Positions 1 through 64,000 of a stretch of DNA of 64,000 nucleotides are shown in pieces (position 1 is the stretch's first letter; every line of letters begins with the position of its first letter). Location: the NCBI GenBank assembly GCA_965203005.1, contig CBDBBS010000002.1:3686761-3750760 (forward strand). The letters are read 5' to 3'. The position numbers and the translations under genes were made by a program. The notes beneath the pieces are model-generated. The model searched no databases. It worked only from the letters and a program-made list of their open reading frames with translations, and was not told the DNA's origin. The DNA comes from Dehalococcoidia bacterium. GTDB taxonomy: Bacteria; Chloroflexota; Dehalococcoidia; Lucifugimonadales; UBA3495.

Positions 1-1342
1 GCAGCTCTTCGACCCAGTGCGGCACCGAACCCGTGTGATGGGTCGCGTTGGTGAATTCCTTGCTGGCCAGCATGCTCCGCAGCAGTTCCACGTTATTCTT
101 TACGCCCTCCAGCCGCAATTCCAGCAGGGCCCGCTGGAGGGTGCGGATGGCCCGTTCCCGGTCCTCGCCCCAGGCCATCACCTTGGCCAACAGCGGCTCG
201 TAGTCTAACCCAACGGTGTAGCCATCGCAAAGGGCCGTGTCGATTCGCACGTTGTCCACCGTTGGCAGGTGGAGATCCGTTATCTCGCCGGCATCCGGCA
301 GGAAGGTCTCCGGGTCTTCGGGATAGACGCGGACCTCGATGGCGTGGCCGTTTTGAACGATGTCATCCTGGGATACCGGCAGCATCTCGCCCGCCGCCAC
401 CCGCAGTTGCAGTTCCACCAGGTCCACGCCGGTGATCATCTCGGAGACTCCATGCTCCACCTGGAGCCGTGTGTTCATCTCGAGGAAATAGACGCTGCCG
501 TCCCTGGACACGAGGAACTCGACTGTGCCAGCGTTGTTGTATCCGATGCGCTCGCCCAGCGTAACGGCCAGGTTTGCCAGCCTCCGCCGCAAATCGGCGG
601 CCAGCTTGCTGGATGCGGGCGTCTCCTCGATCAGTTTCTGGTTGCGGCGCTGCGCCGAGCAGTCCCGCTCGAACAGGTGGACCAGGTTGCCGTGATTGTC
701 CCCCATGAGCTGGACTTCGATGTGGGAGGCGTCCTTGAGGTACCGCTCGAAGTACAGTCGGCCGCTGCCGAACGCTCCCGACGCGACCTGCTGGGCGCGT
801 TCGATCAGGGGAGCCAGTTCCTCAGGTGTCATCACGACGTGGATGCCGATGCCGCCGCCGCCCTCGGCCGCCTTGACCATCAAGGGGAAACCGAGGTTCC
901 ACGCAGCCTGGGCCGCCTCCTCGTTGGGAACGGCGTCATCGGTTCCCGGCAGCAGGGGGAGTCCCGCCTGCCTCGCCAAGCGGCGGGCAAATACCTTGTC
1001 CCCCATCTGCTCCATCACCTCGGGCCGGGGACCGATGAAGACGATACCCGCCTCCTCGCACTGCCGGGCGAAGCGGGGGTTTTCCGAGAGGAAGCCGTAG
1101 CCGGGATGGATGGCCTCTGCGCCAGTGCGCCGCGCCGCGTCCAGGATCTTTTCGATGTTCAGGTAGCTGTCGTGCGGCGCTGCCCTGCCCAGGAGGACGG
1201 CCTCATCTGCCTGTTGCACCGGCAAGGAACCGGCGTCAACGTCGGAGTAGACCGCCACGGTTTCCACTCCAAGGCGCCGACAGGTGCGGATCACCCGGCA
1301 GGCGATCTCGCCCCGGTTCGCTATCAGTATCCTGGAAAACAT
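1..1342 (-). CDS. biotin carboxylase (ATP-grasp) subunit/domain of a biotin-dependent carboxylase; 3' end lies outside the window
   Basis: Absent from the ORF track because it runs off the window edge. Reverse translation from ATG at 1342 gives MFSRILIANRGEIACR..., later IHPGYGFLSENPRFA and SVYFLEMNTRLQVEH, which are canonical biotin carboxylase motifs. The 269..1390 + ORF is its antisense shadow. Confidence 0.9.
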   Translation of the reverse strand, partial: MFSRILIANRGEIACRVIRTCRRLGVETVAVYSDVDAGSLPVQQADEAVLLGRAAPHDSYLNIEKILDAARRTGAEAIHPGYGFLSENPRFARQCEEAGIVFIGPRPEVMEQMGDKVFARRLARQAGLPLLPGTDDAVPNEEAAQAAWNLGFPLMVKAAEGGGGIGIHVVMTPEELAPLIERAQQVASGAFGSGRLYFERYLKDASHIEVQLMGDNHGNLVHLFERDCSAQRRNQKLIEETPASSKLAADLRRRLANLAVTLGERIGYNNAGTVEFLVSRDGSVYFLEMNTRLQVEHGVSEMITGVDLVELQLRVAAGEMLPVSQDDIVQNGHAIEVRVYPEDPETFLPDAGEITDLHLPTVDNVRIDTALCDGYTVGLDYEPLLAKVMAWGEDRERAIRTLQRALLELRLEGVKNNVELLRSMLASKEFTNATHHTGSVPHWVEEL

Positions 1343-1428
1343 TGGCACATCCCCCCAGTATTGCCGCCTAGAATTCCGAAATTACTGTGACTTGAGCCAA
1401 TACCGGCAAAATTGCAGGGAATAATATC

Positions 1429-1453
1429 AGCAATGCAAAGGCTCCGCATTGCT
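1429..1453 (-). terminator. putative stem-loop downstream of recO
   Basis: 8-bp inverted repeat AGCAATGC / GCATTGCT with a 9-nt loop, 33 nt after the recO stop, with A/T-rich flanks. Confidence 0.35.
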
Positions 1454-1485
1454 TTTGACCAGCGGATTTGTCGCGATCGCCGCCG

Positions 1486-2271
1486 CTATGTGGCTGTATC
1501 TACGCGAAGCCGTTCGAGGAACGCATTTGACCGCAGTTCCCGGCCCAGCCAGTATCGCACGGCCCCCGACAGGACGGATTTCAATTCCAGGGAGAGAGAC
1601 GCGTTCAGCCCAAGAGCGGAGACCTCGGCGAGGCCGCCCCGGTGCATCAGGCGGAGCACCTTCATGGCCCGCAGCGACAGCGGCCTGACCTGCGCCTCCA
1701 GGGGCCGGCAGTCAGGACAGAGCACGCCGCCGAGATTGACACTGAACCGATGGGAGTCGGGTTCAACCTCCTTGCGGCATTCCACGCAGTTGTAGAGTTC
1801 CGGCAGCATGCCGGTGAGCCGCAGCAGGTGAAATTCAAAGTACCGCAGCGGCGATTCCGGCTCCGCCGCCAAGGGCAGCGCCCGCAGCACGTTGACCGCC
1901 AGCCGGAACAGGGCAGGAGACGGGCTGTCCTCCGGGCCGAAGCCGTCCAGCAGCTCGACCACGTATAGCCCGCGGGTCATTGTGTCCAGGTCGGCCTTGA
2001 CGGACGCGAACCCGTCGAGGACCTCGGCCTGCGAGACGATGTCCAGCTCCCGCCCTCGGGCCATGGACATTCGGCTGAGCGTGAGCGGCTCCAGGTGGCC
2101 CACCAGCCTGCTGCTGGACCGCCGGGCGCCCTTTCCCACGGCTCGGACCTTGCCGTGCTCTGCGGTGAACACCGTCACCACCAGGTCGGCCTCGCCGATG
2201 GAGGCTTTCCGCAGCGTCAGGCCCTCGCAGCGGTAGGTGCGCCCCCGTTCCGCTCCGCCAGCCAGGGTCAT
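1486..2271 (-). CDS. recO: DNA repair protein RecO
   Basis: 261-aa ORF with an OB-fold-like N-terminus, a C-terminal zinc motif CVECRKEV...CPDC, and a position directly after recR. Confidence 0.85.
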   Translation of the reverse strand: MTLAGGAERGRTYRCEGLTLRKASIGEADLVVTVFTAEHGKVRAVGKGARRSSSRLVGHLEPLTLSRMSMARGRELDIVSQAEVLDGFASVKADLDTMTRGLYVVELLDGFGPEDSPSPALFRLAVNVLRALPLAAEPESPLRYFEFHLLRLTGMLPELYNCVECRKEVEPDSHRFSVNLGGVLCPDCRPLEAQVRPLSLRAMKVLRLMHRGGLAEVSALGLNASLSLELKSVLSGAVRYWLGRELRSNAFLERLRVDTAT

Positions 2272-2274
2272 GCG

Positions 2275-2889
2275 CTACAGCTCCTGCCGCCCCTGGAAGG
2301 CGCGAATCAGCGTGTTTTCGTCGGTGTGTTCCAGCGATCCGCCGACCGGGAGGCCCCGGGCAAGGCGGGTCACCCGCAGGTCGTCGCGCCCCAATTGCCT
2401 CTGGATGTACATTGCGGTGGCCTCTCCCTCCATGGTGGGGTTAGTGGCCACCACAAGCTCGGAAATCTCAGGGTCTGCCAGCCGTTCCAGCAACTCCCTC
2501 AGCTTGAGCTGGTCGGGCCCGATGCCGTTGATGGGTGAGATGACGCCGTGCAGCACGTGGTACAGCCCTCGGTAGCTGCGGGTGCGCTCCAGGGCCAGCA
2601 CGTCCAGCGGTTCCTCGACAACGCAGATGACCGAACGGGCGCGCCGGTGGTCGCCGCAGATCTGGCATGGGGTTGACTCGGCCAGGTTCTGACACTCGCC
2701 GCAATACACCGTGTTCTGCTTGACCGCCGTCACCGCCTCGGCCAGGGCGTAGGCCTCCTCGTCCGGCAGACGGATGATGTGGTAGGCCAGGCGCTGGGCG
2801 CTCTTGGGGCCGATGCCCGGCAGCCGGTTTAGCTCCTGCACCAGCCTGGCCAGGGAAGGGAATGCGGAAGGGAGGTTATCTGGGGTCAT
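2275..2889 (-). CDS. recR: recombination protein RecR
   Basis: HhH motif LPGIGPKSAQRLAYH, C4 zinc finger CGECQN...CQIC, and a Toprim segment VCVVEEPLDVLALE. Confidence 0.95.
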   Translation of the reverse strand: MTPDNLPSAFPSLARLVQELNRLPGIGPKSAQRLAYHIIRLPDEEAYALAEAVTAVKQNTVYCGECQNLAESTPCQICGDHRRARSVICVVEEPLDVLALERTRSYRGLYHVLHGVISPINGIGPDQLKLRELLERLADPEISELVVATNPTMEGEATAMYIQRQLGRDDLRVTRLARGLPVGGSLEHTDENTLIRAFQGRQEL

Positions 2890-3299
2890 CAGATGGCCCG
2901 CTGGAATCGGCGCAAGATTTCGTTATCGTAGGTCTTAAGGGCGATACCCAGCTCCTCGGCGAGAGCGGCAATAATCGAGTCTGCGTCCCTTAGCGCATTT
3001 CCTTCGGCCAGTCTCAACGCTGCCTCCATACGCTCCCGGTTCAGAGGGTAGAATACTAACTTTTGCTGACGTTCCCACTGATAGATAGTAGCAAAAGCAT
3101 CGTTTATTGTGGTTTGCGAACTTTGTCCAAGTCTGCGCCGGATGGCGGAGATTGTCTCAACCATTACCAGCATCGGCAAGTGGAGTTTGCGGCCACCGCT
3201 ATCCAAATCGGCAAAGAATTCCCTCGCCGATTGGTGGAACACGTCAGATTCGAGAAAGTAGGCCACCAACAGGCTGGAATCCGCGACTACGTCCTCCAT
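2889..3299 (-). CDS. PIN-domain ribonuclease (VapC-like toxin)
   Basis: 136 aa. N-terminal acidic PIN start VVADSSLLVAYFLESD, a later D in RDADSIIAALA, and the size typical of VapC. The stop overlaps the recR start (TGATG). The stretch is A/T-richer than its flanks. Confidence 0.7.
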   Translation of the reverse strand: MEDVVADSSLLVAYFLESDVFHQSAREFFADLDSGGRKLHLPMLVMVETISAIRRRLGQSSQTTINDAFATIYQWERQQKLVFYPLNRERMEAALRLAEGNALRDADSIIAALAEELGIALKTYDNEILRRFQRAI

Positions 3300-3363
3300 G
3301 AAAATCAGTTCCGACGGGGGTTCCGCAGCGGTATCGATTCCGGTTGGGGAAGATATTCCCTAA

Positions 3364-3639
3364 TCAAGACGATGCTATTTGAATATTGTCGGCAACCTCG
3401 CCACTTCTCGATTGATAGGCGTCCCGGATTGCAGGCAAGTCTTCTTGCTCATAATTTTCAAGAGTTCGCTCTCCTCCATCGCTACCCCGCCCATCCAGCC
3501 AATTCTTGAATTGTTTCAGTGTGCCCGGTTCTACGAGCATCCAGCTCGCACAGTAATGCTCTTCCGAGAATTGGCGCCACAGGTAGACCAATTCCAAGTC
3601 GCTCAACATTCGATTTGCTCCCTGAGAGGGTGTTTCCAA
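3364..3639 (-). CDS. hypothetical 91-aa protein upstream of the PIN gene
   Basis: The only sizeable ORF between ybaB and the PIN gene on the operon strand. No recognisable motif. A/T-richer like the PIN gene. Confidence 0.4.
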   Translation of the reverse strand: METPSQGANRMLSDLELVYLWRQFSEEHYCASWMLVEPGTLKQFKNWLDGRGSDGGERTLENYEQEDLPAIRDAYQSRSGEVADNIQIASS

Positions 3640-3658
3640 AACGCTCGCCGGAACGCCT

Positions 3659-3735
3659 TCATCCTGAGCTCGTCGAAGGATGGCGGGTTGTTAGACTATC
3701 AGGCACCCGCCCTTCTTCGACAAGCTCAGGATGAG
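3659..3735. repeat. repeat family C (CCTGAGCTTGTCGAAGG core), inverted pair
   Basis: CATCCTGAGCTCGTCGAAGGATGG ... CCTTCTTCGACAAGCTCAGGATGAG form a long imperfect hairpin between ybaB and the 91-aa ORF. The core recurs at 5771, 22644, 23836, 27849 and 37953. Confidence 0.8.
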
Positions 3736-3758
3736 CGGTTGGGCTTTGGAAACGTCCT

Positions 3759-4058
3759 CTACGTCAACCCGGGGATGTTCATCCCTCCGGTGATGACGCT
3801 CATCTTGCTGGCGGCCATCTCCTGGGCCTTGGTGGCTGCGTCGTTGAAAGCGCCGACCAGCATGTCCTGCAACAGCTCCAGGTCTTCGGCGGCTTCCGGC
3901 TCGATTTCTACTGACTCAACGGCCTGCTTGCCGGTCATCACGATCCTGACCGCGCCGCCGCCTGCGGTCCCGGTAACGGTGAGCGTCTCCAGTTCCTCCT
4001 GGATCTTCTGCAGCTGGGCCAGTTGCCGCTGGGCCTGGCGCATCATGTTGCGGTTCAT
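3759..4058 (-). CDS. ybaB: nucleoid-associated protein YbaB/EbfC
   Basis: 99 aa: MNRNMMRQAQRQLAQLQKIQEEL...GGGAVRIVMTGKQ...AFNDAATKAQE. Classic position after dnaX, with an ATGA overlap. Confidence 0.9.
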   Translation of the reverse strand: MNRNMMRQAQRQLAQLQKIQEELETLTVTGTAGGGAVRIVMTGKQAVESVEIEPEAAEDLELLQDMLVGAFNDAATKAQEMAASKMSVITGGMNIPGLT

Positions 4059-5749
4059 TCGTCCTCGTCCCTAACTTGGATTATTTTGGCGCCCATGCCC
4101 TGGGCGGCGCGGACTAGGGAGCTCTGCTGGGCCGGGTTGGTGGCAGACCCCCCGGACTGCTGTCCGTTCGCCAGGGTTAGCTGGTAATCGCAACCCTCTC
4201 CAAAGGACTGCGTCAGCGCTTCGGTGAGACGCTTGCGGGAGACTGGGTCCTCCAGTTCCTCCTGCATTCGCTCCAGATTGGCCTTGTTCGTGAACGGCAG
4301 TACCAGGGTCTTGTCGTCCAGCGATATGCTGTTGACCTTGCAGTCTCGCAGGAGGGCCCCCAGGTTGTATTTTCTGCCCTTGTGCCGGGAAAGCGCCTTG
4401 ACGGTGTTGTTCCACTGTACCCAGAGATCGTTTGACTCGCCGCCGGTTCGTCCGCTCCCGTCTCCTCTTTGACCCGGGGCCGGGGGCGCCGTCGGCTGGC
4501 TGCGCGCGCCTGCGGAAGCCGGAGCAGGACGTTCACGCTGTGGTGGACGCTCGGGCTGCCGTTCCCGGGGCGGGGGAGCAGGCCGGGGCGCCTGCGACGC
4601 GGGAGCCTGCCGGGCCGTATTGGCCGCGGGGGCCGGCATTGGCGGAGGCGCCTCCGCCACCGGAGCGGGCGCCGCCGATTCCTCGCAGATCTCAACCACG
4701 GCCAGCTCCAGGGGCAGCGTCGACGGCGCGTCATAGCGCATGTTGACCGCTCCCCAAACTTTCAGCGCGTGGACGATCCGCCACGGCGGTTGCTTGCCAA
4801 CCAGCTCCCTGAGCTGAGACTGCACGTGCTCGGGCAGGTCCACGGCGTCTTCAGACCCCCACTGGAGGTGCATGAATCCGCGCAGCAGGTCGCTGGCCTG
4901 CCGGTGCAACTGCCTCAGATCGCTGCCCTCCCAGGCCGCCTGGTTCACAGCAGTCAGCGAGGCAGTGGTGTTGCCCAAGAGCAGGTACTTGACCAGTTCC
5001 AGGGCGGTCTCGTCGCTGCCCAGGCCCAGCAGTTTCTCCACCTGCTGGGCGGTCACCCCGTCGGGGCAGGACACGACCAGTTGCTCCAGCAGGTTCTCGG
5101 CGTCGCGCAAGCTGCCGGAAGCGTACCGTGCCACCATGCGCAAAGCCGCCGGCTCCACCGTGACGCCCTCGGCCTCGGCGATTTCCGCGAGCCGCCCGAA
5201 CACGGTCTCGGAGGGAATGCGGCGGAAATCCAGTCGCTGGCAACGGGAAATGATGGTAGGCAGTATCCGGTGTGCCTCGGTGGTGCAGAGCACGAAGATC
5301 ACATGCTCCGGCGGCTCCTCCAGTGTCTTCAGGAAAGCATTGGAGGCCGCGTCGGTGAGCATGTGGGCCTCATCGATGATATACACCTTGCGGCGGCCCT
5401 GGGCCGGCGCAAAGTTCACCTTGTCGCGAATGTCGCGTATCTCGTCGATGCCCCGGTTGCTGGCCGCGTCCAGCTCGATGATGTCCATGAAACGGCCATC
5501 GCTGATGGCCTGGCACACGTCGCAGGTGTTGCAGGGGTCGCCATCCTGCAAGTCCAGGCAGTTGGCGGCCTTGGCGATGATGCGGGCGGTGGTGGTCTTG
5601 CCGCATCCTCTTGGACCGCAGAAAAGGTAGGAGTGCGAGATGCGCCCCAGGCGCACCGACTGGCGCAACGTGGTCGACACGTGTTCCTGGCCGGCCAGCT
5701 CGCTGAAGCTGGAGGGACGCCACTTGCGATAGTAGACCTGCGACGTCAT
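4055..5749 (-). CDS. dnaX: DNA polymerase III subunit gamma/tau
   Basis: Walker A GPRGCGKTT, Walker B YIIDEAHML, sensor TIISRCQRLDF, then a Pro/Ala-rich linker and a C-terminal domain. Confidence 0.95.
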   Translation of the reverse strand: MTSQVYYRKWRPSSFSELAGQEHVSTTLRQSVRLGRISHSYLFCGPRGCGKTTTARIIAKAANCLDLQDGDPCNTCDVCQAISDGRFMDIIELDAASNRGIDEIRDIRDKVNFAPAQGRRKVYIIDEAHMLTDAASNAFLKTLEEPPEHVIFVLCTTEAHRILPTIISRCQRLDFRRIPSETVFGRLAEIAEAEGVTVEPAALRMVARYASGSLRDAENLLEQLVVSCPDGVTAQQVEKLLGLGSDETALELVKYLLLGNTTASLTAVNQAAWEGSDLRQLHRQASDLLRGFMHLQWGSEDAVDLPEHVQSQLRELVGKQPPWRIVHALKVWGAVNMRYDAPSTLPLELAVVEICEESAAPAPVAEAPPPMPAPAANTARQAPASQAPRPAPPPRERQPERPPQRERPAPASAGARSQPTAPPAPGQRGDGSGRTGGESNDLWVQWNNTVKALSRHKGRKYNLGALLRDCKVNSISLDDKTLVLPFTNKANLERMQEELEDPVSRKRLTEALTQSFGEGCDYQLTLANGQQSGGSATNPAQQSSLVRAAQGMGAKIIQVRDEDE

Positions 5750-5758
5750 GGCGATGGA

Positions 5759-6343
5759 CTACTCCCGTTCGTCCCGAGCCTGTCGGTTCATCCTGAGCCT
5801 GTCGATCATCCTGAGCTTGTCGAAGGACAGCGATTCCAGCGCCTCGCGTTCCAGCGCCTGCATCCGGGCGGTATCATCCGGCCCCAGATGGTCGTATCCG
5901 ATCAGGTGGAGCGCCCCGTGTACCACCAGGTGGGCCAACTCCCGCTCCGGGCTGACACCGTGCTCGACGGCCTGCCGCTGCGCCTGGGGCCACGAGACGA
6001 TTATTTCGCCCAGAGGCTGGGGTATGCCGGGCGGCAGCACGAACTCGGCGTGATCCGGGGTCTCCGGCGGCCCGTCGCCGTCTCCCTCCCAGTGCCCCGG
6101 GTGGCTGGCGGAGAATGAGAGCACGTCGGTCGTATCGTCCAGCCCCCGGTACTCGGCGTTCAGGGCACGGACGGTCTCGTCGCCGGTGATCAGCAGGCTG
6201 ACCTCGGCATCCCCGTCGATGCCTGCTGCCAGCAGTCCTGCCTGTACAGCGCTTTCGAGCCAGTCGGCATCCAGCTCGTCGCCGAACGGCTCATCCAGGG
6301 AAACAAAAACGTGCAGTCCGGACAGGTTGAGCAAGGGAAACAT
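5759..6343 (-). CDS. ybeY: rRNA maturation endoribonuclease YbeY
   Basis: LNAEYRGLDDTTDVLSF and the metal motif HLVVHGALHLIGYDH. The track start at 6406 is a TTG. ATG at 6343 (MFPLLNLSG...) gives the usual length. The last ~20 codons are repeat-derived. Confidence 0.8.
   Translation of the reverse strand: MFPLLNLSGLHVFVSLDEPFGDELDADWLESAVQAGLLAAGIDGDAEVSLLITGDETVRALNAEYRGLDDTTDVLSFSASHPGHWEGDGDGPPETPDHAEFVLPPGIPQPLGEIIVSWPQAQRQAVEHGVSPERELAHLVVHGALHLIGYDHLGPDDTARMQALEREALESLSFDKLRMIDRLRMNRQARDERE
5771..5829. repeat. repeat family C, three tandem degenerate copies inside the ybeY 3' end
   Basis: CCCGAGCCTGTCGG / TCATCCTGAGCCTGTCGA / TCATCCTGAGCTTGTCGAAGGA. These encode the tail ...SFDKLRMIDRLRMNRQARDERE. 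Confidence 0.7.
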
Positions 6344-6430
6344 CTCAATGGTGAGTAGGGGAGCAGGCGGCCCGCCGTTCGGTGGAGCGCCTCTATCATA
6401 ATCCAAAGGCTGGAGTCATTCCAGCACTGA

Positions 6431-7039
6431 TTAGCAGCCTGAGTCATCCTCCACCGGACGGCGGCGGTGACGAAATATGTCGGCCAGCGGGATGGTCAGG
6501 TCAGGGAGCAACGGAGTGGTCAGAGTGTCGTCGGCGGTCAGGACTGCCCGCTCGACGTACTCGCCATCCTGCAGCTCCAGCAAAGTGTCAGTGTCGATAC
6601 GCGGGTCAAAAATCCAGTACTCTGGAACACTCGCAGCTGCATAGGCCTGCCGCTTGCGCACCAAGTCACGGTTGCGGTCGGAGGAGAGGACTTCCACGAC
6701 TATGTCCGGAGAACCCTCCACCCTGCGGTCATTTACCTCCACAGGGTTGTTCCTAAGAACGATGGACAGGTCCGGCGCGAAAAGAACCCGGCGTTCCAGG
6801 GACAGCGCCACGACGAAGTCCGTCATCAGTTTCGCAGGCGGCACGTCGAAACTGTCAAGGTATTGGTCGATGGGGTAAGCCAGCCTGCGTTGAAAGAACC
6901 CGTGAACTCTCCTGGGTCGGGGCATAATGTACAGGACTCCCTCATCCAACTCCATCTTCCGCCGGTCGTCGGTGTCGGGCAGTTCCATGAACTCCTCGAC
7001 CGTGAGCTTCATCCCGGAGCGCGGTTTCAGCATCGTCAT
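6431..7039 (-). CDS. Uma2 (DUF820) family restriction-endonuclease-like protein
   Basis: 202 aa with ...MELDEGVLYIMPRP...SPDIVVEVLSSDRNRDLVRKRQAYAAASVPEYWIFDP..., the typical Uma2 PD-(D/E)xK core. Confidence 0.75.
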   Translation of the reverse strand: MTMLKPRSGMKLTVEEFMELPDTDDRRKMELDEGVLYIMPRPRRVHGFFQRRLAYPIDQYLDSFDVPPAKLMTDFVVALSLERRVLFAPDLSIVLRNNPVEVNDRRVEGSPDIVVEVLSSDRNRDLVRKRQAYAAASVPEYWIFDPRIDTDTLLELQDGEYVERAVLTADDTLTTPLLPDLTIPLADIFRHRRRPVEDDSGC

Positions 7040-7164
7040 CGCAGTTAACCTCCGCTGTCAGCACATTATAAGACTCCGATGCCATCGACTGCTTCCTTCT
7101 GATGTCGTGTTACAGAGCAACACACTTTGGTATCATCTGTTAAACCGGAATGAGACAGGAGTAA

Positions 7165-8184
7165 ATGATGCGTGGAGTCACGTTCAAGGGCAACCGTGAG
7201 GCCGAGATCAGGGAGTTCCCCGACCCTCACGCCGGACCGGGCGAGGCGGTCCTGCGGATCATGGCCTCCGGTCTGTGCGGCACCGACCTGCACCGCTACC
7301 GAGGTGGGGAACCGACGGAAATGATCACGGGCCACGAGCCATGCGGCGTCATCGAGGAACTGGGGCCGGGCGCGCCTCCGGGTCTCAAGCTGGGCGACCG
7401 GGTGATGTGCCACCACTACGAGGGCTGCGGCGTCTGCGAAATCTGCTCCATGGGCTACGAGCAGCTATGCCCCGTCGGGCACGTGACTTTCGGCGGCGGC
7501 ACTGGCCACGGCGCCAACGCCGACTACATGATCTGCCCGTCCCGCACTTTGGTTCACCTGCCCGGCGAGTTGTCGTTCGAGGAGGGCGCGGCTATATCGT
7601 GCGGCACCGGCACCGCCTGGAATGGGCTGAACAAGATGGACGTCAACGGCAAGGACATGGTGGCCGTGTTCGGGCAGGGCCCGGTGGGCCTGAGCGGCAC
7701 GCTGTCGGCCAAGGCCATGGGCGCTCGCGTCATCGCCATCGACGTGATGGACGAGCGGCTGCGGCTGGCCACGGAACTGGGTGCAGACCACACCATCAAC
7801 GCCGCCAGCAACGACGTGGCGCAAGCCATCCTGGACCTCACCGGCGGCCAGGGAGCCAGCGCATCGCTGGAGACATCTGGCAACCCCACGGCACGCCAGC
7901 AGACCCTTTCTTGCCTGCGGCCATTCGGCCGGGCCTGTTATGTCGGAATTGGCGGTCCGGCGGAGATTGATTTCAACCGCGACGTGATATTCAAGGTGCT
8001 GACAGTATTCGGATCGTGGACGTTCAGCAAAGCCGAACTCATCGAGATTGCCCGGTTCTTTGTGGACACCAAGGCGCCACTGGACCGGCTGATCACCCAC
8101 CGCTACAGCCTGGACCAGGCCATCGAGGCGTTCCAGACTTTCGACGGCGCCACCACTGGCAAGTGCGTGTTCGTGTTCGATTAG
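7165..8184 (+). CDS. zinc-dependent alcohol/polyol dehydrogenase (MDR family)
   Basis: GLCGTDLH and GHEPCGVIEE zinc ligands, structural-zinc CGVCEIC, and Rossmann GQGPVGL. Confidence 0.9.
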   Translation: MMRGVTFKGNREAEIREFPDPHAGPGEAVLRIMASGLCGTDLHRYRGGEPTEMITGHEPCGVIEELGPGAPPGLKLGDRVMCHHYEGCGVCEICSMGYEQLCPVGHVTFGGGTGHGANADYMICPSRTLVHLPGELSFEEGAAISCGTGTAWNGLNKMDVNGKDMVAVFGQGPVGLSGTLSAKAMGARVIAIDVMDERLRLATELGADHTINAASNDVAQAILDLTGGQGASASLETSGNPTARQQTLSCLRPFGRACYVGIGGPAEIDFNRDVIFKVLTVFGSWTFSKAELIEIARFFVDTKAPLDRLITHRYSLDQAIEAFQTFDGATTGKCVFVFD

Positions 8185-8191
8185 GGGTTTT

Positions 8192-8252
8192 AACCACAGA
8201 GAACACGGAGCGCACAGAGTTATTCTCTATTACCTCTGTGTTCTCTGTGGTT
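8192..8252. repeat. repeat family D (ACAGAG/GCAGAG units), palindromic
   Basis: AACCACAGAGAACACGGAG ... CTCTGTGTTCTCTGTGGTT form a 19-bp stem with one mismatch between two convergent genes. It probably acts as a bidirectional terminator. Confidence 0.8.
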
Positions 8253-8709
8253 AGCTTTTCCAGACTTGTCTGTGAAACTCCCCGCCCTCCAGCCTTGAGA
8301 ATACGACGCTCTCAATTGCGATGGCGAAGCAATGGAATTCCGGCTCCTCGGGCCGGAAACCTATGGCTTCGTACACGGCGTCGGCGAACCGGCGGCGCTC
8401 CTCGAGGTCCGTAACCTCCACCGCCCTGCCATAGACCTTGAACTCGCCCTCGGTGCCGCTGCGGTCGGACACGGTGCTATGCACCACGCAGCGAGGGTCG
8501 CGCCGCAGGTCCAGGGCCTTTACCGACCGCCACATCATGCCCAGGTACAGCTGTCCATCGACGATGAACGGCTCAACCGGCGAGATGCGCGGCCATCCGT
8601 CGCGCCGGAGTGTCCCGACCAGCGCGAGCCCGGTGCGGGCGAACTGCGCCTCCCCCAGCGCCGCCAGCTCGGGGTTTGACGCCGCGAATTCTCCCCAGGT
8701 GGTGGTCAT
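8251..8709 (-). CDS. pyridoxamine 5'-phosphate oxidase (PPOX)-class, probably F420/FMN-binding split-barrel protein
   Basis: 152 aa. ...GTLRRDGWPRISPVEPFIVDGQLYLGMMWRSVKALDLRRDPR... is the pattern of the PPOX class. ATGA overlap with the Fic stop. Confidence 0.55.
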   Translation of the reverse strand: MTTTWGEFAASNPELAALGEAQFARTGLALVGTLRRDGWPRISPVEPFIVDGQLYLGMMWRSVKALDLRRDPRCVVHSTVSDRSGTEGEFKVYGRAVEVTDLEERRRFADAVYEAIGFRPEEPEFHCFAIAIESVVFSRLEGGEFHRQVWKS

Positions 8710-9899
8710 AGAGCGTGCTGGGCTTCCACATCAGTCTTGGCGTCTACGGAAGGAGGCAGGAAGCCCAATACAATTTCCTTGCGAGCTCTTATCCCGGCCC
8801 GCGTTCGTTCGATCAGGCCAGTCTCTTCCAGGTCAGCAATATCTCTGTTCAGAGTTCTTTCCGTTACTCGCGCGTATGCCGCCGCGATTTCCGGAGAAAG
8901 TAGGCGGACCTCACTTCTTGGGACCGGTTCATCCCTCCTGGACAACTCCAAGGCTAGATTGCGCCTGCGGATGTCAGCCCTGCTGCTGCCATGAAATTGA
9001 GCGTGGATATAGTTCTCCCAGAGAATCGCCAACTGCTGTTCCTGAACATGGGCCATCTGGGACGAGAGGCCGTCCACGAATCCCTGCAAAGAATAGACTA
9101 GGAATTCGATAACTCCGTCCTCTATCCGACTGGATAGCCGAAGATAGCGATAGTACTCTGCTCGCGTTTCGTTGTAGTGATTGCTCAGCAAGTGAGCTGC
9201 CGGGCTGGGAACGCCTGCCGCAGCCAAGATTTGATGCTCCATCAGTCGGGCCGTCCTGCCGTTGCCATCCCCGAAAGGGTGAATCCAGACCAGGTACAGA
9301 TGAGACAGGATGGCACACAGAATTGCAGTGGCAGTCCTGCTCCCCAATACCTGCGTTGATTCTATTTCCCGAAGCCAATCGCACATCCGCGACAGCAGGT
9401 ATTCGCAATCCTCCCGCGGGGCGGCCACGTAATCGGCCACGCCGTACTGTCGGGTGGGAATCTCGCCCGGGATGACTCCAGGCTCCAAACTCAGACCGCA
9501 CAATACCGTCCTGTTTAGCTCCTTGATTCGTTGGAGAGACATGCGTGGAACATCACCTCTTGCCACGCCTGCCAAGATATCGTTGCAAGCATTCAGGATA
9601 TTGTCCACCTCCTGGCCGAGATATTCTTTGGAAGGTGGAAGTTCGAGCAATCCCTGGATTCGACGGGAAATCTCGTCGACAGTCAACGTATTGCCTTCGA
9701 TAGCGGTGGTTGCGTGGATCCCCCTTTCCAAGTAAATCTGATGAAGTCTTTCAAAGGTCTCCGGCAGAAGGGGCGACCGGCTGATTTGCTCGCACATAGC
9801 GACCGCCTCTCCCAGCAGCATCCAAAACCGGCTGGGAGCATGGTCCAAGTGAAGGGTGAAATTAATCCAGGGATGGGATATCAAATAAGAGCGACTCAT
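8706..9899 (-). CDS. Fic family protein (class II, with C-terminal winged-helix)
   Basis: Fic motif HPFGDGNGRTAR. N-terminal inhibitory-type motif TTAIEGN ((S/T)xxxE(G/N)). C-terminal RTLNRDIADLEETGLIER. ATG at 9899 was chosen because the longer track ORF (to 10121) runs into the tRNA. Confidence 0.85.
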   Translation of the reverse strand: MSRSYLISHPWINFTLHLDHAPSRFWMLLGEAVAMCEQISRSPLLPETFERLHQIYLERGIHATTAIEGNTLTVDEISRRIQGLLELPPSKEYLGQEVDNILNACNDILAGVARGDVPRMSLQRIKELNRTVLCGLSLEPGVIPGEIPTRQYGVADYVAAPREDCEYLLSRMCDWLREIESTQVLGSRTATAILCAILSHLYLVWIHPFGDGNGRTARLMEHQILAAAGVPSPAAHLLSNHYNETRAEYYRYLRLSSRIEDGVIEFLVYSLQGFVDGLSSQMAHVQEQQLAILWENYIHAQFHGSSRADIRRRNLALELSRRDEPVPRSEVRLLSPEIAAAYARVTERTLNRDIADLEETGLIERTRAGIRARKEIVLGFLPPSVDAKTDVEAQHAL

Positions 9900-10084
9900 T
9901 CGATTTTGTCCTATGCACTGTCCATTGTATAATCCATGATACAGCTTTGAAATCACAGTTACAACAACGCTTTGTCCTATATTGTGTCCAGATATTCGTA
10001 ATAATAATGAGACGTTACGCTGGTCGACACAACAAAAAACCCCGCGACGCATTTGCCGCGGGGTTTGGTGGTTCGAAATGTGGT

Positions 10085-10162
10085 TGGTACCCCGGAGGGG
10101 CTTCGATCCCCTGATCTCCACCTTGAAAGGGTGGCATCCTGACCTGGCTAGACGACCGGGGC
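10085..10162 (-). tRNA. tRNA-Glu (anticodon UUC), CCA encoded
   Basis: The reverse complement GCCCCGGTCGTCTAGCCAGGTCAGGATGCCACCCTTTCAAGGTGGAGATCAGGGGATCGAAGCCCCTCCGGGGTACCA folds as a cloverleaf. Anticodon stem CCACC/GGTGG with loop CTTTCAA. Close to E. coli tRNA-Glu. Confidence 0.85.
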
Positions 10163-10205
10163 ACGCTTGGTACTCTATGAGTGTAGCATACCCGGTGGTA
10201 CGGCG

Positions 10206-11237
10206 CTACGGGTAGACCGCCAGTTCGTCCAGCGACGTGTCCTCGGGGAACCCGGCCATCAGGTTCATGTTCTGCACCGCCTGTCCGGCCGCCCCCTTTA
10301 CCAGGTTGTCCAGCACGCTGAACACCGTCAGCCGTCCCGTCCGCCGGTCGATGACCGGGTGCAGCAGGCACATGTTGTTGCCCAGCGTCTGCTTGGTCTG
10401 CGGCGGGGCCGAAACCACCCTTACGAACGGGTGGTCCGCGTAGTAGTCGCGGTAGATGTCCACCAGGCGCTGCTTACCCTCGTCTCCCGCCCATTCGCCT
10501 GGGTTGGCCAGCGGGGCGTAGCAGGAACTGAATATACCTCGCGTCATCGGGATCAGGTGCACCTGGAAGGTCACACGCACTGGCTGCTCGGTCAAGGGAT
10601 CCAGTTCCTGGGTGATCTCAGGGAGGTGCCGGTGCCCGTTGACGGCGTAGGCAAAAGCGTTCTCGTTCACTTCCGAGAAATGATTGGTCATCACGAGGCT
10701 GCGCCCGCCGCCGGATACTCCGGACAGGCTGCTGACGATGATGTCCGGGCTGATGATGCCTGCCTCCACTGCCGGGGCCAGGCCCAGGATGGCGCTGGTG
10801 GGGTAGCAGCCAGGGTTGGCCACCAGCCTCGCCTGCCGTATCTCGTCGCGGTGCAACTCGGTGAGCCCGTAGACGGCTTCCTCCAGCAGCGACGGCTTCT
10901 GATGCTCCACGCCGTACCATTCCTCGTACTCGTCGGCGCGCTTCAGGCGGAAATCGGCGCTGATGTCCACCACCTTGACGCCCTGGTCCAGCACGGGTAT
11001 GCAGGCCTCGGCGCTGGCCTTGTGGGGGAGTGCCGAAAAGACCAGGTCGAGGCTGCCGCTCAGTTCCGGCTCGATGGTCATATCCAGGCTTTCCAGGTGC
11101 GGGAAGACCTCGCCCAGCTTCTGGCCGGCGGCGCTCCGTCCCGTAACCGACGCGATTTCCACCTCGGGATGACGACGCAGGATACGGGCCAACTCCGATC
11201 CTGAGTATCCCGTGACGTTGATGATACCTACCTTCAC
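10206..11237 (-). CDS. argC: N-acetyl-gamma-glutamyl-phosphate reductase
   Basis: VGIINVTGYSGSELARIL and the active-site segment LVANPGCYPTS. GTG at 11237 lies 9 nt after AAGGAGG and is preferred over the track ATG at 11267. Confidence 0.9.
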   Translation of the reverse strand: MKVGIINVTGYSGSELARILRRHPEVEIASVTGRSAAGQKLGEVFPHLESLDMTIEPELSGSLDLVFSALPHKASAEACIPVLDQGVKVVDISADFRLKRADEYEEWYGVEHQKPSLLEEAVYGLTELHRDEIRQARLVANPGCYPTSAILGLAPAVEAGIISPDIIVSSLSGVSGGGRSLVMTNHFSEVNENAFAYAVNGHRHLPEITQELDPLTEQPVRVTFQVHLIPMTRGIFSSCYAPLANPGEWAGDEGKQRLVDIYRDYYADHPFVRVVSAPPQTKQTLGNNMCLLHPVIDRRTGRLTVFSVLDNLVKGAAGQAVQNMNLMAGFPEDTSLDELAVYP

Positions 11238-11334
11238 TTTCCTGGCCCTCCTTTGTCGCTGGCCCATACGAAAATGTGCTCATGCACCTGCGGGCCAGGC
11301 GTTCGCCTTCGCAACAAGCGCCTATCCCAGTTTA

Positions 11335-12162
11335 CTATTCGCCCAACAGGGCCGGGGGCACATGTGGCAGTGTGGTTGAACCCACATTCCTGGTCTTGAT
11401 TCCCTCATCCCGAATGATGCCATTTTCCGGCTTGGCCGTCCTCGCCATCAGCTTGCTCCGGGACGGGCACATCTCGCCCACCACGCACTCGGCGCAGAGC
11501 GGACGCTGCGCGCGGCAGACGCGGCGCCCGTGGGTGATGAATGCGACGTGGAAGTTGAACACTTCCTCGGGCGGCACCTTGGCTTCCATCACGTCGTGGG
11601 CCTTGTCTGCGTTGGTCTTGGCGTCGATGGCGCGAAGTCGCTGGCACACTCGATATATGTGCGTATCGATGGCCATGGCAGGCATGCCGAGAGAGAAGTT
11701 CAGGACGATGCCAGCCGATTTGGGCCCTATTCCCGGCAATTGCCGGAGCCACGCCTTTGCCTCTGCCAGTGGCATTTCCCGCAGGAACGACAGATCCAGC
11801 GAGCCGCCGTTCAGTTCCAGCACCTTTCCCAGCACTTCCTTGATGCGCGGCGCTTTCACCTTGGCCAGTCCGCCGGGAGCTATGGCCTCCTCGATGTCGG
11901 CGATGTCGCCCCGGGCTACTGCCTCCAGGGAACCGAAGCGCTCCATAAGCCGGGCGAAAGCGCGACCGGAGTTAATGTCGGACGTATGCTGGGAAAGGAT
12001 GGTGAAGACCATCTCCTCGGTCGGGGGCAGCCGGCGCTCCTCGGGGAAGGGGCCGTACTCCCGCGCCATCAACTCCACTGCCCGGGCGATGCGCGCAGCC
12101 GACATCGTCGGACTGCGGCGCTGCTTCCCGCTTTTTGTTTGGGTCTGTGCCTGCGTCGGCAT
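11335..12162 (-). CDS. nth: endonuclease III / HhH-GPD DNA glycosylase
   Basis: HhH LPGIGPKSAGIVL, AIDTHIYRV, and the 4Fe-4S cluster loop CRAQRPLCAECVVGEMC. Confidence 0.85.
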   Translation of the reverse strand: MPTQAQTQTKSGKQRRSPTMSAARIARAVELMAREYGPFPEERRLPPTEEMVFTILSQHTSDINSGRAFARLMERFGSLEAVARGDIADIEEAIAPGGLAKVKAPRIKEVLGKVLELNGGSLDLSFLREMPLAEAKAWLRQLPGIGPKSAGIVLNFSLGMPAMAIDTHIYRVCQRLRAIDAKTNADKAHDVMEAKVPPEEVFNFHVAFITHGRRVCRAQRPLCAECVVGEMCPSRSKLMARTAKPENGIIRDEGIKTRNVGSTTLPHVPPALLGE

Positions 12163-12264
12163 TGACAGATTCTAGCACCGGCGGCCGGAATTTTGAATGC
12201 GGAAACCAAGAATGTGGAAAGTGGGGCGAGGCGCATTCCCCATTCCAGGCTCCCAATTCCTGCC

Positions 12265-13296
12265 TCAGAACAGGTGGCAGGCGACTGTGTGGCCTGGAGA
12301 GACTTCCTTGACCACCGGGTCTTGCAGGCTGCAAACGTCCATCACGAAGGGGCATCTCGTGTGGAAGTGGCACCCGTCGGGAGGATTCAGCGGCGAGGGA
12401 ACCTCCCCGGTTAGGATCATCTCATCCTGCACCGTGTCCGGATGGGAGGGCAACGCCGCTGACATCAGGGCCTTGGTGTACGGGTGGGACGGGTTCTCGA
12501 ACAGGTCCTTGACCGGAGACATTTCCACGATGCGGCCCAGATACATCACGGCCACCCAGGTACACATGTAGCGCACGGTGGCCAGGTGGTGGGCGATGAG
12601 CATGTAGCTGACGTTGTATTCGGCCTGCAAGTCCTTCAGCAGGTTCATGATCTGGGCGCGAATGGAAACGTCCAGGGCGGAAACCGGCTCGTCCAGGACT
12701 ATGACTTTGGGGTTCAGGGCCAGGGCCCGGGCGATGGCCAGGCGCTGTCTCTGGCCGCCGGAGAACTCGTGAGGGTAAAGGTTGGCGTGGTAGGCGCTGA
12801 GACCCACATCGGTCAGAAGCTTGAGCACCCGGTCCTGGATTTCTCCTCTGCTAATGTCCCAGTTGATCACCATGGGCTCGGCGATCAGGTCGCGCACCCG
12901 CATCCGGGGATTGAGGGAACTCCACGGGTCCTGGAAAACGGCCTGCACTGAACGCCGGTATTCCTGCCTGGTTTCGGGGTCAGCGTCGCGGATCTCCTTC
13001 CCCTCGAAGCGAATCGAACCCTCCGTGGGTTCCTCCAGCATGAGCATCATCTTGGCGGTGGTGCTCTTGCCGCATCCCGACTCGCCGACTATGCCCAGCG
13101 TTTCACCCGGCCGCAGGTCGAAGGACACCCCGTCAACCGCCTTGATGTGCCCCACAGTCTTGCTGAGCAGCAGGCCCTTGGTGACCGGAAAGTGCTTTTT
13201 CAGGTCAACGGCTTCCAGCAGGGCTTGTCCGTGGCCGCTCCCCGCCATCTGGCCAGCGCGGGTACTTCCGACTTCAGGTGCGTTTGCAGTCGTCAT
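12265..13296 (-). CDS. peptide/nickel-type ABC transporter ATP-binding protein (OppF/DppF-like)
   Basis: Walker A GESGCGKST, signature FSGGQRQR, Walker B VIVLDEP, and the C-terminal oligopeptide-type extension. Confidence 0.9.
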   Translation of the reverse strand: MTTANAPEVGSTRAGQMAGSGHGQALLEAVDLKKHFPVTKGLLLSKTVGHIKAVDGVSFDLRPGETLGIVGESGCGKSTTAKMMLMLEEPTEGSIRFEGKEIRDADPETRQEYRRSVQAVFQDPWSSLNPRMRVRDLIAEPMVINWDISRGEIQDRVLKLLTDVGLSAYHANLYPHEFSGGQRQRLAIARALALNPKVIVLDEPVSALDVSIRAQIMNLLKDLQAEYNVSYMLIAHHLATVRYMCTWVAVMYLGRIVEMSPVKDLFENPSHPYTKALMSAALPSHPDTVQDEMILTGEVPSPLNPPDGCHFHTRCPFVMDVCSLQDPVVKEVSPGHTVACHLF

Positions 13297-13297
13297 A

Positions 13298-14287
13298 TCA
13301 GCTCAACCGCCAGCAGGAGGCGTGGTGGCCCTCTCTTATCGCGATTCGTTCCGGGTATTCCTCGCGGCACCGGTCCATTACATACTGGCACCGGGGCGCG
13401 AAGGGGCAGCCGGCCGGCAGGTCGTGCAGCGTGGGAGGCTGGCCTTCGATAGAATACAGCCGGTCCACGTCCTCCTCCATCTTGGGCACGGAGGCCAGCA
13501 GGGCTTCAGTGTATGGATGGGACGGGTTGTTGAATATGTCGCGGACGCTGCCCTGCTCCACAATGCGGCCGGCATACATCACCGCGACACGGTCGCACAT
13601 CTTGGCGACGATGCCGAAATCGTGGGTGATGAAAATCAGGCCGACGTTGGAATCCCGCTGCAACTCCTTCAGCAGCGCGAGGTACTGAGCCTGAATGGTG
13701 ACGTCCAGCGAGGTGGTCGGCTCGTCGGCGATCAGAACCTGGGGCTGGCAGGAAATCCCTATTGCGCCGACTACCCGCTGCCGCATGCCCCCGCTCATCT
13801 GGTGCGGATAGTCGCGCATTCGGGTATCGGCCGCGGGAATGTTCACCTTTCGCAGCACCGACAGGGCCTGCTCCATGACCGAGCGCTTGGGGATATCCTG
13901 ATGGATCCTGATGGCCTCGGACACCTGGTTGCCGATGGTGAACACCGGGTTCAGCGAGGTCATCGGGTCCTGGATGATGAGAGCAATCTTGCTCCCCCGC
14001 ACCTTGTTCATCTCGGCTTCGGACAGTTGCAGCAAGTCCTCGCCGTCCAGCTCGATGCTGCCGGAAACGATGCGGCCCGGCGGCATGGGTATGAGCTGCA
14101 TTAGCGACAGCATCGTGACCGACTTGCCGGATCCCGATTCGCCCACGATCCCCAGCGTCTCGCCCCTGCGGAGATCGAAGCTGATGCCATCCACGGCCTT
14201 GACCGTGCCCCATCTGGTCTGGAAGTAGGTTCGCAGGTCGTTAACCCGCAGCACCACCTCCCCTTGAGTTACTGCTTCTGTGGCCAT
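13298..14287 (-). CDS. peptide/nickel-type ABC transporter ATP-binding protein (OppD/DppD-like)
   Basis: Walker [10 protein letters not shown], signature MSGGMRQR, Walker [10 protein letters not shown]. Confidence 0.9.
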
Positions 14288-14321
14288 AGCGTTCGTTAGC
14301 TCCCCTTGTTGGGAGTGTGGG

Positions 14322-15389
14322 TCACTCGATCTGCCTGAGCCGCGGGTCCAGCTTGTCGCGCAGCCAGTCGCCGAACAGGTTCAGCGACATCACGGTGAGC
14401 ATGATAGCCACTCCCGGGAAGGTGGAAATCCACCATGACCCGGTCTCAAAGCCCCCGGCCAGGTGCCCCCGCCCGTCTGACACCATGCCTCCCCAGGTGG
14501 CCGTGGGCGGCGGCACGCCGGCGCCCAGGAAGCTCAAAGTGGCCTCCAGCAGAATCACGATGCCCACCTGTAGGGTCGCCACCACTATCAGTGTATTGAT
14601 GGTCCCGGGGAAAATGTGCACAAAGAGGATGCGAGGAGTGGACGCCCCGGCAACTCGGGCCAGCGCCACGAAGTCCATGTTCTTGAGTTGCAGGACTTCC
14701 CCCCGCACTTGGCGGGCGAAGCGGGGCCAAATGAAAATAGTCAGCACCGCCACGATTATGGTCAACGATGTTCCCAGGGTGGCCACCATTGCCAGCGCGA
14801 TCAGCACCAGAGGTACGGCCAACAGGATGTCGACGAAACGCATGACCGCCTCGTCGACCACGCCGCCATACCAGCCGGCCACCAGTCCCAGAATCACGCC
14901 GATGGAACCGCCTACTCCCAGTGTTATCACGGCGGCCAGGAGCGATATGCGGGCCCCGTAAATGATTCGAGAGAGAATGTCCCGTCCCAGCTGGTCGGTG
15001 CCCAGCCAGTGCTTGCCGCTGCCTCCGGCGCGGGTCACCTCTTCGAATTCGATGGAGTCCCCGATCTGGATGTCGGGATTGATCGCCTGGGCGTCCGCCA
15101 GGGAGACCTGGTCGTCCTGCCCGGGCAAAACTCTCTGCACTACCGTTCTGACGGAGGTCTCGGTCTTGGCCTCGTACCAGAAGGGCGGCAGCTTTCGGTC
15201 ATCCAGCGATTGCTGGTTGGGGTCGTGGGGAGAGATCCAGGGGGCGGCAATGCCGGCGAACAGGACGAGCGCCAGGAGCAGCACGGGAATCAACGGCCAG
15301 CGCCGGAAGATACGATAGGCCCCGGCCAGCTTGACACCAATACCGCTGCCGGACGGAGTGAGAATCTCGGTTGTCGTGTTGACCGCCAT
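14322..15389 (-). CDS. ABC transporter permease (OppC/DppC-like)
   Basis: 355 aa, multi-TM, with the N-terminal OppC-type extension. Sits in the operon with the ATPases. Confidence 0.85.
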   Translation of the reverse strand: MAVNTTTEILTPSGSGIGVKLAGAYRIFRRWPLIPVLLLALVLFAGIAAPWISPHDPNQQSLDDRKLPPFWYEAKTETSVRTVVQRVLPGQDDQVSLADAQAINPDIQIGDSIEFEEVTRAGGSGKHWLGTDQLGRDILSRIIYGARISLLAAVITLGVGGSIGVILGLVAGWYGGVVDEAVMRFVDILLAVPLVLIALAMVATLGTSLTIIVAVLTIFIWPRFARQVRGEVLQLKNMDFVALARVAGASTPRILFVHIFPGTINTLIVVATLQVGIVILLEATLSFLGAGVPPPTATWGGMVSDGRGHLAGGFETGSWWISTFPGVAIMLTVMSLNLFGDWLRDKLDPRLRQIE

Positions 15390-15406
15390 GATGACCTCTT
15401 ACCTGC

Positions 15407-16324
15407 TTATGCGTACCGGATGCGGGGGTCTATGTAGGCGTAAAGCACGTCTACTGCGAAAGCCACCAGGACGTAGAGCAGCGTAAAGACGACCACCACC
15501 CCTTGCAGCAGCGGATAATCGAAGGAGTTCAGCGAGTCGATGGCCAGCTTGCCCAGCCCGGGCCAGGCGAACACGGTCTCAACCACCAGCGAGCCGGTTA
15601 CCAGCGCCCCCAGGGTCACGCCCGCAAAGGTCAGGGGCGGGATCAGGGCGTTCCTGAAAGCGTGCTTCATGACTATGCCCCAGTACGGCACACCCTTGGC
15701 CCGTGCCAGCTTGATGTATTCCGAGTCGAGCACGTCCAGCATCGCCGAGCGGACCAGCCTGAGATTGGCGGCGGCGTAATACCATCCCAGAGTGATGGCA
15801 GGCAGGAAAATGCTGTTCCAGTCCTCCCGGCCTGATGTAGGGAAGGCCCTGAACTCCACGGCAAAGAAAATTATCAGCATAATGCCGAGCCAGAAAGGCG
15901 GTGCCGCCTGGCCCAGCAGAGCAACTACCTTGCCAGCCTGGTCAATCAGGCTGCCGCGCTTGATAGACGACAGTATCCCCAGTGGAATGCCCACCAGCAA
16001 CGACACTATGAACGCGGTCAGCCCCAGGTAGAGCGTCCAGGGAAGCCGGTCCAGGATCACTTCCGTTACAGGGCGCCCCTCCTTGATCGATATGCCAAGG
16101 TCTCCCTGTACGGCGTCCCGCAGGAAGATGAAGTACTGTTGGTAATAGGGCTTGTCGGTGCCCAGCTTTGCCATCATCCGGTCTATGTCTTCCTGCGTGG
16201 AGTATTCGTCCAGCATGAGAGAGACCGGGTCACCGGCAGAGCGGCTGAGTATGAAAATGATCAGAGAGACGGCCACTAGGGTGATGACGGCCAGGACCAA
16301 ACGGCGTAACAGGTATCTCTGCAT
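15407..16324 (-). CDS. ABC transporter permease (OppB/DppB-like)
   Basis: 305 aa, begins MQRYLLRRLVLAVITL..., six TM segments, and ends ...DVLYAYIDPRIRY, typical of the OppB family. Confidence 0.9.
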   Translation of the reverse strand: MQRYLLRRLVLAVITLVAVSLIIFILSRSAGDPVSLMLDEYSTQEDIDRMMAKLGTDKPYYQQYFIFLRDAVQGDLGISIKEGRPVTEVILDRLPWTLYLGLTAFIVSLLVGIPLGILSSIKRGSLIDQAGKVVALLGQAAPPFWLGIMLIIFFAVEFRAFPTSGREDWNSIFLPAITLGWYYAAANLRLVRSAMLDVLDSEYIKLARAKGVPYWGIVMKHAFRNALIPPLTFAGVTLGALVTGSLVVETVFAWPGLGKLAIDSLNSFDYPLLQGVVVVFTLLYVLVAFAVDVLYAYIDPRIRYA

Positions 16325-16587
16325 ATCTGTCTGCTTAATTCACTTTCAAAGAGTCTTTAGGACAGGCTCGTAAGCGCGGGTGATTGCTACCAATTGCAGT
16401 GCGCCGGTAGGGGTTAAGGATACAAAGAGCTTATTCCAATATGAATCATTTAACGGCGTGTGTCTATGAGAGGAGAGCCAACAACCTGAAACTGCCTGAA
16501 ACGGCAGGCATGGAAAGCCGGGAACCCTGGCGTCGGAGGGCCTGGCGCCGACCAAACCTGGTGAATCCCGGGGAATGTGATTACCGG

Positions 16588-16618
16588 GGCAGGAGCGGGT
16601 CTGCAACCCGCCCCTGCC
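16588..16618 (-). promoter_or_regulatory. GC-rich stem-loop just after the binding-protein gene
   Basis: GGCAGGAGCGGG-tctgcaa-CCCGCCCCTGCC is a 12-bp stem with one mismatch, 12 nt downstream of the SBP stop. It lies inside a 305-nt gap before the permease gene. There is no U-tract. Confidence 0.4.
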
Positions 16619-16629
16619 GATGGTTCCTG

Positions 16630-18600
16630 TTAACGGTGCTTGATGTACTCGAACCCGGACGGCGACCGGACTTCGCTGAAGTCGATGGGCGTCCATTCGG
16701 GGTCAAGGCGGACGCCTACCGGCCAGATGCCGTCGTGAGCGTAGAGGGCGAAGGCCATGACGTTGTCATAGAACCAGCCGTATACATTACGCTCTTTCTC
16801 GGCAACCAGATTCGGGTTGGTCTCGCCCAGCAGGTCGGTGATGTTTTCCTCCATCCACGGGTGTTCCGTGCCGTAGCTGAAGGTGGACTTCGCCACGTAG
16901 TTGGAGGCGCCGATGGCCGGGGTCAGGCGCTGGCTGACGGTGTGGCAGGTCGCGCCCTGGAAGGTCCGGGTGATCAGCTCCGGCCGGATGGTGGCGTAGG
17001 GTATGCGCTGCAGATCGACGTTGATGCCAACATCCTCCCAGAATCCAGCCACGGCCTCGCAGGCCTCCACCTCGGCGGGCGCGCCACGGATGGCGGGAAC
17101 CAGGGTGATGGAGAACTCGTTGCCGGGGCCATATCCGGCCTCGTTCAGCAACTGCCTGGCCATGTCCGGGTCGTATTCGTGGACCCAGCGCGGATCGGCC
17201 TTAGCCTCGTGGCCCATCCAGTCCCTCAGGTACAGGACATCGCCGAAGCCGGAAAGCAGGTTGTCAACGATTGACTGCCGGTCGATGGCAATGGCCATGG
17301 CCTTCTTGACCTTGACCGAGTCCAGCCATTCCTGGGATGTCGGGTCTTCGTTGCAGGACACCCAGGCGTTGCTGCAGTCCAGGTGCTCGTACGGCTGGCC
17401 GTCCTTGTCCACGCCGTAGGTCTGTCCGTAGATGTTCAGGCCGGCCTGTCCGGCGAAGGGCCAGGCGACAATCTCGGTGCCCTCAACCGCCTGCACTGCG
17501 TCCAGCGAGTCGAAGGCCATTTCCATGATGTCCAGCTCGCCGGTCTGGAAAGCCGCAACGCGGGTGGCCTCCTCCGGGATGGACCTCATGTTGAAGTTGG
17601 CAAAGTAGGGAGTCTGCCTCCAGTGCCCCTCGACAGCCGTGAATTCCCACACGGTGTCGCTGTTGGTTGGTCCCTGGATTTCCCATGGACCGGTTGCGGA
17701 GATGTTCTTGCTCGCTTCCTTGGCGGCCGCCTCGTATTCCTCGGTGGCGACGCCAGGTTCGCTGTAGCGGTCATCCCAGTTGTTTCCGGCCCGCTCGAAG
17801 ATGTCGCGGGTCTGTTGCATGCTGACGATGGTGGTGCTGACACCGCCCAGGTGCCGCATGAACTCGAAGGCCCGTTCCCGGAGCCAGGGCTCGCCGGTGT
17901 CGATCTCCACGGTGTAGTCATCGATGACGTTCTGGGATCCGCCGGCCTTGCCGACCCAGAAATCCCCGATGATCCCGGCGCGGGCGTTCAGGGAACCCTC
18001 GTGCCATTCCTTGTAGTTCCAGAGTACGTCGTGAACGGTGAAATTGCCGCAGCTCTCAGTCCCGGAGGCGCCGCACTTGGGATGGAACATCACGTCATCG
18101 CGGACGGTGAACGTCCAGATCTGGCCGTTGTCCGAAATGTCCCATTCCGACGCGAGCAGCGGGCCGGGAGACAGGTCGGGCTGGATGGCGACCATGGACT
18201 CGCCGAAGCTGACGGCGGAGTACTGGACGCGGGGGCTGGACATGTACCGCGGGTGACCTTCGAACACGCCGGTCTCCTTGACCGCGTAGTTCATGTCCCC
18301 CTCCGGCGCATGCGTCTGTACCGCCGTGGTGGGAGCGGGCCGCGGTGTCGAGGTCGGCTGAGGCGCTGCCGCCTGCGGCGTTGGGGCCGCCTGCTGCTCA
18401 TCCTCTTCTTCTTGTTCCGCCGCGGGCGCTTCAGTTGCAGCCGCCTGCGGGGCTGCCGTTGTCGCAGGAACGCTTGTCGCGACTGGTGCTGCCGTTGGCG
18501 CCTCGGTCGCGGACTCGCCGCAGGCGACAACCAAGGCCAACGCCATCACCAGCAGGACTGGCAACCATAGCTTTGGGAGAATTGATCTTAGACTAAACAC
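16630..18600 (-). CDS. ABC transporter substrate-binding lipoprotein, family 5 (peptide/nickel)
   Basis: GTG at 18600 follows AAAGGAGAGG. Signal plus lipobox LLVMALALVVAC, then a ~90-aa Ala/Pro/Thr/Glu linker, then a family-5 SBP body. Confidence 0.85.
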   Translation of the reverse strand: MFSLRSILPKLWLPVLLVMALALVVACGESATEAPTAAPVATSVPATTAAPQAAATEAPAAEQEEEDEQQAAPTPQAAAPQPTSTPRPAPTTAVQTHAPEGDMNYAVKETGVFEGHPRYMSSPRVQYSAVSFGESMVAIQPDLSPGPLLASEWDISDNGQIWTFTVRDDVMFHPKCGASGTESCGNFTVHDVLWNYKEWHEGSLNARAGIIGDFWVGKAGGSQNVIDDYTVEIDTGEPWLRERAFEFMRHLGGVSTTIVSMQQTRDIFERAGNNWDDRYSEPGVATEEYEAAAKEASKNISATGPWEIQGPTNSDTVWEFTAVEGHWRQTPYFANFNMRSIPEEATRVAAFQTGELDIMEMAFDSLDAVQAVEGTEIVAWPFAGQAGLNIYGQTYGVDKDGQPYEHLDCSNAWVSCNEDPTSQEWLDSVKVKKAMAIAIDRQSIVDNLLSGFGDVLYLRDWMGHEAKADPRWVHEYDPDMARQLLNEAGYGPGNEFSITLVPAIRGAPAEVEACEAVAGFWEDVGINVDLQRIPYATIRPELITRTFQGATCHTVSQRLTPAIGASNYVAKSTFSYGTEHPWMEENITDLLGETNPNLVAEKERNVYGWFYDNVMAFALYAHDGIWPVGVRLDPEWTPIDFSEVRSPSGFEYIKHR

Positions 18601-18710
18601 TGCCTCTCCTTTAGGATTGGTGAATTTGTTCCCCAACCACCGGGTTGAAATGAGCGGGTAGCTGGTCGACGGATGAAAGCTGCGGGCCGCCGACAATGCA
18701 AACTTGTGGG

Positions 18711-18738
18711 ATTATATGGATTGTGAAATTTTTGTCAA
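18711..18738 (-). promoter_or_regulatory. consensus sigma-70-type promoter for the peptide ABC operon
   Basis: The minus strand reads TTGACA-N16-TATAAT (plus-strand TGTCAA 18733-18738, ATTATA 18711-18716), about 110 nt upstream of the SBP start. Confidence 0.55.
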
Positions 18739-18982
18739 TAAGCGTATCGCAACCCGATGCAGATAGAGGTCAACCGCTTTAGGCCGTATCATTTGAGATT
18801 TGTGGCCAAAACGAACCAAGACTCTTTCGAATTACGGAAAAAAGGCACATTGGGCTTCACAAAAAGGGAAACACGGTCTTTGAAGACGATTTCCAAAATG
18901 CCGGAGACGGCCTCCCCTGGCCGCCTGTTTCCTGCGGATCAGGCTTGGGTAATCCTGATTGGACGGTGGTTGCCCGGGGGGC

Positions 18983-19843
18983 CTAGCGCTCCCCTCTCAG
19001 GAATCTCTCGACGTCCCGGACCAGGTCCTCGGGATCGAGAATGGAACTGGCGGCCACGCTCTCGTCGTACTGGCCCTCCAGCTTGGAGACGTATGAACCG
19101 ATCTGTTCGTCGGCCTGCACTGCCTTGGCCACCTCTTCGTCGAACTTTGCGGCTGCGCCGCGCAGTTCCTCCAGGTCGAGGGGCAGGTGAAGCAGACGGG
19201 TCAGCGTCTGCATCAGGGAATAGGCAACCCGGTAGTTGGGGGCGGCCTGCAGGTAGTGGGGCGTATGTCCCCAGATGGAAGAATAACCCAGGCCCTGTCT
19301 GACGCAAGCGTCCATCACCGACGAGCTGATCCCGGTGGGACCCTGGTAGTTGGAGGAGCGGATCTCGCGGCCCTCGAGGAACTCCGACAGGTCGGGCCGG
19401 GTCGCGGTGCCGCTCAGCTTGACCGGGCGCGTATGGGGCACTGCGTCCAACAGTGCGCCCACATGCACGACCGTCTCAACTCCCTGTTCTGCGGCCAACG
19501 TGGCCACACCCTGCGAGTAGGACCGCCAGCGCAGGTTGGGTTCAACCCCGGTGAAAACCATGATGCCATCGCCGGTGTCGGGGTTTTCCAGGTGAAAGAA
19601 CTCGTTGGCAGGCCAGTGGATGTGCCTCTTTCCGTCGCGGGTGCGGGTGGTGGTGGGACGGGTCTGGGTGAAGTCGTAGAACTCTTCCGGGTCAAATTCA
19701 GCAAACTTACTGGCGTTCAACTTGCGCTTCAGGAACTTCATCGCGCTGGTAGCGCCCTCGGCGGCATCCGCCCATCCGCTGAAGGCGATCAGGAGGGTAC
19801 TCAGCTTGCGTTCCGGCTGGTGGTCAACGGAAAGAAAGTCCAT
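18983..19843 (-). CDS. PAC2 (proteasome assembly chaperone 2-like) family protein
   Basis: 286 aa. ...LLIAFSGWADAAEGATSA...VFTGVEPNLRW...HVGALLDAVPHTRP...GPTGISS... is the pattern of bacterial PAC2 proteins. Confidence 0.5.
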   Translation of the reverse strand: MDFLSVDHQPERKLSTLLIAFSGWADAAEGATSAMKFLKRKLNASKFAEFDPEEFYDFTQTRPTTTRTRDGKRHIHWPANEFFHLENPDTGDGIMVFTGVEPNLRWRSYSQGVATLAAEQGVETVVHVGALLDAVPHTRPVKLSGTATRPDLSEFLEGREIRSSNYQGPTGISSSVMDACVRQGLGYSSIWGHTPHYLQAAPNYRVAYSLMQTLTRLLHLPLDLEELRGAAAKFDEEVAKAVQADEQIGSYVSKLEGQYDESVAASSILDPEDLVRDVERFLRGER

Positions 19844-19923
19844 CGTTCTCCCGCGCTGGTCTGGCTGAATGACCGAATTAGTCTAACACAGGCGGGGAGA
19901 TTACGGCGATGAGCGGGCGGCAG

Positions 19924-20187
19924 TCACCGCTCCCAGATGTTCAGGATAGTCATGCTGCCGTCTGTTTCCTCGGTGTACTGTATCCAGAAATCAGCTTCCT
20001 GATGGCCCCAAATGGCAAGCCCTTCCCAGCTTACCATTCCAATATCGAGCCGTCCCATGCGCCTTCTTAATGGGTCAGAGGCCAACTCGACGATAAATGC
20101 ATGGGCCCGTCTTTGGACTTCGGGGCGCATGGCATCGAGTTGCGCTGTCGCATCGGGCGAGACCCTGACCCTGTTAGAGGCTGACAT
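19924..20187 (-). CDS. putative RelE/ParE-family toxin
   Basis: 87 aa from ATG at 20187: MSASNRVRVSPDATAQLDAM...AFIVELASDP...SMTILNIWER. Overlaps the upstream small ORF by 14 nt. A/T-richer islet. Confidence 0.4.
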   Translation of the reverse strand: MSASNRVRVSPDATAQLDAMRPEVQRRAHAFIVELASDPLRRRMGRLDIGMVSWEGLAIWGHQEADFWIQYTEETDGSMTILNIWER

Positions 20188-20389
20188 CCTCGGGCTTGAT
20201 ACCGCGTCTTTCCATAAACTCGGATAGTGACGTCCACTCACCCTTGTCGGGATTGTCGGCCGCCCTGCGGATACTCTCCAGAATCTCCTCCACCTTTTCC
20301 GGGCTGTAATCCTCCCTCATCCGCCGGACACCCTCCGGTTCCTGCCCATCAGGTTGCACTGTATCCGCATCCAAGTTGGGAGTGGTCAT
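20174..20389 (-). CDS. putative antitoxin partner
   Basis: 71 aa from ATG at 20389, preceded by GAGGTG. Acidic small protein with typical antitoxin-first operon geometry. Confidence 0.4.
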   Translation of the reverse strand: MTTPNLDADTVQPDGQEPEGVRRMREDYSPEKVEEILESIRRAADNPDKGEWTSLSEFMERRGIKPEDVSL

Positions 20390-20451
20390 ATATGCACCTC
20401 GCCGGACAAACAGGCTAGCTTTGAGTCTAGCACAACGGCTGCCCCTCAGAT

Positions 20452-21585
20452 TCACATGCCATCGAACCGGTCGAGGCGGAATAACGACAGGTCGTGGGTG
20501 GTTTCGCCGAACATTGCCAGGTCCGCCATTATCTCGCCCACTACGCTGGCGAACTTGAAGCCGTGGCCCGAGAAGCCGGCGGCCAGGGACACCTGCGGGT
20601 GGTCGGGGTGCAGGTCGATGATGAAGTGCCCGTCCGGCGAGTTGGTGAACATGCAGGTCTTGAGCGACAGGGCCGGCCCTGCCGCCGCCGGAAAGTAGCG
20701 TTCGACGAACTGCCGCAGCACGGCCTCATCCTCGTCATAGATGTCCCGGTCAAGCTGGTCGGGGTCTACGGCCTGGGTCCTGTGGTGGGTCCTCCCCACC
20801 TTGAACCCTGGCACGCCAAACACCGGGAAGCCGTAGAAGCGGCCCTCCTCAACGTACAGTCCGAATACCGGGAAGGTGTCAGTCCTGAAATGCTCGGGCC
20901 TCTCCGGCTGGAACCAGCCGAGCACCTGCCGCTCCGCTACGGCGACCTGCGACAGCGCCGGCGCGATCTTGGAGGCCCATGCGCCCGCCGTGATCACCAG
21001 CCTCCCGGCCCGGTAGCTGCCCCGGTTGGTCCTGACGCTGACGCCCTCGCCCGACGGTTCCCAGTCCAGCACGCGTTCTCGCCCATGCACCTCTGCGCCC
21101 GCCTCCAGCGCGGCGTTCACGTGGTCCACGATACACCGCTCCGGCAGCAGAAACCCGCCGTCGGCCTGGTAAACGGCCGCTATGTCGTGGTCCAGATGAT
21201 AGCCGGGGAATCGCCTGCTGGTCTCGGCGCCCGTCAGCACCTCGTAGGGTATGTGGTGCTGCTCACAGGCGGCCACTGCGCCCTGGAAAAACTCGCTCTC
21301 CGCATGCCCGGCGCGTATGGAGCCGGTGGTTACCAGCAGGCGTTCCCTGGCCGCGTTCTCCAGCTGGTGCCAGAGTTCGTAGGCCCGGCGCACCAGGGGA
21401 ACGTAGGACGGGTGTTCCTGGAGCGTGTAGCGGATCATTCGCGAGTAGCCGTGTGAGGAGCCCATCTCATGGGGCACGTCAAACTGCTCAAGGCCCAGTA
21501 CGCGCCAGCCCCGGCGCGCCAGGTGGTAGACCGAGGCGCTTCCCATTCCGCCCACGCCGATGACTATGGCGTCGTATTCGTTCAT
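20452..21585 (-). CDS. FAD-dependent amine oxidase of the monomeric sarcosine oxidase / N-methyltryptophan oxidase family
   Basis: MNEYDAIVIGVGGMGSASVYHLARRG (dinucleotide fold), ...GSSHGYSRMIR..., and C-terminal GFSGHGFKF. Confidence 0.8.
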   Translation of the reverse strand: MNEYDAIVIGVGGMGSASVYHLARRGWRVLGLEQFDVPHEMGSSHGYSRMIRYTLQEHPSYVPLVRRAYELWHQLENAARERLLVTTGSIRAGHAESEFFQGAVAACEQHHIPYEVLTGAETSRRFPGYHLDHDIAAVYQADGGFLLPERCIVDHVNAALEAGAEVHGRERVLDWEPSGEGVSVRTNRGSYRAGRLVITAGAWASKIAPALSQVAVAERQVLGWFQPERPEHFRTDTFPVFGLYVEEGRFYGFPVFGVPGFKVGRTHHRTQAVDPDQLDRDIYDEDEAVLRQFVERYFPAAAGPALSLKTCMFTNSPDGHFIIDLHPDHPQVSLAAGFSGHGFKFASVVGEIMADLAMFGETTHDLSLFRLDRFDGM

Positions 21586-21638
21586 GTCGCTTTCCAGTCA
21601 TTTTCAGAATCATCGTTGCCGGATGGTTAGACCGCAGA

Positions 21639-21664
21639 AGGGGCGCACCGCCGTGCGCCCCTGC
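21639..21664. repeat. repeat family E (GGGGCGCAC...GTGCGCCCC hairpin), single unit
   Basis: AGGGGCGCACCGCCGTGCGCCCCTGC. The same unit occurs as inverted pairs at 34355, 35166 and 54159. Confidence 0.7.
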
Positions 21665-21693
21665 AAGGATGCAATGCCGCCAGGCCGCTTGCC

Positions 21694-22599
21694 CTAACCC
21701 TGGGGAATGGCCGTGCCGGGGGTGGTCATTCGCAGCGAGTAGACCGAGGTGCGGGCGGTGAACAGCATTGTGCGGTTGTCATCGCCTCCCCAGGCGCAGT
21801 TAGCCGGGATTTCGGGCAGCACGATGATGCCCAAGTGGTTGCCTGCCGCGTCGAATACCCAGCAGCCTCTTGGCCCGGTACAGTAAACCCGGCCCTCCAC
21901 GTCCACCTTCATGCCGTCGGGTACGCCATCCTCGGCGGAGTGCATTTCGGCGAAAATCCGGTTGTTGCTAAGGGAGCCTTCAGCGTCCACGTCAAAGGCG
22001 CGGATGAACTGATGCACTCAATGCTCGCCATTGTCCTTTTGGATGACACACCTTTCGTCGCGCCGGGTGATGGCGACGTACAACACGCTCTCGTCGGGCG
22101 AAAAGGCCAGGCCGTTGGGATACTCGGTGTCGCGGGTTGCGACCGTGTGCCTCCCTGTGAGGGATACCCGGTGCACGCCGCTGAAGTCCAGTTCCCGCTC
22201 CTCCTGTGTCAGCCGGCCGTTGGGATCGGTAAAGTACAGCGAACCGTCGGAGCGGCTAACCACGTCATTTGGCCGGTTGATGCGCTTGCCGTCGATATGG
22301 GTCGCTATGGCGCTGTAGGAACCGTCCTCGTTGCGGCGGCCCAGCTGCCGGTTGTCCCCCTCGCAAAGGATCAGGTGTCCCGCCACGTCGAAAGTGAGGC
22401 CGTTGGAACCGCCGCTGTTTTCGCGGAAAACCTCGGTCTGTCCGTCCGGAGTCATTCGATGCACCAGCGACGCCCGGATGTCCACGAAGAGCCAGTAACC
22501 ATCGGGATGCCACAATGGCCCTTCGGTGAATCCGAACCCAGTGGACAGCTGTTGGGCCTCAGCGCCCGATTCAACGATTCCGGGTAGCAGGTCCGCCAT
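21694..22599 (-). pseudogene. SMP-30/gluconolactonase/LRE-family beta-propeller gene interrupted by one in-frame TGA (22018-22020)
   Basis: Track ORFs 22018..22599 and 21694..22017 are contiguous in the same frame. The joined product reads ...NGLAFSPDESVLYVAITRR...GEH*VHQFIRAFDVDAEGSLSNNRIFAE...GMKVDVEGRVY..., a full-length family architecture. Confidence 0.7.
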
Positions 22600-22617
22600 G
22601 ACAGCCTCCTTATAGTG

Positions 22618-22784
22618 TATTTCCCTCTCCCTTGAGGGAGAGGCCCTTCGACAAGCTCAGGAGGGGTGAGGGTGAAATCCCAGCATGAGCAAACTTTCCG
22701 TCCGAGGGAAACGCCCCCACCTCCGACTTGTCGAGAGCCACGACAAAGTCGGGCCTAACCCTCCCCCGGAGGGAGAGGGAAATT
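22618..22784 (+). repeat. composite repeat B1 (family B hairpins plus a family C core)
   Basis: TTTCCCTCTCCCTTGAGGGAGAGG-CCCTTCGACAAGCTCAGGAGGGGTGAGGGTGAAATCC ... AACCCTCCCCCGGAGGGAGAGGGAA. It fills the whole gap between the SMP-30 start and the aminotransferase stop. Confidence 0.85.
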
Positions 22785-23684
22785 CTACAGGTGCGACAGG
22801 TACTGCTCCTCGAAGTCCATTCCGGCAAGATCGGTGAAGCCCTGCATGAGCCGGCGCGTGACCGGGCCGGGAGGGCGTCCGTCGCCGATGGACGTGCCGT
22901 TGACCGCCGACACCGGGCAGATGCACAGGCTGGTCGAGGTCAGGAAAGCCTCGTCGGCGGTGTATGCGTCGTACAGGTCCAGGTCGCACTCGGCGGTCTG
23001 CATGCCCAGGCCATCGGCCAGGTCCAGCACAGTGCGGCGGGTGATGCCCTCCAGCACGTACTGGCCTTTGGGTGTGGCCACCACTCCGTCTTTAACCAGG
23101 AATATGTTGGAGCCGCGTCCCTCGGTCAGATTCCCCGCCTCGTCCAGCAGGACCGCCCATGAACCGGGGTCGGTACCCTGTGCCTCCAGGTCCCCCAGCA
23201 CCAGGTTGAGGTAATTGTGGGTCTTTGCGCGAGGACTCATGAACCGGGGCGGCACCCTGGGGACTGATGGAGTGGTCACGCGCGCGCCGTCGCGGTACAG
23301 CGGCGCCCGGGACGCGAAGGGGATGGCGTGGGTCTCGATGAGTACCGTGGGAACGGATTCAGCTCCCTCGACTCCGCGAGTGATCCGTTGCATCACCCAC
23401 ATGTCCTGGCCGGGGGGCAGCAGCGGGTGGTTGTGTTCCACAACCCGGCGGGACCACATTTCCATTTCAGCCATGTCCATTCCGGGGTCGATGCGAACGT
23501 AGCGCAGGGAGTCGTACAGCCTGCGCACGTGCTCGGTCAGCTTGAAGGGCACGCCGTTGAACGTGCGGGCGGCATCAAATACGGCATCGCCATAGATGAA
23601 TCCCCGGTCGCGTATGGGGATCCCCGCCTGCGACTCCGGTACAAGCTGTCCGTTCAGGAAAGCGATGGGCTCATTCTGTGCCAT
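22785..23684 (-). CDS. class IV (fold type IV) aminotransferase, branched-chain/D-amino-acid type
   Basis: ATG at 23684 follows GGAGG. MAQNEPIAFLNGQLVP...RGFIYGDAVFD...EGRGSNIFLVKDGVVATP. The longer track ORF (to 23990) is translated repeat sequence. Confidence 0.85.
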   Translation of the reverse strand: MAQNEPIAFLNGQLVPESQAGIPIRDRGFIYGDAVFDAARTFNGVPFKLTEHVRRLYDSLRYVRIDPGMDMAEMEMWSRRVVEHNHPLLPPGQDMWVMQRITRGVEGAESVPTVLIETHAIPFASRAPLYRDGARVTTPSVPRVPPRFMSPRAKTHNYLNLVLGDLEAQGTDPGSWAVLLDEAGNLTEGRGSNIFLVKDGVVATPKGQYVLEGITRRTVLDLADGLGMQTAECDLDLYDAYTADEAFLTSTSLCICPVSAVNGTSIGDGRPPGPVTRRLMQGFTDLAGMDFEEQYLSHL

Positions 23685-23810
23685 GGGGCCTCCCCTGTCT
23701 GCTTGGGTCATGGACTGCCACTTCGGGATAGTCCTGAATAGTGCGGGCAAATGATACCAGCATGGCCGCTCCCCTGCCAGCGGGCAGGATTTCGGTACAG
23801 GGTGTTTTAA

Positions 23811-23944
23811 TTCTCCCTCTCCCTTGAGGGAGAGGCCCTTCGACAAGCTAAGAAGGGGTGAGGGGAAATCCAGGCCATCAGCTACTTTGCAAACATAAGA
23901 GGGACGCCCCCACCCTAACCCTCCCCCGGAGGGAGAGGGAACTT
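23811..23944 (+). repeat. composite repeat B2, direct copy of B1
   Basis: TTCTCCCTCTCCCTTGAGGGAGAGGCCCTTCGACAAGCTAAGAAGGGGTGAGGGGAAATCC ... CACCCTAACCCTCCCCCGGAGGGAGAGGGAA. Same orientation as B1. Confidence 0.85.
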
Positions 23945-24028
23945 TCAAAAGCCCGTGGATTTCCCCGGAAAAGACGATGGCCGGAGGCATTGCCTCCGGC
24001 CATCAACTGGTCAGCTTGGAGTGCGGGG

Positions 24029-26143
24029 TTAGTTGACCGAGAAGGGTATCGACTGGGTCTCGATCTCGTCTGCGTCTGTGTCGGGGTTAACCTCGCCGCC
24101 GAGGGCGTCGGTACCGTAGCCGCTGGCCGTTACGTCGATGCTGGTTGCATCGGCTTCGAGCAGGACCACGTTGCCGGCTACGCCGATAACGACCACTCGC
24201 CACTCCCAGGTCTCGCCGGGGTTGAGGATGTCGTCATCGTTGGCATTCTCGCCATGGCTGGCTACGAACTGCGGGGAGTTCCGGTCCAGCCGCATGCCGG
24301 TCAGATCCGGGCCGATTCCCGCAGCGTCGACATCCACATACACGCCGGTCAGGTTAGAGTCGCCGTCATTGGTCTCGGTGATGACCACTGTCTGCACGAC
24401 CAGTTGCACCACGTTAGAGCCGCCGTCAAGGAGCGATACTCCGACGTCTGTGCTGGGTGAGAGGATCCTAACGATGGCAGTTGCAACGCCAGAGGGCTCA
24501 GTGGTGTTGTCCCGAGCCGTACCGATGGCGACCGCCTCGTATCCAGTCTCTTCGGTGAGGCTTGCGGTTGAGCACACTATGATGATCTGTTCGTTGGCAG
24601 AGAGGTCGCCGATTGCACCGAGCGATATTGCATCGTTATTGGGGCCGGTGGTACAAGCGGACAGGTCGAGACCGTCGTCGTTGTTCGGATCCGGGTCGAC
24701 GACCGTCACTCCGGTCAGCTCGGATGCCCCGTTGGTGACCGTAACGGTAATGCTTGCCGTTTCACCGTTGCGAATCGTCTGGTCCTGAGGCGTCAGTTCG
24801 ACGGTCAGGCCGGGACTGATGGCCTCAACGGTGGTGGTGGCCGAGGCGGTGAGCACCACTGTGGTGCCGGGAATCGTTCCCTCGATGGTGGCCTCGATGG
24901 TGTTCACGCCCTCGTTCATCTTGGCCGAGCATCCGTAGCCGTCAGCGCCCAGTTCTGCGGGCTTGGAGGCGGAATCGGCGGCCACGGTCGCAAATTCCCG
25001 GAAACAGTCGCCTGCATCGACTGCCTCGGCGTCTGCCGCAGGCCCCGTCACAGTTACGGATATAGAGACACTCTCTAGGTCGCTTCCGGTGGGAGTGGTG
25101 GCAGTAACGGTGAAGCTGCCTTCCGTAGCAGCCGGATCATCGACGTACCGTACCGGGTCCTGCAGGGCCACGATGTCGATATCAACTTCCACCGTGCCGA
25201 ATAGCACCGTAGTCGTGTCGTCGTTGGCTACCTCGAGTTGTACTGTTTCACCCGCAGTATCCTGGGCAGTGCCGTAGGCGGTTACCTGTGCCCTGAGGAC
25301 GAAGGTGGCCTCCGTGGTGGTGCCGCACTGGTAGGCAGCGGTGGAGGCTCCGACTGCCAGTGGTTCAAAGGCAGAGGAGGCCCTTTCGCAGTCGGTTACC
25401 TGTACTTCCCCGGCCTCCGCGTCTTCCAGTGAGGCCACGGAGATGTTGGAGAGCTCGAAGCCTCCGGTATTGGTGATGACCACGTCGAAGTAAGCCGTCT
25501 GCCCCTGGAGGACCGATTGCGTATCGGGATTGTTCGGGTCCTCAACGCTGGGTGCAATGTCGATGGCCACCGAGGGCGGACGCATGAAAACAGAACTGGT
25601 GGCGTCGGTTCTCACCTGGTTGGTAGTGAAATTTCCGTTGGAGTCGAGGGTATGGCCGCCGCTATACGCCGCAGCCACCTCCAGCTTGACGCTTCCCTGA
25701 TTGTCCGGATCGCCCTGCACGCCGTCATTCTGATTCACGGTGTAGGCAATCTGACCGGAGTTATAGGAGTTTCCTTCCGAGACGATGACGTTGGTTTCAA
25801 CTCCCTCTTCATCAGTCTCGGTGAGGGATATCTCGACCGTACCGTCCGGATAGTCGTCAGTGGCGCCAGGCAAGGTTACTGTCAGTGATCCACCGCCGTA
25901 ATCGCAGAGCTCGGCGTCTTTGAAGAGCCTGACAGAGTAGAAGATCTCGTCACCGTGGTTCACAATGGCAACGGTCTGGCCGTTTGCGTTGGTGGTGGCG
26001 ATGCTGATGCCGACGCCCGGTTCGCAGGTTTCGGGTTCCTGACCGGAGGCGAAGGGGCTGGTGACCGCCAGGACGGCCAAGCCCACTCCGATAACGGCAA
26101 GCAGGACTAGAATTGGGATAACATTGCGTTGAATCAAGCTCAT
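24029..26143 (-). CDS. secreted or membrane-anchored acidic surface protein with repeated DUF11/CARDB-like beta-sandwich modules
   Basis: 704 aa. N-terminal hydrophobic segment VIPILVLLAVIGVGLAVLAV. Thr/Asp/Val-rich. Recurring ...V(V/T)ITNTGGFELSNISV..., ...TVTVTNGASELTGVTVVD... and ...ITETNDGDSNLTGVYVDVD... modules. Confidence 0.7.
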   Translation of the reverse strand: MSLIQRNVIPILVLLAVIGVGLAVLAVTSPFASGQEPETCEPGVGISIATTNANGQTVAIVNHGDEIFYSVRLFKDAELCDYGGGSLTVTLPGATDDYPDGTVEISLTETDEEGVETNVIVSEGNSYNSGQIAYTVNQNDGVQGDPDNQGSVKLEVAAAYSGGHTLDSNGNFTTNQVRTDATSSVFMRPPSVAIDIAPSVEDPNNPDTQSVLQGQTAYFDVVITNTGGFELSNISVASLEDAEAGEVQVTDCERASSAFEPLAVGASTAAYQCGTTTEATFVLRAQVTAYGTAQDTAGETVQLEVANDDTTTVLFGTVEVDIDIVALQDPVRYVDDPAATEGSFTVTATTPTGSDLESVSISVTVTGPAADAEAVDAGDCFREFATVAADSASKPAELGADGYGCSAKMNEGVNTIEATIEGTIPGTTVVLTASATTTVEAISPGLTVELTPQDQTIRNGETASITVTVTNGASELTGVTVVDPDPNNDDGLDLSACTTGPNNDAISLGAIGDLSANEQIIIVCSTASLTEETGYEAVAIGTARDNTTEPSGVATAIVRILSPSTDVGVSLLDGGSNVVQLVVQTVVITETNDGDSNLTGVYVDVDAAGIGPDLTGMRLDRNSPQFVASHGENANDDDILNPGETWEWRVVVIGVAGNVVLLEADATSIDVTASGYGTDALGGEVNPDTDADEIETQSIPFSVN

Positions 26144-26452
26144 CTAATTGGCTCCAAAACCTTGTGAAATCCCGGTACCGGCAAGCTTGCCACCGGCCAG
26201 GGCACACAACTCAAAGTCCGCGAATCCAGCCCAAGCAGGAGCAGTCGCAGCGCGGCCCAGCGCTGCCCCGAAAATCCCGAACCATCATACCGAAGTCGAG
26301 CATGGGAATTCAACCACTTTGAGGCTGTCAAAAATTCCCGTTCTCACTTCCCCCGCTATTGCGGCCGGTATTGGGGGCGATTGGCCCGCAGTAGTCAATC
26401 ATAGAGGATGTTCCGGGTCAACCCCTGGCAAACGCTCCAAGCGACAAAATAC

Positions 26453-26483
26453 AACGGCCGGAGGGGAGGGACCCCCGGCCGTT
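26453..26483 (-). terminator. intrinsic-terminator-like hairpin after the small basic protein gene
   Basis: AACGGCCGG-13 nt-CCGGCCGTT is a 9-bp stem. On the minus strand it is followed by GTATTTTGT. Confidence 0.5.
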
Positions 26484-26647
26484 GATTGGGTTATTGCGCA
26501 CTTGCGATCCAAGCACAGCATCATTTCGCATCGCAGAGATTCACGTCCCATTTGACAGCGAATCTCCCGACACAATAGACGCCCCACTGTCCTCAGACAG
26601 TGTCAGATCTGCATTCAGCGCGTAAGCAACAAGAGAGGAGACGCCGC

Positions 26648-26884
26648 TTACGACAGGGCCTTCGCCAGTTCCTCTGCCTCGGCCTTGCTCAGAATCCGGA
26701 AGACGGAGAGGCTGGGATCTTCCTTGGCCACTCCCTTTGCTGCGGGGCGGCCATTCTTCATGGTTACCAGCTCTATCTGGTCCATCTCCACTTTCTTGCG
26801 CAATTTCGTGCAGTACGCCGTCAGAACGGGCATCTGGGCCTCCTCCACGTCTGCTTTCTTGGCTCGTGACTTTCGCGGAGGCAT
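26648..26884 (-). CDS. small basic protein resembling DUF5679 but lacking the zinc-ribbon cysteines
   Basis: 78 aa: MPPRKSRAKKAD...AYCTKLRKKVEMDQIELVTMKNGRPAAKGVAKED...VFRIL. The core YC.K.R.K.EM...VTMKNGRPA.KG matches my memory of DUF5679. SD is GAGGTGAGG. Confidence 0.5.
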   Translation of the reverse strand: MPPRKSRAKKADVEEAQMPVLTAYCTKLRKKVEMDQIELVTMKNGRPAAKGVAKEDPSLSVFRILSKAEAEELAKALS

Positions 26885-26943
26885 ATCCTCACCTCATGTT
26901 TCCCAATGTATACAGGTTAGAGGGCCAACCGTAATGTCAAAAT

Positions 26944-26972
26944 ATTGTAGGAACGAGATGGCAGCCTGTCAA
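26944..26972 (-). promoter_or_regulatory. near-consensus promoter for the small basic protein gene
   Basis: The minus strand reads TTGACA-N17-TACAAT (plus-strand TGTCAA 26967-26972, ATTGTA 26944-26949), about 60 nt upstream of the ATG at 26884. Confidence 0.55.
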
Positions 26973-27233
26973 TATAAAGTAGAATCAAATTTTAGTCAAC
27001 GATGAGAACTTTGTTTTTCACGTTCCGCTGATGGCGCTATTGTCAGCGCGTTACCAGCCATGCCAGCCACTCGGCACGCTCCTAGCGCCTGGCCGGCAGC
27101 GCTCCTGTCCGAGGAAGCAACCGCAGCGCTCTTTCAGGGCCAGCATTTGGTCAGGCCTGCCGCCGGGTTGTTCCCCGGCCTGCGTGATAGAATATCCCGC
27201 AAGGTCACAGCGCTCCGGGGGCTTTGTTCGGTA

Positions 27234-27839
27234 ATGGGTCAACTCTTCATTGTGCGCCACGGGGAGACGGTCTGGAATCGCGAGGGCCGCATCCAGGGAC
27301 ACACAGATGTAGCCCTCTCGGAAAGGGGAATCGACCAGGCCAGCCGGCTGGCCCGGCGACTCAGCAATATCAGCTTTGATGCTGCCTACGCCAGCGATCT
27401 TTGCCGTGCCTCCGCTACCGCCTCCCTGATCCTCCAGGGCCGGGACGTTCCCCTGCATCCGACTCCCGGCCTCCGGGAGTATCACAAGGGCGCATTTGAG
27501 GGGATGACGGAAGCTGAGCTGAGGGCGCGTTTCCCAGGAGAGTATCCGAGCTACGTCGCCAAAGACCTCGACTACGCCCCGGAGGGTGGCGAGTCCACCC
27601 GCGAGGTCAGCCACCGGATGACGTCCATAATCTGCGAGATTAAGGAACGGCATCTGGAGGACACCGTGCTGGTCGTGGGGCACGGCGGGTCACTGCGCGC
27701 TGCGATGATGGCCCTCTTGGGAATGCCGCTGGATGCCAATTGGCGGTTCGTTTTCGGAAACTGCACCTTGACCATCGTGGATACCTACCACGACAACGCA
27801 GTGCTTCGCCTGTTCAATGATGGCTCCCACCTTGCTTGA
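27234..27839 (+). CDS. histidine phosphatase family protein (phosphoglycerate mutase/CobC-like)
   Basis: MGQLFIVRHGETVWN (RHG catalytic motif) ... VVGHGGSLRA. ATG at 27234 was chosen. The upstream part of track ORF 27060.. has no family counterpart. Confidence 0.85.
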   Translation: MGQLFIVRHGETVWNREGRIQGHTDVALSERGIDQASRLARRLSNISFDAAYASDLCRASATASLILQGRDVPLHPTPGLREYHKGAFEGMTEAELRARFPGEYPSYVAKDLDYAPEGGESTREVSHRMTSIICEIKERHLEDTVLVVGHGGSLRAAMMALLGMPLDANWRFVFGNCTLTIVDTYHDNAVLRLFNDGSHLA

Positions 27840-27848
27840 TGTGCGATT

Positions 27849-27870
27849 CACCCTTCGACAGGCTCAGGGC
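27849..27870. repeat. repeat family C, single unit
   Basis: CACCCTTCGACAGGCTCAGGGC. Confidence 0.6.
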
Positions 27871-27914
27871 CGCCGGAATTACGGCGGCGCCACTTTAGAC
27901 GGGGGATATTTCAG

Positions 27915-28829
27915 TTGACCAGCGGCAGCGATTCACATCCCGGCCCCTCCACCACCGGCGATCCAATCGGAGCCGCCACAGCCCGGGCGCCCGGCGTCTG
28001 CGGGGTGCTGGCCCAGGGAGTGCTGGGGGACATGCCGTTCTCGGTAACCTGCCCCGTCGACTTTTTCTCCCGCGTCCGGGTGGAGTTGAGCAGCGATGGC
28101 CCAGGCATTGTGGCCACCAGCCACTGCGAAAAGACGGTGGCTGCCGTGCGAAGGACCCTGGCCCATCTCCGCCAGGCCAAGCTGCGAGCCGAAGTGCAGG
28201 TCAACAGCCCGATTCCCCGTGGCAAAGGCTTGGGGAGCAGTACCGCCGATCTGTCGGCGGCGATTGCCGCAACCGCCCTGGCGCTGGGCCGGGAACTGAG
28301 CCCCTACGACATTGCCCAGATCGCTCTCTCCATCGAGCCGTCAGGCGGGGCAATGATGCCGGGCCTGGCGCTGTTCGACCACCGCGCCGGAATGGTGCGC
28401 GAGAGCCTGGGGTCTCCTCCACCGATGGAAATCGTAGCCTTGGACTTCGGCGGAACGCCCGGTTCCAACCTGGACGACCGGACACGACGCTGGCAGGCAG
28501 TCAACGACGGCACCGGCGAGGCCCTGGGCCTGATCCGGCGCGGGATCGCCGAAAACAGCGCTGCGCTGGTTGGGAGAGGAGCCACCGTCGCTGCCAGGGC
28601 GGCGGGCCAGATAGAGTCCCGCCCTAGACTGGAGGAGCTGGACTCGTTCGCCACTTTGGTCGGCGCCGTCGGCGTCAACGGCGGCCAACGCGATGGCGTG
28701 TCGGGGGTGCTGCTGGACGCAACTCAGCGGCGCGGCAAGTCGACCTATATCAAGGCCCGCGAAGCATTCCCCGACGCCGAGACGGTCTACCATTTCCGAG
28801 TGCTCGGCGGCGGCGTTCAGATTGTCTGA
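27915..28829 (+). CDS. pduX: GHMP-family kinase, PduX-like L-threonine kinase
   Basis: APGVCGVLAQG (GELxQG-like), CPVDFFSRV, GHMP motif PRGKGLGSSTAD, and SIEPSGGAMMPGLALFDH. These parallel Salmonella PduX segments CPVDWYSTV and SIEPTDSTVF..LTLFDH. Confidence 0.6.
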   Translation: MTSGSDSHPGPSTTGDPIGAATARAPGVCGVLAQGVLGDMPFSVTCPVDFFSRVRVELSSDGPGIVATSHCEKTVAAVRRTLAHLRQAKLRAEVQVNSPIPRGKGLGSSTADLSAAIAATALALGRELSPYDIAQIALSIEPSGGAMMPGLALFDHRAGMVRESLGSPPPMEIVALDFGGTPGSNLDDRTRRWQAVNDGTGEALGLIRRGIAENSAALVGRGATVAARAAGQIESRPRLEELDSFATLVGAVGVNGGQRDGVSGVLLDATQRRGKSTYIKAREAFPDAETVYHFRVLGGGVQIV

Positions 28830-28910
28830 ATCAGGATTTGCCGGATTTTAGGATTTTCAAGATACTCTCAATCCTGCGAATCCTTTAATCCTGAAAATCT
28901 TGATTCAGAC
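28824..28910 (+). repeat. MITE-like repeat family A, copy a
   Basis: GTCTGAATCAGGATTTGCCGGATTTTAGGATTTT...AATCCTTTAATCCTGAAAATCTTGATTCAGAC. The terminal inverted repeats are GTCTGAATCAGGATT / AATCTTGATTCAGAC. The pduX-like stop TGA lies inside the left end. Confidence 0.85.
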
Positions 28911-28938
28911 AAATACAAGCAGAGAGGACGGCGAGACC

Positions 28939-30009
28939 ATGGCTGAATACAACCTGGCGGTAATCGGCGGTGACGGCGTGGGGCCCGAGGTAATTGCCGA
29001 GGGGCGGAAGGTCCTGGAGGCCCTGAGCTCGTCCGGAGGGCCGTCCTTCCGGTACACCGAGTTTCCCTGGGGCAGCGACTACTACCGTGAGACTGGCCGT
29101 CTGATGCCGGAGGACGGCCTGGAACTGCTGTCCGGGTTTGACGCCATCCTTTTCGGGGCCGTGGGAGACCCGAACATCCCCGACCACATCACGCTCCACG
29201 GCCTACTGCTACCCATGCGCCGGGGTTTCGACCAAGGCATCTGCGTGCGGCCCGCCTACCTGTATCCCGGGGTGACCTCCCCCCTGGCCGGAAAGAATGC
29301 AGGCGACATCGACATGGTCATATTCCGCGAGAACACCGAGGGAGAGTATGCGCCGGTGGGCGGGCGCCTCAACGCCGGAACAGCGCACGAGACGGTTATC
29401 CAGAGCAACGTGTTCACCCGCCGGGGTACCGAGCGCATAATCCGCGCCGCCTTCGAACACTGCGTCCGGCGCAATAAGCGGATGAAAGTCACGTCGGTCA
29501 CCAAGTCCAACGCCCAGTCCTTCGGCATGGTGTTCTGGGACGAGGTGTTCGACGAGGTCGCCTCCGAATTTCCGCAGGTGGAAACCGAATCGCTGCTGGT
29601 CGACCGCGCCTGCATGGACTTTGTGCGCTGGCCAGAGGACTTCGACGTGGTGGTGGCATCCAACCTGTTCGCCGACATCCTTTCCGACATCGCGGCGGTG
29701 GTGTCGGGCAGCATGGGGCTGGCTCCCAGCGCCAACATCAACCCCGGCAGGGAGCACCCGTCGCTGTTCGAGCCGGTGCATGGCGCTGCGTTCGACATCA
29801 TGGGCAAGGGCATCGCCAATCCCATCGCCACCATCTCGGCCGTGGCCATGATGCTCGATCACCTGGGCGAGACTGACGCGGCCGCCCGCGTTGACGCCGC
29901 CGTGGCCCGCTGCCTGGAGGAGCGCCGGGTGGTCACCGCCGACCTTGGCGGCGCCGCCAGCACCTCCCAGATGGGCGACGAGGCGGCAAGACTGGTCCGC
30001 GAGGGGTAA
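28939..30009 (+). CDS. tartrate dehydrogenase / D-malate-type member of the isocitrate-isopropylmalate dehydrogenase family
   Basis: MAEYNLAVIGGDGVGPEV...ILFGAVGDPN...MVIFRENTEGEYA...GSMGLAPSANINP. ATG at 28939. Confidence 0.8.
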   Translation: MAEYNLAVIGGDGVGPEVIAEGRKVLEALSSSGGPSFRYTEFPWGSDYYRETGRLMPEDGLELLSGFDAILFGAVGDPNIPDHITLHGLLLPMRRGFDQGICVRPAYLYPGVTSPLAGKNAGDIDMVIFRENTEGEYAPVGGRLNAGTAHETVIQSNVFTRRGTERIIRAAFEHCVRRNKRMKVTSVTKSNAQSFGMVFWDEVFDEVASEFPQVETESLLVDRACMDFVRWPEDFDVVVASNLFADILSDIAAVVSGSMGLAPSANINPGREHPSLFEPVHGAAFDIMGKGIANPIATISAVAMMLDHLGETDAAARVDAAVARCLEERRVVTADLGGAASTSQMGDEAARLVREG

Positions 30010-30062
30010 GTCGCTCGCTTGGTGTTGCCATTCAGGGTTTCTCAAGGAGCAGTCATCACCCA

Positions 30063-30356
30063 TTGCGTATAATTGCTCGAAAGACTTTGCGAGACTTCTG
30101 GGTGGAACATCCAAGTGCTAGAGAACCGCCACAGGCTTGGTATCGTGAAGTAGAAAGAGAGGACTGGGATACGCCTGCCAGGGTAAGACTCAGATACCCC
30201 ACCGCAAGTATCCTCGCTGGCAATCGTGTGGTGTTCAACATTAAGGGCAATGATTTCAGGCTGGTGGTGCGTATAAACTACCCCTACCGGATCGTTTACA
30301 TCCGTTTCATAGGCACTCACCGCGAATATGACCGCATAGATGCTGAGATGGTGTAG
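30063..30356 (+). CDS. higB: type II toxin HigB (mRNA interferase)
   Basis: MRIIARKTLRDFWVEHP...ASILAGNRVVFNIKGNDFRLVVRINYPYRIVYIRFIGTHREYDRI. Toxin-first order. TTG start. Confidence 0.8.
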   Translation: MRIIARKTLRDFWVEHPSAREPPQAWYREVEREDWDTPARVRLRYPTASILAGNRVVFNIKGNDFRLVVRINYPYRIVYIRFIGTHREYDRIDAEMV

Positions 30357-30358
30357 GA

Positions 30359-30730
30359 ATGGCTGGCGATTTATCACTCCACAACGAGAAGGAACACAAC
30401 GACGCATTGGCGCGCATAAGTGAACTTATGGATGCCAAACCGGGCACCCCCGAGGGATGCGAACTTGACTCGCTGGTTACTGCCGTCGAGGAGTTCGAAT
30501 CGAGAACAGTCGAAATAGGTTTCCCAAGCATCACGGCGGCTATCGAGTTTCGCATGGAGCAAGTCGGCCTGTGCCCCGAGGATTTGATTTCGTGTATTGG
30601 CAGCAAGAAAGAGGTTTCTGAAGTGCTTGACGGGAAAAGAGCCATTACACCTTCGATGGCCCTCGCCTTGCAAGAACGCTTGGGGATTCCAGCAAAGATG
30701 CTGCTCACCAAGCCCGCTGTTTCAGACTGA
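30359..30730 (+). CDS. higA: HigA antitoxin (HTH, XRE-like)
   Basis: 123 aa, 2 nt after higB, with a C-terminal HTH ...SEVLDGKRAITPSMALALQERLGIPAKMLL. Confidence 0.8.
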   Translation: MAGDLSLHNEKEHNDALARISELMDAKPGTPEGCELDSLVTAVEEFESRTVEIGFPSITAAIEFRMEQVGLCPEDLISCIGSKKEVSEVLDGKRAITPSMALALQERLGIPAKMLLTKPAVSD

Positions 30731-30785
30731 ACAAACGCCGGCCAATCCGGCCCGGCTATCCCAGTAGGGAAATCCGAAGCTGCCC

Positions 30786-31406
30786 CTACACCCCAAGCAC
30801 TATCGACGCCATGCGCCGCTCCAGCGCCTGGCCGATCTCCATCGTCAGCTCGGGCCGGGCGTGGTCCCCGATCGTTCCCACGAAGGCAACTCCCAGCAGG
30901 CGTCCGAGCCGGAAGTCCACCACCGTCGACGAGATCAGCCCGGTGGGACCTCCCTGCAGCACGCGAAGCGCCACAGACTCGTCGAAAAAGCCGTCCGTCT
31001 CCAGGCGGTTCGCCGCCACCAATTGATGGCCCTGTCCCACGCTGTCCCCTACGTGGTCCTCGAAGTCCTTGAGGAATATTTCGTGCATCCAGGCGCTGAC
31101 CGACTCGGGGGTGTCGAAGAGATGAACCACCGAGGCCGCCATAAAGTCGAAGCCGTCGCCCATGGCCATGTTCGAGGTCGGGCCCAGCTCCCGCATATGG
31201 CCGGTAACCCGGCCCGCCTCCTGGAACCGCTGGGCGGTGCTTCCGGCAAACCCGTTGCGGGCCAGGCGTTCGTTGTCCAGCTCTCCCTCGCGCACCACCT
31301 GATGGGCCTGGAAGTCGCCGGGAAACTCACCCTTGTCCAGCACCATGTCCTGCAGGATTTCCTCGGTAACGCGATAGGTGGCTCGTGTCAGTGCAGAGGT
31401 CGCCAA
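30786..31406 (-). CDS. hypothetical protein, 206 aa
   Basis: Long ORF with coding-like composition and no recognisable motif. Confidence 0.5.
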   Translation of the reverse strand: MATSALTRATYRVTEEILQDMVLDKGEFPGDFQAHQVVREGELDNERLARNGFAGSTAQRFQEAGRVTGHMRELGPTSNMAMGDGFDFMAASVVHLFDTPESVSAWMHEIFLKDFEDHVGDSVGQGHQLVAANRLETDGFFDESVALRVLQGGPTGLISSTVVDFRLGRLLGVAFVGTIGDHARPELTMEIGQALERRMASIVLGV

Positions 31407-31560
31407 ACCGGTCCTCCGGGATTGTGGAATTGTCCTGGGGGAATGTTCGATGGCCGCAGACTGCCGGAGCTTCAGGGCGGCGGCAGTCCGCTATTCGGCC
31501 AACAGCGTGGGGCCCGCCTTGGCCGGCCCCGCGCGTTGTTGGCGGCATCAGTGTCTATGC

Positions 31561-32619
31561 TTAACCGCAGACCAATGGGTAGATGTGCAGCGAGCGGGTG
31601 GACTCCACTGGCAGCATGCTCTTGCTCCAGGTCTGGCCGCCGTCGGCGCTGCTGTAAATCTCCCCTGAGTAGGCCCCGCAGCTGATGCGAGAGGGAGCGG
31701 CAGAATCGATGGCTACCTGCATCATCCGTCCGGGCGGCACGTCGCCCAGGTCGAGGCGCTCCCAGGTCTCCCCGATGTCGCGGCTGCGGAAGAGCGCTCC
31801 CTCGGGCACGGTGTCGGGAGGAGCGGCGCCACCGCCGGCGCCCGAGGCCAGGTAGATGGTCTTCGGATCGTCCGGGGCCACCGCCAGGTCGCGGCAGTAC
31901 GATCCTCCCACGAACATGTCGTCTACCTGCACGTGCTCCCAGCGGGTCGCCCCGTTCTTGCCGCGGAACATGGCGATCTGCGTGGCGATCTGCACCGTTT
32001 CGTGGTCAGCAGCGCTTACGACCACCTGGTGCAGGTCCAGCGTGTTGTTGCGGAGGTAGGGGCCGTCCATCATCTGAGCCCAGGTCTCTCCACCGTCGCG
32101 GCTGGCCAGCAGGCCGCCCACCTCGATGGCCGCGTAGACGTTGCTGCTGTCCACTGGGTCTACCGAGATGCCGATGACCCGCTTGCCCAGCGGCGGCATG
32201 TAGGTGGTGATGTGGGGGTAGATCACCCCGCTGGTGTCCATCTCCTGCCAGGAGTTCCCGCCGTCCTGCGAGCGGGCGATGGCGCAGGGTTCGTAGCCTG
32301 CAAAGATCGTGTCGGGGTCGGAAGGGTGCGCCGCCAGCGACCAGACCTCCCGGCCACCGGCGGGGTCCGCCAGCCTTTCCCAGCTGTCGCCCCGGTCCTG
32401 GCTGCGGTAGACGCCATCCTGTGTGCCAGCGTATACCACGGCCGGGTTGTCCGGCTTGAGCAGCAGGGCGCGCACCTGCGGATTGCCGGGCAGCCCTGCG
32501 GAGATGTCCTTCCAGTCTTCCTCGCCGTCTGCCTGGCGGAAGACCCCTCCCTCGCCGATAAAGTCCCCCTCACCGGCCATGCCCACGTAGGTGTAAGTTA
32601 GATGATTGGTCGCAACCAT
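31561..32619 (-). CDS. BNR/Asp-box repeat beta-propeller protein
   Basis: Five Asp-boxes (SxDxGxTW): SQDRGDSWE, SQDGGNSWQ, SRDGGETWA, SRDIGETWE, SADGGQTWS. Confidence 0.8.
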   Translation of the reverse strand: MVATNHLTYTYVGMAGEGDFIGEGGVFRQADGEEDWKDISAGLPGNPQVRALLLKPDNPAVVYAGTQDGVYRSQDRGDSWERLADPAGGREVWSLAAHPSDPDTIFAGYEPCAIARSQDGGNSWQEMDTSGVIYPHITTYMPPLGKRVIGISVDPVDSSNVYAAIEVGGLLASRDGGETWAQMMDGPYLRNNTLDLHQVVVSAADHETVQIATQIAMFRGKNGATRWEHVQVDDMFVGGSYCRDLAVAPDDPKTIYLASGAGGGAAPPDTVPEGALFRSRDIGETWERLDLGDVPPGRMMQVAIDSAAPSRISCGAYSGEIYSSADGGQTWSKSMLPVESTRSLHIYPLVCG

Positions 32620-32779
32620 TATCTTTCGCTCCTGTTACGGTCGATTGCTACTTGGATTCTTTGGCCTGAACGAAAGGATGTCAAGTATCGCGGCGCTCCC
32701 GGGGAGCATTTCCCGGTCTCAACTGCGTGATAAAATGAGAAAGGCATGACCTGCTGTAGCTTGCAAACAGAAAACTTCG

Positions 32780-33187
32780 ATGCCGGAAACTGAACGCGGA
32801 AAATATCTCATAGCCGATGCTTGGTCCCTGCATGGGGACGCCCTTGAGATGCTGTCGCAAGGACGGCTCCGCAACGCGGCAGAGAAAGCCTGGGGAGCCA
32901 CAAAGCGCGCCACCGACGCGCTCATCCTGGAGCGCACAGGGCGCGAGCCGATCCGCACGTCGCAGACCTCCAGCGGGTTGAGGGTGCTGGCGCGGCTAGA
33001 CGCTGCGGCTGATTCTTTGTGGTCTCGATTCCGCGGTCAAGTGCGTTATCTCCATTCGGATTGCTTTTATGATGGCGACTGCGAACCCGAGAACGTTTTA
33101 GTTGGCATGATCCACGGCACTGCCGATTATATCCGCGACGTGGAAGCGGCAGTGGACGGCCCGGATTTAGGAATTGAAGAATGTTAG
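32780..33187 (+). CDS. PaREP1-like (HEPN-superfamily) protein, paralogue 1
   Basis: ...GDALEMLSQGRLRNAAEKAWGATKRATDALILERTGREP...LHSDCFYDGDCEPE.... Pattern of the archaeal PaREP1 family (E.GDL..A.EK.W.A ... LH..FY). Confidence 0.5.
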   Translation: MPETERGKYLIADAWSLHGDALEMLSQGRLRNAAEKAWGATKRATDALILERTGREPIRTSQTSSGLRVLARLDAAADSLWSRFRGQVRYLHSDCFYDGDCEPENVLVGMIHGTADYIRDVEAAVDGPDLGIEEC

Positions 33188-33561
33188 CAACAAAGCGAGG
33201 CCAAGTTCTGCTGGCCGAGGCTTGGGAATTTTACGACAAGGCCATCAAATTGCTGGAGCAGGGCGACCTGCGCAACGCGGCTGGAAAGGCTTGGGAGGCA
33301 TCGGAAAAGGCCACCAACGCCATGATTCTGGAACGCACCGGGCGCGAGCCCCACAATGAGAGAGAGACATCCAGAGAGGTGCGTTTTCTGATACTGGAAG
33401 GCGAGGTTTTCAAGGCTTTCAGCTCTCGCTTTGTCGGACAGATACACGACCTGTACGGCGACTGCTACATTGACAACCACTGCGAGCCAGAGGATTACCA
33501 CGAGGAAATGATTCGCAACACCGACAGCTACATCCGCGAAGCGGAGCGGCTGGCGGGATGA
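33181..33561 (+). CDS. PaREP1-like (HEPN-superfamily) protein, paralogue 2
   Basis: ...DKAIKLLEQGDLRNAAGKAWEASEKATNAMILERTGREP...LYGDCYIDNHCEPE.... Clearly paralogous to the upstream gene, with a 7-nt overlap. Confidence 0.5.
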   Translation: MLATKRGQVLLAEAWEFYDKAIKLLEQGDLRNAAGKAWEASEKATNAMILERTGREPHNERETSREVRFLILEGEVFKAFSSRFVGQIHDLYGDCYIDNHCEPEDYHEEMIRNTDSYIREAERLAG

Positions 33562-33627
33562 TGTCGGTGGCGCGCCGACGCTCTCTGCGCTAGTATTTGT
33601 CGCAACTACCGGGAGGGTTACCAGCCA

Positions 33628-34344
33628 ATGAAAAACAAGGTGTATGCCACCATGGACGAGGCGGTGGCTGACATCCCCGACGGCTCCACGATCATGTGCC
33701 CGGGATTCTCGGGCGTGGGCGTTCCCCGCAACCTGCTGGCGGCCGTGAACCGGCAGGGAGCCAAGGAACTGACCTGCATCTCCAACAACGCCGGAACTCT
33801 CGACGAGCTGGTGGACGTGGGGACGCTGGTGGAGGCGGGGCAGGTCAAGAAGATGGTCTGCGCTTTCACTGCCCCGACCCATCCCTCGATGGTCACCCCC
33901 TTTGTCCGCATGTACAACGAGGGCCTGGTGGACGCCGAGCTGGTGCCCCAGGGTACGCTGGCCGAGCGCATTCGCATCGCTGCCTTCGGCATCGGCGGGT
34001 TCTATACGCCCACGTCCGTAGGCACGGAGCTTGCCGAGGGTAAGGAACACCGGGAAATCAATGGCCGCACCTACGTGCTGGAGTACCCCCTCCCCGCCGA
34101 TTACGCGCTGGTGCGCGCCTGGAGGGCCGACAAGTTCGGCAACCTGCAGTTCCGGCTCTCGCAGCGCAACTTCAACCCGATCATGGCCATGGCCGCCACG
34201 ACCACAATCGTCGAGGTCGAAAACGACGTGCTGGAAATCGGGGAGATCGATCCTGATCAGGTACATGTCTCCGGCATCTACGTCGACCGCATCGTCAAGA
34301 TACCCGAAGACGGCATCTGGTCCGGCGCCAAGCCGGGCCTGTAA
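33628..34344 (+). CDS. 3-oxoacid CoA-transferase subunit A
   Basis: MKNKVYATMDEAVADIPDGSTIMCPGFSGVGVP...CISNNAG.... SD is GGGAGGG. Confidence 0.9.
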   Translation: MKNKVYATMDEAVADIPDGSTIMCPGFSGVGVPRNLLAAVNRQGAKELTCISNNAGTLDELVDVGTLVEAGQVKKMVCAFTAPTHPSMVTPFVRMYNEGLVDAELVPQGTLAERIRIAAFGIGGFYTPTSVGTELAEGKEHREINGRTYVLEYPLPADYALVRAWRADKFGNLQFRLSQRNFNPIMAMAATTTIVEVENDVLEIGEIDPDQVHVSGIYVDRIVKIPEDGIWSGAKPGL

Positions 34345-34354
34345 TCGTGGCACA

Positions 34355-34423
34355 CAGGGCGCACGGCTGTGCGCCCCTACGAAAAAACTGACCTAATGGT
34401 AGGGGCGCACAGCCGTGCGCCCG
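34355..34423. repeat. repeat family E, inverted pair between the CoA-transferase subunit genes
   Basis: CAGGGCGCACGGCTGTGCGCCCCTAC ... GTAGGGGCGCACAGCCGTGCGCCCG. Confidence 0.8.
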
Positions 34424-34457
34424 TCCCGTAGCAAGAGACACCCGACGGAGTAGCGAA

Positions 34458-35135
34458 ATGACCGCCGAAAAGACAAAGCTCACCCGCCAGCAAATGTGCG
34501 ACCGCCTGGCCATGGAGTTCCAGGACGGCTGGATCGTGAACCTGGGCGTGGGTATGCCCACCCTCTGCTCTAACTACGTGGACGAATCGAGGGAGATCAT
34601 CAACCAGTCCGAAAACGGCGTCGTCGGCTACGGCCCGCTGGCTGCCGAGGGCGAGGAGGACCGGCACCTGGTGAACGCCGGCGGCCAGCACGTGACCGCG
34701 CTGGCCGGCATGGGCATCGTGCATCACGCCGATTCGTTCGGCATCATCCGGGGTGGCATGATCGACGTTACGGTGATGGGCGCCTACGAGGTGGCCGAGA
34801 ACGGGGACTTCGCCAACTGGCGCATCCCAACGCGCAAGGGTGGAGGCATCGGCGGGGCCATGGACCTGGCGGCTGGCGCCAAGCGCGTCTTCATCGCCCT
34901 GGAACACACCACCCGCGAGGGCGAGCCGCGCCTGCTCAAGCGCTGCAATCTCCCAATCACCGCCCCCGGCGTCGTAAAGATGGTCGTAACTGATCTGGGC
35001 CTGTTCGCCATCACGCCCGAGGGATTCGAGCTGCTGGAGAACGCCCCCGGCTGGAACCCCGAGGAGATCCAGGAGCTGACCGAGGCCAAAATCCACATCT
35101 CCCCCAAACTCAAGGACTTCCGGTTCCGGGATTAG
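34458..35135 (+). CDS. 3-oxoacid CoA-transferase subunit B
   Basis: ...GWIVNLGVGMPTL...QSENGVVGYGP (catalytic SENG motif).... Confidence 0.9.
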   Translation: MTAEKTKLTRQQMCDRLAMEFQDGWIVNLGVGMPTLCSNYVDESREIINQSENGVVGYGPLAAEGEEDRHLVNAGGQHVTALAGMGIVHHADSFGIIRGGMIDVTVMGAYEVAENGDFANWRIPTRKGGGIGGAMDLAAGAKRVFIALEHTTREGEPRLLKRCNLPITAPGVVKMVVTDLGLFAITPEGFELLENAPGWNPEEIQELTEAKIHISPKLKDFRFRD

Positions 35136-35165
35136 TGGGCTGTCACCATTGTATTGATGGGTATA

Positions 35166-35234
35166 CAGGGCAACCACAAGGGTTGCCCCTACCGATTCCC
35201 AACCGTAGTGTAGGGGCGTCCCTTGTGGGCGCCC
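35166..35234. repeat. repeat family E, inverted pair
   Basis: CAGGGCAACCACAAGGGTTGCCCCTAC ... GTAGGGGCGTCCCTTGTGGGCGCCC, between convergent genes. Confidence 0.8.
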
Positions 35235-35290
35235 TTCTGTTTATGAACGTCGGCAGATCGCTTTCACAGTATTCCAGGTAGATTGTGCGG

Positions 35291-36046
35291 CTAGAAATAC
35301 GCCGTGCCGCCGTTGACGTGGATGGTCTGGCCAGTGATGAAGCCGCAGTCGTCGGTGGCCAGGAACACCACGGCGGCTGCGATGTCGTCCACCTGCCCCA
35401 AACGGCCCAGCGGTATCTCCGACGTGTCGGCCATGTTCTGTCCAGGATACCAGGCCAGGTCGCGGCTGGTGTCGATGCGGCCCGGCGAGACGACGTTGAC
35501 CCGGATGTTGCTGGGCGCGAACTCTGAGGCCAGCCCCCTCGCCAAACCGACGATGCCCATCTTGGCCGCCGACACATGCGAGCGCTCCGCCGAGCCGTTC
35601 CAGGCGCCGTCGCCCGTGAGGAACACGATGCGGCCGAACCCGTTGGCCTGCATGGCCGGGATGGCGTTGCGGGCGCAGTAGAACGCTCCGTCCAGCACCA
35701 CGCCGCGCACCCTATCCCATTCGTCCAGGGACAGCTCGGTGAAAGGCTTGTGAGGGCGGATGGCGGCGTTGCTGACCAGCACGTCGACCTTGCCGAACCG
35801 TTCGGCGGCGGCAGCAAACATGGCCTCCACCTGCGCCCGGTCGGCGACGTCGGCCAGCACCGGCAGGGCGTAGACGCCCAGGGCCCGCACTTCCTCGGCT
35901 ACCGATTCGGCCTCTTCCCAGTTGGAACGGGCGTTGACCACCACGTTGGCGCCCTCTCCCGCAAGCTTGAGGGCGATGGCCCGCCCGATGTTCCGCCCCG
36001 ATCCCGTTACCAGGGCGGTTTTCCCTTCCAGTCTTTCCATAAGCAA
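35291..36046 (-). CDS. short-chain dehydrogenase/reductase (SDR) family oxidoreductase
   Basis: TGSGRNIGRAIALKLAGEGANVV (TGxxxxxG), NAA, ...SAAKMG...VNVVSPGRIDT. The usual YxxxK reads HVSAAK, so it is a divergent subgroup. Confidence 0.85.
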   Translation of the reverse strand: MLMERLEGKTALVTGSGRNIGRAIALKLAGEGANVVVNARSNWEEAESVAEEVRALGVYALPVLADVADRAQVEAMFAAAAERFGKVDVLVSNAAIRPHKPFTELSLDEWDRVRGVVLDGAFYCARNAIPAMQANGFGRIVFLTGDGAWNGSAERSHVSAAKMGIVGLARGLASEFAPSNIRVNVVSPGRIDTSRDLAWYPGQNMADTSEIPLGRLGQVDDIAAAVVFLATDDCGFITGQTIHVNGGTAYF

Positions 36047-36075
36047 ACTCTCCGTCAGCTACTCTCTTCACCATT

Positions 36076-36155
36076 GTCCGAATCAGGACTTTCAGGAAAT
36101 TCCCAATCCTGTTCATCCCTGTTCATCCGTTAATCCTGAAAATCCTGATTCAGAC
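36076..36155 (+). repeat. MITE-like repeat family A, copy b
   Basis: GTCCGAATCAGGACTTTCAGGAAATTCCCAATCCTG...TTAATCCTGAAAATCCTGATTCAGAC, in a divergent intergenic region. Confidence 0.8.
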
Positions 36156-36234
36156 AACTTGACGTGGATTATACTTGCCTCTGCGAAATGGCCCGACCGT
36201 GAGGGGCGTGCCGGAATTGATGGGGAGAAGAATT

Positions 36235-36570
36235 ATGCTGGTAAGGATCTACACTGGCGACGATGGACAGTCCCACCTCGAGGAGCTGGGCATGCCCAGC
36301 GAGGAGGTGCTTCGGGTAGCCACCAAGCCGGGCGAGGACCTGGTGTTCCGCAAGTCTGCCGAGAACAGCTTCAGCGACTGGCACCACCCCAGCCGTCGCC
36401 AATACCTGATCGTGCTGGAGGGCCGAATGGAAGTGACTTGCGGCGACGGCTCGACGCGGCAGTTCCAGCCCGGCGACGTGCTGCTGGCCGAGGACATGAC
36501 AGGCCAGGGCCACCAGACCCGCGCCATCGGCGGCAGCTACCGAAGCGTCAGCATGGGGATCCCGGACTAG
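36235..36570 (+). CDS. cupin domain protein
   Basis: 111 aa from ATG at 36235 after GGGGAGAAG. ...DWHHPSRRQYLIVLEGRMEV...GDVLLAED.... Confidence 0.65.
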   Translation: MLVRIYTGDDGQSHLEELGMPSEEVLRVATKPGEDLVFRKSAENSFSDWHHPSRRQYLIVLEGRMEVTCGDGSTRQFQPGDVLLAEDMTGQGHQTRAIGGSYRSVSMGIPD

Positions 36571-36630
36571 AACGTTGGCTCTCTCGTACCCCTTTTGACC
36601 AGGCGTGGAGCGTAATTCCAGAATCGGGCA

Positions 36631-37959
36631 GTGCCGTCCCAGGGTGAAAGATCTCCAGTGGTAGAGAACGCGTCCCCCACCCCCGCCGCGCCCTCGCTTT
36701 GGGCCCGCGTAAGAGGCCCGTGGCAGGAGCCTTCCTTTCGCTGGTACTGGGCGGGATCACTGGCGCAGGCCATGTCCCATGGGATGCAGTTCCTGGTGCT
36801 GGGGTGGCTGGTGCTGGAGGTCACGGGCGACCAGACCCAGTTGGGGCTGACTATTTCGCTTTACGGCCTGCCCAATATCGCATTCCTGATGGCGGGCGGC
36901 ATCATCGCCGACCGGGTGGACCGCAAGCAACTGCTGATGGTTACCCAGGCGATGGTGGGAGCGATGGTCGGCGTGCTGGCGGCGCTCACCATCACAGACC
37001 AGGTGGCGCTGTGGCACATATACCTGGCGGCGGTGCTCCTGGGAGTGCTGCAGGGTCTGAACATGCCGGCCCGGATAGCTATGCTCTCGGACCTGGTCGG
37101 GGAGCGCAGGCTGCTGGACGCCGTGGGTCAGTTCAACGCGGCGCAGCACGCGGGCCGGATCGTCGGCCCTCCTATTGCCGGAGTGCTGATCGACCAGTGG
37201 GGCATGGGGGTGGTGCTGGTCCTGAACGCGGCGTGCTATGGCGCCAGCGTCCTCCTGCTGATCATGGTCCGGGGGGCGTTCAGCCGTCCGGAGACCAACC
37301 GGCAGCCGCTGCTGCGCCACATCAGAGAGGGCATATCCGTCATACGCGACACCCCGATGCTCTTTACGGTCCTGGTGATGACCTGCATCTTCGGCGGGTT
37401 CGGTATGGCCCACCTGCAGGTGCTGCCAGCCTTTGCCAAGGAAATGCTCGACAGCAGCGCCTCCGGGGTCGGGCTGCTGCTGCTGGCCTCGGGCATTGGC
37501 GCCCTCACAGGCAGCCTGACCCTGACGCTAATGCATCGCGAGTGGCTTTACCGCTGGCTGGTGTTCTGCATTTCCACGTTCACGGTGCTGCTGGCATTGA
37601 TGGCCTGGAGCGGCGCGCTGGATGATCTGACAGGCTCGGACTGGAGTGGGTGGTTCTGGGTAACCTGGGTGTTCGTTCTGCTGGTGGGCATCGTGGCCAT
37701 CGGGTGGGTATGGCCGCTGACGACCACAATCATCCAGCTGGCCTCACCGGCGGAGTTGCGGGGCCGGGTGCTGGGAGTGTTCCACCTCGTCCCGGGCTTC
37801 CACTTGCTGGGGGCCTGGCCCCTGACACTGGCTGCGGCTGGCATCGGTTGGCCGCTGGCCATTACGGGCGCGGCGGCAGTCTGTTTGACGGTGACCCTGT
37901 CCTACGGACTGGCTCGCAAGGGCGGCCGTAAACTGGCGGCGCACCCGGCCGCCTCTTGA
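36631..37959 (+). CDS. MFS transporter (paralogue 1)
   Basis: 442 aa, ~12 TM. FRWYWAGSLAQAMSHGMQFLVLGWLVLEVTG...GGIIADRVDRKQLL. Confidence 0.85.
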   Translation: MPSQGERSPVVENASPTPAAPSLWARVRGPWQEPSFRWYWAGSLAQAMSHGMQFLVLGWLVLEVTGDQTQLGLTISLYGLPNIAFLMAGGIIADRVDRKQLLMVTQAMVGAMVGVLAALTITDQVALWHIYLAAVLLGVLQGLNMPARIAMLSDLVGERRLLDAVGQFNAAQHAGRIVGPPIAGVLIDQWGMGVVLVLNAACYGASVLLLIMVRGAFSRPETNRQPLLRHIREGISVIRDTPMLFTVLVMTCIFGGFGMAHLQVLPAFAKEMLDSSASGVGLLLLASGIGALTGSLTLTLMHREWLYRWLVFCISTFTVLLALMAWSGALDDLTGSDWSGWFWVTWVFVLLVGIVAIGWVWPLTTTIIQLASPAELRGRVLGVFHLVPGFHLLGAWPLTLAAAGIGWPLAITGAAAVCLTVTLSYGLARKGGRKLAAHPAAS

Positions 37960-37975
37960 GCTTGTCGAAGGATGA
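37953..37975. repeat. repeat family C, single unit overlapping the MFS stop codon
   Basis: CTCTTGAGCTTGTCGAAGGATGA. Confidence 0.6.
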
Positions 37976-38137
37976 TTCAAAATGCGTTTGCCAGACGAGG
38001 CTCACGCGGCGCCGCGCATTTGCAGCCGGATGCAGGTACACTGTCTGCGCAATGTGGCTTTCTGGCACCTACATGGACGGGCTGGGAATATTATTGATTC
38101 GCTACGATTCAGATAGCGGCCCAATGAGAGCGTATCG

Positions 38138-39448
38138 TTGGTAACCACTGCCGCTTCGTCCCCGGCGCCGTCCTATTGGGCCAGGTCCAAGGGGCCGTGG
38201 CGATTCGCCGGATTCCGCTGGTACTGGCTGGGGTCGTTCTCCCAGGCCGTGGCCCAGGGAATGCAGTTCCTGGTGCTGGGGTGGCTGGTCCTGGAGCTTA
38301 CCGGGTCCTCCATCCAGCAGCTTGGACTGGTGGTATTCCTCTACGGCATTCCCAATACCATCCTCCTGCCCGTCGGCGGTGTGATCGCCGACCGCATAGA
38401 CCGCAGGCTGCTGCTTATCCTGACGCAGGCCGGTGTCGGCGTGCTTATCGGCGTGATGGCACTGCTGACCGTCGCGGGAGCGGTCACCCTCTGGCACGTG
38501 TACCTGGCCGTGGCGCTGCTGGGAGTGCTGCAGGCCCTGAACCAGCCGGCCCGCGTGACGTTGCTATCGGACATCGTGGGGCCGGCGGCCTTGCTGGATG
38601 CTATAGCCCAGTTCAATGCGGCGGTGCATATCGGGCGGATCATCGGCCCGCCCCTGGCCGGAATGCTCATCGACGGGCCGCCGTTGATCGCGCAATACTT
38701 CGATGTGTGGGGCCTTGGCGCCGGCCTCGCCGCAAACTCGGTCTTTTATTTCCTTAGCGTCCTGTTCCTGTTCCCCATAAGAGGCTCATTCAGGGCGGAG
38801 AACGTGGCCCGAGAGCCGCTGGTCCGCAATTTCATAAACGGCTTCTCTGCTATAAGAAACTCCCCGGTTCTGCTGACCGTGATTGTCCTGGCCTGCTCCT
38901 TCGGCGGATTTGGGATGTCTCACATGCAGGTGATTCCAGCATTCGCCAAGGACCAGCTGCTGGCGGACGCCACCCAGGCGGGGCTGATCCTGCAGGCGTC
39001 GGGAGTGGGATCCCTGATCGGCAGTATCGCGATAACCTTCATGCACCGGGCGTGGCTCTACCGTTGGCTGCTGGTGTGCCTGGTTACCATGGGCGCGTCC
39101 CTGATCGCGTTCGGCTGGGTGACCTCGTTCTGGGTGTCCTGGACGCTGTTCGTCGTGGTGGGAGTGTTCAGCCTGGGCTCCGTGTGGCCCATAGCCACTA
39201 CCATCCTGCAGCTGTCCACACCACCCGAGCTGCGGGGACGGGTGATGGGAGTCTTCCACTTCACCCCCGGCTTCCACTACATCGGGGCGTTGCCGCTGTC
39301 GTTCGTAGCCGCAGGGGTGGGTTGGCCCTTGGCCATCACCATCGCGGCCGGGCTGATGTTGCTGGTGACCTTCTGGTTCGGGCTGGGCCGCAGGGACGGA
39401 CGGACGCTGGCATCCAGACCCGCGTCGGCGTCCGGGTCTCTGGCCTGA
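38138..39448 (+). CDS. MFS transporter (paralogue 2)
   Basis: 436 aa. FRWYWLGSFSQAVAQGMQFLVLGWLVLELTG...GGVIADRIDRRLLL. Collinear with paralogue 1. TTG start as given in the track. Confidence 0.8.
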   Translation: MVTTAASSPAPSYWARSKGPWRFAGFRWYWLGSFSQAVAQGMQFLVLGWLVLELTGSSIQQLGLVVFLYGIPNTILLPVGGVIADRIDRRLLLILTQAGVGVLIGVMALLTVAGAVTLWHVYLAVALLGVLQALNQPARVTLLSDIVGPAALLDAIAQFNAAVHIGRIIGPPLAGMLIDGPPLIAQYFDVWGLGAGLAANSVFYFLSVLFLFPIRGSFRAENVAREPLVRNFINGFSAIRNSPVLLTVIVLACSFGGFGMSHMQVIPAFAKDQLLADATQAGLILQASGVGSLIGSIAITFMHRAWLYRWLLVCLVTMGASLIAFGWVTSFWVSWTLFVVVGVFSLGSVWPIATTILQLSTPPELRGRVMGVFHFTPGFHYIGALPLSFVAAGVGWPLAITIAAGLMLLVTFWFGLGRRDGRTLASRPASASGSLA

Positions 39449-39573
39449 AGCGCCCGTCCTTGACACCCCGCAGCCCAGTGGGTAGATTGCGGACAATCGC
39501 TGCGCTATTCCTGCGCTCGCCATTTGCTGCGCTACTCGACTTTCCCACTTGAACTTCAAGGAGCCGACTCTCA

Positions 39574-40737
39574 ATGAAAGACACCATCGAGGTATTCTGG
39601 TTCTCCGAGCAGCCATACGCCCACGTCACGGACGCCGACCTTGAGCAGTACGACTCCGGACGGCTGGGCTTTCCCAACACGTACTTCGACCCCCACAAGG
39701 CCCATGTGCTGTACAACCAGTACCACGAGCAGTACGCGCTGGCCGACGAGGTCGGGTTCGACGGCATCATGTCCAACGAGCACCACGCCTCCTACTGGTG
39801 CATGAAGCCGGCGGTCAACCTGGACGCCGCGGTCATCTCCAAGATCACGAAGAACACCAAGATCGCCATCCTCGGCAACGTGATCGCCGTCAACGACCCC
39901 ATCCGCATGGCCGAGGAAATCGCCATGCTGGACTGCTTCTCCAACGGCCGCATCATCTCCGGGTTCGTGCGCGGTACCGCCGTGGAGAGCCTGACCGGGG
40001 GCATCATCCCCGCCGAGAACCGCGCCCGCTTCGAGGAGGCCCACGACCTGATCATCAAGTGCTGGACCGAGCCGGGCCCCTTCCGCTATGAGGGAAACTT
40101 TTATCACTACCGCGCCGTGAACCCCTGGGTGCTGCCGGTGCAGGACCCGCACCCGCCCATCTGGTTTCCCGGACTCTCCAGCGCCGAGAGCGTGGTCTGG
40201 GCGGCCCGCCACCAGCACCCCTACATGAACCTGGGCTCGCTGCTGGACTACACCGAGGGCCTCAAGGGCGTCTACATCGACACCGCGAAGGAGGTCGGGT
40301 TCACGCCCGGGCCGGAGCATTTCGGCTACCTGCTGCGGGTGTTCTGCGCCGACACCGACGAGAAGGCCCAGGAGATCGGCCAGACCTTCCTGTGGACCGA
40401 GCACCACCGCAACCGCGGCCCTGCCGAGCATAACGACCCGCCGGGCTACCAGTCCCGCGAGGCCGTGCGCATCCAGCGGCAGTTGCCGGGCGCTGGCGGC
40501 TTCGGACGCCGCATGACCTACCAGGAACTGCAGGACGTCGACAATGTCATCGTCGGTAGCCCGGACACTGTGACCCGCAAGCTCTCGAACATCATCGAGC
40601 GCCTGAACCCCGGCTACCTGCACATCTACGGCAACGAGGGCGACATGGACCACGCCGACGTTATGCGCTCGGTGGAACTGCTGGGCAAGGAGGTCATCCC
40701 CGCCCTGCACGAAATCCAGTTGCAGCCCTACGAATAG
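39574..40737 (+). CDS. luciferase-like (LLM class) flavin-dependent oxidoreductase
   Basis: 387 aa. ...ADEVGFDGIMSNEHHAS...IAILGNVIAVNDPIRMAEEIAMLDCFSNGRIISGFVRG.... Confidence 0.85.
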   Translation: MKDTIEVFWFSEQPYAHVTDADLEQYDSGRLGFPNTYFDPHKAHVLYNQYHEQYALADEVGFDGIMSNEHHASYWCMKPAVNLDAAVISKITKNTKIAILGNVIAVNDPIRMAEEIAMLDCFSNGRIISGFVRGTAVESLTGGIIPAENRARFEEAHDLIIKCWTEPGPFRYEGNFYHYRAVNPWVLPVQDPHPPIWFPGLSSAESVVWAARHQHPYMNLGSLLDYTEGLKGVYIDTAKEVGFTPGPEHFGYLLRVFCADTDEKAQEIGQTFLWTEHHRNRGPAEHNDPPGYQSREAVRIQRQLPGAGGFGRRMTYQELQDVDNVIVGSPDTVTRKLSNIIERLNPGYLHIYGNEGDMDHADVMRSVELLGKEVIPALHEIQLQPYE

Positions 40738-40831
40738 TCTGAACTGGGGTTAGTGGGATTAAGGGATTACTCTGATTCGGCAACCGAAAAATCAAGGCAA
40801 TCATACATATCACGAAAATCAGAGTTCAGAC
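40737..40831 (+). repeat. MITE-like repeat family A, copy c
   Basis: GTCTGAACTGGGGTTAGTGGGATTAAGGGATTAC...CACGAAAATCAGAGTTCAGAC. The first base is the last base of the upstream TAG. AGGAGG and the next ATG follow within 12 nt. Confidence 0.8.
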
Positions 40832-40843
40832 AGGAGGAATCCA

Positions 40844-42007
40844 ATGATCACCAAATTTGACAGCCTGTTCGCTGGCCACGTCGACATGACCAACATCGGC
40901 TACGCCGGCACCGCGGTCAACGACCGCATCTTCGACAACGACCACCTGTCCACCGTGTTTCCCAAGTCCGAGGCCATCGCCAAGACCATGGACGAGAACG
41001 GCTACGACACTATGTGGATGGCCGAGCACCACTTTCAGCCCGAGGGCTATGAGTGCATTCCCAACCTCATCATGCTCAATGTCCACCTGGCTCACCTGAC
41101 CAAGAACCTGAAGTTCGGTTGTGGCTTCAACATCGCCCCCATGTGGAACCCGCTGCGTTTGGCTGAGGACTACGCCACCGCCGACATCCTTACCGGCGGG
41201 CGGGTCATCTTCGGCGTGGGTCGCGGCTATCACACCCGCGAGGTGGAGAGCTTCGGGTCGCCGTTGCAGGACCAGGACGCCAACCGTGAGCTGTTCGAGG
41301 AGCAGGTGGAGATCATTTTCAAGGCGTTCAACGAGGAGTCGTGGTCGCACCAGGGCAAGTACTACACCCTGCCGCCCGAGGTGCCCTACCGGGGTTACAC
41401 GCTCAAGGAGCTGACTTTGGTGCCTCGCCCGCGCACGCTGCCCGTGGAGTGCTGGCAGCCGATCCAGGGCGGAACGCAGCGGGCGCTGGACTTCATGGTC
41501 AAGCACAACATCAAGGGGATCATCGGCGGCGGCGTGGCCGAAGGCGGCGCCATGGACAACGTGATCTACGGCTACCGTGATGCCATGATCCGGGCCGGCC
41601 ACGAGGACCCGGAGCCGGGCACCAACCTCAGTGTCGGCTTCCACTTCCACCTGGCGCCCAGCGTGGAGCAGGCGATGGAGGAGGCCCAGGGGTTTTTCGA
41701 GGAGAACCTCAAGATGTTCGGCCCGCTGCGCCTGAGCCGCCGCCTCTCCGACGAGCAGATCCGCGACATCAGCGATCCGCGCCGCGCGCCCACCGCCGGT
41801 CTGCCCACGATCCAGGGCGCGGTCGAGGGCGGCGCGTTCCTGGCGGGCCCGCCGGAGCGGGTCATCGAGCAGCTGAAGGCCGTCGAGAAAGAGTATCCGG
41901 GCCTCGACCGCGTGGGCGTCAGCCACCCCGTCGGCACCCCCGAAAGCGTGATCACCGAGCAGCTAGAGTGGTTCGCCAAGGAGGTAATGCCGGAGTTCAA
42001 GGGGTAG
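40844..42007 (+). CDS. luciferase-like (LLM class) flavin-dependent oxidoreductase
   Basis: 387 aa. ...ENGYDTMWMAEHHFQPEGYECIPN...FGCGFNIAPMWNPLRLAEDYATADILTGGRVIFGVGRGYH.... Confidence 0.85.
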   Translation: MITKFDSLFAGHVDMTNIGYAGTAVNDRIFDNDHLSTVFPKSEAIAKTMDENGYDTMWMAEHHFQPEGYECIPNLIMLNVHLAHLTKNLKFGCGFNIAPMWNPLRLAEDYATADILTGGRVIFGVGRGYHTREVESFGSPLQDQDANRELFEEQVEIIFKAFNEESWSHQGKYYTLPPEVPYRGYTLKELTLVPRPRTLPVECWQPIQGGTQRALDFMVKHNIKGIIGGGVAEGGAMDNVIYGYRDAMIRAGHEDPEPGTNLSVGFHFHLAPSVEQAMEEAQGFFEENLKMFGPLRLSRRLSDEQIRDISDPRRAPTAGLPTIQGAVEGGAFLAGPPERVIEQLKAVEKEYPGLDRVGVSHPVGTPESVITEQLEWFAKEVMPEFKG

Positions 42008-42113
42008 GCGTAGGTCTGTGTGGTGCCCGATTGGTAGCGGGTTGACAAGAAGTCATCCCCTATATAGCATGGCTTTTGTATGACCGCCCCTTTCGCTTCC
42101 GGCGATTGGGTGT

Positions 42114-42144
42114 CAACGGCCACCTCCGACAGAGGTGGCCGTTG
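42114..42144 (+). terminator. strong stem-loop after the LLM gene and before the NYN gene
   Basis: CAACGGCCACCTC-cgaca-GAGGTGGCCGTTG is a perfect 13-bp stem, followed by CATTTGT. Confidence 0.5.
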
Positions 42145-42161
42145 CATTTGTAGGACAATTG

Positions 42162-42806
42162 ATGAAGGCTAATGTCTATGTAGACGGTTTCAACCTTTAC
42201 TTCGGCGCATTGAGGGGCACTCCATATAAGTGGCTCGACCTTTCGTCGATATGCAAAAGGCTGCTACCAAATCGCGAGATAAACAGAATCAGGTATTTCA
42301 CAGCTCGTGTATCGCCCCTGCCGCATAATCCGGATGCTCCGGATAGGCAGGATGCCTACATCAGAGCTTTGGAAACACTCCCTGATGTTACTGTTCATTT
42401 TGGAAGATTCTCGTCACACCCGGCTTACGCTCCTGTTTTTCCGCTGGTATACCCAGCCTTGAATCGGCCTGCCCGAACAGTGCGAGTTCTCAAGACAGAG
42501 GAGAAGCGGTCTGATGTGAACCTGGCCACTCTAATGATGGTTGATTGCGTTGACGACGATGTTGATGAGGTTGTGGTTATATCCAACGATTCGGACCTCT
42601 TGTTGCCAATCGAACTTGCAGCCACCAGATTTGGGATGGTTGTAGGCGTAATCAGCCCGCATCGCCGCACCAATATCAGCGTCGAACTATTACAGGCTGC
42701 CACGTGGACTTACAAGACCATCAACCGCAGCGTGCTGGCTGCCAGTCAGTTTCCCGACGTTGTCCAGCACCTCCGAGGTCCCATCACCAAGCCAGCCTCC
42801 TGGTAG
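42162..42806 (+). CDS. NYN-domain (LabA/PIN-like) protein
   Basis: MKANVYVDGFNLYFG...EEKRSDVNLA...VVVISNDSDLLLPIE. These are the NYN acidic motifs. ATG at 42162 lies after the hairpin. Visibly A/T-richer than its neighbours. Confidence 0.7.
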   Translation: MKANVYVDGFNLYFGALRGTPYKWLDLSSICKRLLPNREINRIRYFTARVSPLPHNPDAPDRQDAYIRALETLPDVTVHFGRFSSHPAYAPVFPLVYPALNRPARTVRVLKTEEKRSDVNLATLMMVDCVDDDVDEVVVISNDSDLLLPIELAATRFGMVVGVISPHRRTNISVELLQAATWTYKTINRSVLAASQFPDVVQHLRGPITKPASW

Positions 42807-42904
42807 CCTTCTGCCCTCCGCGTTGACACTCCCAAGTGCCCGCCGTACACTCGCTAGCGGAAATCGTACAGGCGTTTCCAGACTTGGATGGGCGAATTCT
42901 GATA

Positions 42905-43936
42905 ATGCTTTCTACCGAGATTAACGACGCCATCGAGTTGATGTTCGAGACCGGCTGGACCGACGGGCTGCCCGTGGTGCCGCCGTCAGAGGACCTGGTG
43001 CGCCGGTTCGTTGCCCACACCGGACGTAATGGCGACGAACTGATCGCCGAATTGCCTCCCCTTGGTGGCCGGGCCACGGTCGAGCGCATTGCTGTCAACG
43101 CCGTGATGGCGGGTTGCCTGCCCGAGCACATGCCCGTGGTCATCACTGCCCTGCAGGCCATGATGGACGAGCGCTTCAACCTGCGCGGCGTGATGTGCTC
43201 CACCGGCATCCACACGCCGCTGCTCATCGTCAACGGGCCGGTGGTGCAGGACTTGGACATCAACGGCGGCTACAACTGCTTCGGCGCTGGCTGGCGGGCC
43301 AATGCCACCATCGGTCGCGCCGTCAAGCTGGCGCTGGTCAACCTGGGCGGCGCAATCCCGGGCGAGACCAACAAGGCTACCTTCGGCCATCCGGGGGCTT
43401 ACACCTACTGCGTCGCCGAGGATGAGCCGGCCAACCCCTGGATGCCCATGCACGTCGAGATGGGTTACGCCGCCACTGATAGCACGGTAACGGTGTTCCC
43501 CGCCGAGGCGCCGCACAACATCATGTACCACGCATCCAACTCCCGGGACTTCCTGACCGTGCTGGCCGATACCATGTGCACCCTGGGAAACGTGCAGATG
43601 TACGTGATGGGCGACACTTTCGTGGCCATCGGCCCGGAGCACGCCAAGTTCCTGCACGCAGACGGGTGGAACAAGCGGGACATCCGGCAGTTTCTGTTCG
43701 AGCACGCCCGCAAGCCGGTGCGCAAGCTTAAACACGGAGGCCCACCGCAGGGCGACGCCCGGCGTGGCCACTTCTGGCCCCGTTTCATCGACTCCGAGGA
43801 CGACGACCAGATGGTGCCGGTTGTGCGAGCGCCCGACCGCATCCATATCTTCGTGGCCGGAGGCGCCGGTGGCCCCCACTCGGTCTATCTGCCGGGCTGG
43901 GGCTCCCGCGCCGTAACCCGGAAGATTGAATTGTGA
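42905..43936 (+). CDS. conserved-looking protein of unknown function, upstream partner of the UGSC gene
   Basis: 343 aa from ATG at 42905 (the track start is 42836). ...ETGWTDGLPVVPPSEDLV...ATVERIAVNAVMAGCLPEHMP...NGPVVQDLDINGG...RANATIGRAVKLALVNLGG.... I recognise no named domain. Confidence 0.6.
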   Translation: MLSTEINDAIELMFETGWTDGLPVVPPSEDLVRRFVAHTGRNGDELIAELPPLGGRATVERIAVNAVMAGCLPEHMPVVITALQAMMDERFNLRGVMCSTGIHTPLLIVNGPVVQDLDINGGYNCFGAGWRANATIGRAVKLALVNLGGAIPGETNKATFGHPGAYTYCVAEDEPANPWMPMHVEMGYAATDSTVTVFPAEAPHNIMYHASNSRDFLTVLADTMCTLGNVQMYVMGDTFVAIGPEHAKFLHADGWNKRDIRQFLFEHARKPVRKLKHGGPPQGDARRGHFWPRFIDSEDDDQMVPVVRAPDRIHIFVAGGAGGPHSVYLPGWGSRAVTRKIEL

Positions 43937-44017
43937 TTCGTTTGATTCTTATGATTGCCATGATTACGGAATGTCAAATCAGGGAAGTCTCTTAATCCCT
44001 TAAATCACAGTTCAGAC
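43932..44017 (+). repeat. MITE-like repeat family A, copy d (degenerate left end)
   Basis: TGTGATTCGTTTGATTCTTATGATTGCCATGATTACGG...CTTAATCCCTTAAATCACAGTTCAGAC. The upstream stop TGA lies in the left end. The next ATG is 15 nt after the right end. Confidence 0.7.
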
Positions 44018-44032
44018 AGAGGTGAGAGAAAA

Positions 44033-44590
44033 ATGACCGCAACCAATGTTGAAGAACGCCTGCGGCTGATGGGACTGATGAGTCCCGTCGACCCCGATGC
44101 CGCCAACCGCTGGCGGCCCGCGCCCCGGCTGGACACGCTGCACGGCAAGGTCGGCGGGTTCCTGGGCAATCGCAAGGCCAACGCCGCCCTGCTGCTGAGC
44201 GATGTTCGCGAGCTGCTGGACCGGGACATGGAGTTGGGCGATTCGCTGACGGTGGACAAGTACGTCTACTCCCGCCCGGCTGCCGACGACATCATCGAGG
44301 AATTGGCGACGAGCTGCGATTTCGTGGTGACCGCCATCGCTGATTGAGGGTCCTGCACCGCGTGCAGTGTGCACGACGCAATGACCCTCGAGAACCGGGG
44401 CGTCCCCACGGTGGTGCTGTGCACGGATCCGTTCCTGAACTCGGCATTCCGCCACGCCAACACCTTCGGCCGCCGGGACTTCCGGCCCCTTGGCTTTCCG
44501 CACCCGCTGGGCGGTCTGAAGCCGGAGCAGGTGGCGCTACGCGCCAGCGAACTGGAGCAGGCGGTGATCGACGTCCTGACGACGTACTAA
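44033..44590 (+). CDS. UGSC-family selenoprotein (in-frame UGA at 44345-44347 read as selenocysteine)
   Basis: Track fragments 44033..44347 and 44369..44590 share one frame. Read-through gives ...CDFVVTAIAD-U-GSC-TACSVHDAMTLENRGVPTVVLCTDPF.... The stem CTGCAC-cgc-GTGCAG (44353-44367) starts 6 nt after the TGA. Confidence 0.7.
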
Positions 44591-44635
44591 GAATCTAATT
44601 CTGTCGGCCGGTCCACGCCGAATGGAGCCAATTCA

Positions 44636-44863
44636 ATGACAATGAGCAACGAGGAACGAATAGCGCGTCTTGAAGCCGGATACGAGCATCTGGCGACCAA
44701 GGCTGACGTGGAAAACCTGCGATCTGACTTCAAAACGGACATAAGGGCGGCTCAAGCGGAGACAACTCGCCGGATAGACCGGCTGTTCTGGGCGATAGTG
44801 GGGATCGGCGGCGGGCTGCTGGCCGTCGCTGCCGCCGCCTTGATACGGGACACGCTGGTCTGA
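44636..44863 (+). CDS. small coiled-coil protein with a C-terminal TM anchor
   Basis: 75 aa: ...RIARLEAGYEHLATKADVENLRSDFK...RLFWAIVGIGGGLLAVAAAALI.... Confidence 0.5.
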   Translation: MTMSNEERIARLEAGYEHLATKADVENLRSDFKTDIRAAQAETTRRIDRLFWAIVGIGGGLLAVAAAALIRDTLV

Positions 44864-44951
44864 ACTTTGATTCGTCTGATTGTTATGATTTCCTTGATTT
44901 CTACAAGCCCAATCAAAGTAATCCCCTAACCCCCTAAATCACAGTTCAGAC
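44858..44951 (+). repeat. MITE-like repeat family A, copy e
   Basis: GTCTGAACTTTGATTCGTCTGATTGTTATGATTTCC...CCCTAAATCACAGTTCAGAC. The upstream stop TGA lies inside the left end. GAAGGAGG and the ATG follow the right end. Confidence 0.8.
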
Positions 44952-44966
44952 AGAAGGAGGCCCGCC

Positions 44967-45860
44967 ATGGCAACCGTTGGCAAGGGCAAATACACATACG
45001 AGCTGGTCCCCGACTGGGAAAAGCTGCCCGAGGGATGGGTCCTGGGGCAGACGGCCATCGTCACCGACAAGCAGGACCGGGTCTACCTCTTCAACCGCGG
45101 CGAGCACCCGTTGATAGTCCTCGACCGCGACGGCAATTTCCTCGTGTCGTGGGGCGAAGGACAGCTCCCCGACGCCCACGGTATGTACATCGACGGCGAC
45201 GAAAACCTGTATATGCCGGTCAAGAACAGCCACGTCGTGCTCAAGTACGACCCCAAGGGCAACCTGCTGATGACCATGGGCGAGTGGGACAAGCCCTCCG
45301 ACACCGGCTGGTCGGGGCGATACAGCGATGTCGTCGAGCGCGCCGCCGGCCCGTTCAACAGCCCCAGCGATATCGCCATCCACCCCAACGGCGACCTGTT
45401 CATTTCCGACGGCTACGGCAACGCCCGGGTGCACCGATTCACCAATGACGGCAATTTGATCGAGTCGTGGGGTCAGCCCGGCAAGACGGGACATGGCGAG
45501 TTTCACGTGCCCCACGGCGTCTGGGTGCATACCGACGGGCGGGTGTTCGTAGCCGACCGCGAAAACAACCGCATCCAGATCTTCGATGATCGCGGCAATT
45601 TCCTGGAGCAGTGGCTGGGACTGGCCCGTCCCTGCGACATCTACATCGACGGCGATGAGGCCCTGTACGTTCCAGAGTTGGATGGATTTATGACCATCCT
45701 GGACATGGATGGGGATATCCTCGCCCGCTGGGGCAGCCCCGTAGAGGTAGAGCACGGGCAGGGCGCCCATGCCGTGTGGGTGGACTCCCACGGCGACATC
45801 TACGTCAACCAGAACCTTGAGGGCCACCGGCTGGTCAAGTACCGCCACGTTGGCGCGTAA
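44967..45860 (+). CDS. NHL-repeat six-bladed propeller protein (peptidyl-alpha-hydroxyglycine lyase-like)
   Basis: Repeated ...PHGVWVHTDGRVFVADRENNRIQIFDDRGNFL..., ...PSDIAIHPNGDLFISDGYGNARVHRF.... Confidence 0.75.
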   Translation: MATVGKGKYTYELVPDWEKLPEGWVLGQTAIVTDKQDRVYLFNRGEHPLIVLDRDGNFLVSWGEGQLPDAHGMYIDGDENLYMPVKNSHVVLKYDPKGNLLMTMGEWDKPSDTGWSGRYSDVVERAAGPFNSPSDIAIHPNGDLFISDGYGNARVHRFTNDGNLIESWGQPGKTGHGEFHVPHGVWVHTDGRVFVADRENNRIQIFDDRGNFLEQWLGLARPCDIYIDGDEALYVPELDGFMTILDMDGDILARWGSPVEVEHGQGAHAVWVDSHGDIYVNQNLEGHRLVKYRHVGA

Positions 45861-45867
45861 CTGGATT

Positions 45868-45966
45868 TCAACGCAGAGGACGCAGAGATTAACGCGAAGG
45901 GCGCAGAGGTTGCTTGGTTGGGAATTCTCTGCGTCCTCTGTGAATCCTCTGCGCTCTCTGCGTTAA
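45868..45966. repeat. repeat family D, palindromic
   Basis: TTCAACGCAGAGGACGCAGAGATTAACGCGAAGGGCGCAGAGG ... CCTCTGCGTCCTCTGTGAATCCTCTGCGCTCTCTGCGTTAAAA. Confidence 0.8.
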
Positions 45967-45990
45967 AAACCCTTCCGGGGAGGCGCACCA

Positions 45991-47004
45991 ATGCGCATAG
46001 GCTACCAGGTCGGCCATGTCGTCCACCGTGATTCCATTGATCACCAGCAGCAGTGGCAGAACCATCTGGAACAGTTCCGGGCGTCGCGGGACGCAGGGTT
46101 CGACATCTATTGCTGGGGCCATCACTACCTTATCGACCCCTTCCAGCATTTCCAGCCCTGGCCGGTGCTGGCGCGGTTGGCGGCCGAATCTGGGGATATG
46201 ACGCTTGCCACGTCGATACTGCTCCTGCCCCTCCTGAACCCCGTGGACGTGGCGGAACAGGCCGCGACACTGGACCACATCGCGGAAGGGCGCTTCGTAT
46301 TGGGCATAGGGCTGGGATACCGGCCCGAAGAGTTCGAGGCCTTCGGCGTTGGCATGTCGGAGCGTGGCGCGCGTTGCACCGAGGCCATGCACCTGATGCG
46401 CCGGCTGTGGAGCGAGGATGAGGTTACTCACCACGGACGCTTTTTCAACGTAACCCGCGCTAAACCCACGGCCCGGCCCTACCAGAAGCCGTATCCCAAG
46501 GTATGGCAAGCGGCCATGAGTGATCCGGCCATCCGGCGCGTCGCCCGCGAGGGTGAAATCCTGTACGTCGGCCCGGCCCAGTCCAACGAGTCCATTCGCC
46601 ACCAGATCGACCTGTACCACCGTACCCTGGAGGAGTACGGACGTGAGAGACCCGAGGACATGGTCATCGTCCGCGAGTTCTACTGCGCTCCGACCCGCGA
46701 GGAGGCCCTTACCAGGGCGCAGGCCAATTTCGCCACCAAGTACGAGGTTTACGCCCAGCATGGCCTGCACGGCACAGACGGCGAGCTGACTCGCAAGGTC
46801 ACCGGGGATCTCGAGTCGCTGATGGACGACACTTTCCTGGTGGGCAGCCCGGAGGAGTGTATCGAGCAGATCGCCGTCTACCACGAGATGGGATTCACTG
46901 ACGTTGCCATCCGGCTGTTCTACCCCGAAATGTCGCAGAGCGAGGTGCTGGAGCATATCGACCTTGTTGGCAAAGAGGTAATCCCGGCGCTCCACGCCCT
47001 CTAG
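45991..47004 (+). CDS. luciferase-like (LLM class) flavin/F420-dependent oxidoreductase
   Basis: 337 aa. ...LLLPLLNPVDVAEQAATLDHIAEGRFVLGIGLGYRPEEFEAFGV.... Confidence 0.85.
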   Translation: MRIGYQVGHVVHRDSIDHQQQWQNHLEQFRASRDAGFDIYCWGHHYLIDPFQHFQPWPVLARLAAESGDMTLATSILLLPLLNPVDVAEQAATLDHIAEGRFVLGIGLGYRPEEFEAFGVGMSERGARCTEAMHLMRRLWSEDEVTHHGRFFNVTRAKPTARPYQKPYPKVWQAAMSDPAIRRVAREGEILYVGPAQSNESIRHQIDLYHRTLEEYGRERPEDMVIVREFYCAPTREEALTRAQANFATKYEVYAQHGLHGTDGELTRKVTGDLESLMDDTFLVGSPEECIEQIAVYHEMGFTDVAIRLFYPEMSQSEVLEHIDLVGKEVIPALHAL

Positions 47005-47016
47005 ATGGCGTGTGAC

Positions 47017-47046
47017 GAATCTCCTCTCCCAGAGGGAGAAGGAATC
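47017..47046. repeat. repeat family B, short degenerate hairpin
   Basis: GAATCTCCTCTCCCAGAGGGAGAAGGAATC. Confidence 0.5.
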
Positions 47047-47206
47047 TGTCGCACGAGCTTTTCATGAGAGGTTCAGTTCGCGCTTTTTCGCCGTGACCGT
47101 TAAAGACTGTTAAAATGCCCTTTTCCGTGGCGCCGCACTTCCCTTCCGAGACGGCGTGACCTCTGGTGGAGGGGCCCGGCGACCCAGGCCGCACCAGGCA
47201 CGAAAG

Positions 47207-47782
47207 ATGCTTGAACTTGCCATCTGGATCGGGATCGCTGTCTGTGGCGTGGCCTTTCTTGGTGTTGTCGAATACCTCCGTGTCAAGGGCATACTCAGGG
47301 TAAACACGACCACCCTGAAGTCGGTACTGCCGATCGCGGCGCTCATGTTTCTGATGGCCGTGGCTGGCGCCATGGCAGTCCTGTTCTTCTTCCTGTTTTT
47401 CCTCTCTGACTACTGGGAGTACGCCCTTGTATTTGGGGGTCTCCTTTTTGCTTTCCTGGTGGTGAGAATAAGAAAGGAACGGTCATTTTTCGCGCCAGCC
47501 TCCCGTGGCGAGGTGGCGGGAACGGACCCGGAGGAAAGCAAGGGGACAGTTGCCGATATTGGCAGCCTAGCAATGCAGGTTGGAACTGCGGCAGCTATTC
47601 TCGTGATGCTGGTTCCTGTGCTCACCGGGGGATTCCTGATCTACATGGTCCTGAACTTTATCGCCGGAAAGATCGTCGGCGGATGGCCTGTGCTCCTCCC
47701 GATCCTGGCCGTTATTTCCCTGATGGCCTACTACGTGATCCGCAGGCGCCTTTCCAGGTTTAAAGGGGGACCGCCGCCCTGA
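47207..47782 (+). CDS. hypothetical multi-pass membrane protein
   Basis: 191 aa from ATG at 47207, with five or six hydrophobic helices. A/T-richer stretch. Confidence 0.5.
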   Translation: MLELAIWIGIAVCGVAFLGVVEYLRVKGILRVNTTTLKSVLPIAALMFLMAVAGAMAVLFFFLFFLSDYWEYALVFGGLLFAFLVVRIRKERSFFAPASRGEVAGTDPEESKGTVADIGSLAMQVGTAAAILVMLVPVLTGGFLIYMVLNFIAGKIVGGWPVLLPILAVISLMAYYVIRRRLSRFKGGPPP

Positions 47783-47846
47783 TTCCGGCTCGACCGTTTC
47801 CCAGCCCATTGACCATCGAGATTTCGCCAGCTGCCAGGAGAGAACC

Positions 47847-49031
47847 ATGACTATCCAGAACGCCATGCTCACCATCGGGGACTACGAGGCCCGCGCCAAG
47901 GAGACCATGCCGAAGGCCCTGTTCGACCGGCTTTTCGGCGACCTGGATGCCCACGATTGGACTACCAACACTGCCAACGTCCGTGCCATGGAGGCCGTCA
48001 AGCTGCGTCCCCGCGTCCTGGTCGACGTCAGCGACATCGATACCTCCACGGAGGTGCTGGGTCAGCGTATCAGCCTTCCGGTAATGCTGGCCCCGACGGG
48101 CACGCACCAGAGGGCTCATCCCGCCGGAGAGCTCGCGTCCGCTCGGGCTGCGGCGGCAGCCGACACCATCATGGGCTTGAGCACGGCCTCCAGCTACAGC
48201 ATCGAGGAGGTGGCCGGGGTCGCCGAGAACCCGCTGTGGTTCCAGTTGTATTTCTTCCAGGACCGGGAGCTTACCGAAATCCTGGTGCGCCGCGCCGAAA
48301 ACGCCGGTTACACCGCCATGATGCTGACGGTGGACAACCTGGGCGCCAACTCCAGGGAACGCGAATACCGCTACGCATACGTCCTGGACCAGGAGCGAAT
48401 TCTCAAGAACTTTGACGGCATCGAGCTGCCCAATCTGCCCAACCAGGGCAATTTCGCCGAGAGCTTTGAGCACTCACTGAACTGGCGGGACCTGGAGTGG
48501 CTGCGGTCGATTACGTCCATGCCCCTGGTGATCAAGGGGATTCAGACCGCCGAGGACGCCCGTCTCTGCGCCGACAACGGCTGCGAGGCCCTGGTGGTCT
48601 CCAACCACGGCGGACACGCGCTCCAGGGCACCGCTGGCTCCATAGACATGCTGCCGTCCATCGCCGACGCGGTGGGAGACCGCCTGGAGGTCTACTTCGA
48701 TGGCGGAGTCCGCAGAGGGACAGACGTACTCAAGGCATTGGCCTTCGGCGCCAGGGCCACGTTCGTGGGCCGTCCCATATTCTGGGGCTTGTCTGTCGCC
48801 GGCGAGGACGGCGTGCGGCATTGCATTGAAATTCTGCGCCAGGAACTGAGGGTGGCCATGGGACTGTGCGGGGTGACCGACGCCCGCAGGGTTGATCGCT
48901 CCGTGGCCGAGGACCCGGCGGCCAGCGCGGCATCCGTGGTCGGCGATCTGGAGCGACTGGCCCGCCTGCTGGAGCAGGGCTACCTCACCCGCGAGGAATT
49001 CGAGACACAGAAGGCCCGCCTGCTGGGGTAG
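47847..49031 (+). CDS. FMN-dependent alpha-hydroxy-acid oxidase/dehydrogenase (LldD/glycolate oxidase family) with a C-terminal SHOCT domain
   Basis: ...PVMLAPTG...WFQLYF...TVD...VVSNHGGHALQG...FVGRPIFWGL.... The last ~30 aa DLERLARLLEQGYLTREEFETQKARLLG match the SHOCT pattern. Confidence 0.8.
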   Translation: MTIQNAMLTIGDYEARAKETMPKALFDRLFGDLDAHDWTTNTANVRAMEAVKLRPRVLVDVSDIDTSTEVLGQRISLPVMLAPTGTHQRAHPAGELASARAAAAADTIMGLSTASSYSIEEVAGVAENPLWFQLYFFQDRELTEILVRRAENAGYTAMMLTVDNLGANSREREYRYAYVLDQERILKNFDGIELPNLPNQGNFAESFEHSLNWRDLEWLRSITSMPLVIKGIQTAEDARLCADNGCEALVVSNHGGHALQGTAGSIDMLPSIADAVGDRLEVYFDGGVRRGTDVLKALAFGARATFVGRPIFWGLSVAGEDGVRHCIEILRQELRVAMGLCGVTDARRVDRSVAEDPAASAASVVGDLERLARLLEQGYLTREEFETQKARLLG

Positions 49032-49055
49032 AATGGAGGTGGGAGGCCAATAGCC

Positions 49056-49361
49056 ATGAAGGTACGCGCCTGGTACTCAAACGGAACATTGACCCTTCTC
49101 GATCCAGTAGATTTAGAGGAAGGTACTGAAGTGACCCTGACTCTTGAGGGGAGCTTGGCTGCGGGAAAGCCGACTCTCAGGGGTAAACTCACTGTTACTC
49201 CCGGTCCAATTGGTGAGGTTTCCAAGTCTGAGTTCCGGGTCGTTCCGTTCCACAGCGAATTCTTGCCAGGAATGGACGACCCCAAGCGAATGAAGCAGAT
49301 CTTGGACGACGAGGACATAGAGCACTTCTTGAGAGTCCAGGAGAATGGCCGGGGAACATGA
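49056..49361 (+). CDS. antitoxin, DUF104/AF2212-like
   Basis: MKVRAWYSNGTLTLLDPVDLEEGTEVTLTLE is the characteristic N-terminus. 4-nt overlap with the following PIN gene. Confidence 0.65.
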   Translation: MKVRAWYSNGTLTLLDPVDLEEGTEVTLTLEGSLAAGKPTLRGKLTVTPGPIGEVSKSEFRVVPFHSEFLPGMDDPKRMKQILDDEDIEHFLRVQENGRGT

Positions 49362-49789
49362 TTGTACCTGATGTAAATCTGCTGGTTTACGCTCACAACA
49401 GCGCTGCACCACAGCATAATGACGCTCGGAGATGGTGGGAGACGCTCCTGAACGGGACCGAAACTATCGGACTCCCTTGGGCCGTGTCCGCAGGGTTCGT
49501 TAGGGTAGTGTCCAATCATAAAGTACTGAATCCTCCGCTGGCCCGTGAGACTGGCGTGGATTACGTGGAGAGCTGGTTGACTCTGAGCCACGTAATTTCT
49601 TTGGATCCCGGCACTGATCATCTGCGCCTTTTCCGACAATACGTGGCAGTTACTGGTGGAGATCACAATTTGGTTACGGACGCGCACATTGCCGCTGTGG
49701 CAACGGAGCACGATGCGGAAGTACATACCTATAATTCCTCAGATTTTGCCCTGTTCCCCGGCGTCCGGTGGCGCAATCCATTAGCCTGA
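49358..49789 (+). CDS. vapC: VapC-family PIN ribonuclease toxin
   Basis: MIVPDVNLLVYAH...LPWAVSAGFVRVVSN...NLVTDAHIAAVATEHDAEVHTYNSSDFALFPGVRWRNPL. Confidence 0.85.
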   Translation: MIVPDVNLLVYAHNSAAPQHNDARRWWETLLNGTETIGLPWAVSAGFVRVVSNHKVLNPPLARETGVDYVESWLTLSHVISLDPGTDHLRLFRQYVAVTGGDHNLVTDAHIAAVATEHDAEVHTYNSSDFALFPGVRWRNPLA

Positions 49790-49841
49790 CGGTAGGTGCT
49801 TGGCGCTTTGCCGCAACACATTCCAACTCACTGGAGCGCGA

Positions 49842-50732
49842 ATGGAAATCGGAGTCATCTTCCCGCAGACCGAGATCGAACCTGACGTTGTGGCCATCCG
49901 CGACTTTGCGCAGGCCGCGCAGGACCTGGGCTACTCGTACCTCTTTATCGCCGACCACGTTCTGGGCGCGGATGCCAGCGCCTATGACCATCCGCTCTTC
50001 GGCATGTACAACCACGAGACCGTGGTGCACGAGTCCTTGACCACCATGGGCTACCTGGCGGCGGTGGCGCCGAAACTCGGGCTCATGTCAGGGATTCTCA
50101 TCCTGCCGCAGCGACAGACCGCTCTGGTGGCAAAGCAGGCCGCAGAGATCGACGTCCTCTGCGGCGGCAAGCTGCGTCTCGGGATTGGCGTAGGCTGGAA
50201 CTTCGTGGAGTACGAGGCCCTGGGCATGAACTTCCACGACCGGGGCGCCCGCAGCGCCGAGCAGATAGAGGTCATGCGGGAGCTGTGGACCAAGGAATCG
50301 GTGGACTTTCACGGCAGGTGGCACGACATCACCCACGCCGGCATCAATCCCCTGCCGGTGCAGCGGCCCATACCCGTATGGCTGGGAGTTGGCAGCCCCC
50401 TGGCGCCCATTCCGCCTGACGTTGCCCTGCGCCGCGTGGCGCGCATCGCCGACGGTTGGTGCCCCAATTTTGCTCCGGACGAGTCCGGCTATGCGCTGCA
50501 GGAGAAGGTCCACAGCTACATGGCCGAATATGGCCGGGACCCGTCTGAGCTGGGCTTGGACGGACGAATGGGCACTGCCGGCTCGTCCCCGGAGGCCTGG
50601 GGCGACAGGGTCGCGGCATGGCGCGAAATGGGGGCCTCCCACCTTTCCATCGAGAACCGCAGGGCCGGGCTGAAGACAGCAGGCGACCACATCGAGATGA
50701 TGCGCCGGTTCAAAGAAGCCGTCGAGTTCTAG
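49842..50732 (+). CDS. LLM-class F420-dependent oxidoreductase
   Basis: MEIGVIFPQTEI...FIADHVLG...LILPQRQTALVAKQAAEIDVLCGGKLRLGIGVGWN.... ATG at 49842 follows GGAG. Confidence 0.8.
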   Translation: MEIGVIFPQTEIEPDVVAIRDFAQAAQDLGYSYLFIADHVLGADASAYDHPLFGMYNHETVVHESLTTMGYLAAVAPKLGLMSGILILPQRQTALVAKQAAEIDVLCGGKLRLGIGVGWNFVEYEALGMNFHDRGARSAEQIEVMRELWTKESVDFHGRWHDITHAGINPLPVQRPIPVWLGVGSPLAPIPPDVALRRVARIADGWCPNFAPDESGYALQEKVHSYMAEYGRDPSELGLDGRMGTAGSSPEAWGDRVAAWREMGASHLSIENRRAGLKTAGDHIEMMRRFKEAVEF

Positions 50733-50747
50733 GCAGGCCGCCTGATA

Positions 50748-50795
50748 GTTCCCTCTCCCTTGAGGGAGAGGGCTAGGGTGAGGGTGAACCCTCAG
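50748..50795 (+). repeat. repeat family B unit
   Basis: GTTCCCTCTCCCTTGAGGGAGAGGGCTAGGGTGAGGGTGAACCCTCAGC. Confidence 0.8.
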
Positions 50796-50800
50796 CATCA

Positions 50801-51250
50801 ATGGCCGTAGAGAGCAATACACCCATGCTCCAATTTCAGCCCCGCGACCCTGAATTCGCCGACCGCGTTGCCGATGCCTTCTGGGACGGGATTGCCGCAC
50901 ACTGGGCCGGTGAGCTCATGTCGGTATCGCCCGGAGTGGTGGAGATCGAGCTGTCTGTCCTCGACGCCGCTACCGGCGGGCCGGGTATGTTGCACCGCAG
51001 CATCGTCGCGGCCTTTCTGGACGACGCCTGCCAACTGGCGGCCTTGAGTCTCTCCGCCGCCGGAGATACGGTAAGCACCGCCGAGTACAAGGTGAACTTT
51101 CTGTCGCAGTCGCCGCGCGGGGAACTGGTTTTTCGCGCCGAGGTGGTACGCCCGGGCCGGAGCATTACCGTATGCCGCGCCGACGCCCTGGCCGGCGACC
51201 GGCTGGTTGCCAAGATGCTGGCGACACTGGCGGTATCCCGCACGCAATAG
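50801..51250 (+). CDS. PaaI-family hotdog-fold thioesterase
   Basis: 149 aa. ...GMLHRSIVAAFLDDACQLAA...YKVNFLSQSPRGELVFRAEVVRPGRSITVCRAD.... Confidence 0.7.
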   Translation: MAVESNTPMLQFQPRDPEFADRVADAFWDGIAAHWAGELMSVSPGVVEIELSVLDAATGGPGMLHRSIVAAFLDDACQLAALSLSAAGDTVSTAEYKVNFLSQSPRGELVFRAEVVRPGRSITVCRADALAGDRLVAKMLATLAVSRTQ

Positions 51251-51327
51251 CGTGGACACCGCAGGTTTGCTAAACTCGAACCATCATCGATGGGCAACAC
51301 TGCCCCAGGAATGCCAAGGAGGCAGGA

Positions 51328-52104
51328 ATGATCGGACAGCAGGTACGCTATGAATTGAAGGACGGTGTTGCCTTCCTGACCCTGAACAACCCGGGGCGCC
51401 GCAACGCGCTGTCAACGGAGTTGCTGGGCGAACTCAAGGAGCTGCTGCGGGAATTCGAACACGACGACTCGGTCCGCGTGGTGGTGCTGCGCTCCGAGGG
51501 TCCGGTGTTCAGTTCCGGCCACGACCTGAACGAGATGATCGACCGGGATGCCGAGGCCTACACCGCTGTGTTCGCCCTGTGCACGGAGGTCATGGAGGCC
51601 ATTCGCCTGCTGCCCAAGCCGGTCATCGCGCAGGTGCAGGGCCTTGCCACCGCCGCCGGCTGCCAGCTTGTCGCCACCTGCGACCTGGCCGTGGCTGCCG
51701 AGTCCGCTGCATTCGCCACTCCCGGCGTGCAGATCGGCCTGTTCTGCACCACTCCGGGTGTGGCTCTGGCCCGGTCCGTTGCCACCACGAAGAAGGCCAT
51801 GGAGATGCTGCTAACCGGCACGCCGGTCCCGGCGTCGGAGGCGCTGGAGATCGGCCTGATCAACCGGGTGGTACCCGACGATGAGCTGGAGGCCAACGTC
51901 GACGCCCTGGCCCGCCAGATAGCCTCGGCCAGCGCCCAGACCCTGGCCATCGGCAAGCCCGCGTTCTACCGGCAGATCGAACTGGACCGCTCCGCCGCCT
52001 ACGACGTGGCGCAGAAGGTGATGGTCGACAACCTGCTGAAAGAGGACGCCTACGAGGGCATCACCGCGTTCCTGCAAAAGCGCGACCCGGAGTGGAAGTA
52101 CTGA
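51328..52104 (+). CDS. enoyl-CoA hydratase/isomerase (crotonase) family protein
   Basis: ...VAFLTLNNPGRRNAL...VVVLRSEGPVFSSGHDL...PVIAQVQGLATAAGCQL.... Confidence 0.9.
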   Translation: MIGQQVRYELKDGVAFLTLNNPGRRNALSTELLGELKELLREFEHDDSVRVVVLRSEGPVFSSGHDLNEMIDRDAEAYTAVFALCTEVMEAIRLLPKPVIAQVQGLATAAGCQLVATCDLAVAAESAAFATPGVQIGLFCTTPGVALARSVATTKKAMEMLLTGTPVPASEALEIGLINRVVPDDELEANVDALARQIASASAQTLAIGKPAFYRQIELDRSAAYDVAQKVMVDNLLKEDAYEGITAFLQKRDPEWKY

Positions 52105-52109
52105 GGGGT

Positions 52110-52538
52110 TCAGAGAACGACTAGGTGATCGTTGGCAGCGCCTATCACGGCATCAAGCGGAATGTGTCTGTCCAGAGTCACCAGGCGGGCGCCGTGGGTA
52201 ACAGCTAACGCAAGAAGATAGACGTCCGTTAACTGTCGATGCCCTGACAGCCGAGAAGCGTCCAATACCACTTCATCAAGGATGCTAATGTCATCGTAAA
52301 TGAAAGTGTGGTAACTGTCTCATATCGAAGTGCGTAACTTCGCAAAGGCTTCGTTAATTCCCAACTGGTTCGGGTATTTCGGCTGAGTCTGCACTCGTAT
52401 GCACCCGTTCTGAGTTATTGGACAGGTGAGCCATCCGTCTAACGAATTGATATTAAACCAGGCCGATGCAGATCTATGCCTTCTGTGATTCCGGTCCAGA
52501 AGGGCCACCAGAACGTTTACGTCCAAGAGCGAAAGCAA
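52110..52538 (-). pseudogene. vapC: VapC-family PIN toxin gene interrupted by one in-frame TGA (52320-52322)
   Basis: The track ORF MLSLLDVNVLVALLDRNH...AKLRTSI stops at a TGA. The same frame continues DSYHTFIYDD...LSGHRQLTDVYLLALAVTHGARLVTLDRHIP...LVVL*, which is the missing C-terminal half of a PIN domain. Confidence 0.7.
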
Positions 52539-52541
52539 CGA

Positions 52542-52811
52542 TCAGATTCCCAGCTGTTCTCGTATTTCGTTCACCATTTCATTGGTAACCAGATTTCCTC
52601 CTTCAGGTATAGAAGGGAAAACCTCAGAAGCCCTGCCTCTGGACGGAGTGGGCTTTATTCCATGCTTCGCCAGTAATTCCCTCTTGGCGTGCCTTTCTTC
52701 GTCCTCCTTGCTGTTGGGGATTATCTCTACCTCCACACTCAGCCCTTCAGGTAGTTCCAGTGGCTCATCGAACGCGATGGTCTGCCCTCTTACAATGCCT
52801 CGCAGCTTCAT
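52542..52811 (-). CDS. antitoxin, DUF104/AbrB-like N-terminus
   Basis: MKLRGIVRGQTIAFDEPLELPEGLSVEVEI.... Ends 3 nt before the PIN gene start. Confidence 0.55.
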   Translation of the reverse strand: MKLRGIVRGQTIAFDEPLELPEGLSVEVEIIPNSKEDEERHAKRELLAKHGIKPTPSRGRASEVFPSIPEGGNLVTNEMVNEIREQLGI

Positions 52812-53000
52812 TTCCCTTTTCCTATGAATCAGGCTGCCACCATTCTACTCTACGCCCTGTTGCCTCTTCTAATTGGACATCTCAATTGGAAATCCGCGGC
52901 TATGTCCGGCGCCCACCACGGCTATACGTGATGGGCGTTCCTCCGGCCACTCCGCGGATTTCTCTACCAGCTTATTGAGCCGCTTCCCTCGGTTCAAGCC

Positions 53001-54080
53001 CTAGAATGTGATCACGCTGCGGGCTACGCTGCCCTCCTTCATGTACTCGAAGGCGTCGTTGATTTCCTCCAGGTTAATGCGGCGGGAGACAAGTTCATCG
53101 AGCTTGAGGCGGCCCTGCAGGTAGAATTCCACGTACTGCGGCATGTGGGTGCGGAAATGGTTGGATCCCATGCTGCTCCCCTGTATGCGCTTCTCCCGCA
53201 GGAACGATGGGCCGTCCAGCTCGATCTTCGTCCCCTGGGGGATCATGCCGATGATGGTGGCGGTGCCGCCGGCCCGGAGCATGTGGAAGGACTGCTCTGC
53301 CGTCTCCTTCTTGCCGATGGCCTCGAAAGAGTAGTCCACGCCCCCGTTGGTCAGGTCGCGGATCTTCTGCACCACGTCGCCCCCGGAGGCGTCGACAACA
53401 TCCGTGGCGCCGAACTCCTGGGCCAGGGTCAGCTTGGTCTCCACGGCGTCGATGGCTATGATGCGCAGGGCGCCGGCCAGCGCTGCGCCCTGTATGGCGT
53501 TCAGGCCCACACCGCCGCAGCCGATCACTGCCACGGTGCTGCCGGGCCGGACGGCCGCGGTGTTCAGCGCAGCGCCGAGTCCGGTGGTGGCGCCGCAGCC
53601 GATGAGGGCCAACTGCTCGAAGGGCACGTCGCGGTCGATCTTCACCACCGCGTTCTCGTGGACCAGCATCTGCTCGGCGTATGAGGACAGGTTGGCGAAC
53701 TGCATCACCTCCTCGCCGTTCTGGCTGAGGCGGGGCGTATCGTTCCTGCTGCGGGTCAGGCCGGTGCGGGAGCACAGCACCGTGCGCCCCTCGGTGCAGC
53801 GTTCGCAGGTGCCGCAGAATACGGACAGGCAGGTGATCACCCGGTCGCCGGGCTTGACGTAATCAACCAGGTCGCCCACCGCCTCGATGGTTCCGGCGGC
53901 CTCGTGGCCCAGGATGATCGGCGTGGGCGTGGAGTACAGCCCTTCGATGAAGTGCAGGTCGCTGTGGCAGACGCCGCTGGCCCCGGTGCGGACCAGCACC
54001 TCGCGGGGGCCGGGAGAGGCGACATCTATTTCCTCGATTTCCAGGGGCTGGTTGACCTCTCGCATCACTGCTGCTTTCAT
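53001..54080 (-). CDS. zinc-dependent alcohol dehydrogenase (class III-like MDR)
   Basis: GVCHSDLH, GHEAAGTIEAVG, structural-zinc CGTCERC, and Rossmann VIGCGGVGL. Confidence 0.9.
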   Translation of the reverse strand: MKAAVMREVNQPLEIEEIDVASPGPREVLVRTGASGVCHSDLHFIEGLYSTPTPIILGHEAAGTIEAVGDLVDYVKPGDRVITCLSVFCGTCERCTEGRTVLCSRTGLTRSRNDTPRLSQNGEEVMQFANLSSYAEQMLVHENAVVKIDRDVPFEQLALIGCGATTGLGAALNTAAVRPGSTVAVIGCGGVGLNAIQGAALAGALRIIAIDAVETKLTLAQEFGATDVVDASGGDVVQKIRDLTNGGVDYSFEAIGKKETAEQSFHMLRAGGTATIIGMIPQGTKIELDGPSFLREKRIQGSSMGSNHFRTHMPQYVEFYLQGRLKLDELVSRRINLEEINDAFEYMKEGSVARSVITF

Positions 54081-54158
54081 AGCTCACCTGTCTCAATTTA
54101 GCGTTTGAGTGAGATTGAATTTAACCAGCCTCGCCACCAGGTGTCAAAGCCAGAACGC

Positions 54159-54284
54159 CAGGGCAACCACGAGGGTTGCCCCTACTACTACCTAACGGGG
54201 ACTGTCTTATAGGCCCGCCTCTTGCGAATGCCCCTGCGATGACCGCAGGTCCAAATGGTAGGGGCAACCCTTGTGGTTGCCCGG
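54159..54284. repeat. repeat family E, inverted pair with a ~70-nt spacer
   Basis: CAGGGCAACCACGAGGGTTGCCCCTAC ... GGTAGGGGCAACCCTTGTGGTTGCCCGG. Confidence 0.8.
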
Positions 54285-54314
54285 TTCACCCATCAATGCA
54301 AAGCTGTTGGGTTG

Positions 54315-54722
54315 CTAGGTTGAAGGCCGGAAGTAGGGAACGCTGATCTGGTCGGTGGCCCGCTCGAAGGTCACCTCCACGGGCATGCCGATGCTCACGT
54401 CGCCGGGATCGCAGCCGACGATGTTGGTGAACATGCGCACGCCCTCCTCCAGCTCCACGAGGGCCAGTACGTAGGGGCCCTGGTCGAAGCCAGTGGTGCG
54501 GTTCTGGTAGGTGACAGTGTAGGTCCATACGGTGCCCTTGCCGCTGGCCTGTACCCAGTTAGGCGCCTCCGTCCAGCAGTGTGAGCAGATGCCCCTGGGG
54601 TAGAACTGGTACTCGTCGCACTTGTCGCAGTGCTGGATCAGTAGCTGGCCACGGCGGCAGGCGTCCCAGTAGGCGCGAGTCTCTCCAACCACGGTGGGCA
54701 GCGGCTTGTTCCATTCGGGCAT
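54315..54722 (-). CDS. Zn-ribbon/OB-fold protein (DUF35), partner of the thiolase-like enzyme
   Basis: ...LLIQHCDKCDEYQFYPRGICSHC...GTVWTYTV...ALVELEEGVRM.... Confidence 0.8.
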   Translation of the reverse strand: MPEWNKPLPTVVGETRAYWDACRRGQLLIQHCDKCDEYQFYPRGICSHCWTEAPNWVQASGKGTVWTYTVTYQNRTTGFDQGPYVLALVELEEGVRMFTNIVGCDPGDVSIGMPVEVTFERATDQISVPYFRPST

Positions 54723-54812
54723 GGTAGTTCTCCTCTTATCCAGGCGGTTTCACGCGGAGGGCGCAGGGGCTCTTCTCTCGTTTCTCACTCCTCTCCCCTC
54801 TTTTCTCTCCGG

Positions 54813-55994
54813 TTAGTCCCTCCCCAGGATTACGGTGCCGCCGCTGTGGCGGGAGCCGAGAGCGCCGCCCGTGCCGTGGCACAGGGCGATCTTGCAGTCG
54901 GGCACCTGGCGCGGCGTACCCTCGAACTGGTGCCGGAGCTGCCGGGTGGCCTCCATCAGCAGGAAAATGCCTCGCATCCCCGGATGGTTGGACGACAGTC
55001 CGCCGCCGTCGGTGTTGATGGGCAACTTGCCGCCGATCTTTAGCGTTCCGCCGCTGACGAACTGGCCTCCCTCGCCCTTCTCGCAGAACCCCAGGTCCTC
55101 CAGCGTCTCCAGCACGGTGATGGTGAAGGAGTCGTAGATCATGGCCATGTCGATGTCTTCGTGGGTGACGCCCGCCCCGGCGAAGGCAGGCTCGTGGCTC
55201 TGCTTGGCCGCGATGTAGATCAGGTCGCGCTTGCCGGCGCCCTGGTGGGCCACTGCCTCGCCGGTACCCAGCACCCAGACGGGCGTATGCTTGCAGTTGC
55301 GGGCCACCTCAGGCGAAGCCACGACCACCGCGCCGCCTCCGTCGGTAATGACACAGCAGTCGTTCAGGCGCAGCGGCGACGAGATTACGCGGGAGCGCAT
55401 CACGTCGGCGACGGTTATCTCGTCTCGGAACAGGGCTTCCGGGTTCATGGAGGCGTGGTGACGGACGGCCACGGCGATCTCGGCCAGTTGCTCCAGGGTG
55501 GTGCCGTACAAGTGCATGTGGCGCTGGGCGATCATGGCGTACAGGCCCACGGTGGTCAGGCCGTACAGCTCCTCGAAGCTGTCGGGCGACGGATCGAGGC
55601 GCGGGTGTCCGAAGCGTCCCACACCGCCCGTGCCCACGGATACGCCGCCGGAACGGGCCAGCGTGGCGTAGGTGATGACGGCGACGTTGATGCGCCCGGC
55701 GTGGATGGCGTTGACGGCGTGTGCCAGGTGGAACTCGAATGAGCCGCCGCCCACGGTGGTGTTGTCGACGTGCTTCGGGTACATGTTCAGGTAGTCGGCG
55801 AGGTTCAAGCCGCTGTTTCGCACCGACATCGAGGCGGTGAACAGGCCGTCCACGTCGTTCTTGGACAGGCCGGCATCCTCCAGGGCCTTGATGATGCTCT
55901 CGCCCTGAATCTGGAGCTCGCTCTTGTCGGGAGCGTAGCGGGTCACGTGCTCGTGGACGCCGACAATGGCGGCCGCCCGTCTGAGGTCAACCAT
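54813..55994 (-). CDS. thiolase-like (SCP-x/nonspecific lipid-transfer type) protein
   Basis: 393 aa. ...NTTVGGGSFEFHL...CVITDGGGAVVV...NTDGGGLSSNHPG.... The usual pairing with DUF35. Confidence 0.8.
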   Translation of the reverse strand: MVDLRRAAAIVGVHEHVTRYAPDKSELQIQGESIIKALEDAGLSKNDVDGLFTASMSVRNSGLNLADYLNMYPKHVDNTTVGGGSFEFHLAHAVNAIHAGRINVAVITYATLARSGGVSVGTGGVGRFGHPRLDPSPDSFEELYGLTTVGLYAMIAQRHMHLYGTTLEQLAEIAVAVRHHASMNPEALFRDEITVADVMRSRVISSPLRLNDCCVITDGGGAVVVASPEVARNCKHTPVWVLGTGEAVAHQGAGKRDLIYIAAKQSHEPAFAGAGVTHEDIDMAMIYDSFTITVLETLEDLGFCEKGEGGQFVSGGTLKIGGKLPINTDGGGLSSNHPGMRGIFLLMEATRQLRHQFEGTPRQVPDCKIALCHGTGGALGSRHSGGTVILGRD

Positions 55995-56128
55995 GGGCAG
56001 GATACCTCCGGGGTTGGTTGGAATGAGACCGTGAGTCTCAATAAAGCGGAACTATTATCACCGAGGAGATACGGCAACACAAGGCGGGGCAGACCGGGTG
56101 TCATCGGAGGACGGAGGAACGGCAGCAG

Positions 56129-56557
56129 TTACTCAGGTCCAGTCTCATCCAGGAACGGATTTATGACCGTGAGGCCATCATAGTCCTGCTGATGGCTCAA
56201 GTCCTCGGAATACACTGCATCGCAACCGAGCATTATCGCGGCGGCCAAAATAGCTGCGTCCCAGTAGGAAATGCGGAAGCGGTCGCAGAGCTCCGTGGCC
56301 CTCCGGAAGACCTCGATAGTGACTGGTTGTATGGGCACTTCCGTCAGTCGTTCTATGAACCTGGTGGCTTCCTCGTGGCTCAGCCTGTTGGGGCGGGAAG
56401 GACGAGTGGCCTGATGGTAGAATTCGGCTAGCACTTGGACTGAGAGGGCTAGGTTGTCCCTGTCGGCGAGAACCTCAATGGCCCGAACTCGCTTTTCCGC
56501 CTCGTCTGGGTCCGCGCTGACCGCGTACAAGAGGATGTTGGAGTCAGCGAGGTGCAT
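56129..56557 (-). CDS. vapC: VapC-family PIN ribonuclease toxin
   Basis: MHLADSNILLYAVSADP...VLAEFYHQAT...SYWDAAILAAAIMLGCDAVYSEDLSH.... ATG at 56557. Confidence 0.8.
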   Translation of the reverse strand: MHLADSNILLYAVSADPDEAEKRVRAIEVLADRDNLALSVQVLAEFYHQATRPSRPNRLSHEEATRFIERLTEVPIQPVTIEVFRRATELCDRFRISYWDAAILAAAIMLGCDAVYSEDLSHQQDYDGLTVINPFLDETGPE

Positions 56558-56819
56558 TTCGCTGGTACATTTCTTCTCTGGTCTGGTTCTCAGACATGGA
56601 AATCCCAATCCCCCTCCGCTGAAATTCCTCTGTTATCTCCATCAACTCTCTTCGGTGCTTTTCGCTTTTGGTTTCGACAGGGGTGGCTTGGGTAGCCGGG
56701 TCTAACACTCTGATCATGTGGTTCCTGATCATTGCCGATACGGAGGTTCCTTGCTCGGCCGCCATGATACGGAGTCTGCGGTGGGTGTCCTCATCGACCG
56801 CTACTTTTATAGTTTTCAT
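56544..56819 (-). CDS. ribbon-helix-helix (CopG-like) antitoxin
   Basis: MKTIKVAVDEDTHRRLRIMAAEQGTSVSAMIRNHM.... 14-nt overlap with vapC. Confidence 0.7.
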   Translation of the reverse strand: MKTIKVAVDEDTHRRLRIMAAEQGTSVSAMIRNHMIRVLDPATQATPVETKSEKHRRELMEITEEFQRRGIGISMSENQTREEMYQRNAPR

Positions 56820-57019
56820 GGACTACGCTCAATAAATTCTTATTCTGTGTTCCAAAAATATACCTTGATTATGAGTATCACTCAAGGGTGAAGTGAGGCT
56901 TTCCAGTCGCGACAGGTTGCGGCTTCCCCAGGCCAATGACATTTGGCCGTTGCCGACGAGTGCAGGGCGTGTTGTATAGTAGGGCCGTCATCTCATTGTT
57001 CAGGAATTCAGGAGGGGCG

Positions 57020-57667
57020 ATGCTTGCGATCTTGGGAGGAACCGGCCCGGAGGGCAAGGGACTGGCGTTACGGCTGGCGCTGGCGGGAGAGGAGGTGATC
57101 ATCGGCTCCCGCAGCACGGAAAGGGGAGCAGCGGCCGCTGCCGAGTTGGCCGGGGGCGCTCCGGCAGCCAGCATTGCCGGCACCGACAACGCCGGAGCCG
57201 CCGCCGCTGGCGACGTGGTGTTCCTGGCCTTTCCCTACGAGGGTCAGCGTCCCGTGCTGGAGGAGCTGGCTGGCTCCCTGGACGGCAAGATCGTGGTGAG
57301 CGTCATCGCCCCCATGGTTTTCGAGCGGGGCAAGGGAGCGAGCGCCGTAGAAGTGGAGGCGGGTTCCGCCGCCCAGGAGGCTCAGGAGATCCTACCCAAC
57401 GCCCAGATTGTCGCCGCCTTCCAGAACGTCAGCGCCGAGGAACTGCAGGACCCGCAGGTGGACATGGAGGGCGACGTGGTGGTGTGCTCCGACCACGCAG
57501 ACGCCAAGAAACTGGTGATGGGACTGGCTGACAAGATCAAGAGCCTGCGGGGTGTCGACGGAGGCGCGCTGGCCAACGCCAGGTACGTCGAGCAGATTAC
57601 GCCGCTGCTGGTCAATATCAATCGCATCTACCGGACACACTCGGGTATCAAGATCACCGGGGTTTAG
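57020..57667 (+). CDS. npdG: NADPH-dependent F420 reductase
   Basis: MLAILGGTGPEGKGLALRLALAGEEVIIGSRS...VVFLAFPY...NARYVEQITPLLVNINR.... AGGAGGGG lies before the ATG at 57020. Confidence 0.8.
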   Translation: MLAILGGTGPEGKGLALRLALAGEEVIIGSRSTERGAAAAAELAGGAPAASIAGTDNAGAAAAGDVVFLAFPYEGQRPVLEELAGSLDGKIVVSVIAPMVFERGKGASAVEVEAGSAAQEAQEILPNAQIVAAFQNVSAEELQDPQVDMEGDVVVCSDHADAKKLVMGLADKIKSLRGVDGGALANARYVEQITPLLVNINRIYRTHSGIKITGV

Positions 57668-57756
57668 TCTGAACCGGGATTTATGTGATTCTCTGATTGA
57701 CAGGATTTTCCTGCTGGTAAGGTCTTTGAATCCTGATAGGACTTACGCAGTTCAAC
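57667..57756 (+). repeat. MITE-like repeat family A, copy f (degenerate right end)
   Basis: GTCTGAACCGGGATTTATGTGATTCTCTGATTGACAGGATTTTCC...GACTTACGCAGTTCAAC. Starts on the last base of the npdG TAG. Confidence 0.7.
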
Positions 57757-57758
57757 TA

Positions 57759-57805
57759 TTCCCTCTACCTTGAGGGAGAGGGTTAGGGTGAGGGTGAAAA
57801 TCTCT
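57759..57805 (+). repeat. repeat family B unit
   Basis: ATTCCCTCTACCTTGAGGGAGAGGGTTAGGGTGAGGGTGAAAATC. Confidence 0.8.
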
Positions 57806-57882
57806 AACTGCGTAACTCCATAATCCTGATTTGGGCCGCATACACAATGGAATCGGATTACACTAGAGCCAAGGAGGCAACC

Positions 57883-58425
57883 ATGCCGCGATTTCCGATA
57901 GACATAAACAGCGCCGAAGGACAGGCGGCGGTCAAGGGCCAGTGGCGATACGCAGAGGGTTACGTCCCCGGGGCCGACAACTACGGCCTCGAAGAGCGGG
58001 CCGTGGGAAGCCCCTGCCGACTGCCGGACTATGACGATTCAGGCTGGGAGGTCTGCTCCGACACCAGCGCCTGGGCCAGGTTTGGCGGCGACTACGTCAC
58101 CGGCTTGTCCTTCGTCTGGTACCGCATCAACATCACCATACCCGAAACGGTGGGAGGACGGGACCCGCGCCGCACCCGCCTGCTCTTCGAGACGTGCGTC
58201 GACGATTACGGCGAGGTCTGGATCAACGGCGAGTGCAACCGGGAACGCGGGACCGTGGAGGGGTTCAACCGCCCGCAACGCGTGGAGGTGGCCAACAACC
58301 CAAACCCCGGCGACCAGTACACCATCGCCGTGCTGGCCGCCAACGGCCCGCTGGGCGCTCCGGGCGGCGGCGTCTTTGTCCGCTACACCAACCTCAGCTT
58401 CGAGTGGCGCGACGACGACCCGTAG
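57883..58425 (+). CDS. hypothetical protein, possibly a galactose-binding-domain-like fold
   Basis: 180 aa from ATG at 57883 after AAGGAGG. ...DDSGWEVCSD...FVWYRINITIPE...DDYGEVWINGE... resembles sugar-binding jelly-roll modules. Confidence 0.5.
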   Translation: MPRFPIDINSAEGQAAVKGQWRYAEGYVPGADNYGLEERAVGSPCRLPDYDDSGWEVCSDTSAWARFGGDYVTGLSFVWYRINITIPETVGGRDPRRTRLLFETCVDDYGEVWINGECNRERGTVEGFNRPQRVEVANNPNPGDQYTIAVLAANGPLGAPGGGVFVRYTNLSFEWRDDDP

Positions 58426-58447
58426 GGAGCTTTCCCGCAGGGGGATT

Positions 58448-58533
58448 GTCTGAATCAGGATTAACCGGATTCGAGGATTTCCGTGATTCTCTCATCCTAT
58501 GAATCCCTTAATCCTGAAAATCCTGATTCAGAC
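58448..58533 (+). repeat. MITE-like repeat family A, copy g
   Basis: GTCTGAATCAGGATTAACCGGATTCGAGGATTTCCG...GAATCCCTTAATCCTGAAAATCCTGATTCAGAC. Nearly identical ends to copy a. Confidence 0.85.
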
Positions 58534-58559
58534 AGAGAGTTGAAAAACCCGGGGCCTAC

Positions 58560-59846
58560 ATGACTCGCCTGAGATTCGTTCACGCTGCTGACCTGCACCT
58601 GGACAGCCCCTTTCGTGGCATCAGGGCGGAGGCGCCGCCGCACGTTGCGGACACGCTGCGCCGGGCCACCTTCGACGCCTACGAGAACATCGTCAGCCTG
58701 TGCCTCCGGGAACGGGTGGACGCGCTGCTGGTGGCCGGCGATATCTACGACGGCGCGGACCGCAGCCTGCGGGCCCAACTCCGGTTCATCGACGGCCTGA
58801 ACCGTCTGGATGCGGCCGGCATCCGCGCCTTCGTATGCCACGGCAACCACGACCCGCTGGATGGCTGGGAGGCGCGACTGGACCTGCCGCCCGGCTGCGT
58901 CCGTTTCGGCCGGGAGGTCAGCAGGGAGCCGGTGTTTCCGGATGAACCCCAGCGGGCCACCGTGTACGGAGTCAGCTACCCCACCCGCGAGGTTCGGGAA
59001 AGCCTGGTGCCACTGTTCGATTCGTCCGTTGCGACACTGCCTAGTGGCTTCAACATCGGCCTGCTTCACGCCAACGTGGGTGGCCACCCCGACCATGACC
59101 CGTACGCCCCTTGCTCCGTCGCCGACCTGGCCGGGACCGGCCTTGACTACTGGGCGCTGGGACACGTTCACACCCGGCAGGTGCTGCGTGATGAACGGCC
59201 CGCCGTGGTCTATCCGGGCAACCCCCAGGGGCGCAACCCCCGCGAGACCGGCGAACGCGGCGTCTACCTGGCCGAAGTGAACGACCAGGGTCAACTCAAT
59301 CTCAGCTTCCGGCCAGTCGACGTCGTGCGTTGGGAATCTATGGACGTTGACATTACCGGCCTGGAAACCGAGCAAGAACTGCTGGACACCATAGACTACT
59401 CCTTCGCCTCCTGCGCCAATGCCAGCGGAGGGCGCCCGGTGGTGATACGGCTCTCGCTGACTGGCCGGGGGCCGCTGAACCGCTGGATTCGCAGTTCCGG
59501 TATTGCGGATCAGCTCCAGGAACAGATCAACGACCAGCACGCCCATCAGTCGCACTGGCTGTGGTGCGAACGAATCCAGGTGAACACCGGCTCTCCCGTG
59601 GATCGTGGACAGGCAGCCAGGCGCGAGGACTTCACCGGCGACCTGGCGCGGCTGGGTACCTCGCTGCGGGAGGATTCCGGCGCGCTGGCGGAACTTCGGG
59701 AATCGCTCCGCACGCTCTACGTCAGCTCCAACGCCGCCCCCTATCTGCGAACGCATCTTCCGTCGAACGAGGAGTTGCTGGAACTGCTGGCGGCCGCCGA
59801 GGAGGAATGCCTGTCCTCGCTGGTTGGAGAAGAGGACGAAGAGTGA
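58560..59846 (+). CDS. Mre11/SbcD-like metallophosphoesterase (YhaO-type DNA repair exonuclease)
   Basis: FVHAADLHLDSPF, LLVAGDIYD, VCHGNHD, and GLLHANV...WALGHVH. These are the calcineurin-like nuclease motifs I-V. Confidence 0.85.
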   Translation: MTRLRFVHAADLHLDSPFRGIRAEAPPHVADTLRRATFDAYENIVSLCLRERVDALLVAGDIYDGADRSLRAQLRFIDGLNRLDAAGIRAFVCHGNHDPLDGWEARLDLPPGCVRFGREVSREPVFPDEPQRATVYGVSYPTREVRESLVPLFDSSVATLPSGFNIGLLHANVGGHPDHDPYAPCSVADLAGTGLDYWALGHVHTRQVLRDERPAVVYPGNPQGRNPRETGERGVYLAEVNDQGQLNLSFRPVDVVRWESMDVDITGLETEQELLDTIDYSFASCANASGGRPVVIRLSLTGRGPLNRWIRSSGIADQLQEQINDQHAHQSHWLWCERIQVNTGSPVDRGQAARREDFTGDLARLGTSLREDSGALAELRESLRTLYVSSNAAPYLRTHLPSNEELLELLAAAEEECLSSLVGEEDEE

Positions 59847-62800
59847 GAATCGAGGAGCTGTACCTGGACGGCTTCGGCCACTTCAACCAGCACGCCATCG
59901 GCCCGGTTTCAAGCACTGTCACGGTGTTCTACGGCCCCAACGAGGCAGGCAAGAGTACCACGCTGGCCTTTATTCGTGCTGTCCTGTTCGGCTTTCCCGC
60001 CCGGTTCAACAGCCACTATCCGCCGCTGGCCGGGGGACGGCACGGGGGCCGTATTACGCTGCGCGACGACGCGGGCGTGGTCTACTCCGTCGAGCGGCAT
60101 GCCGGGGCGCGGGGCGGGTTGGCCGTACTCACTCCCGACGGCCCGGTGTCCAACCCAGGCGCCCTGATGCAGCGGCTCACAGGCAACGCCACTCCGGACC
60201 TGTTCCGGAACGTGTTCGCTTTCAGTCTCGACGAACTGCAAGTGGCAGCCTCGCTCAACGACGCCAGCGGCACCATTTACAGCGCCGGGCAGGGAGCGCC
60301 GGGCGTGCCCGGGCTTCTGAAGTCGCTGGGCGAACACAAAGGGGAAATCTACCGTACTCGAGGCAACAACCAGGAGGTGCCCCGGCTGGTCAATGCCCTG
60401 AGAGACATCGACAGCCAGTTGAGAGTCATTGAGGGAAACGCGGGAAAGTACGGCGCGCTGACCGAGCGCAAGTCGGAGATAGACGCAGAGTTGGAGGAGG
60501 CCGACACGGAACTCTCACGGCTGAACGCGCGGCGAGGCGACATTGACCGTCTGCGGGATGGCTGGGAGGACTGGCTGGCCCTGTCGGCCTGCGAGTCCCA
60601 GTTGCAGGCTATGCCCAAGTACGTGGACTTTCCCGAAAACCCGATAGTGCGACTCGACGCTCTTGTGGACAGGGTGCGCCAAGCCCGCGAGGACCGGGAC
60701 GAGACTGCCGGGCAGCTGCGGCAGGTTGAAGAGGCGGCATCCGCCGGCATCCCCGGCGAGGACTTGCTGTATGACCGGGAAGGCATCGAGGCCGTGCGCC
60801 GCGACCGTAACAGGTTCGACGCCGCCGTACGCGACCTGCCGGAACGCGAGGGCGAGTTGCGGGGAATGGAAGCTGACCTAGCTGGGCAGTTGGCAGACCT
60901 GGGACACAACTGGGACGAAGCAGAACTGCGGGCCTTCGACACGTCGGTGGTGGTAAGAAACCAGGTGGATTCATGGAAAGAGCGGACATCGGAGGCTGAC
61001 AGCCGGGCCCGCCAGACAGAGTTCCAACTGGCCCAGGAACGCCGTTCCCTGCTGGAACACCAGGAACAGACCAGGGAGGCGCGGGAAAAGCTGCCACCCC
61101 AGCCACCTCTCGACGCCGCCGGATTGTCTCAGCGGCAGGAGGCACTTCGCACGGCCCGCAGCAGGTTGGAAGGATACGAAAGGGAACGGCAGAACCACGA
61201 CAACCTGCGGGGCCAAGTGAATGCGCTGACCATTGGCCAGGAAGCGCCAAGAAACGGGGCATCACGTCCCAATTTTACGATCTTGGGTTTGATTGCGCTG
61301 GTGGGGTCCGCTCTTTTCATGGCTGGCATACTGTCTGGCGGAGCGCTGGGCGCAATATCGTGGTTGCTATCGACCGTTGGTTGGCTGATCTTAATAGCTT
61401 TGCTGGCGACAGTGTTCATTTTCTTGATTCGGGGAAGGCGCGCGTCGTCCACGGCACAGTCTCCGGTGGCTTCCACCCTGGCAGAACAGGCAGCCGAAGC
61501 AGAACGGGCAACGGAAGCCGCCCGCCAATCCCTAATAGGTTCGGCAGCAACCCTTGGCCTTCGCGAACAGCCTGACGCTGCCGCTCTGGACTCGGTGGAA
61601 GAGCGCCTCAACCTGGCGCGCAACGCATTGGAAGCCCGCAGGACAGCCGAGTCCAGGCTCGAAGACGCGAATCGCCGGGAGAAGTCGCAGGAGCGCAGGC
61701 TGGAAGTCGGGGTCAAGGAACACGAAGGCGCACAGGAAAACGCGCAGAGAACGCATCAGGAATGGCGGCAGTGGCTCCGGGAGCGCGGGCTGGACGAAAC
61801 GCTGACACCGGAGTCCATGACTGCCTTCCTGGCCCGCGTCGAAACGGCCCGGGGCGCACTGTCGGCCACCAGCCAGATGCGGGGGCGGGTGCAGGCAATT
61901 CGAGACGACATCGAGGAATTTCGCCAGTTGGTGGAACCGCTGTCGCAGCGCCACGGCCTGCGCCTGGACTCAGACGGCCACCGGCAACTCCCGGTGGTGG
62001 CGGACGAACTCATCAGGCGTCTGGACGAAACTCAAACCGCCTTTGCCGACCGGGAACGGTCCAGGGAGCAGGTCGAGGAAGTCCGGCAACTCCTGGAAGC
62101 CAGAGAGAGGCGTCTGCAGGGTGCGGAAGTTGAACTGGCCGAGTTGCTGGCCGCAGGCGGTACGGAGGACGCTGAGGATTTTCGCCGCCGGGCACGCCAG
62201 CAGGCAGAGCGGTTGGAGTTGGAGCGGCAGCTCGATGAGCATCGCCGCAGTCTCGAAAGACTCAGCGGCCCCGGCGAGAGGTTCGACGGTTTCTGCCGGT
62301 CGTTGGCAACCTCCGATCCAGCCCAGATGGAGGAGGAATCCTCCCGGCTGTCAGAGCGTCACGCCGAGGTCGCCGGAAACCGCGACGCTCTGCGGGAGGA
62401 GCGCGGAGGCATTGCCACCGAACTGGCGCACCTCACCAGCGAACAGGAGTCGTCGGCGCTGCGCGTCCACCGCAACACCCTCGAGGAGCAATTGCGGGAG
62501 CAGGCGCGCGAGTGGTCTCGCCTCACCATCGCCGAGACCCTGCTGGAAAAGACCCGGCAAAAGTTCGAGCAGGAACGCCAGCCCGGCGTCATCCGTCACG
62601 CACAGGAGTTCTTCTCCGGCGTGACCGGCCAGCGATACCAGCGGCTGTACGCTCCCATAGGAGAGCAGACCATAACGGTGATTGACGCGTCCGGAGCAAG
62701 CAGGCAGCCTGCCGAACTGAGCCGGGGCACGCGGGAGCAGCTATACCTCGCCCTGCGGTTTGGGTTGATCCGCGAGTTTGGCGAGCACGCCGAGCGGCTG

Positions 62801-62977
62801 CCGGTGGTGGTGGATGAGGCGCTGGTCAACTTCGACCCCGGACGGGCCCGCCTGGCCGCCGAGGCTTTTGGCCACCTGGCAGAGACTAACCAGGTGTTGG
62901 TATTCACCTGCCACCCCGCCACCGCCGACATGTTCGCCGAGGCGGCGGGAGCGGAGGTGGTGGATATCAGCGGGTGA
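59843..62977 (+). CDS. Rad50/SbcC-like AAA ATPase with long coiled coil and a central TM hairpin (YhaN-type)
   Basis: The GTG at 59843 overlaps the upstream stop (GTGA). Walker A GPNEAGKST. About 700 aa is Glu/Arg/Leu-rich coiled coil. Two hydrophobic helices ILGLIALVGSALFMAGIL...WLILIALLATVFIFLI. Signature LSRGTREQL and Walker B VVVDEALVNFD. Confidence 0.85.
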   Translation: MRIEELYLDGFGHFNQHAIGPVSSTVTVFYGPNEAGKSTTLAFIRAVLFGFPARFNSHYPPLAGGRHGGRITLRDDAGVVYSVERHAGARGGLAVLTPDGPVSNPGALMQRLTGNATPDLFRNVFAFSLDELQVAASLNDASGTIYSAGQGAPGVPGLLKSLGEHKGEIYRTRGNNQEVPRLVNALRDIDSQLRVIEGNAGKYGALTERKSEIDAELEEADTELSRLNARRGDIDRLRDGWEDWLALSACESQLQAMPKYVDFPENPIVRLDALVDRVRQAREDRDETAGQLRQVEEAASAGIPGEDLLYDREGIEAVRRDRNRFDAAVRDLPEREGELRGMEADLAGQLADLGHNWDEAELRAFDTSVVVRNQVDSWKERTSEADSRARQTEFQLAQERRSLLEHQEQTREAREKLPPQPPLDAAGLSQRQEALRTARSRLEGYERERQNHDNLRGQVNALTIGQEAPRNGASRPNFTILGLIALVGSALFMAGILSGGALGAISWLLSTVGWLILIALLATVFIFLIRGRRASSTAQSPVASTLAEQAAEAERATEAARQSLIGSAATLGLREQPDAAALDSVEERLNLARNALEARRTAESRLEDANRREKSQERRLEVGVKEHEGAQENAQRTHQEWRQWLRERGLDETLTPESMTAFLARVETARGALSATSQMRGRVQAIRDDIEEFRQLVEPLSQRHGLRLDSDGHRQLPVVADELIRRLDETQTAFADRERSREQVEEVRQLLEARERRLQGAEVELAELLAAGGTEDAEDFRRRARQQAERLELERQLDEHRRSLERLSGPGERFDGFCRSLATSDPAQMEEESSRLSERHAEVAGNRDALREERGGIATELAHLTSEQESSALRVHRNTLEEQLREQAREWSRLTIAETLLEKTRQKFEQERQPGVIRHAQEFFSGVTGQRYQRLYAPIGEQTITVIDASGASRQPAELSRGTREQLYLALRFGLIREFGEHAERLPVVVDEALVNFDPGRARLAAEAFGHLAETNQVLVFTCHPATADMFAEAAGAEVVDISG

Positions 62978-62984
62978 GAATATC

Positions 62985-63078
62985 AACGCAGAGCGCGCGG
63001 AGGTTTTAACGCAGAGGTAGAAGAGACTATCGCTTGAATTAAACCCTCTGTGGTTCTCCGCGAACTCTGCGTTAAAAG
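62985..63078. repeat. repeat family D, palindromic
   Basis: CAACGCAGAGCGCGCGGAGGTTTTAACGCAGAGG ... CCCTCTGTGGTTCTCCGCGAACTCTGCGTTAAAA, between convergent genes. Confidence 0.8.
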
Positions 63079-63091
63079 CCCCCGGCGTCGC

Positions 63092-63718
63092 CTAGTCCTC
63101 GGGTGGCCACTTGGTGCCTCCGACGGCAGGCCGTTCGGCTGGCGATGCCTGCAACCCGGCATCAACCACCTCCCGGAACTCCTTGAGGATGACTTCGGCC
63201 CAGTCCTGGGTGTGGGACACGCGGTGGGCCATGCGGCGCCCGCGGCGGGCCTGGCGCTGGGCCGCCTCGTCCAATCCCTCGGTGTCCCGGTTTATGGCTT
63301 CGTCCATGGCGTCGATTTGCGGGACCAGACCGTTGGCGGTCTCAATGAACCGGGCTACCTCGTTCATATCGTCGTCGAGGATCACGAATATCGGCACGGT
63401 GCCGGCGCGATGCTCGGGCAGGAAGGTGTCGGCCAGAGGCACATCATCGTCGCGGTTGAACACCTGCAGGTTGACCTTCTCGCTGCTGTCGGCCAGCCTC
63501 AGGATGACCGGCGTGGTGCTGACCGCATCGCCGCACCAGTCTGCGGTGAACACGGCCAGGTTGATGGCGTTGCTCAAGCCATCGGCCCAGCCGGTGGCCT
63601 CCGCAGGGAGTTTCACGCCGCTGTAAATCTCGACGAATGGTTCCTTGTTCACCTTGATCTGGTCGATGTATTCCTCGGTGCTCATGCCAGACTCGAACCG
63701 CTCTCTGCTGATGGCCAT
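63092..63718 (-). CDS. thioredoxin-fold family protein
   Basis: 208 aa from ATG at 63718 after AGGAGG. ...LAVFTADWCGDAVSTTPVI...TVPIFVILDDD... has a thioredoxin-like layout with a single Cys (WCGD). Confidence 0.6.
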   Translation of the reverse strand: MAISRERFESGMSTEEYIDQIKVNKEPFVEIYSGVKLPAEATGWADGLSNAINLAVFTADWCGDAVSTTPVILRLADSSEKVNLQVFNRDDDVPLADTFLPEHRAGTVPIFVILDDDMNEVARFIETANGLVPQIDAMDEAINRDTEGLDEAAQRQARRGRRMAHRVSHTQDWAEVILKEFREVVDAGLQASPAERPAVGGTKWPPED

Positions 63719-63840
63719 GATTTTCCTCCTGACATTCGATGCCGTTTGGCGCATTATAATCCAAGGGCGCAGCCTGCGTTACGGCCTGAACCCGTGATAG
63801 AATCAAGCGCTGATTATTTGCAATTCAAGGGAGGAACCGG

Positions 63841-64000
63841 TTGACGACTCCCATAGATGATCCCTATCTCAAATACGCCCTTTTCTGCCGAAGCACTGAC
63901 GAGGGGGACGACGGTGAACTGAACCTGAACGGCATCGTGGACCTGGTGGACCTGCCGGAGCCGCCCCCGCAGGGCGAGGCGGGGCAGGTGCTTGCAGAGG
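63841..64000 (+). CDS. hypothetical protein, 5' fragment (continues past the window end)
   Basis: Open frame from TTG at 63841 after GGGAGGAA: LTTPIDDPYLKYALFCRSTDEGDDGELNLNGIVDLVDLPEPP.... Confidence 0.35.
   Translation, partial: MTTPIDDPYLKYALFCRSTDEGDDGELNLNGIVDLVDLPEPPPQGEAGQVLAE

What the first reader, a model, noticed from the sequence alone, without database searches (positions are those of the whole stretch)
44033..44590. Hidden selenoprotein: in-frame UGA gives a literal U-G-S-C motif, with a hairpin where a SECIS would sit
The ORF track shows two fragments in the same frame: 44033..44347 (ending ...CDFVVTAIAD) and 44369..44590. Only a TGA at 44345-44347 separates them. Read-through gives ...VVTAIAD-U-GSC-TACSVHDAMTLENRGVPTVVLCTDPF... 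for a 185-aa product. UGSC is exactly the motif that names the 'UGSC family (seleno)protein'. UxxC after a hydrophobic strand is the selenocysteine version of a thioredoxin-style CxxC redox centre. A 6-bp GC stem CUGCAC-cgc-GUGCAG (44353-44367) begins 6 nt after the UGA. Standard gene callers would truncate or split this gene. It sits in an oxidoreductase-rich neighbourhood, and I know of no described function for the family.
Basis: partly seen in the sequence, partly recalled or inferred. Interest (0 to 1): 0.8.

Follow-up and report, generated by a model that had tools for sequence, protein, structure and literature searches.

The report
UGSC selenoprotein gene with conserved partner
The in-frame TGA is a real selenocysteine codon in a SAR202-type bacterium's copy of the already known UGSC selenoprotein family, so the finding is correct but not new; the useful extra is that this protein of unknown function always travels with one uncharacterised partner gene.

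Summary
One TGA (44345-44347) splits a single 185-codon frame (44033-44590). The read-through product passes the curated UGSC models across the TGA (NF041046 127.8 bits, cut-off 125; PF24696 E=4e-45).

All 80 related Dehalococcoidia/SAR202 species loci carry TGA at this codon. In 79 the frame continues under purifying selection. Cys-form homologues place Cys exactly at the TGA.

A 24-nt block after the TGA is frozen even at synonymous sites. It holds a hairpin (44361-44375, apical loop G-U-G, 19 nt after UGA) that fits the published bacterial SECIS model and recurs in five lineages, with one compensatory change.

UGSC has been a known marine selenoprotein family of unknown function since 2007-2008, so this is a new member of a known kind.

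Additional results:
- A high-confidence model of a Cys-form homologue has a flavodoxin-like fold, not a thioredoxin fold.
- UGSC is adjacent to an unannotated ~345-aa protein (42902-43936) in 79/80 loci and 15/15 plasmid records across Bacteria and Archaea. The two are fused in three genomes.
- Thioredoxin reductase is often next to the pair.

Selenocysteine machinery could not be checked in 64 kb.

The parts
44033..44590 (+). Complete UGSC-family selenoprotein coding sequence (185 codons, with Sec at codon 105)
   Evidence: Translation. NF041046 127.8 bits against cut-off 125, profile 6-147/147. PF24696 E=4e-45, profile 4-171/172. 79/80 orthologous loci keep the whole frame.
44019..44024 (+). 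Shine-Dalgarno-like GAGGTG, 8 nt upstream of the ATG at 44033
   Evidence: Read directly from the sequence. Not tested further.
44345..44347 (+). In-frame TGA read as selenocysteine
   Evidence: TGA in 80/80 species loci, never TAA, TAG or a sense codon. Also TGA in Tectimicrobiota, another Chloroflexi, Paracoccus and Acidovorax. It aligns with the invariant Cys of Cys forms. TGA is a normal stop for neighbouring genes.
44354..44377 (+). 24-nt block UGCACCGCGUGCAGUGUGCACGAC with almost no synonymous variation (an RNA element overlapping the coding sequence)
   Evidence: Synonymous entropy is 0-0.29 bits for codons +3..+10 (GCG 77/77, AGT 76/76, GTG 68/68), against about 1.1-1.4 for flanking four-fold codons.
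44361..44375 (+). Best SECIS candidate: 6-bp stem CGUGCA/UGCACG with apical loop G-U-G at nt 23-25 from the U of UGA. A lower stem, UGC 44354-44356 with GCA 44378-44380, is possible.
   Evidence: Chosen by single-sequence and consensus folding. Fits the bSECIS model of PMC13188914: loop 3 nt, G first, spacing 19 nt, -9.0 kcal/mol with the lower stem. The same loop position occurs in five lineages. Compensatory C21-G27 to G21-C27; 97.6% of cells paired.
44353..44367 (+).
   Evidence: It is as well conserved as the other hairpin within SAR202 (99.2%). Its loop lies only 11 nt after the UGA. It degrades to G-U pairs in Tectimicrobiota and Chloroflexi, and pair 11-21 breaks in proteobacteria.
42902..43936 (+). 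Conserved partner gene, about 344 aa (the ORF can also start at GTG 42836), with no Pfam or NCBIfam family
   Evidence: No family hit. At least 7,999 homologues, all named hypothetical. Immediately upstream of UGSC in 79/80 loci at 73-98% identity. Adjacent in 15/15 UGSC-bearing plasmid records. Fused to UGSC in Sporomusa, Vibrio and Variovorax.
44967..45860 (+). NHL-repeat beta-propeller gene. It is a conserved downstream neighbour in the SAR202 clade only (context, not shown to belong to the module).
   Evidence: PF01436. Present in 79/80 loci. Not seen next to the pair in other phyla.
45991..47004 (+). LLM-class flavin-dependent oxidoreductase, a recurrent neighbour (context)
   Evidence: PF00296 E=1e-62. 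Present in 74/80 loci. 33% identical (E=8e-50) to the LLM gene in the Halorientalis UGSC cluster. An LLM gene is also present in the Haladaptatus cluster.

Best explanation
Window 44033-44590 is one gene for a 185-residue selenoprotein of the known UGSC family, in a Dehalococcoidia/SAR202-type Chloroflexota genome.

Recoding. The UGA at 44345-44347 is recoded to selenocysteine by a bacterial SECIS lying inside the coding sequence. The best candidate is the stem-loop at 44361-44375, whose apical G-U-G loop sits 19 nt after the UGA. By analogy with characterised systems, it would recruit SelB carrying Sec-tRNA(Sec).

Protein. By a model of a 39%-identical Cys-form homologue, the protein is a flavodoxin-like alpha/beta domain. 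The [U/C]-G-S-C motif lies at the end of a beta-strand and the start of a helix, so Sec105 and Cys108 can form a selenenylsulfide redox pair.

Partner. UGSC works with the product of the adjacent gene (42902-43936), an uncharacterised ~345-aa protein with two invariant cysteines. Most likely the two form a two-subunit redox enzyme.

Inferred step. The Sec-Cys pair is re-reduced by a thioredoxin-reductase-type system, and the substrate is a small organic acid imported and processed by the neighbouring catabolic genes.

Shown here: a single translated frame, conserved TGA, a conserved RNA element, family membership, Cys/Sec equivalence, and partner linkage and fusion.
Inferred: SelB-dependent decoding, formation of a complex, redox chemistry, electron donor and substrate class.

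Confidence by step: genuine Sec-decoding gene 0.93; functional unit with the partner 0.8; thioredoxin-linked reductase chemistry 0.35. The overall figure of 0.9 refers to the core claim, a genuine UGSC selenoprotein gene.
For: Single gene and family membership:
- The read-through product passes NF041046 (127.8 against 125 bits) and PF24696 (E=4e-45) across the TGA, while each half alone fails the cut-off.

Conservation:
- 80/80 loci have TGA and 79/80 keep the frame.
- Downstream column entropy by codon position is 0.26/0.15/0.76, with 783 synonymous against 379 non-synonymous codon differences.
- Cys forms read D-C-GSC where the window reads D-U-GSC.
- About 119 of the 150 representative clusters end in ...D exactly at this position.

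Not a reassigned codon:
- TGA ends the partner and MFS genes, and 8 other supported genes have no internal TGA.

SECIS:
- Synonymous sites are frozen at +10..+33.
- The element fits the bSECIS criteria of PMC13188914.
- A G-U-N loop at nt 23-25 occurs in five lineages, with a compensatory pair.

Fold:
- pLDDT 95 model, with flavodoxin-like hits at probability about 1.0 and TM 0.4-0.5.

Partner:
- Synteny in 79/80 loci.
- Adjacent in Tectimicrobiota and another Chloroflexi with unrelated flanks.
- 15/15 plasmid records across Archaea, Alpha- and Betaproteobacteria and Actinobacteria, in either gene order.
- Three fusion proteins.

Redox link:
- trxB or a TrxB-like gene lies next to the pair in Roseovarius, Arthrobacter (with trxA) and two Variovorax.
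- There are recurrent weak hits to the Sec region of GrdB/GrdF/GrdH/PrdB in 8 of 18 diverse members.

Literature:
- UGSC is an accepted selenoprotein family (PMC1976440, PMC2398784, PMC13188914).
Against: - No selA, selB, selD or tRNA-Sec was found in the 64-kb window or the fetched flanks. This is uninformative rather than negative.
- There is no direct proof of selenium incorporation.
- Within SAR202 the two overlapping hairpins are equally conserved and show no covariation. The single compensatory change may be one evolutionary event shared by two proteobacteria (17/500 shuffles).
- The bare 15-nt hairpin is only -6.3 kcal/mol.
- The UGSC structure is a model of a 39%-identical Cys homologue, not of the window protein.
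- The GrdB similarity is far below the curated cut-offs, and Pfam GRDB is not hit.
- The Sporomusa fusion has lost the redox motif (D-M-G-T-S), so the domain is not always redox-active.
- No trxB or trxA lies in the window.
- The partner's fold gives no functional clue.
Confidence: 0.9

Rival explanations
1. The reader's hairpin (44353-44367, loop CGC) is the functional SECIS, or both overlapping hairpins are used as alternative conformations, and hairpin 44361-44375 is not the SelB site.
For: In isolation it is marginally more stable, -6.5 against -6.3 kcal/mol. PMC13188914 notes that some bacterial SECIS elements do not fit the consensus model.
Against: Its loop lies 11 nt after the UGA, outside the 16-37 nt of the model, and has no G[G/U] at the loop start (PMC13188914). 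In Tectimicrobiota and another Chloroflexi it falls to four G-U pairs out of six. Pair 11-21 is broken in Paracoccus and Acidovorax, whose compensatory change fits the other hairpin. MFE folding picks the other hairpin in all five lineages.
Confidence: 0.12
2. The UGA is read through as an ordinary amino acid (Cys, Trp or Gly) by near-cognate or suppressor decoding, without the selenocysteine machinery.
For: Sec machinery genes were not seen. Cys can functionally occupy this position in homologues.
Against: A conserved SECIS-type hairpin sits at canonical spacing with frozen synonymous sites. TGA is kept in every one of 80 or more species although one mutation to TGC/TGT would give Cys. The family is accepted as a selenoprotein in organisms that have Sec machinery (PMC1976440, PMC2398784). 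TGA acts as a normal stop in neighbouring genes.
Confidence: 0.04
3. The locus encodes two separate polypeptides: a 104-aa product ending at the TGA, and a 73-aa product starting at GTG 44369. They assemble after translation.
For: Gene callers predict exactly these two ORFs in many genomes.
Against: The seven codons between the TGA and the GTG (GSCTACS), including the motif Cys, are conserved as protein although they would be untranslated. Only TGA is ever used. Cys forms and fusions are continuous through this point. The break falls at a strand-to-helix junction inside one compact domain. No ribosome-binding site precedes 44369.
Confidence: 0.03
4. The TGA is a nonsense mutation, pseudogene or sequencing error.
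For: Isolated defective copies do exist: L048 has a deletion or frameshift just after GSCT, and P0012 is a frameshifted call.
Against: The identical TGA occurs in 80/80 independent assemblies, many of them complete chromosomes, with purifying selection on both sides.
Confidence: 0.01

Closest known systems
UGSC family (seleno)protein (NCBIfam NF041046, Pfam PF24696; the 'UGSC-containing protein' of Zhang and Gladyshev 2007/2008)
   Same: It passes both curated models over their full length. It has the [U/C]-G-S-C motif at the invariant position, a size of about 185 aa, predominance of Sec over Cys forms, and a marine/aquatic distribution (PMC2398784 reports 255 Sec against 21 Cys forms in GOS).
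   Different: Nothing essential differs. This SAR202 clade adds a third Cys (U-G-S-C-T-A-C) that is not conserved family-wide. The literature guessed a thioredoxin-like fold, whereas the model here is flavodoxin-like.
Selenoprotein B of glycine/sarcosine/betaine/D-proline reductases (GrdB, GrdF, GrdH, PrdB; TIGR01917, TIGR01918, TIGR04483)
   Same: Both have a UxxC motif (PMC2398784 lists PrdB as UxxC). There is weak but recurrent local similarity of the Sec-bearing region (residues about 83-161 against profile 324-397 of 431) in 8 of 18 diverse UGSC proteins. Both have a separately encoded protein partner. Thioredoxin system genes lie nearby in several genomes; from general knowledge, grd operons also carry trxB and trxA.
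   Different: Scores are far below the cut-offs (19 against 602 bits; 17 against 65). Pfam GRDB is not hit. UGSC is 185 aa, not about 430 aa. The partner shows no similarity to GrdE/PrdA or any curated family. No GrdA-like second selenoprotein was seen. UGSC occurs in aerobes and haloarchaea.
Thioredoxin-fold UxxC/CxxC oxidoreductases (Trx-like, Prx-like and DsbA-like selenoproteins)
   Same: The redox-type UxxC motif sits after a hydrophobic beta-strand at a helix N-terminus.
   Different: The fold is flavodoxin-like. No thioredoxin-fold structure appears among the top 50 PDB matches, and there are no Trx-family Pfam or NCBIfam hits.
Escherichia coli fdhF-type bacterial SECIS
   Same: It lies in the coding sequence directly after the UGA, and is a short stem-loop with a G-U start to the apical loop about 20 nt downstream (model in PMC13188914).
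   Different: The sequence is unrelated. The loop is only 3 nt. No bulged U is evident. SelB binding is untested.

Membership tests
UGSC family (NF041046 / PF24696) | Whole-protein score at or above the curated cut-off | tested here: met
   NF041046 127.8 bits against cut-off 125. PF24696 154.4 bits against 25. Met only when the TGA is read through: the halves score 34.2 and 72.3 bits.
UGSC family (NF041046 / PF24696) | [U/C]-G-S-C motif at the conserved position, with the alignment spanning it | tested here: met
   The profile match 6-147/147 spans residue 105. Columns 105-107 are invariant and 108 nearly so in 18 diverse members.
UGSC family (NF041046 / PF24696) | Cys-containing homologues place Cys at the Sec codon | tested here: met
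   Natrinema, Roseovarius, Arthrobacter, Variovorax and eight representative clusters read D/A-C-G-S-C.
Bacterial selenoprotein gene (SelB/SECIS-dependent UGA recoding) | In-frame UGA conserved among orthologues, with a translated downstream region | tested here: met
   80/80 TGA, 79/80 frame kept, and third-position-dominated variation.
Bacterial selenoprotein gene (SelB/SECIS-dependent UGA recoding) | bSECIS model: apical loop 3-9 nt, upper stem 4-16 bp, G in the first two loop positions, 16-37 nt from the UGA, MFE at or below -7.5 kcal/mol (PMC13188914) | tested here: met
Hairpin 44361-44375 has loop GUG, a 6-bp stem and 19-nt spacing. Energy is -9.0 kcal/mol with the lower stem and -23.6 in the window context. 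The bare 15-nt hairpin is -6.3.
Bacterial selenoprotein gene (SelB/SECIS-dependent UGA recoding) | Genome encodes SelA, SelB, SelD and tRNA-Sec | not testable with these tools
   None found in the 64-kb window or in about 90 fetched flanks.
Bacterial selenoprotein gene (SelB/SECIS-dependent UGA recoding) | Selenium actually incorporated at the UGA | not testable with these tools
   Needs 75Se labelling or mass spectrometry.
Thioredoxin-fold oxidoreductases | Thioredoxin fold | tested here: not met
   A pLDDT-95 model of Cys-form homologue P0364 matches flavodoxin-like folds only.
Selenoprotein B family (GrdB/PrdB) | Score above the family cut-off and full-length architecture | tested here: not met
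   TIGR01917 19 bits against 602. TIGR01918 17.1 against 65.45. Only a local match to profile positions 324-397. Pfam GRDB is not hit.
Selenoprotein B family (GrdB/PrdB) | Pyruvoyl-forming partner proprotein (GrdE/PrdA) | tested here: not met
   The partner has no NCBIfam or Pfam hit at E up to 1 and no PDB relative. Self-cleavage was not tested.

The most novel reading that the evidence does not exclude
UGSC and its invariably linked ~345-aa partner form a widespread, uncharacterised two-subunit (sometimes fused) seleno- or thiol-enzyme of a new type. It would be a distant cousin of the substrate-specific selenoprotein B of glycine/proline reductases, recharged by a thioredoxin-reductase-type system. 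It would act on an imported organic acid in the catabolic clusters of SAR202, haloarchaea and proteobacteria. This would assign a function to one of the most abundant marine selenoprotein families and define a new protein family with at least 8,000 members and no Pfam entry.
Probability: 0.3. Interest if true: 0.6.

Novelty: new member of a known kind. Interest (0 to 1): 0.33.

Why it matters
As a selenoprotein call this is routine. The family is curated and NCBI's pipeline names it, although the gene is still split in nearly all public MAG protein sets, so annotations of SAR202 genomes miss it.

The wider value is as a lead to function. UGSC is among the most abundant selenoproteins in ocean metagenomes and has had no function for nearly 20 years (PMC1976440, PMC2398784, PMC13188914). 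The strict pairing and occasional fusion with one uncharacterised protein family, the frequent thioredoxin reductase neighbour, and a flavodoxin-like rather than thioredoxin-like fold together give a concrete, testable two-protein system.

Tried and rejected
- The long window hairpin GAGGGUC...GACCCUC (z = -3.9) is not conserved in other loci. I rejected it as part of the SECIS.
- Covariation within SAR202 cannot separate the two hairpins, because there are no compensatory changes. More distant lineages were needed.
- Rfam has no hit at the locus.
- tblastn with E. coli SelA, SelB and SelD against the window and all loci found nothing.
- A scan for other TGA-interrupted frames in the window found nothing convincing.
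- A search for close Cys forms returned only C-terminal fragments. P0012 (187 aa) is a frameshifted call, not a Cys form.
- The read-through sequence could not be submitted to the exhaustive search or the structure predictor. I used the exact N-terminal fragment and a Cys-form homologue instead.
- PDB sequence searches for UGSC, its profile and the partner found nothing meaningful.
- The fold search of the partner gave only low-TM matches (class-I fumarate hydratase, TM 0.21-0.29), which I rejected as evidence of function.
- The GOS supplement figure of the UGSC/Unknown_1 fusion is held only as an image, so its identity with the partner family is inferred from the fusions found here.
- No trxB, trxA, CoA-transferase or DUF6282 gene lies in the window.

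Full report
OBSERVATION. An ATG at 44033, preceded by GAGGTG 8 nt upstream, opens a frame. The frame reaches TGA at 44345-44347 after 104 codons (...CDFVVTAIAD). It then continues as GSCTACSVHDAMTLENRGVPTVVLCTDPF... to TAA at 44588-44590, giving 185 codons with the motif D-U-G-S-C-T-A-C. The hairpin CUGCAC-cgc-GUGCAG is at 44353-44367.

IS IT ONE TRANSLATED GENE? With the TGA read as Cys, the product scores 127.8 bits on NCBIfam NF041046 'UGSC family (seleno)protein' (cut-off 125; profile 6-147 of 147). It gives E=4e-45 on Pfam PF24696 (profile 4-171 of 172). The two halves alone score 34 and 72 bits.

A scan of one genome per species returned 80 loci, all Dehalococcoidia/SAR202/Chloroflexota MAGs, at 64-96% identity. 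All 80 have TGA at this exact codon, never TAA, TAG or a sense codon. In 79 the frame continues for about 80 conserved residues. L048 carries a deletion or frameshift.

Downstream of the TGA the column entropy by codon position is 0.26/0.15/0.76. There are 783 synonymous against 379 non-synonymous codon differences, so the region is translated.

TGA is not reassigned in this genome. It terminates the partner and MFS genes, and eight other family-supported genes have no internal TGA.

Cys-form homologues in Natrinema, Roseovarius, Arthrobacter and Variovorax, and in eight representative clusters, read D/A-C-G-S-C at the same column. In an exhaustive search with the N-terminal fragment, about 119 of the best 150 clusters at 50% identity end in ...D exactly at this position, so they are Sec forms cut by gene callers. 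Only about 10 are full-length Cys forms. No close relative has Cys.

THE SECIS. Codons +3 to +10 after the TGA (TGC ACC GCG TGC AGT GTG CAC GAC; 44354-44377) show almost no synonymous variation across 78 distinct sequences. Examples are GCG 77/77, the rare AGT 76/76 and GTG 68/68. Flanking four-fold codons have 1.1-1.4 bits. That is the signature of an RNA element overlapping the coding sequence.

The block holds two mutually exclusive 6-bp hairpins:
- Hairpin B: nt 17-22/26-31, loop G23-U24-G25 (44361-44375), with a possible lower stem 10-12/34-36.

Within SAR202 both are paired in 99.2% of cells with no compensatory change, and their energies are equal. The long outer stem of the window's MFE fold is not conserved.

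Three lines favour B.
(i) The published bSECIS model requires a 3-9 nt apical loop, a 4-16 bp stem, G in the first two loop positions, 16-37 nt between UGA and loop, and MFE at or below -7.5 kcal/mol (PMC13188914). B meets it: 19 nt spacing, GU loop start, -9.0 kcal/mol with the lower stem. A's loop is only 11 nt from the UGA.
(ii) In Ca. Tectimicrobiota and a distant Chloroflexi, B is kept (CGUGCA-GUU-UGCACG; CGUGCA-GUC-UGCGCG). A falls to four G-U pairs.
(iii) In the TGA forms of Paracoccus and Acidovorax, the codons differ (UGG AGU GUC). MFE folding still puts a G-U-G loop at nt 23-25. Pair C21-G27 has become G21-C27, which is compensatory for B and breaks pair 11-21 of A.

The compensatory change may be a single event, so I put B at about 0.85 against A.

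SEC MACHINERY. The window has only a tRNA-Glu. E. coli SelA, SelB and SelD find nothing in the window or the flanks.

WHAT IS KNOWN. 'UGSC-containing protein' was reported as a selenoprotein of unknown function in Hyphomonas and the Olavius symbiont (PMC1976440). [quoted passage not shown] A fusion to a domain called Unknown_1 was noted (PMC2398784). The 2026 review still lists it without a function (PMC13188914). So the kind is known, and this is a SAR202 member of it.

FOLD. The read-through sequence could not be submitted. I therefore modelled a 39%-identical full-length Cys form (P0364) with a 74-row alignment, obtaining mean pLDDT 95. The model is a three-layer alpha/beta domain, with the C-G-S-C motif between strand 104-110 and helix 113-128. 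PDB matches are lumazine synthase, WrbA, MsuE and flavodoxin cores (probability about 1.0, TM 0.4-0.5). No thioredoxin fold is among the top 50.

Eight of 18 diverse UGSC proteins give sub-threshold hits to GrdB (best E=1.7e-4), and others hit GrdF, GrdH and PrdB, always over the Sec-bearing region. No other family recurs. Pfam GRDB is not hit. This is a lead to remote homology, not membership.

THE PARTNER. The upstream gene (42902-43936; the ORF starts at 42836) has no Pfam or NCBIfam family and no PDB relative by sequence. It has at least 7,999 homologues, all 'hypothetical'.

Evidence that it is linked to UGSC:
- It lies immediately upstream of UGSC in 79/80 loci at 73-98% identity.
- It lies next to a split UGSC in Tectimicrobiota and another Chloroflexi, whose other neighbours are unrelated.
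- All 15 plasmid records with a UGSC hit have it adjacent, in haloarchaea, Alpha- and Betaproteobacteria and Actinobacteria, in either order.
- Haloarchaea show partner-UGSC-partner.
- In Sporomusa termitida, Vibrio europaeus and Variovorax boronicumulans the two are one polypeptide. This is probably the Unknown_1 fusion. The motif is intact in Variovorax (A-C-G-S-C) but lost in Sporomusa (D-M-G-T-S).

The partner model (pLDDT 81) has no confident structural match. Its conserved motifs include GWTDGLPVVPP, NAVMAGC and RANATIGR, and it has two invariant cysteines.

CONTEXT. Thioredoxin reductase or a TrxB-like gene is next to the pair in Roseovarius, Arthrobacter (with trxA), Variovorax SRS16 and V. 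boronicumulans. TRAP, TTT, TAXI or MFS transporters, CaiB-type CoA-transferase, CoA-ester lyase, DUF6282 and LLM oxidoreductases recur.

The window has three LLM genes, an FMN-dependent dehydrogenase, an MFS transporter and an NHL protein. It has no trxB, trxA or CoA-transferase.

MECHANISM. Shown: one translated frame, conserved UGA, a conserved SECIS-type element, family membership, Cys/Sec equivalence, and partner linkage and fusion. Inferred:
- SelB-dependent Sec insertion (0.93).
- A UGSC-partner enzyme complex (0.8).
- A Sec105/Cys108 selenenylsulfide cycle re-reduced by a thioredoxin-type system, acting on an organic acid (0.35).

VERDICT. The finding is a correct identification of a known selenoprotein family, with the SECIS hairpin and the fold analogy corrected. 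Novelty is low for the finding itself. The partner linkage is a modestly interesting lead to function.

Noticed in passing
window 42902-43936 (+): A protein family with at least 7,999 homologues across Bacteria and Archaea has no Pfam or NCBIfam model and no confident structural relative. It has motifs GWTDGLPVVPP, NAVMAGC and RANATIGR and two invariant cysteines.
   Followed up: partly
L090:3281-5005 (Sporomusa termitida pSPTER); L091:3383-5068 (Vibrio europaeus): These are UGSC-partner fusion proteins. In Sporomusa the redox motif is degenerate (D-M-G-T-S). Both sit next to aconitase X plus DUF126 genes, so the UGSC domain may also have a non-redox, structural role.
   Followed up: partly
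L094 (Halorientalis) 3863-6525; L095 (Halalkalicoccus) 3837-6536: Haloarchaeal clusters carry two partner paralogues flanking the Cys-form UGSC gene (partner-UGSC-partner).
   Followed up: no
window 44342-44344: The codon before the UGA is invariably GAT (78/78), although GAC is the preferred Asp codon elsewhere in the gene. In Tectimicrobiota it is GAC and in Paracoccus AAC. This may be a local context effect on UGA decoding.
   Followed up: no
L048 (JAGWBI010000036.1) just after the TGA: One of the 80 loci has lost about 29 nt, including the SECIS hairpin, and shifts frame after GSCT. It is either a pseudogene or an assembly error.
   Followed up: no
L008 and L009 (both OZ244112.1, at about 0.10 Mb and 4.00 Mb): The same locus appears twice in one 4.03-Mb chromosome, with identical match statistics. 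This could be a large duplication or redundant assembly of a circular genome.
   Followed up: no
window 39574-40737, 40844-42007, 45991-47004, 47847-49031: There are three luciferase-like (LLM) flavin oxidoreductase genes and an FMN-dependent dehydrogenase with a C-terminal SHOCT domain within 10 kb. This matches the SAR202 habit of expanded flavin monooxygenase families (general knowledge).
   Followed up: partly
window 44345-44390: The window has a strong long hairpin (GAGGGUC...GACCCUC, -23.6 kcal/mol, z = -3.9) that includes the UGA. Its outer stem is not conserved in relatives.
   Followed up: yes
window 42135-42806 (+); 44636-44863 (+): An NYN-domain (predicted RNase) gene lies just upstream of the partner gene and is present in only 17/80 loci. 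A 75-aa ORF with a predicted C-terminal hydrophobic stretch lies just downstream of UGSC and is present in only 8/80 loci.
   Followed up: no
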